Assembly: GCA_937876715.1 (NCBI GenBank)
Contig: CALEGA010000003.1
Span: 1-39,351, forward strand
Reading direction: 5' to 3'
Length of the DNA: 39,351 nucleotides
From: an uncultured Candidatus Saccharibacteria bacterium
Lineage (GTDB): Bacteria > Patescibacteriota > Saccharimonadia > Saccharimonadales > Saccharimonadaceae
This document shows, one piece after another, positions 1 to 39,351 of this stretch. The notes under the pieces were generated by a model. That model was not told where the DNA came from. It did no database searches and saw only the letters and a list, made by a program, of their open reading frames with translations. Position 1 is the stretch's first letter. Each line of letters starts with the position of its first letter. Made by a program: the position numbers and the translations under genes.

Positions 1-91
1 AATGAAATGGCGGCCCGGAAAAATATTCCGGGTCACCTGTTTTTTTTAATTAGTTACATTCGGGAACAAGGGGTCCTTCGAGTTCTTTTAC

Positions 92-1321
92 GACAAAGAA
101 TTTGCCGAAAAATTCGACCTCCCCGTCGTCGAAATCACCAAAGTCCCCGAAAAACCGTTCGGCACACCAAAAACCACTTACCGAATGCGCGATTGGCTCA
201 TTTCTCGCCAACGCTACTGGGGTTGCCCAATTCCTGTCGCTTATGACAAAGACGGCAACGTCCACCCTATCCCCGAAGACCAACTCCCCGTGATGATTCC
301 CGAAGTCGAAGATTTTAAGCCCGACAACTCCGGTCGCTCCGCACTTGCCAAGGCAACCGATTGGCTTAATTGTGAAATCGACGGCGAGGAAATGATCCGC
401 GAAACTGACACGCTCGACGGCTACGCCTGCTCCTCGTGGTATCTCTGGCGCTACGCCTCCCCCCACGACGCCGCCCACGCTTGGCATCCCGAAAAAATCA
501 AATACTGGGAACCACTCGACGTTTACTGTGGTGGCGACCACGCCGTGGCACACCTCCTCTACATCCGCTTCTGGTGCAAATTCTTCGCCGACGAAGGCAA
601 ACTACCTTTCCGCGAACCTATCGTCAAGCTCCTTTATAACGGCTACATCAACGCTCCCGACGGCAAAAAAATGTCCAAGTCTAAGGGCAACGTGATCGAC
701 CCGCTCGACGTCATCAACGACGGCTACGGCGCCGACACTCTTCGCACTTACGAAATGTTCATCGGTCCCTACGACCAAGATGCCGCGTGGAATCCCCGCA
801 GTGTTGGCGGCGTTTATCGCTTCTTGAACCGCTGCTGGACGCTCGTCTTCGAAAAAGAATTTGATCAAAAGTCTAAAAATCTCAATCTCTTAAACAAAAC
901 CATCAAAAAAGTCACCGAAGACATCGAGCGCGCATCATTCAACACCGCCATCAGCACTTTGATGGAATACGTCAACGAGCTCTACAAAGTCGGCGCCTCC
1001 GAAGAAGACCTTGTCATCCTCGCCAAGCTCCTCAAACCTTTCGCGCCTCACCTCGCCTCGGAAATGCTCGAACAGCTTAAAGCCGACGACGCCTGGCCCG
1101 CTTACGACGAAAAACATCTCGTCGAAGACCTCGTCGAAATCGTCGTCCAAGTCAACGGCAAACTCCGTGCCAAGCTTAAAGTCCCGACCGAAGACCTGTC
1201 CGACGAACAAAAAATCGTCGATTTAGCACTCGCTAACTCCAACGTTCAAAAATTCGTCAGCGGCAATATCAAGAAAACTATCTACATTCCAAAAGCCAAA
1301 CTCTTAAACATCGTTGCGTAA
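92..1321 (+). CDS. leuS: Leucine--tRNA ligase, C-terminal part (5' truncated)
   Basis: RDWLISRQRYWG, RETDTLD, HAVAHLLY, KMSKS and VQVNGKLR motifs. The frame stays LeuRS-like upstream of ATG 185 back to ~92 (DKEFAEKFDLPVV). Confidence 0.97.
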   Translation, partial: DKEFAEKFDLPVVEITKVPEKPFGTPKTTYRMRDWLISRQRYWGCPIPVAYDKDGNVHPIPEDQLPVMIPEVEDFKPDNSGRSALAKATDWLNCEIDGEEMIRETDTLDGYACSSWYLWRYASPHDAAHAWHPEKIKYWEPLDVYCGGDHAVAHLLYIRFWCKFFADEGKLPFREPIVKLLYNGYINAPDGKKMSKSKGNVIDPLDVINDGYGADTLRTYEMFIGPYDQDAAWNPRSVGGVYRFLNRCWTLVFEKEFDQKSKNLNLLNKTIKKVTEDIERASFNTAISTLMEYVNELYKVGASEEDLVILAKLLKPFAPHLASEMLEQLKADDAWPAYDEKHLVEDLVEIVVQVNGKLRAKLKVPTEDLSDEQKIVDLALANSNVQKFVSGNIKKTIYIPKAKLLNIVA

Positions 1322-1373
1322 AAGCAAAAAACGTGATATTATAGTCCAAAGTATCTATTATTAAAGGAGCTAT

Positions 1374-1616
1374 ATGCCTGAACCTAAAAAACAGAGCAGC
1401 CCGCGCAAAACCGGTCTTCGCAGGAGCCACATCCGCCTCGACCTCGCCCGTGCTGTTAATAAAGTTTCCCCTGTCAAAGCTTTTGAGACCAAGAAAAAGA
1501 CTCCTCGCGTCAAGGTAAAAACTGTCAAACCTGCGAAGTCCACTTCTGTCAAAGCAGCTAAAAAAGCCGCCACAAAAGCCAAACTCGCTAAAAAATCTAA
1601 CGCAAAGAAGAAATAA
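1374..1616 (+). CDS. rpmF: 50S ribosomal protein bL32, Cys-free, with Lys/Ala-rich C-terminal tail
   Basis: N-terminal [16 protein letters not shown] matches the bL32 PK(R/K)..S..R...RR.H pattern; AAGGAG SD upstream. Confidence 0.8.
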
Positions 1617-1618
1617 CG

Positions 1619-2152
1619 ATGGCTTCAAATCGGCACCTAGGCAGAATCATATCACTCCAAAGCTTGTATGAATACGAGTTTCGGAGCAAGGCGGGCGACG
1701 CCACAGCCGACATTGACCATATCGTCGCAAAAAACATCCTCCCCTACGAAAAGGCGCTCGGCGACACCGAGTTCGTTTACGCCCTTTCTCGTGGTGTGGC
1801 AGAAAGAATCGAAGAACTTGACGCCGACCTCACCCCGCTCGCGCCAGAATGGCCCATCGCGACCATCGCCGCTATCGACCGCAACGTCCTCCGGATTGGT
1901 CTCTACGAGTTAAAACACTGTAGCGACAAAGTCCCTCCCAAGGTCGCCATCAACGAAGCCGTCGAGCTTGCGAAAGCTTTTGGCTCCGAAAACTCTTCAA
2001 AGTTCATTAACGGTGTCCTCGGCACCGCCTATAAAAACCTCGGCTTCAAAGACACCGAGCCTAAGCAAAATCATGAATCAAAACCGAAAGCCGGCGCCTC
2101 GTCGAGCGACCAGCCCAACGAAGAAAGCGCCTCTGAGCCGAAAGGGAAGTAA
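1619..2152 (+). CDS. nusB: Transcription antitermination factor NusB
   Basis: [37 protein letters not shown] and KFINGVLG motifs. Confidence 0.96.
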
Positions 2153-2681
2153 CCTCAAAGTTCCGGAAGCTCTCCCCAAAGAGTACCGACCCTCCCCAAT
2201 CGACAAGTTCAAGGAAACCGTCTTCCGCAAAAAGCCGGTTATCCAAGAAATCGTCCGCGAACCGACCGCCGGTGGCATTGTTTTTCGCCTTTCCAAAGAC
2301 CGCAAAGACATCGAAATCCTCTTAATTCAAGACAGCAAAAACCGCTGGACTATCCCCAAAGGTCATATCGAACCCGGCGAAACCGCCAAACAAACCGCCA
2401 TCCGCGAAATCGGCGAGGAAGCGGGTCTTTTCCATATCAATACACTGTGTTGGCTTGGAAAAATCCACTTCAAATACCGTCGCCTCGATAAGCTCGTCCT
2501 GATGACCACCCAAATCTACCTCGTCCACTCCCTCGACCCCCGCGAAACCCCGACCAAGGAAAAATGGATGAACGGCATCAAGTGGTTTAAGTTCGCCGAG
2601 GCACTCGACGCCATCGAATATGACGACATCGAAAAACTTATGTTAATAGCAAAAAAGAAAATCCGCTCAGGAGAATACTAA
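2073..2681 (+). CDS. NUDIX hydrolase
   Basis: Nudix box [25 protein letters not shown] 2073 is the likely start and overlaps the nusB 3' end by 80 nt; start uncertain. Confidence 0.9.
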
Positions 2682-2682
2682 A

Positions 2683-3435
2683 TTGGATACAAAACCCTAT
2701 CAAGAATTTGCCGAAGCAAAACTCGGCCTCAAATTTAACGACATCAACCTCCTCATCGTCGCTTTAACACACCGGAGCTATGTCAACGAGCACAAAAAAT
2801 CCCACCTCGAACACAACGAGCGTCTCGAATATCTCGGCGACGCCGTCCTCGAACTCGTGACGAGCGACTTCCTCTACCGCAACTACGAAGAACCCGAGGG
2901 TGTGATGACCGCCTGGCGCTCCGCGCTCGTCCGCACCGAGTCCATCAGCGACGCCGGCTACAAGCTCGGCTACGAACCACTCGTCCGCCTTTCCCGCGGC
3001 GAACAACAAGGCGTTGACCGCGCTCACGCCGTCATCATCGCCGATTGTTTCGAGGCCGTTATCGGCGCCATCTACCTCGACCAAGGTTACGAAACCGCCA
3101 AAAACTTCATCTATGAGCACATTCTCTCCAAAATGAACGAAATGCTCGAAGAAGAATCGTGGCGCGACCCGAAGTCCTACTTCCAAGAGCTCACTCAAAA
3201 ATACGAAGCAGAAACCCCTGCCTATCGCACGATTAAAGAAGATGGTCCCGACCACAATAAAACTTTCACCGTCGCCGTCTATGTCGGCAAATCTCTCATC
3301 GCCTCTGCCACTGGTCACTCCAAACAAGAGGCGCAAACCATCGCCGCCAAACAGGGCATTAAAATCTACAAGAAAAAATACGCCGCCGCCCTCAAAGCCG
3401 AAGCAAAATTCGACAAATTAACCTCGGTAAATTAA
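2683..3435 (+). CDS. rnc: Ribonuclease III
   Basis: ALTHRSY, NERLEYLGDAVL, ADCFEAVIGAIYLD and a C-terminal dsRBD (DPKSYFQE, GPDH, SKQEAQ). TTG start. Confidence 0.97.
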   Translation: MDTKPYQEFAEAKLGLKFNDINLLIVALTHRSYVNEHKKSHLEHNERLEYLGDAVLELVTSDFLYRNYEEPEGVMTAWRSALVRTESISDAGYKLGYEPLVRLSRGEQQGVDRAHAVIIADCFEAVIGAIYLDQGYETAKNFIYEHILSKMNEMLEEESWRDPKSYFQELTQKYEAETPAYRTIKEDGPDHNKTFTVAVYVGKSLIASATGHSKQEAQTIAAKQGIKIYKKKYAAALKAEAKFDKLTSVN

Positions 3436-3438
3436 GTC

Positions 3439-3467
3439 TTGACAAGCCAAGCGTTTTCGCTTATACT
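3439..3467 (+). promoter_or_regulatory. Sigma70 promoter with no long ORF before the next promoter
   Basis: TTGACA (3439-3444), 17 nt, TATACT (3462-3467). Confidence 0.75.
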
Positions 3468-3472
3468 CAATA

Positions 3473-3577
3473 TAGTTTGTAATCACAAACTGCGAGATCA
3501 TCTTTACACAATAAGAAGTTGAGAGCTTATATGTTCAAAAATCCACGCGTCGGCTAACGGGTGGCATTTTTGGTTTC
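3473..3577 (+). ncRNA. Candidate ~100-nt structured small RNA, family unknown
   Basis: Starts with hairpin TAGTTTGT-aatc-ACAAACTG at the predicted TSS and ends with stem CAAAAATCCAC...GTGGCATTTTTG. Confidence 0.4.
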
Positions 3578-3591
3578 ACTCCTGACACATA

Positions 3592-3620
3592 TTGACTTTT
3601 TATAGAACTTATGCTATAAT
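3592..3620 (+). promoter_or_regulatory. Sigma70 promoter for orphan gene 3665
   Basis: TTGACT, 17 nt, TG-C-TATAAT. Confidence 0.8.
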
Positions 3621-3664
3621 AAAAGTATACATTTCGACAAAAACAGGATAGGAGGGGATCAACT

Positions 3665-4159
3665 ATGTCGAAAATGTCCGAACTTTCCATTGAACTTCAG
3701 GAAAACCCAGTACGTTCTGCTCCGACCGAAACCTACAAGTCTGCCCTTGGGCCTTCACCCGTAGACATCTGGCCCAATTATTGGCGCCTCTGTCTTGCTG
3801 CTGTTGACGCCGCCGGCGATCTCGCCAGCAAAGACAAGCTGTTGATGAACTTCCGCGACAAAGCAAAAGCCTTTAACGTTAGACCCGTCATCGAAAAATA
3901 CTACGGCGGCGATGTTACCAACCTTAAAGTTGCCCGCGATGAAGCCGCCAAAGATTTCTTCAAGGCCATTGACAGTATCAACTGGTTCGCCCGTCGAAAC
4001 AATCTCGATCAAGTCTCCGCCATGAAACTCATGGGCATCCTAGAAGACGAGAAAAACCGCGGAAAATTCCGGCACCACATCAGGCGCCACCTCGAAGACA
4101 ACCACCCGCCTTTCGAACTTGATGAACTTCCCGACCGTGACTTCCGCAAATCCCGCTAA
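3665..4159 (+). CDS. Hypothetical protein (164 aa)
   Basis: Own promoter, GGAGG SD, host-like codon usage and a terminator overlapping the stop. No recognisable motif. Confidence 0.8.
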   Translation: MSKMSELSIELQENPVRSAPTETYKSALGPSPVDIWPNYWRLCLAAVDAAGDLASKDKLLMNFRDKAKAFNVRPVIEKYYGGDVTNLKVARDEAAKDFFKAIDSINWFARRNNLDQVSAMKLMGILEDEKNRGKFRHHIRRHLEDNHPPFELDELPDRDFRKSR

Positions 4160-4172
4160 CCGCGGGATTTTT
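4148..4172 (+). terminator. Intrinsic terminator
   Basis: AAATCCCGC-taacc-GCGGGATTT followed by T run. Confidence 0.8.
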
Positions 4173-4173
4173 C

Positions 4174-4202
4174 TTGCCAAAAACAGAAAAATGGTGTAAA
4201 AT
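4174..4202 (+). promoter_or_regulatory. rpsP promoter
   Basis: TTGCCA, 17 nt, TAAAAT, directly after the terminator T-tract. Confidence 0.7.
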
Positions 4203-4234
4203 ATAACCTATTAAAATTTAAAGGAGAAAATCCC

Positions 4235-4588
4235 ATGCTCGCGATTCGTATGCAGCGTAATGGCCGTGCACATACCCCTGTGTATCGGATAGTCGTCCAA
4301 GAATCCCAGCGTCACCCTCTTTCTGGGCGCGTTGTGGCTGAGGTCGGCAACTACAACCCAGAAACCAAAAAGACCGTCCTCGACAAAGAAAAAATCGAGT
4401 TCTATCTCAAGAACGGCGCCCAACCTTCTTCTCGCGTCGCTTTCGTCTTAGAAAAGAACGGCATCAAGTTACCAAAATGGTACAAGCCGGCGCCAAAGAA
4501 GTCTGCTAAGGCAAAACACGCCGACAAGCTCCGCAAGAACCAACCGAAGGAAGAATCTACCCCTGCGGAAGAAACCCCAGCCGAATAA
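4235..4588 (+). CDS. rpsP: 30S ribosomal protein bS16 with C-terminal extension
   Basis: MLAIRMQRNG, PVYRIVV, EVGNYNP and NGAQPS motifs. Confidence 0.96.
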   Translation: MLAIRMQRNGRAHTPVYRIVVQESQRHPLSGRVVAEVGNYNPETKKTVLDKEKIEFYLKNGAQPSSRVAFVLEKNGIKLPKWYKPAPKKSAKAKHADKLRKNQPKEESTPAEETPAE

Positions 4589-4590
4589 TT

Positions 4591-4716
4591 AAAAGGGCTA
4601 TTTGAATCTTTCGAAACCGTGTCCCGAAATTTTTACGAAAATTTCGAAGTGAACGAACCCCGCAACGGCGGGCGTGAGTGAACGGGGTTGAGAAAGATTG
4701 CAAATAGTCCTTTTTT
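4591..4716. repeat. 126-nt multi-stem palindromic element (REP/MITE-like or structured RNA)
   Basis: Outer stem AAAAGGGCTATTTG-AATCTTTC / GAAAGATT-G-CAAATAGTCCTTTT; inner hairpins CGAAATTTT-tacg-AAAATTTCG and CCCGC-aacg-GCGGG. Confidence 0.65.
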
Positions 4717-4770
4717 ATGTTATTATTAGACAATAGGTTATTCCTAAGAAAAATAAGGGGGATTTTAACA

Positions 4771-5253
4771 ATGTCGAATCACGGTAATCGCAACTCTAAG
4801 ATGCCCGATATTTCGCCGAAACCCCGCCAGGATTTCAGCGTCAGGGATCGCACCGTCGCCATTATGGTTCTTGCCGCGCTTATCGCCATCATCGCCCTCG
4901 CCATCGGCGCTTTTGGCGTCCACGACACCAAGTCGGTCGAAAAGGCGCTCGCAGAAATTGACCAAGAAAAAGCCGACCAGTTCGCCAATTTCAAGACCAA
5001 GCTGACCGAACTCGACGACCGCGAAAAAGAGCTCAACACTCGCGAGACCAAACTCAACACCCAAGAGACCGACCTCAAGACCCGCGAAGAAGCTCTCGCC
5101 GTCGAGCAAGATGAACTAGCGACCGAAAAAGAAGAGTTCCGCGCCCGCACCTTACGCGTCCGCGACCTCTGTTACCAACTCTTCAGCGAAATCGACGCCG
5201 AATTTCCCATCCAATCTGTCGTCGAAGACATTGACCTTGACACCGAAGAATAA
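4771..5253 (+). CDS. Hypothetical membrane-anchored coiled-coil protein
   Basis: One TM helix (VAIMVLAALIAIIALAIGAFGV) followed by heptad repeats; AAGGGG SD before ATG 4771. Confidence 0.8.
   Translation: MSNHGNRNSKMPDISPKPRQDFSVRDRTVAIMVLAALIAIIALAIGAFGVHDTKSVEKALAEIDQEKADQFANFKTKLTELDDREKELNTRETKLNTQETDLKTREEALAVEQDELATEKEEFRARTLRVRDLCYQLFSEIDAEFPIQSVVEDIDLDTEE
5023..5085 (+). repeat. Three imperfect 21-nt tandem repeats encoding heptads
   Basis: gaaaaagagctcaacactcgc / gagaccaaactcaacacccaa / gagaccgacctcaagacccgc (EKELNTR/ETKLNTQ/ETDLKTR). Confidence 0.7.
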
Positions 5254-5259
5254 CCTCCC

Positions 5260-5281
5260 ACCCCGCTAAAAGCGGGGTTTT
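5260..5281 (+). terminator. Intrinsic terminator
   Basis: ACCCCGCT-aaa-AGCGGGGT-TTT. Confidence 0.8.
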
Positions 5282-5336
5282 CTATTTTTAAGCATTTGTG
5301 ATAATATATTATATATAACTTAATATGGAGAAAACA

Positions 5337-5705
5337 ATGGCTACCATTGACCAACAATTTGTCGAATATATCGTCAAAACCCTCGTAAATAGTCCCGAAA
5401 AAGTCGTAGTTGAACGCAAGATTGATGAAAAAGGCGTCCTGCTCACCCTCTCTGTTGACCCACTTGACGTTGGTCGCGTCATTGGTAAACGCGGCGCCAC
5501 TGCGCAAAGCATCCGCACGCTCCTCCGCGCCCTCGGCACGAAGAACGACGCCCGCTACAACCTCAAAATCATCAACAACGATGGCGGCGAACCTGCCGAA
5601 GCCGAAGCTCCGGTCAACAAGCCGAACGTTGACGAAGAGCCAGGCGACGACCTCGCGGAAAAAACCCGCGCCGAACTCGCCGACCTTGACGACCTCGACA
5701 TCTAA
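5337..5705 (+). CDS. khpA: KH-domain RNA-binding protein (KhpA/YlqC family)
   Basis: D.GRVIGKRGATAQSIRTLL GxxG KH motif; sits downstream of rpsP; GGAG SD before ATG 5337. Confidence 0.92.
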   Translation: MATIDQQFVEYIVKTLVNSPEKVVVERKIDEKGVLLTLSVDPLDVGRVIGKRGATAQSIRTLLRALGTKNDARYNLKIINNDGGEPAEAEAPVNKPNVDEEPGDDLAEKTRAELADLDDLDI

Positions 5706-5710
5706 CTCAA

Positions 5711-5733
5711 AGCCTCCCGCGCGGAGGCTTTTT
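5711..5733 (+). terminator. Intrinsic terminator
   Basis: AGCCTCC-cgcgc-GGAGGCT-TTTT. Confidence 0.8.
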
Positions 5734-5750
5734 AATGCCAAAAATCCCTC

Positions 5751-5779
5751 TTGCAAAATCTTGTCAAATAGATTAAAAT
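5751..5779 (+). promoter_or_regulatory. rpoBC promoter
   Basis: TTGCAA, 17 nt, TAAAAT. Confidence 0.7.
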
Positions 5780-5791
5780 AAGCTACAAGAA

Positions 5792-5877
5792 GCAGTGTGC
5801 CAATTTTTTGGCGTTGGTGAAGGCACGGCGAACCTCACCATAAAAATCTGGCAGTAATCTTCGGCGCTAAAAACTGC
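5792..5877 (+). promoter_or_regulatory. Structured rpoB 5' leader
   Basis: Pairings GCAGT/ACTGC, TTTTTGGCGTT/GGCGCTAAAAA, TGGTGA/TCACCA and TGCCA/TGGCA. Confidence 0.5.
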
Positions 5878-5909
5878 AATACTAATTTAATGTAGAGAAA
5901 AGGAATTTC

Positions 5910-9278
<3,369 letters not shown>

Positions 9279-9279
9279 T

Positions 9280-12200
9280 ATGGCTTGGGCAGATAATTAT
9301 ATTAGCGCCAGCGATTTCGACTCGATTCGCTTAAGCGTCGCCTCCGCCGCTGACATCCTGAACTGGAGCTACGGCGAAGTCACCAAACCAGAAACTATTA
9401 ACTACCGCACCCAAAAACCCGAACGCGACGGCTTGTTCTGCGAACGGATTTTCGGCCCGGTCAAAGACATCAACCCGCACGATGCCAAGCTCAAGGGCGT
9501 CCGCTCGCGCGAAGCTGCTGTCGATAAAGAAGGCAACCTCGTCACCAAGAGTATCACCCGCCGCGAACGTATGGGGCACATCACCCTCGCCGCGCCGGTT
9601 ACCCACATCTGGTTTATGCGCGGTACGCCGTCCGCTCTTTCGATTCTCCTTGACCTCACCGTCAAGAACATCGAAAAAGTAATTTACTTCGCCACTTACC
9701 TCGTCACTTCCGCGAAAGACGAAGAAATCGAAAAGGTCAAGGAAGACCTCGAAGCGCAAACTGAAGCCGCTCGTCAAGCTATCCAAGTCCGCTACGACAA
9801 AGAATCTAACGTTGACGGCGCCAACGTCAAGGCTCTCGCCGAAGCTCGCACCAAGGAGCTTGAAGAACTCGACGCCGACTACGTCAAACGCAAAACTTAT
9901 CTCGACAGCTTCCACAAAGGCGCCGTGATTAGTGAAGTTGACTATCGCAATCTTCCTGAAGAATACGAAGATTTGATTGAGGTCGGTATGGGCGCCACCG
10001 CCATCAAGAAGCTTCTCGACGAAATCGACCTCGACCTCCTCATCAACACCTTGAAAGAAGAGTCGGAAACCGCCAAGGGTCAAAAGGCAAAGAAAATCAC
10101 TAAGCGCCTCAAGATTCTCGAGGGTATGCAATCCGCCGGTATTAAGCCGAACGACCTCGTTCTCACGGTCATTCCGGTCATTCCTCCGGATCTCCGCCCG
10201 ATGATTTCTCTCCCAGGCGGTCGTTTCGCTACGTCCGACTTGAACGACCTCTACCGTCGCGTCATTAACCGTAACAACCGCTTGAAAAAGTTGCTCGACC
10301 TTAACGCGCCGGAAGTGATTTGCCGCAACGAAATGCGTATGCTCCAAGAAGCAGTTGACGCTCTCATCGACAACTCCGCCTCTCACGGCAACCGCACCGC
10401 CGCTACCCAAAACGGTCGTCGCAAGCTTAAATCCCTCTCTGACCTCCTCAAAGGTAAACAGGGTCGCTTCCGCCAGAACTTGCTCGGTAAGCGCGTTGAC
10501 TACTCCGGTCGTTCGGTTATCGTTGTCGGTCCGGAACTCAAGCTCAACGAATGCGGTCTCCCAAAGCAAATGGCGCTCGAGCTCTTTAAACCGTTCGTCA
10601 TCAGCTGGCTGATTGGTCACGAATACGCCGCCAACATCCGCGCCGCTTCTCGTATGATTGAAGCCGCCGACGCCGTGGTTTGGGATGCACTTGACGACGT
10701 CATTCAAGGTCGCTATGTCCTTCTTAACCGCGCTCCGTCTCTCCACCGTCTCTCTGTTCAGGCTTTCCAACCTAAGCTCATCGACGGTAAAGCTATCCAA
10801 CTCCACCCGCTCGTGGCTAGCGGTTTCAATGCCGACTACGATGGTGACCAAATGGCGGTTCACCTCCCACTTTCCGACGCCGCTCAGGCTGAGGCTCGCG
10901 AACTGATGTCCGCCACCAAGAACCTCTTGAAGCCCGCCGACGGCGCACCTGTGCTCGCGATTTATCAGGACGTTGTCCTTGGTATCTACTACCTCACTTA
11001 CAACAAGCCAGGTACCGACACCAACAAAGTCCACGCTTTCTCCAGCATCTACGAGGCAGAAATGGCTTATGACAAGGGTCTCATCGCTCTCCAAACGCCA
11101 ATCCGCGTCTTCGCTAAGAAAGAAATTCGCAATACCACCCTTGGTCGCGTTATCTTCAACGAAATCCTCCCCGAGGATTATCCGTTCGATAACTCCGTCC
11201 AAACTTCGAAGCAGCTCAAGAAAGTTATGGCAGACATCTTCGACGTCTATGGCCCAGAAATGACCGTCAAGACCGCCGACGCTGTCAAGAACCTCGCCTT
11301 TGAATACGAGACTATCGCCTCTGTTTCCACCGCGAAAGACGACTATCCGACTTATCCGGAAATCGCCGACTTCATCGCCGAGGGCGACGCCACCACTGCT
11401 CAGATTCAAGACCAGTTCAACCAAGGTCTCTTGACCGAAGAAGAACGCAAAAACCTCACGGTCAAAACTTGGCGCAACATCGACGATCGCATTTCGACCT
11501 TCCTTAAGGATAAACTTGCCGAACTCGACACCGACATCGCTGTTATGGTCAACTCCGGCGCTCGTGGTTCCGTCTCCAACATCAAGCTCGCTTCCGCGGA
11601 AATCGGCATTATGGTCGATATTAACAACAACGAAATCGAGCTCCCGGTCAAATCTTCCTATAAACAAGGTTTGAACACGCTGGAATCCTTCATCGCTACT
11701 CGTGGCGCCCGCCAAGGTCAGGTCTCTACGGCTCTCCGTACCGCCGACTCTGGTTACCTCACTCGCCGTCTCGTTGACGTCGCCCAAGACGTCTTCACGA
11801 CCGACGAAGAGGCTTACGACCCAGGCTTCGCCGTCTATAAGTACGAAACCGAAGAAACCGGCATCGACTTCCACGTCCGCATCGCTGGTCGCTACACCGC
11901 CGAAGCAATTCCAGGCTACCTCGAAGCCGACCAACTCATCACGCCTGAACTTGCCGCTCAACTCGAGGCTGACGACAAAATTGAGTCCGTCAAGATTCAA
12001 TCCGTCCTCACCACTACCGCAGTTAACGGCGTTCCGCGCAAGGCTTACGGCGTCGATATGTCCACTCGTGAACTCGTCGAAGCTAACCAACCAGTTGGCG
12101 TCATCGCTGCACAATCCCTCGGCGAGCCAGGTACGCAGCTTACGCTCGACACTAAGCACGGCTCCGGCGTCGCTGGTTCTGGTGCTATCGCCCGCGGTCT

Positions 12201-25179: not shown

Positions 25180-25803
25180 ATGGCGGATACTGTAAAACTC
25201 AACAAAGAAATCTTCGACCTCAAAGTCGAAAATCACGAACTCTTAAAAGTCGTCTACGATTCCTATCTTGCCAACTCTCGCAGCTCTCACGCTAAAACCT
25301 TAAAGCGTGGCGAAGTTCGCGGTGGTGGTAAAAAACCTTGGAAACAAAAAGGCACTGGTCGCGCTCGCTTCGGCTCTACGCGCAACCCAATATGGCGCCA
25401 CGGTGGTGTCGCTTTTGGTCGCACCGGCGAAGAAAATTTCACCAAAAAGGTCGCCAAAAACAGCAAAAAGCTCGCCGTTCGCCAAGCTCTCAGCCTCAAA
25501 AAAGCTGACAAGGCAGTGTTCGTCGCCGACTTTAAAGTCACCGGCAAAACCAAGGATTTCGTTAAAATCCTCCGCGACAGCGACCTCGAAGATAAGACCG
25601 TCCTCGCCGTCACTAGCGAAAAAACTGACGAGCTCCTCCGTTCCACGGACAACCTCGCCAACGTTAAACTCGTTCGCGCGGCTTACCTCAACGTCTTCGA
25701 CATTATGAACGCCGACGCTGTCCTCTTCGACACCAAAGCTTTGAAAGTTGTCGAAACCTGGCTTCTCGGCGAAACGAAAACTGACGGAAAGGAAAGTAAA
25801 TAA
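25180..25803 (+). CDS. rplD: 50S ribosomal protein uL4
   Basis: RGEVRGGGKKPWKQKGTGRAR loop. Confidence 0.98.
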   Translation: MADTVKLNKEIFDLKVENHELLKVVYDSYLANSRSSHAKTLKRGEVRGGGKKPWKQKGTGRARFGSTRNPIWRHGGVAFGRTGEENFTKKVAKNSKKLAVRQALSLKKADKAVFVADFKVTGKTKDFVKILRDSDLEDKTVLAVTSEKTDELLRSTDNLANVKLVRAAYLNVFDIMNADAVLFDTKALKVVETWLLGETKTDGKESK

Positions 25804-25805
25804 CT

Positions 25806-26258
25806 ATGGCTAAAGACACTAAAACTACCGTCAAGACCAAAAAAGGCGAAGTCAAGGAAACTAAAGACGCTAAGATCGTCTTGAACCTCTTACAACCTCG
25901 CGCCACCGAGAAAACTTACCTCGAACAAGCTAAGCGCACTTACGCCTTCTTCGTCACCGAAGAAACTTCCAAACAAGCTATCAAGGCTCGCGTGGAAAAA
26001 GATTACAATGTCAAAGTCACTGACGTTCGCGTTTTGACTCGTAAGGGTCATTCCTGCCGCTTCAGCCGTGGTAAGCACGCCTACCCAGGCACCGCTTTCC
26101 GCAAAGACCGCAAGCTCGCTTACGTCACGCTCGCCGAGGGGAATTCAATCAAAGTCTTCGAACAACCCGAAGAAAATAAAGCAACCGACGCAAAGGAAGC
26201 CAAAGCTACTAAGAAAGTCGCTAAAGCTGACAAGAATGCCGGTAAGGAGAATAAATAA
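25806..26258 (+). CDS. rplW: 50S ribosomal protein uL23 with N- and C-terminal Lys-rich extensions
   Basis: P..TEK, Y.F.V, SKQAIK..VE..YNVKV and KLAYVTL motifs; lies between rplD and rplB. Confidence 0.93.
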   Translation: MAKDTKTTVKTKKGEVKETKDAKIVLNLLQPRATEKTYLEQAKRTYAFFVTEETSKQAIKARVEKDYNVKVTDVRVLTRKGHSCRFSRGKHAYPGTAFRKDRKLAYVTLAEGNSIKVFEQPEENKATDAKEAKATKKVAKADKNAGKENK

Positions 26259-27094
26259 TGTCAATTAAAGCCTATCGCCCGACCACTCCGGCGCAGCGCC
26301 AAAAGACGACACAGGACTTCGATCAAATCACGACGAAGAAACCCTTGAAATCTCTCACGCTTGCCAAGAAACAACAGGCGGGTAAAAACAACCAAGGCAG
26401 AATCACCGTTCGTCATCGCGGCGGTGGAGTTAAGCGCCACTATCGCCTCTTAACTCACAACTTGCCTCAAGGTCTTAAACTCACCGTCGAGGAAATCGAG
26501 TACGATCCAAATCGTAGCGCTCGCATCGCTCGCGTCAAAGACCAAGAGGGAAACTATTACTACGTCATCGCTAATACCGAAATGATCAAAGGTAGCACTT
26601 TCGAAACTGGCGAAAACGCCGCGGTCGAGACGTCTAACCGCCTCCCGCTCGCCAAAATCCCGGTCGGTACCTTTGTCTATGGCATCGAACTCACCCCAGG
26701 TAAAGGCGCTCAAATGGTTCGCGCCGCCGGTTCTTCCGCTCAGCTAATGGCTCGCGAAGACGGCTACGCCACCTTGAGAATGCCTTCTGGCGAAGTCCGC
26801 AAAGTTCTCGAAACTTGCGAAGCTTCGATCGGCACCGTCGGTAACGTCCAGCACCAAAACGTCAAAAAAGGCGCTGCTGGTCGCAATCGTCGCAAAGGTA
26901 TTCGCCCAACTGTCCGTGGTGTCGTTATGAACGCTACTGACCACCCCCACGGTGGTGGTGATGGCGGTCGTCACGGCTCCGGTAAAGCTCCTCGCACTCC
27001 GTGGGGTCAGCTCACCTTGGGTTACCGTACTCGTCATAACAAGAAAACTAATAAAATGATCGTGCGTAGTCGTCACGAAGGAAAGAGGAAATAA
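26258..27094 (+). CDS. rplB: 50S ribosomal protein uL2
   Basis: [20 protein letters not shown] and RGVVMN..DHPHGGG motifs. Confidence 0.99.
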
Positions 27095-27387
27095 TGTCCC
27101 GTAGCATGAAAAAAGGTCCTTTCGTGGACTACAAGCTAGAGAAAAAGATTAAGGCACTCTCCCTCGAAGACCGTACCGTGATCAAGACGTGGGCGCGCCA
27201 ATCCACTATCTCCCCTGAGATGGTCGGTCGCACCATCGCCGTTCACAACGGCAAAACCCACGTCCCTGTTCTCATCAGCGAGAATATGGTCGGTCATAAG
27301 CTCGGAGAATTCGCGCCTACCCGTAAATTTAAGCGCCACGGCGGTAAAAAAGCCGCTGAAGCTGCCGCTGCGAAAGGAGACGCCTAA
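27094..27387 (+). CDS. rpsS: 30S ribosomal protein uS19
   Basis: [16 protein letters not shown] and [13 protein letters not shown] motifs. Confidence 0.98.
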
Positions 27388-27800
27388 TGTCAACTCAGTT
27401 CGCTCACGCCTATATTAAAGGCACTGACTCTATGCCTCGCAAAACTAGCGTTGTCGCCGCCCTCGTGCGTGACCGCTACGTTTCCGACGCCGTTGTCATT
27501 TTAGAACACACCCCACGCCGCGCTGCTCGCGCCGTCCTTAAAGCGGTCGAATCCGCCAATGCCAACCTCTTGAACAAATATCCTAATATTGACACCAAGA
27601 CCGTTCGCATTGCTCGCATTTCCGTCACCGCCGGCACCCGCATCCGTCGCTACGTCCCCGCTTCCCGCGGTCGCGCTCTCCCGTTTGAAAAAGTCTCCAG
27701 CAACATCTTCGTCGAAGTCGCTGGTGAAGAGAAAGAAAAGAAAGCTTCTGAAAAGTCAGACAAAAAAGCTGACAAGAAAACAGTAAAGGAGAAAAAGTAA
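27387..27800 (+). CDS. rplV: 50S ribosomal protein uL22 with Lys-rich tail
   Basis: PRK..VVA.LVR, KAVESANAN and PASRGRA motifs; expected position. Confidence 0.95.
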   Translation: MSTQFAHAYIKGTDSMPRKTSVVAALVRDRYVSDAVVILEHTPRRAARAVLKAVESANANLLNKYPNIDTKTVRIARISVTAGTRIRRYVPASRGRALPFEKVSSNIFVEVAGEEKEKKASEKSDKKADKKTVKEKK

Positions 27801-28426
27801 TGGGACAAAAAGTTAATCCTATTTCCTATCGTCTCCAAGTCAGCAAAGATTGGTCGTCTAAATGGTACACCAAAAAGACCGACTTCAAAAACTGGCTGAT
27901 TGAAGACATTAAAATCCGCGAATACGTCGAGAACCGCTTTAACGCTCGCCCGACCATCGCGAAAGTCAACATCGAACGTTCTGCTAATCTCACCACTATC
28001 ACGATTCTCACCGCCAAAGCTGGCGCCGTCATCGGCAAGCAAGGCGCGGGCATCAACGAGATGAAAAAAGATCTCGAAAAAATGGTGGCTGGTCCGATTC
28101 GCATCAACGTCGAAGAAGTTAAAAAACCTGAACTCAACGCCAAGCTCGTCGCCGAGAACATCGGCTTCCAGCTCGGTAAGCGTATGAACTTCCGCCGCGC
28201 CGTCAAGATGGCTTGCCAATCTACGATGGCTGCTGGCGCACAAGGTGTCCGCATCGAGGTCTCCGGTCGCCTCAACAACGCCGAAATGTCTCGCCGCGAA
28301 AAGTTTATCGAAGGCTCCGTGCCTCTTCATACTCTCCGCGCCGACATCGACTTCCACTGCCACCACGCTCAGACCATCGCCGGTATCATTGGTGTTAAAG
28401 TTTGGATTTACAAAGGGGAGAAATAA
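27800..28426 (+). CDS. rpsC: 30S ribosomal protein uS3
   Basis: MGQKVNP, VIGKQG, SGRL, PLHTLRADID and GVKVWI motifs. Confidence 0.98.
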   Translation: MGQKVNPISYRLQVSKDWSSKWYTKKTDFKNWLIEDIKIREYVENRFNARPTIAKVNIERSANLTTITILTAKAGAVIGKQGAGINEMKKDLEKMVAGPIRINVEEVKKPELNAKLVAENIGFQLGKRMNFRRAVKMACQSTMAAGAQGVRIEVSGRLNNAEMSRREKFIEGSVPLHTLRADIDFHCHHAQTIAGIIGVKVWIYKGEK

Positions 28427-28428
28427 CT

Positions 28429-28848
28429 ATGGCACTTTTACTTCCTAAGAAAACCGCTCACCGCAAGGTGCGCAAGGGCAAAAACGAAGGCATCGCCACT
28501 CGCTGCAATACTGTTGCGTTCGGCGACTACGGTCTGATGGCTCTCCAAAACGAGCGCGTCACTTCCCGCCAAATCGAAGCTGCCCGTCAAGCCATCACCC
28601 GCTACATTAAGCGCGGTGGTAAAATCTGGATTCGCATTTTCCCGCACACTCCGGTCACCAAAAAACCGCTCGATGTCAAAATGGGTAGCGGTAAAGGTGA
28701 ACCACAATATTTCGTGGCTAAGGTAAAAGCCGGTACCGTTATGTTCGAAATCGCTGACGTTACCGAAGCCGAGGCTAAGGAAGCCCTCCGCCTCGCTGGT
28801 CACAAATTACCGGTTCGTACAAAAATTATTAAGAAAGAGGAGTTCTAA
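28429..28848 (+). CDS. rplP: 50S ribosomal protein uL16
   Basis: [24 protein letters not shown] and HKLP motifs; GGGGAG SD before ATG 28429. Confidence 0.98.
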
Positions 28849-28850
28849 TT

Positions 28851-29174
28851 ATGGCACACACATTAATCGGGCTCGTTTCCTCCGATAAACGTGACAAGAC
28901 CATTACCGTCTCCATCGAAAATCGCGAAACCCACCCGCTCTACCGCAAGCAGTACACGAAAACTCGTAAATATACTGCTCACGACGAAAAGAATGAGGCT
29001 CACGTCGGCGACAAGGTCGAAATCGCCGCTTGCCGTCCACTCAGCAAAACCAAATCTTTCAAACTCGTGAAAGTCTTGGAACGCTCTCACGGCTCCGTCG
29101 AGCTTAAAGAAGACGTCACCGACGTTCTCGGCGAAAACAAACCTGAGACCGAAGCTGACGAAGGAGAGAAATAA
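28851..29174 (+). CDS. rpsQ: 30S ribosomal protein uS17
   Basis: G.VSSDK.DKTI, HPLY.K, AHDE and RPLSKTK motifs; acidic C-terminal tail. Confidence 0.97.
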
Positions 29175-29542
29175 TGATTCAACAAGAAACAAGATTAAAG
29201 GTTGCCGACAACAGTGGCGCCAAGGAACTCGGAGTCATCCGCGTTCTCGGCGGCACCCGTGCTCGCTACGCTCGTGTTGGTGACATCGTGACCTGCTCGG
29301 TCAAAGATGCCTCCCCAACCGGCGCCGTCAAGAAAAAAGCCGTCGTCCGTGCCGTTATCGTCCGCACTCGTCAACAAATTCGCCGTCCCGATGGCTCCAC
29401 CATCCGCTTCGATGACAACGCCGCCGTGCTTGTCAACGACGACAAGACCCCTCGCGGTACCCGCGTATTCGGACCCGTTCCTCGCGAGCTTCGCGACCTC
29501 GGCTTCAGCAAAATCATCAGCTTAGCACCGGAGGTACTCTAA
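29174..29542 (+). CDS. rplN: 50S ribosomal protein uL14
   Basis: [17 protein letters not shown] and [10 protein letters not shown] motifs. Confidence 0.99.
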
Positions 29543-29543
29543 T

Positions 29544-30128
29544 ATGGCTACTAAGAAAACAGATGCAAAATACATCCCACGCTTAAAAGAGCTTTACAAC
29601 TCCGAAGCTAAGAACTTGCAAAAAGAATTAAACCTTAAAAACATCAACGAGCTCCCGCAACTCGAAAAAGTTGTCGTCTCCGCTGGCGTCGGCAAAAAAC
29701 GTGAAGACAAGCGCTTCACCGAAACCGTCGTTCTCACCCTCGAGAAAATTACCGGTCAGGCTCCGACCTCCCGCCTTGCTAAGAAGTCCATCGCGACTTT
29801 CAAAATCCGCAAAGGTATGGGCGCTCCTGTCGGCTACCTCGTCACTTTGAGAAACGACAAGATGTACGAATTTGTTGACCGCCTTATCAACGTCGCGCTC
29901 CCACACGTCCGCGACTTCCACGGCGTCCCGACCACTTCGTTCGACAAGCAAGGGAACTACTCCCTCGGTCTCCGCGAGCAAACTGTCTTCCCAGAAATCA
30001 CTTTCGAAGACTCCGCTGTGCTCCACGGTCTCGAGATCACCTTTATTATTAAAAATGGCTCCAAGGAAGGAAGCAAAAAGTTGTTAGAAATGTTTGGTAT
30101 GCCGTTTGAGAGAAAGGAGAACAACTAA
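29544..30128 (+). CDS. rplE: 50S ribosomal protein uL5
   Basis: [25 protein letters not shown] and FD..GNYSLG motifs. Confidence 0.98.
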
Positions 30129-30397
30129 TGGCTAAGAAATCCGCCGTTCTCCGCGATCAAAAACGCGCCGAAATGTACAAAAAATATAAAGCAAAGCACG
30201 ACGAGCTCAAAGCCGCTGGCGACCTCGAAGGTCTCCAAAAGCTCCCTCGCAACGCTTCGGTCACGCGTCTCAAAAACCGTGATATGCTCGACGGTCGTCC
30301 TCGTGGCTATATGCGCCGCTTCGGTATGAGCCGTATTACCTTCCGTGAAAAAGCCTCCAAGGGTGAAATCCCTGGTGTAACTAAGAGTAGCTGGTAG
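30128..30397 (+). CDS. rpsN: 30S ribosomal protein uS14, 89-aa zinc-free form
   Basis: [31 protein letters not shown] and PGVTKSSW motifs; no Cys. Confidence 0.97.
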
Positions 30398-30414
30398 GAG
30401 AAAGGAGAAGAAAT

Positions 30415-30816
30415 ATGTCTATTCAATCAACTGACCAAATCGCTGACCTCTTAACGAGAATCCGCAACAGCTTGATGGTAGGGAAAAACGAAATCTATCT
30501 CCCGACCAGTAAGCTCAAAGTCGCCGTCGTTGACGCTTTGAAAAAAGCTGGCTACCTCGCCGACTACGAACTGATTGACCACGCGCCTCGCGCCGTCCTC
30601 CACATCACCATCGCGGAGAGCGGTAAAGTCGCCACCATCCACGAAATCGAAAAGGTTTCTAAGCCAGGTCGCCGTGTTTACGTCGCCGCTGACGAAATCC
30701 CGAAGATTAAGTCTGGTCGCGGCCTCGTCCTCGTCTCCACCTCTAAAGGTATTATGACCGGTCGCGAAGCCGCTAAAAACCGCCTCGGTGGGGAACTCCT
30801 CGTCAAAGTTTGGTAA
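30415..30816 (+). CDS. rpsH: 30S ribosomal protein uS8
   Basis: D.IADLLTRIRN, SKPGRRVY, STSKG and GGEL motifs. Confidence 0.98.
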   Translation: MSIQSTDQIADLLTRIRNSLMVGKNEIYLPTSKLKVAVVDALKKAGYLADYELIDHAPRAVLHITIAESGKVATIHEIEKVSKPGRRVYVAADEIPKIKSGRGLVLVSTSKGIMTGREAAKNRLGGELLVKVW

Positions 30817-30828
30817 TCTGTTATCAAC

Positions 30829-30861
30829 AAAAATCACCTCTGTTCAACAGGGGTGATTTTT
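30829..30861 (+). terminator. Terminator ending the r-protein operon after rpsH
   Basis: AAAAATCACCTCTGTT-c-AACAGGGGTGATTTTT. Confidence 0.88.
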
Positions 30862-30872
30862 ATATCACACTA

Positions 30873-30901
30873 TTGACAAAATATCAAGCTTGTGCTATAA
30901 T
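30873..30901 (+). promoter_or_regulatory. Consensus sigma70 promoter for orphan gene 30964
   Basis: TTGACA, 17 nt, TG-C-TATAAT. Confidence 0.85.
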
Positions 30902-30963
30902 ACAGGCAGAGTTTGGCTAGCGGCATCGCCGTAAATACAGAGTCAAACTGGAAGGGGATTAAA

Positions 30964-31467
30964 ATGGGTAAATTACTGAACGACCTCCGCGAATACCACG
31001 CTATGCACCGTCAAGCTTCCGCCGATTGGTACGCCTACAAGGGGATCATCCTGAGCGACCCGCGCTTCGCAAGTCGCGAGGACATTCTCCGGGCGCGCGA
31101 TATGGTGGACAATTTCGAGGCGGGCTCCTACTTCGGAGAAATCGAAGATCTGACCTGCAAGGGTCGCAGTCTCATCATTCTCATCGGCGCCCTCATCGCT
31201 GTCCTGCCCGTCATTCTGGTCGGGCACTGGCTCGCCGGTCTTCTCGGTCTCGCGGACTTCTCCGCCGCCTATGCCGGAGTCCTCGGCGGCACGCTTCTCA
31301 TTCTCGGCAGCGCCTGGGCAATCGCCTACAATCATTTTATGAACGTCATTGCCAAGCTGACGATGAAACACCGCGTCAAGAAACTTCAAGCCTGGATCGA
31401 CAAAGCCGGCCGCGAGGCCATCCTCGACAACTACCAAGAAGAGTTCCTTGAACTCACCACCGACTAA
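30964..31467 (+). CDS. Hypothetical membrane protein (2 TM helices)
   Basis: Two hydrophobic segments; AAGGGG SD before ATG 30964; own promoter and terminator. Confidence 0.8.
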   Translation: MGKLLNDLREYHAMHRQASADWYAYKGIILSDPRFASREDILRARDMVDNFEAGSYFGEIEDLTCKGRSLIILIGALIAVLPVILVGHWLAGLLGLADFSAAYAGVLGGTLLILGSAWAIAYNHFMNVIAKLTMKHRVKKLQAWIDKAGREAILDNYQEEFLELTTD

Positions 31468-31485
31468 CTTAAACCCCCGCACCTT

Positions 31486-31512
31486 AAAACCCCGCCGTAA
31501 AAAGCGGGGTTA
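31486..31512. terminator. Probable bidirectional terminator
   Basis: AACCCCGC-cgtaaaaa-GCGGGGTT between convergent genes. Confidence 0.7.
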
Positions 31513-31527
31513 TCTTTTATCAAAAAC

Positions 31528-33045
31528 CTAATTTATCTTCTCACGCACCAGTTTCTCGGTGCCTTTTTCATCTTTCGCAAAATAATACAGCCACCGATTA
31601 TTCCCAGAAATCACCACTTTCCGCCCTGTCAAAACACCGTCAAAAACCAACACGCGCTCGTTCAGCCCATCATAATCCAACACGCTCAGCTTCCCCTCTT
31701 TCAACCGATACCGCAAGTACTCATCCACCCACGCCGTGCCAGCCGCATCCACCTTCGTCGTCTTCATCGCCTCAATATCAAACACCTCGTCCTCGCCATT
31801 CACTCCCACCAGCTCAAACACCATCCCTTTCCCCCGCTTCTTCAAACTCGCCACCTCAAACCCGACTTCCTCCTCAAACACTTTTTCCATCTCCTCGTCG
31901 CCAGCCACCCACCCCAGCTTACGATATACCACAAACTTCCCCTCGCTCACCACCCCCACATAGCTCTCCTGAAAATACTTCATCGTCGCCAGCTTCGCGT
32001 TCTTTCCCACCTCCGCCACCAAATACGCCTCTTCCTCCCCCACGCGATACGCCATCAACCGCCCTTTCTCGTCCAAAAACACCACTTTCTCCGCATCATT
32101 ATCAAACCGCACCACCCCCTCTCGCAGCACTTCGCTTAGCTTCTTATCTCTCACACTCATCTCGAACAGCGCCTTTTTCTCGTCCAAAATCAACAATCTG
32201 TCCCCCGCCTCACTCTCAAATTTAATATCAGAAATCGCCATTTTTGCGCAACTCGCGACCGCGCTCTCATCACACTTCGACCCCTGTTCCGTCGCGTCTT
32301 TCACCAAAATTTCCTCCAGCCACACCGTCTCTTTCACGTTCCTCACGTCAACCACCGCCCACTTCTCGTTCACCTTTGCCAGCAACCGCTCGCTATTCCC
32401 ACTCCATTCCGCTCCCGCAACTGTTGTAATTTTCACAACATTCCCATTAACATCCGTTAGAGCAAGCGCTTTTTGCTCCGGCTTATTCTCGTTCAAATTC
32501 AACATATACATCACCCCGCCCTGCACCAAAACCATCCGCTCATTATTCGGCGACGTCGTCACAAAGCTCACTTTCCCCGTCGGCACCGCCTCTGTCGCCG
32601 CCGCATCCGCCGTCTCCGCAAACGCCACCACGTCCTCTTTCTCGCGGTCTTCCTTAAACAACCGCGGATAATTCAACCGATAAATCATCCCCTCCGTCAC
32701 ATTAATCGTCTTTTTCCACCCATCGAACCCGCCGCGCGCCAAAGAAATCTCGTGCTCGCCCGCCAGCATCGTCCGGCTCGCATTAGTTGACAATAACAGC
32801 GGCGCCTCCCCGTCAATATAAATCGTCGCTCCCGTCGGCAAACTAGAAATCTGCACCAAACCCGACCGCTCCACCACCTCACCCGTCCCGCCAATCTCGC
32901 GCAAGTTAAACGAATACCCCATCACCACCAGCGTCAAAAACCCGACTAATAGCACCACCGAAAGAAACATCAGTGTCTCCGTAAAAATCAACCGCCGATG
33001 CTGTTGGCGCGCCAATCGCTCACGTTCATCTAAAATTTTGCGCAT
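31528..33045 (-). CDS. Membrane-anchored PEGA-domain protein with probable beta-propeller
   Basis: N-terminal TM, GLVQISSLPTGATIYIDG...GEHEISLARGGFDGWKKTINV (PEGA), then SPNNER/WSGNSER/SGNNRW propeller-like repeats. Confidence 0.85.
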   Translation of the reverse strand: MRKILDERERLARQQHRRLIFTETLMFLSVVLLVGFLTLVVMGYSFNLREIGGTGEVVERSGLVQISSLPTGATIYIDGEAPLLLSTNASRTMLAGEHEISLARGGFDGWKKTINVTEGMIYRLNYPRLFKEDREKEDVVAFAETADAAATEAVPTGKVSFVTTSPNNERMVLVQGGVMYMLNLNENKPEQKALALTDVNGNVVKITTVAGAEWSGNSERLLAKVNEKWAVVDVRNVKETVWLEEILVKDATEQGSKCDESAVASCAKMAISDIKFESEAGDRLLILDEKKALFEMSVRDKKLSEVLREGVVRFDNDAEKVVFLDEKGRLMAYRVGEEEAYLVAEVGKNAKLATMKYFQESYVGVVSEGKFVVYRKLGWVAGDEEMEKVFEEEVGFEVASLKKRGKGMVFELVGVNGEDEVFDIEAMKTTKVDAAGTAWVDEYLRYRLKEGKLSVLDYDGLNERVLVFDGVLTGRKVVISGNNRWLYYFAKDEKGTEKLVREKIN

Positions 33046-33163
33046 ATATATATATTCTTTACCACAAATTATACCATAAAAATTTCCAAAAAATACTCTT
33101 GCTTTTCTAAACCGCTTAAATTATTATAGATATAAGTATTTTAAAGCGAGGTTAATTTTAATT

Positions 33164-34039
33164 ATGGATAAAGATCAAAGCCAAGAGCGAATTACCGTTT
33201 CGAGCTCCGCGTCCCACCGCCGAGTCCAACGTTCGACCACTTTGAACCGTAAATATGTCAAAAAACCAGAAAAAGTCGTCGCGGTTGACTCTGTTGCTAA
33301 GCGCCGTGCGGACGATTTGAAACGTCGCCAGGCTCTCGCTGACAAGATTAACCGTGAACGCCTCGCTGCCCTTAAAGCCGGCAAAACTCTGCGCGAAGCT
33401 GCCGCTACTCCCGCCGCGCCAAAGCCTCTCTCCGCCACTATTGAAAAGAACCTCGTCAGCAACACCAAAACCGAAAAAGCCAAGGCAGTTAAAGACAGCG
33501 CTGTCAAGTCCGCGCTCAAATCCGTCGCCACGTTAGAAACCGAGTCTAAGCCCGCCAAAGGCATCTCCACCAAGCGCTCTCTCGGCGCCAAGAAACTTCT
33601 CCTCGCTTTCGGTTGTGCCGCCCTCGCTGTCGGTGTCGTTGGTTACTTCGTCTCCGTCAACACCCCCGACATCTCCGTCCGTGTCGCCGCCATGCAAACC
33701 GGCATCGACGCCACCTACCCGACCTACATTCCTCGCGGCTACTCTCTCTCCGACATCGTCTCCGAAGACAAGAAAATCTCGATGACTTTCTCCTCCTCCG
33801 ACAACACCTCTTTCACCCTCAGCGAAGAAAAATCCTCCTGGGATAACGAAACTCTCGAAGCCAGCTACGTCAAACAAACTTGGGGGAACAACTACACCTC
33901 CGTCCGCGAACAGGGCATCACCATCTTCATCTCCGGCTCTAACGCCGCCTGGATTAACGGCAACATTCTCTATAAAATCGACGCCTCCGGCAACAATCTC
34001 ACCAAGAAACAAATCAAATCCATTGTCACCAGCCTCTAA
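33164..34039 (+). CDS. Hypothetical single-pass membrane protein (possible DUF4367-like C-terminus)
   Basis: Basic N-terminus, one TM, then PTYIPRGY...W..GNILY.I......TKKQI..I..SL. Confidence 0.8.
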   Translation: MDKDQSQERITVSSSASHRRVQRSTTLNRKYVKKPEKVVAVDSVAKRRADDLKRRQALADKINRERLAALKAGKTLREAAATPAAPKPLSATIEKNLVSNTKTEKAKAVKDSAVKSALKSVATLETESKPAKGISTKRSLGAKKLLLAFGCAALAVGVVGYFVSVNTPDISVRVAAMQTGIDATYPTYIPRGYSLSDIVSEDKKISMTFSSSDNTSFTLSEEKSSWDNETLEASYVKQTWGNNYTSVREQGITIFISGSNAAWINGNILYKIDASGNNLTKKQIKSIVTSL

Positions 34040-34058
34040 TTATTGTATAATTTAGGGT

Positions 34059-35540
34059 ATGGAAAAGATTATTACTCGTTTTGCACCGTCTCCCACGGGC
34101 TACATTCACATCGGCAACGTCAGGAGCGCGATTTACCCATACCTCGCCGCTAAACAATCTGGTGGCACTTTCATCTTACGCATTGAAGACACCGACCAAG
34201 CTCGCTTCGTCGAAGGCGCAACCGAGTTAATCGAAGACACTCTCAAATGGCTCGGTCTCGAATGGGACGAGGGTCCCGAAGTCGGCGGCGACCACTCGCC
34301 ATACTTCCAAAGCCAAAGAAAAGACCTCTACCAAACTTGGGCAAAAAAGTTAATCGAACAAGGTCGTGCCTATGCTGACCCCACCGACAGCGACACTATT
34401 CAGCAATACCGCGACGCCGACAACACCAAAAAAGTCCCCTATCTCTACCGTAACCACCGCCCAAAGGAAGCCGACCTAGACCCGTCAGAAATCCTCCAAA
34501 ACTGGCACGAAGGCACGCCAATCCGCTTCAAGGCAGACCCCAAACCGCGTAAGTGGCACGACGAAGTAATGGGTGACCTCCACGCCGGTCCTGAAGTCCA
34601 AGACGACATCATCTTGATTAAAAAAGACGGTCTCCCTACTTACAACTTCGCTCACATCGTTGACGACTTCCTAATGAACGTCAATATGGTCGCTCGCGGC
34701 GTCGAATACCTTTCCAGCACCCCGAACTACCTCGCTCTCTACGAAGCTTTCGGCATCGACCAACCTCTCCTCGTCTCCCTCCCACACATCCTAGCGCCTC
34801 AAGGCAACAAAAAACTCGGCAAGCGCGACGGCGCCAAATCCGTCACCGAATACCGCAAAGACGGCGTCCTCCCCGAAGCAATGCTCAACTACCTCGCCTG
34901 CCTCGGCTGGAACGACGGCACTGAACAAGAAATCTACACTAAAGACGAACTCATCAAAAAGTTCTCCCTCGACCGCATCCAAAACTCCGGCGCCCGCTAC
35001 GACGAAGTCAAACTCCTCTGGATGAACGGGCAATGGATTCGCAAACTCGTTGACGAACAGGGGATCGATGCGTTCTATCCCCGCACCGAGGGCTTCTGGC
35101 CCGACTCCGCTAAAAACTTCAGTGATGACTACAAAAAACAAGTCCTCAGCATCATCTACGACCGCCTCAAAACCCTCTCCGACCTCCGCGAAATGACCGG
35201 CTACTTCTTCGCCGACCCCGCGTTCGACATCGAACAACTTTTAAACAACAAATTCGTCCGCAAGCTCTCCGAACAAGAAATGACCGACTTACTCCAACTC
35301 ACGATCGACAAACTCCAAGCCCTCAAAACTTGGAACGAAACAGCTCTCAAAGAAACGCTCAATAACTTACTAGCCGAAACCGGTAAAAAACCCGCCGAAC
35401 TTTTCTCCCTCATTCGCATCTCCGTCTCTTTCGCTCCGTTCTCGCCCGCGCTCGACTTAACCCTGAACGTCCTCAGCAAAGACGTCACTTTAGCACGCCT
35501 CAACAAAGTCAAACAATCCCTCGTCCTCGACCAACAATAA
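34059..35540 (+). CDS. gltX: Glutamate--tRNA ligase
   Basis: RFAPSPTGYIHIGN, LRIEDTD, DGLPTYNFAH.VDD and KKLGKRDGA motifs. Confidence 0.98.
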   Translation: MEKIITRFAPSPTGYIHIGNVRSAIYPYLAAKQSGGTFILRIEDTDQARFVEGATELIEDTLKWLGLEWDEGPEVGGDHSPYFQSQRKDLYQTWAKKLIEQGRAYADPTDSDTIQQYRDADNTKKVPYLYRNHRPKEADLDPSEILQNWHEGTPIRFKADPKPRKWHDEVMGDLHAGPEVQDDIILIKKDGLPTYNFAHIVDDFLMNVNMVARGVEYLSSTPNYLALYEAFGIDQPLLVSLPHILAPQGNKKLGKRDGAKSVTEYRKDGVLPEAMLNYLACLGWNDGTEQEIYTKDELIKKFSLDRIQNSGARYDEVKLLWMNGQWIRKLVDEQGIDAFYPRTEGFWPDSAKNFSDDYKKQVLSIIYDRLKTLSDLREMTGYFFADPAFDIEQLLNNKFVRKLSEQEMTDLLQLTIDKLQALKTWNETALKETLNNLLAETGKKPAELFSLIRISVSFAPFSPALDLTLNVLSKDVTLARLNKVKQSLVLDQQ

Positions 35541-35561
35541 AATTATAAAAAACAAAAGAAT

Positions 35562-35585
35562 AAAAATTACGCCATAATCGGCGTA
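35562..35585. terminator. Hairpin between gltX and the convergent tRNAs (T-tract on minus strand)
   Basis: TACGCC-ataatc-GGCGTA preceded by an A-run. Confidence 0.55.
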
Positions 35586-35596
35586 CTGTGTCAAAT

Positions 35597-35673
35597 TGGT
35601 GATTCCGGCGGGAGTCGAACCCGCGATTTTCTGGATGAGAACCAGACGTCCTAGACCACTAGACGACGGAACC
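35597..35673 (-). tRNA. tRNA-Glu(CTC)
   Basis: Cloverleaf GGTTCCG...CGGAATC-A-CCA; anticodon arm TCTGG-TT-CTC-AT-CCAGA; TTCGA T-loop. Confidence 0.95.
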
Positions 35674-35688
35674 ATCTTTATATAAAAA

Positions 35689-35763
35689 TGGTGATCTCTG
35701 CGGGAGTCGAACCCGCATTGACGGGATGAAAACCCGTTGTACTAACCGTTATACTAAGAGACC
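35689..35763 (-). tRNA. tRNA-Glu(TTC)
   Basis: Cloverleaf GGTCTCT...AGAGATC-A-CCA; anticodon arm ACGGG-TT-TTC-AT-CCCGT. Confidence 0.95.
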
Positions 35764-35773
35764 GGCTCTTTAT

Positions 35774-35803
35774 ATTATACCAAGGATTTTAAGAAAAAAC
35801 AAG
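35774..35803 (-). promoter_or_regulatory. Promoter of the tRNA-Glu pair
   Basis: Minus strand TTGTTT, 17 nt, TG-G-TATAAT, about 10 nt before the tRNA. Confidence 0.7.
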
Positions 35804-35859
35804 GGTATTGAAGCGCGGTAGCAAGTTGCGCAAAATATAGAGAAGCTACCCCTGTAATG

Positions 35860-35882
35860 AAAAATCCCCCTCGGAGGGGGAT
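35860..35882 (-). terminator. Intrinsic terminator
   Basis: Minus strand ATCCCCCT-ccg-AGGGGGAT-TTTT. Confidence 0.75.
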
Positions 35883-35901
35883 AGGGAGGTGGTTAGGGCG
35901 G

Positions 35902-36261
35902 TCAAACGTGGTAAACTTCGGGAGTACCGAAACTGACGGCGGCTGGCGCAAATTTGACGAGAGCATCGTCGCACAAGCGAGAGAGCCGAGAGACGCGGTT
36001 GCCGTTGCGACCGATGTCACAAGATTGAACACGGACGGCGTTCTCTTCAGGAATACCGAATGCCTTGGCGTCAGAGTCATCGGCGACGATAACCATTATG
36101 TCGGGCTTGAGCTCGTCCAGGAGATCAGCGTGACAACCTGGGTCGCAGACGGCGATATTACCGACAGTGTCGTAGAGACCGACGTGGCGGTTAGTCAAGT
36201 TAATCGCCCGAGAAAACCGAATAGTAGGAAGTTCACCGAAAACAAAAGATATATGACTCAA
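35902..36261 (-). CDS. Hypothetical protein (119 aa)
   Basis: Minus-strand promoter TTGACA-17-TG-A-TAAAAT (36351-36323), GAGGTG SD before TTG start, terminator downstream. Confidence 0.7.
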   Translation of the reverse strand: MSHISFVFGELPTIRFSRAINLTNRHVGLYDTVGNIAVCDPGCHADLLDELKPDIMVIVADDSDAKAFGIPEENAVRVQSCDIGRNGNRVSRLSRLCDDALVKFAPAAVSFGTPEVYHV

Positions 36262-36353
36262 TAAAAATCACCTCTTTCTAAGTACTTTGTTTTTCTCCTC
36301 CCCCGTAAAAAACAACCTGATCATTTTATCACGTTTCTGTTTTTATGTCAATA

Positions 36354-37718
36354 TCAGTATTCCACGCCCGCGCCGTAATAAGAGGCGGGAATGGCGGAAA
36401 TCCACGTTTGTCCAGGGACAAGGTTAATTTCTTCATTCTTTTCGTTACGGAAGACAATTTGCGCGTCCTTCGAGGATTTCTCCCAAGTACCCTTAATCAC
36501 ACCGCCGTTTTGGAAGACGTAGGCATCGCCAGCGCCGATAGTGGAGATGTCTTCGTGGTAATTGTCATAAGATGCCTTTTTCTCTTGAACAATCATAGCA
36601 ATCACGACGGAGGGAGCGAGTTGTTCTTCGGCGCAGACGAGTTCGGGGGTGATTTCGCCAGACTTGCCGTTGCAGTTATAGCTAGTGTGGGCGGCGCCAG
36701 TTTCGTAAGAGCGCTTATAGGTGTTGGTGGTGACGTCATAATCATAGACAGGGTTAAAGTTAGGAATAGCGCCGAAGCGGAAAGTGACGTGCGTGACTTT
36801 CGGCGAGAGGAGGGAAGTGTCTCCCTTTGCCGGTTGGTCGATTTTGAGACGTTCGACAATCTGGACGTCAACTTTGTTGCGAGCAGCAGCGGCGGGCTTG
36901 AAACGGGCGAAAGCCTTGATGTCGGAGGAGAGGTAGCCGTTATTGTTGTTGAAGCCAGCGAGGTATTCGTTTGATGTGAAAAGATTGTTCCAGAGGCGTT
37001 GAACGGTGTAGTTAGCGGATGAGCGCCACATATAGTTATAGTTTTCCGAAAGGTCGCGAGCGCCGTAAGCTTTGACGGCATCAAGCGCTTCGACGGAGCC
37101 GCCAGCGTGAACAACGGTACAATCAAACGGGACGTCCCAGTTCAGATAATAAAGACGGAGCGAACGGATTGGACCGACGACAGCGGGCGGGTCTTGAAAA
37201 ATGGCGGCGAAACGGGTGATGCCGGATTCGGCAATTGCCTCGAAGACGACTTTAGCGTCTTGGAGTCCGACTTGAGGGCGGGCACCGTCAGCGCCGTTCG
37301 GGATTTGAACACAGAAAGTGGGGTGGGCATTGTCGGATTCGGTGGCAATTTCTTCGCCAGAGAGACGAGAATAGTATTTTGGCGTTTCTGGCTCTTTAAC
37401 CGCCTCTTCGATTGGGATTTGTTCTTTGGCTTTACGCTCAGCTTCTTCCTGTTCAGCAGCTTCGCGAGCAATGCGGTCTTGTTCTGGCTTATAGATGACG
37501 AAATAATAGGCGGCAGCGCCACCAAGGAGTAAAACAAAAGCGGAAACAAGGCAGATGATGAGAGTTTTTTTGGATTTTTTCTGCTCTTCGGTTTCCAATT
37601 TGCCAACGTTGAGGTTTTCTACGCGGGACTTAGCGAGCTTTTTCGCGAAAGCCTCTTCATAAGTATCAACAGATTCTTGCCCTTGTTCCTGTTCGGTCGG
37701 TGTTGATTCTTCTTGCAT
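36354..37718 (-). CDS. DUF3048 (YerB-like) membrane-anchored protein
   Basis: ARPQVGL..A.VVFE..AESGITRF.AIF, GPIRSLR, HAGGS and GQTWI motifs; N-terminal TM; ATG 37718 follows TGCTATAAT. Confidence 0.88.
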   Translation of the reverse strand: MQEESTPTEQEQGQESVDTYEEAFAKKLAKSRVENLNVGKLETEEQKKSKKTLIICLVSAFVLLLGGAAAYYFVIYKPEQDRIAREAAEQEEAERKAKEQIPIEEAVKEPETPKYYSRLSGEEIATESDNAHPTFCVQIPNGADGARPQVGLQDAKVVFEAIAESGITRFAAIFQDPPAVVGPIRSLRLYYLNWDVPFDCTVVHAGGSVEALDAVKAYGARDLSENYNYMWRSSANYTVQRLWNNLFTSNEYLAGFNNNNGYLSSDIKAFARFKPAAAARNKVDVQIVERLKIDQPAKGDTSLLSPKVTHVTFRFGAIPNFNPVYDYDVTTNTYKRSYETGAAHTSYNCNGKSGEITPELVCAEEQLAPSVVIAMIVQEKKASYDNYHEDISTIGAGDAYVFQNGGVIKGTWEKSSKDAQIVFRNEKNEEINLVPGQTWISAIPASYYGAGVEY

Positions 37719-37751
37719 ATGCTTATTATAGCATATATTTAATATCAAGAA

Positions 37752-38282
37752 CTACTCTTTGCTGCAATTATAATCATACTTCACCGTATAGTCCTTCTTC
37801 CCATACGGCGCCACCGGATAAAACTTCGCACTCGTCTTATTCTTATCACACTTATACCCCTCTTTCTCAAAATACTTCTTATAATCCGCAAACTTCCCGT
37901 TTTGATACAACAACAACTGCCGCAAAAGCACCGGCTGGAACCCCGTCTCCTCAAACAACTTCATCTTCTCCTCAAACAACCCCTCGTCAATCGTCTCCAT
38001 AAACTTATCATAATAGTAGTCCTCATAATACGTCGTCGCCATCTCCTCAAACTTCCGTTGCGCCACCCGCTCAGGGTCAAAATACACCGTCACAAACAGC
38101 GACACCCCGACCATCACCGCCGACACCAACACGCCAATCGTCACGAACTTCCGCGCAAAAACCGCCTCGTTCCTCTTCTTCACTTTAGCATTCATTTTCG
38201 TCGTCAAACCAGAAGCACCACCCCTGTTATTTCGTTTATTAGAGCGCAGTGACGATTTACGCAATTTTTGACCAAAATTCAT
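37752..38282 (-). CDS. Hypothetical single-pass membrane protein, possibly pilin-like
   Basis: Basic N-terminus, TM helix, long helix, and two C-terminal Cys. Confidence 0.75.
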   Translation of the reverse strand: MNFGQKLRKSSLRSNKRNNRGGASGLTTKMNAKVKKRNEAVFARKFVTIGVLVSAVMVGVSLFVTVYFDPERVAQRKFEEMATTYYEDYYYDKFMETIDEGLFEEKMKLFEETGFQPVLLRQLLLYQNGKFADYKKYFEKEGYKCDKNKTSAKFYPVAPYGKKDYTVKYDYNCSKE

Positions 38283-38339
38283 ATCGTAATTTTATCATAA
38301 GCGCTATAATTTCACAAACTTTTATGTTAGACTTAAACT

Positions 38340-39303
38340 ATGAGCAAATTATTCAAACGCACTAAAATCTTGGCTACCGTCGGTCCCGCCGTTATGTCCG
38401 AGGAAGCCATCACGGATCTCATTATGGCTGGCGTCAACGGCTGTAGATTGAACTTTTCTCACGGTAACTATATGGAACGCGACGAACAAATCGCTTGGAT
38501 TAGAAACGCCGCGGCAAAAAAAGGTCGCTCTGTCGCCATTGTTCAAGACCTCCAAGGCCCAAAAATCCGCCTCGGTGAACTAAAAGGGAATCACCTCGAC
38601 GTTAAAACCGGCGACGAACTAATCTTAGATTATGCGTTAGAATCTCACGACGGCGGCTAAACCCTCCCCGTCCAATACAACCTCGCCGAAAAAGTCAAAG
38701 TCGGCGAACCACTCTTCATCTTCGACGGCAAAATCAAAACCGAAATCACCGAAATCGTCTCTAAAACCGCCATCAAGGTCAAAGTCTTGAACGACGGCTA
38801 CATTATGAGCAAAAAGGGCTTGAACCTCCCCGACACCGACTTTGGCGGCGACATCATCACCGAAAAAGATATGGCAGACATCGAATTTGGCGCCGGTCGT
38901 GACTTCGACTACGTCGCCCTCAGCTTCGTCCAAAAAGCCGAAGACATCGAAAAACTCCGCCAAATCCTCCTTTCTCACGGCTCCTCGGCACAAATCATCG
39001 CCAAAATCGAAACCAAAAAGGCAATCGAGTCCGACGAAACCTTAGAAAGCATCGTCGAAGCTTCCGACGGCATTATGGTTGCCCGCGGCGATATGGCGGT
39101 CGAAGCTGGCGCCGAAGTCGTCCCGATTGTCCAAAGAAAGCTCATCGCCCTCTGCCGCAAACACTCTAAGCTCTGCATCGTCGCTACCCAAATGATGGGC
39201 AGTATGGTTGACAACCCCGAGCCAACCCGCGCCGAAGTCTCCGACGTCGCCAACGCCGTCATCCAAGGTGCCGACGCCGTTATGCTCTCCGACGAAACCG
39301 CCG
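38340..39303 (+). pseudogene. pyk: Pyruvate kinase, 3'-truncated, with in-frame TAA at 38658-38660 (pseudogene or sequence error)
   Basis: RTKILATVGP, RLNFSHG and DLQGPKIR precede the stop. The same frame continues TLPVQYNL...ALSFVQ...AKIE...MVARGD...ATQM...PTRAEVSDVANAV...MLSDETA. Confidence 0.9.
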
Positions 39304-39351
39304 CCACCGATCCTGCAGCACCTACCATAGATCCCGGCACCGTGGATTTCG

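Follow-up and report, generated by a model that had tools for sequence, protein, structure and literature searches.

Absence of ribosomal proteins uL24 and uL29 from a host-associated clade of Candidatus Nanosyncoccus and its probable origin by heritable gene loss

Ribosomal proteins uL24 and uL29 are among those frequently lost from genomes smaller than 1 Mb, and in reduced genomes the absence of uL24 correlates with that of bL9 (Nikolaeva, Gelfand & Garushyants, Mol Biol Evol 2021, PMC7782861). The same paper describes uL3 as a co-initiator, with uL24, of large-subunit assembly, and cites Shoji 2011 for the viability of both the rplX and the rpmC knockouts of E. coli. Tsurumaki et al. (RNA 2022, PMC9297842) reported lineage-specific loss of uL29 in the CPR, named for some Peregrinibacteria, as well as a lack of bL9 and bL32 in Saccharibacteria, shortened ribosomal proteins and simplified ribosome surfaces in the CPR, and absence of uL30 as a feature of reduced ribosomes of the CPR/Patescibacteria type. 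In other lineages, the only ribosomal gene that Ca. Uzinura and Ca. Walczuchella lack is rpmC, and both L29 and L30 are missing from Ca. Fokinia, which has a genome of 837 kb (Galperin et al. 2021 preprint, 10.1101/2021.01.31.429008). SRP docks at the tunnel exit, which uL23, uL24, and uL29 surround; in 2015, Parcubacteria were described as lacking it (PMC4508563). For Saccharibacteria or Nanosyncoccus, our search of the literature, in which supplementary tables may hold per-genome data, turned up no description of a missing uL24 or uL29, and PMC12641178 mentions neither protein.

The window (the whole stretch of DNA analyzed here, 39,351 nt from an uncultured Candidatus Saccharibacteria bacterium) carries a ribosomal protein operon with the gene order uL3, uL4, uL23, uL2, uS19, uL22, uS3, uL16, uS17, uL14, uL5, uS14, and uS8. 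Three of these genes (uL2, uS19, and uL22) were assigned from position and homology, and the Pfam scores of uL16, uS17, uL14, and uL5 were all far over the curated cut-offs. The relevant features are given below by position in the window.

20085..23182, + strand: 23S rRNA, complete, 3098 nt (Rfam RF02541, 2496 bits)
25806..26258, + strand: rplW (uL23), 150 aa (Pfam PF00276 over residues 28-116)
28429..28848, + strand: rplP (uL16), 139 aa (Pfam PF00252 Ribosomal_L16, E 2.1e-50; ATG start as in relatives)
28849..28850, + strand: uL16-uS17 junction, 2 nt, the slot of rpmC (uL29) in 27/130 distinct genus rows (from the sequence and the gaps across the genus)
28851..29174, + strand: rpsQ (uS17), 107 aa (Pfam PF00366, E 3.7e-28)
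29174..29542, + strand: rplN (uL14), 122 aa (Pfam PF00238, E 1.4e-54)
29543..29543, + strand: uL14-uL5 junction, 1 nt, the slot of rplX (uL24) in 128/139 distinct genus rows (from the sequence, the gaps across the genus, and 10 colinear loci)
29544..30128, + strand: rplE (uL5), 194 aa (Pfam PF00281 and PF00673, both domains)
30415..30816, + strand: rpsH (uS8), last ribosomal gene of the operon stretch (Pfam PF00410)
31528..33045, - strand: 505-aa PEGA-domain protein, convergent, closing the operon stretch (Pfam PF08308)

The Pfam identities and the sequence of both junctions confirmed the coordinates and gene order of the initial annotation, which had also claimed that no remnant was left in either gap. 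At the uL16/uS17 border, the stop codon TAA (28846-28848) is followed by 'tt' and an ATG from 28851; at the uL14/uL5 border, TAA (29540-29542) is followed by a single 't' and an ATG from 29544. The gaps, of only 2 nt and 1 nt, leave no space for vestiges of rpmC or rplX, and no frameshifted or truncated remnant of uL24 or uL29 was present in the slots of the window or of any locus of its clade, all of which had gaps of 1-2 nt. A short uL24 ORF in one relative's locus (L165) was considered as a pseudogene and rejected, its uL24 being intact at 75 aa. Further downstream, uL6 and uL18 do not follow uS8; both were located on contig C74 of the same genome (tblastn 5e-99 and 2e-46). The operon break after uS8 was also present in relatives of the uL24-less clade, and homologues of the PEGA-domain protein lay at the same position in 12 distinct relatives' loci.

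Two gaps of this kind could have been produced by an error of assembly or binning at both junctions. Ten other uL24-less loci were colinear with the window from uS17 to uS14, with 82-89% DNA identity over 1550 nt and 8-32 gap columns. Since so few columns are gapped, none of these loci holds an insert of approximately 230 nt between uL14 and uL5, and the identity of 82-89% marks them as separate species that were assembled separately. The uL14-uL5 junction was common to 11 distinct species-level loci, the window included, and the uL16-uS17 gap was also 2 nt in the 6 of the ten other loci that include uL16. Contigs of four public runs (Logan unitigs in runs X1-X3) were aligned to positions 28000-30400, with bridging judged by a 31-letter rule. 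An artifact would be favored by runs X1-X3 (3 of the 4), in which the unitigs ended close to both junctions, the graph broke near 29519-29545, and no contig bridged by this rule; the latter break lies where co-occurring uL24-bearing relatives diverge, and a loose end at 29548 in X1 resembled the uL24 gene start of such a relative. In contrast, the independent run X6 yielded a 2227-nt contig that spanned 28183-30400 and both junctions; it had 32 differences and was free of gaps. The genes on either side kept intact reading frames, with their stop and start codons, and separate assemblies of 10 other distinct loci showed the same junctions. The misassembly against which the initial annotation had cautioned was not found, and we consider the probability of an artifact to be negligible.

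Alternatively, rplX and rpmC could persist elsewhere, either in unassembled parts of the genome or in an unrecognizable form. The genome of the window (G000; 683 kb in 77 contigs, 88.5% complete) had no match at E <= 10 to the models for uL29 (PF00831) and uL24 (TIGR01079), for which 14/14 control genomes were positive. When the same genome was searched by tblastn with uL24 and uL29 of G022, a member of the genus with both genes, nothing was found below E 0.5. We also used profiles specific to the genus, one (A1) made from 18 uL24 proteins and the other (A2) from 10 uL29 proteins, and neither gave a match at E <= 10 in any of the 8 double-loss genomes (G000, G080, G008, and G117-G121). The positive controls were recovered by these profiles (G022 for both proteins, at 1e-41 for uL24 and 6e-30 for uL29; G066 for uL24 only, at 5e-37). 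Public models likewise gave no match to either protein in G008, which is 97% complete.

Several points would allow for a relocated or diverged copy. The genomes of the double-loss clade are all unclosed: in addition to the 77 contigs of the window's own genome, G080 is in 8 contigs (92% complete) and G008 in 10. Rearrangement does occur in this clade, as the interruption of the operon after uS8 shows, and strongly diverged proteins of 60-75 aa could evade even profiles specific to the genus. However, a moved copy would need to have been missed in each of 8 independent assemblies, and profiles of the nearest relatives that detected their controls at 1e-30 to 1e-41 found nothing in 8/8 of them. 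The search of nearest relatives suggested by the initial annotation thus returned neither protein from these unclosed assemblies, and the intact copies whose discovery it had said would overturn its reading did not appear with public HMMs, tblastn, or the genus profiles. Relocation or extreme divergence is, in our judgment, very improbable.

The relatives found with uL5 of the window were Candidatus Saccharibacteria / Ca. Nanosyncoccus, which bears out the Saccharibacteria identity that the initial annotation had presumed. Genomes of relatives were 0.5-1.2 Mb, those of the host-associated Ca. Nanosyncoccus clade being about 0.6-0.9 Mb. The distribution of the two genes was determined in two surveys. 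For the first, uL14 was located in 81 of 101 genomes of the genus, the surrounding DNA was taken, and both gaps were measured; uL24 was absent from 3/80 assessable loci and uL29 from 67/77. The second comprised 80 loci from public species-representative genomes, found with uL5 of the window, and lacked uL24 in 10/79 and uL29 in 48/72. The surveys were merged and 17 sets of identical rows were removed, which gave the following counts.

uL24: present in 128 and absent from 11 of the 139 distinct genus rows assessed
uL29: present in 27 and absent from 103 of the 130 distinct genus rows assessed

Where present, uL24 (74-128 aa) lay between uL14 and uL5, and uL29 (59-88 aa) between uL16 and uS17. 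Five genomes (G005, G013, G018, G019, and G024) with no uL24 match also had no uL14, their operon being unassembled, and were left out of the counts. Among 16 genomes from the order's other families, 14 had a uL29 match over the Pfam cut-off and 15 had uL24 at E <= 5e-24. The closest named relatives of the window (L093, L094, L097-L101, and L103) were MAGs from sheep, roe deer, and goat intestine and from two co-assemblies; human oral relatives (Ca. Nanosyncoccus nanoralicus) carry uL29 and a short uL24 of 75 aa. The double loss is a character of a clade and not a quirk of one assembly.

Trees were built from seven concatenated proteins, all from this same operon, and rooted with ten genomes of other families. 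The genus was monophyletic on a long stem in trees of 91 and 151 rows. In the 151-row tree, the uL29-bearing lineages were basal, a derived clade of 105 rows was uL29-less wherever assessable, and further uL29 losses fell within a basal clade. The 91-row tree disagreed, with uL29-bearing rows nested and not basal. Parsimony required a minimum of 5 state changes for uL29 on both trees. Loss of uL29 has occurred several times, with at least 5 state changes, and the exact count is uncertain because the two large trees place the uL29-bearing lineages differently.

For uL24, all 11 of the rows without the gene fell in one clade of 14 rows (support 98/95 in a careful 23-row tree). The base of this clade is an unresolved fork of five lineages, of which two (G066 with L105, and L135) keep a uL24 of 76-77 aa. 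Two state changes were needed for uL24 on the 151-row tree, and monophyly of the uL24-less rows was not rejected by the AU test on the careful 23-row tree (p 0.317). These data indicate that uL24 disappeared after uL29, in one event or a few at most; they permit a single event without demonstrating it. The initial annotation had read the two gaps as separate deletions, and the trees agree, with the loss of uL29 deeper and repeated and that of uL24 later and confined to one small clade.

The uL24 protein was already reduced before it was lost, as judged by both its length and its scores. In sister families, uL24 has 105-118 aa and a conserved C-terminal module of approximately 30 residues. Throughout the genus, this module is gone: the protein ends after approximately 72 conserved residues, followed by nothing or by a Lys/Ala-rich tail, and scores with the rplX model were 44-58 bits compared to 84-115 bits in the sister families. 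The C-terminal 30 or so residues were lost first, on the stem of the genus, and the whole gene was removed later in a clade of at least 11 species-level genomes, that of the window among them.

The precision of both deletions may be related to the way in which the operon is built. Each cistron border has the Shine-Dalgarno-like motif GGAG(G) in the last codons, then 5-6 nt, TAA, 0-2 nt, and ATGGC, and in genomes that retain uL24 and uL29 the motif stands both upstream and downstream of these genes. A deletion from border to border would remove exactly one gene and leave the following gene translationally coupled. The coupling motif common to all cistron borders would explain why the deletions look clean; microhomology, or selection for intact coupling, may have been the cause.

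We then considered the ligands of the tunnel exit. The trigger factor gene, tig, was found in 30 of 31 genomes, including the window's own (contig C8), and the motif GFRxGxxP was retained as GFRKGKAP, which we take to be the trigger factor signature. An SRP54-type GTPase, which would reveal both Ffh and FtsY, went undetected by the ffh model in 20 of 21 relatives, had no match at E <= 10 in 5/5 genomes (P-loop noise aside), and was absent with Pfam SRP54 from 120 of 121 Patescibacteria genomes, the single match being marginal. SRP RNA was found in 0/5 genomes, and neither a DTAGR nor a TKxDG motif occurred in the six-frame translation of the window's own genome. The bL9 model (TIGR00158) was over its cut-off in 0/5 genomes (G000, G080, G022, G066, and G027), with only 10/14 controls, all of them bacteria, positive. 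These absences are consistent with an exit site that had been deprived of a major ligand long before the loss of uL29 and uL24. They cannot alone explain losses at the level of a genus, because they are phylum- or order-wide. The initial annotation had suggested mapping the loss together with ffh, ftsY, and tig; the losses could be mapped on the genus tree and tig was kept, but the absence of SRP was phylum-wide and not specific to the lineage.

A new structure could have filled the vacated surface, whether an extension of uL23, a non-homologous protein, or changed rRNA. The main candidate is uL23, a neighbor of uL29. In the window, the conserved PRATEK motif of uL23 is preceded by 30 residues, and the protein ends in a Lys-rich tail. 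Its N-terminus was compared with those of 50 relatives, two values being set by hand (G065, with the motif ARATEK, and G048, with an alternative start). The stretch before PRATEK was 4 residues in 9/9 uL29-bearing genomes examined and at least 10 residues in 27/41 uL29-less genomes, and the longest, 30 residues, occurred in the window and G080, both of which lack uL24 and uL29. Within one basal clade, uL29-less G065 and G062 had 21-24 residues compared to 4 in uL29-bearing G003. However, the stretch was below 10 residues in the other 14/41 uL29-less genomes (e.g. G079, G046, G106, and G088), so an extension is not required for life without uL29, and the association provides only 2-3 phylogenetically independent contrasts, too few for statistics. 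AlphaFold2, run on an alignment of 27 rows, predicted the extension as a beta-hairpin with low confidence (pLDDT 56-67), which would be unlike the two-helix shape of uL29. With so few contrasts and a low-confidence model, the extension as a stand-in for uL29 is suggestive and was not accepted.

For rRNA, domain I of 23S was aligned for the window, G080, G066, G059, G022, G027, and E. coli; comparison within the genus covered domain I only, most relatives' genes being cut at contig ends. In domain I, which is intact in the window, no indel set the window and G080 apart from G066 and G022. Both the window and G080 conserve the part aligned with E. coli nt ~300-345, presumably the uL24 binding region, and an insert of approximately 170 nt at E. 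coli ~271-292 was common to all Saccharimonadales compared. Over the full length against E. coli, the window lacked nothing that uL24- and uL29-bearing G027 keeps, except for 10 nt at ~2206-2215. Compensation by rRNA was rejected, as domain I held no loss-specific indel and the other full-length differences were inserts specific to G027. The exit site rebuilt in this lineage, as envisaged in the initial annotation, is a hypothesis that the N-terminal extension of uL23, its sole candidate, weakly suggests at the level of sequence; with trigger factor kept and no 23S change that tracks the losses, we regard compensated remodeling as unlikely.

Taken together, these data make it very probable that two non-essential large-subunit proteins have been heritably lost in a host-associated clade of Ca. 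Nanosyncoccus. Ribosomes of these bacteria would assemble and work without uL24 and uL29, and trigger factor would still dock at uL23. By then, uL29 was probably under little constraint, since SRP, a ligand of uL29, appears to be missing throughout the phylum. The protein bL9, which is co-lost with uL24 in other reduced genomes, was also not found here, and its absence may be linked to the loss of uL24. Counting against this explanation, an E. coli mutant without L24 is temperature-sensitive, which is at odds with life in a warm gut.

A stronger reading would be that this radiating gut clade has the most stripped-down tunnel exit known from a non-endosymbiotic bacterium, with no uL24, uL29, or SRP/FtsY/4.5S RNA, with bL9 not found, and with an extended uL23 as the sole protein platform, used by trigger factor. 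Initiation of the 50S subunit would then proceed without uL24, and the lengthened N-terminus of uL23 would be compensatory, as perhaps would Lys-rich tails on neighboring proteins. We hold this to be doubtful. If it were true, the genus would keep every step, from the full set through uL29-less and truncated-uL24 states to no uL24.

With heritable loss as the preferred explanation, there are practical consequences as well. Models for uL24 in NCBIfam and Pfam feed estimates of genome completeness. The protein is also one of 16 'universal' rp16 phylogenomic markers (PMC13707452). Because uL24 is absent in this clade and uL29 in most of the genus, these genomes would be scored as less complete than they really are. 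The undescribed system for which the initial annotation had named this locus as its best candidate is not supported, as loss of uL24 and uL29 is documented in tiny genomes (PMC7782861) and loss of uL29 in some CPR (PMC9297842). The genus is a new lineage for documented reductive ribosome evolution, with well-sampled intermediate states. It offers a graded natural series within one genus (uL29 present or absent, uL24 truncated, uL24 absent) that could be used to study the roles of uL24 and uL29 in 50S assembly, trigger factor docking, and membrane targeting independent of SRP. Loss of uL24, previously documented in endosymbionts of insects and protists, is thereby extended to an episymbiotic lineage of the CPR.

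The E. coli single deletions made by Shoji and colleagues in 2011 reportedly have growth defects. As in those rplX and rpmC deletion strains, which show that a bacterial ribosome can assemble and function without either protein (PMC7782861), ribosomes here would do without both; the strains are single laboratory deletions, whereas here both genes were lost in nature and have stayed lost while the clade radiated into species. The rpmC-only losses of Galperin et al. (10.1101/2021.01.31.429008) parallel the state of most Nanosyncoccus, in which only uL29 is lost, but those cases are intracellular symbionts of eukaryotes, and loss of uL24 in Patescibacteria is not described in the text available from that preprint. 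Among the CPR losses of Tsurumaki et al. (PMC9297842), loss of uL29 is not named for Saccharibacteria, and 'uL24' does not appear in the main text. A further likeness, as far as the text of PMC7782861 goes, is to its bacteria with tiny genomes, where the same two surface proteins with few contacts are lost, bL9 is not found, and the genome is below 1 Mb. Unlike those bacteria, the clade described here has a genome of ~0.6-0.9 Mb, retains trigger factor, and belongs to a Saccharibacterium lineage.

The ribosomal operon is interrupted 3' of uS8 (window positions 30816-33045), where it gives way to an ORF that matched no Pfam family and then to a convergent gene. The genes uL6-uL18 lie on another contig, C74, of the window's own genome. 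The features concerned are as follows.
30913-31467, 184-aa ORF downstream of uS8
within 30816-33045, PEGA-domain gene, convergent, after the 184-aa ORF
contig C74, 13668-14532, uL6-uL18
Upstream of uL6-uL18, C74 carries ORFs that were judged by eye to be bL31-like and LuxS-like. The same break after uS8 was found throughout the window's clade, including G066 (uL24 only) and G046 (uL29-less). Adjacency of uS8 and uL6 is retained in G022, a genome of the same genus with both uL24 and uL29. No uS10 gene was found ahead of uL3 in the window.

Ribosomal proteins encoded at window positions 25806-30128 were compared with those at the relatives' loci. Many of the genus proteins (uL23, uL22, uS17, uL24) possess C-terminal tails of variable length rich in Lys, Ala, and Glu, and the terminal codons of the tailed proteins (…KGEK, …KENK) also provide the Shine-Dalgarno site for the gene that follows. 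Throughout the genus (locus L014, 5611-5838, and 127 other genus loci), uL24 is without the ~30 conserved residues with which it ends in other families of the order.

Two rRNA genes were located in the window, with no 16S gene adjoining them (19318-24357).
20085-23182, 23S rRNA gene
23289-23397, 5S rRNA gene
Within the same interval, a SpoU methylase gene lies 5' of this pair and a glutathione peroxidase gene 3'. Domain I of the 23S rRNA contains an insertion of ~150-190 nt (window about 20355-20540, equivalent to E. coli nt ~271-292) that is common to every Saccharimonadales compared: the window, G022, G066, G080 (a genome lacking both proteins), and G027 (a genome outside the genus with both). 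Identity between the window and G022 was only 80% in domain I compared to 95% in the last 900 nt.

Two long frames overlap elsewhere in the window.
9256-13107, plus strand, 1283-aa ORF
9331-13188, minus strand, 1285-aa open frame
The latter is a near-exact mirror of the former and is probably a shadow frame due to codon bias.

An SRP54-type GTPase (Ffh or FtsY) was not found in 120 of the 121 Patescibacteria genomes sampled, the window's own among them, and SRP RNA was found in none of the 5 genomes searched. SRP appears to be absent across the phylum, with trigger factor retained alongside. For Parcubacteria, absence of SRP has been on record since 2015 (PMC4508563).
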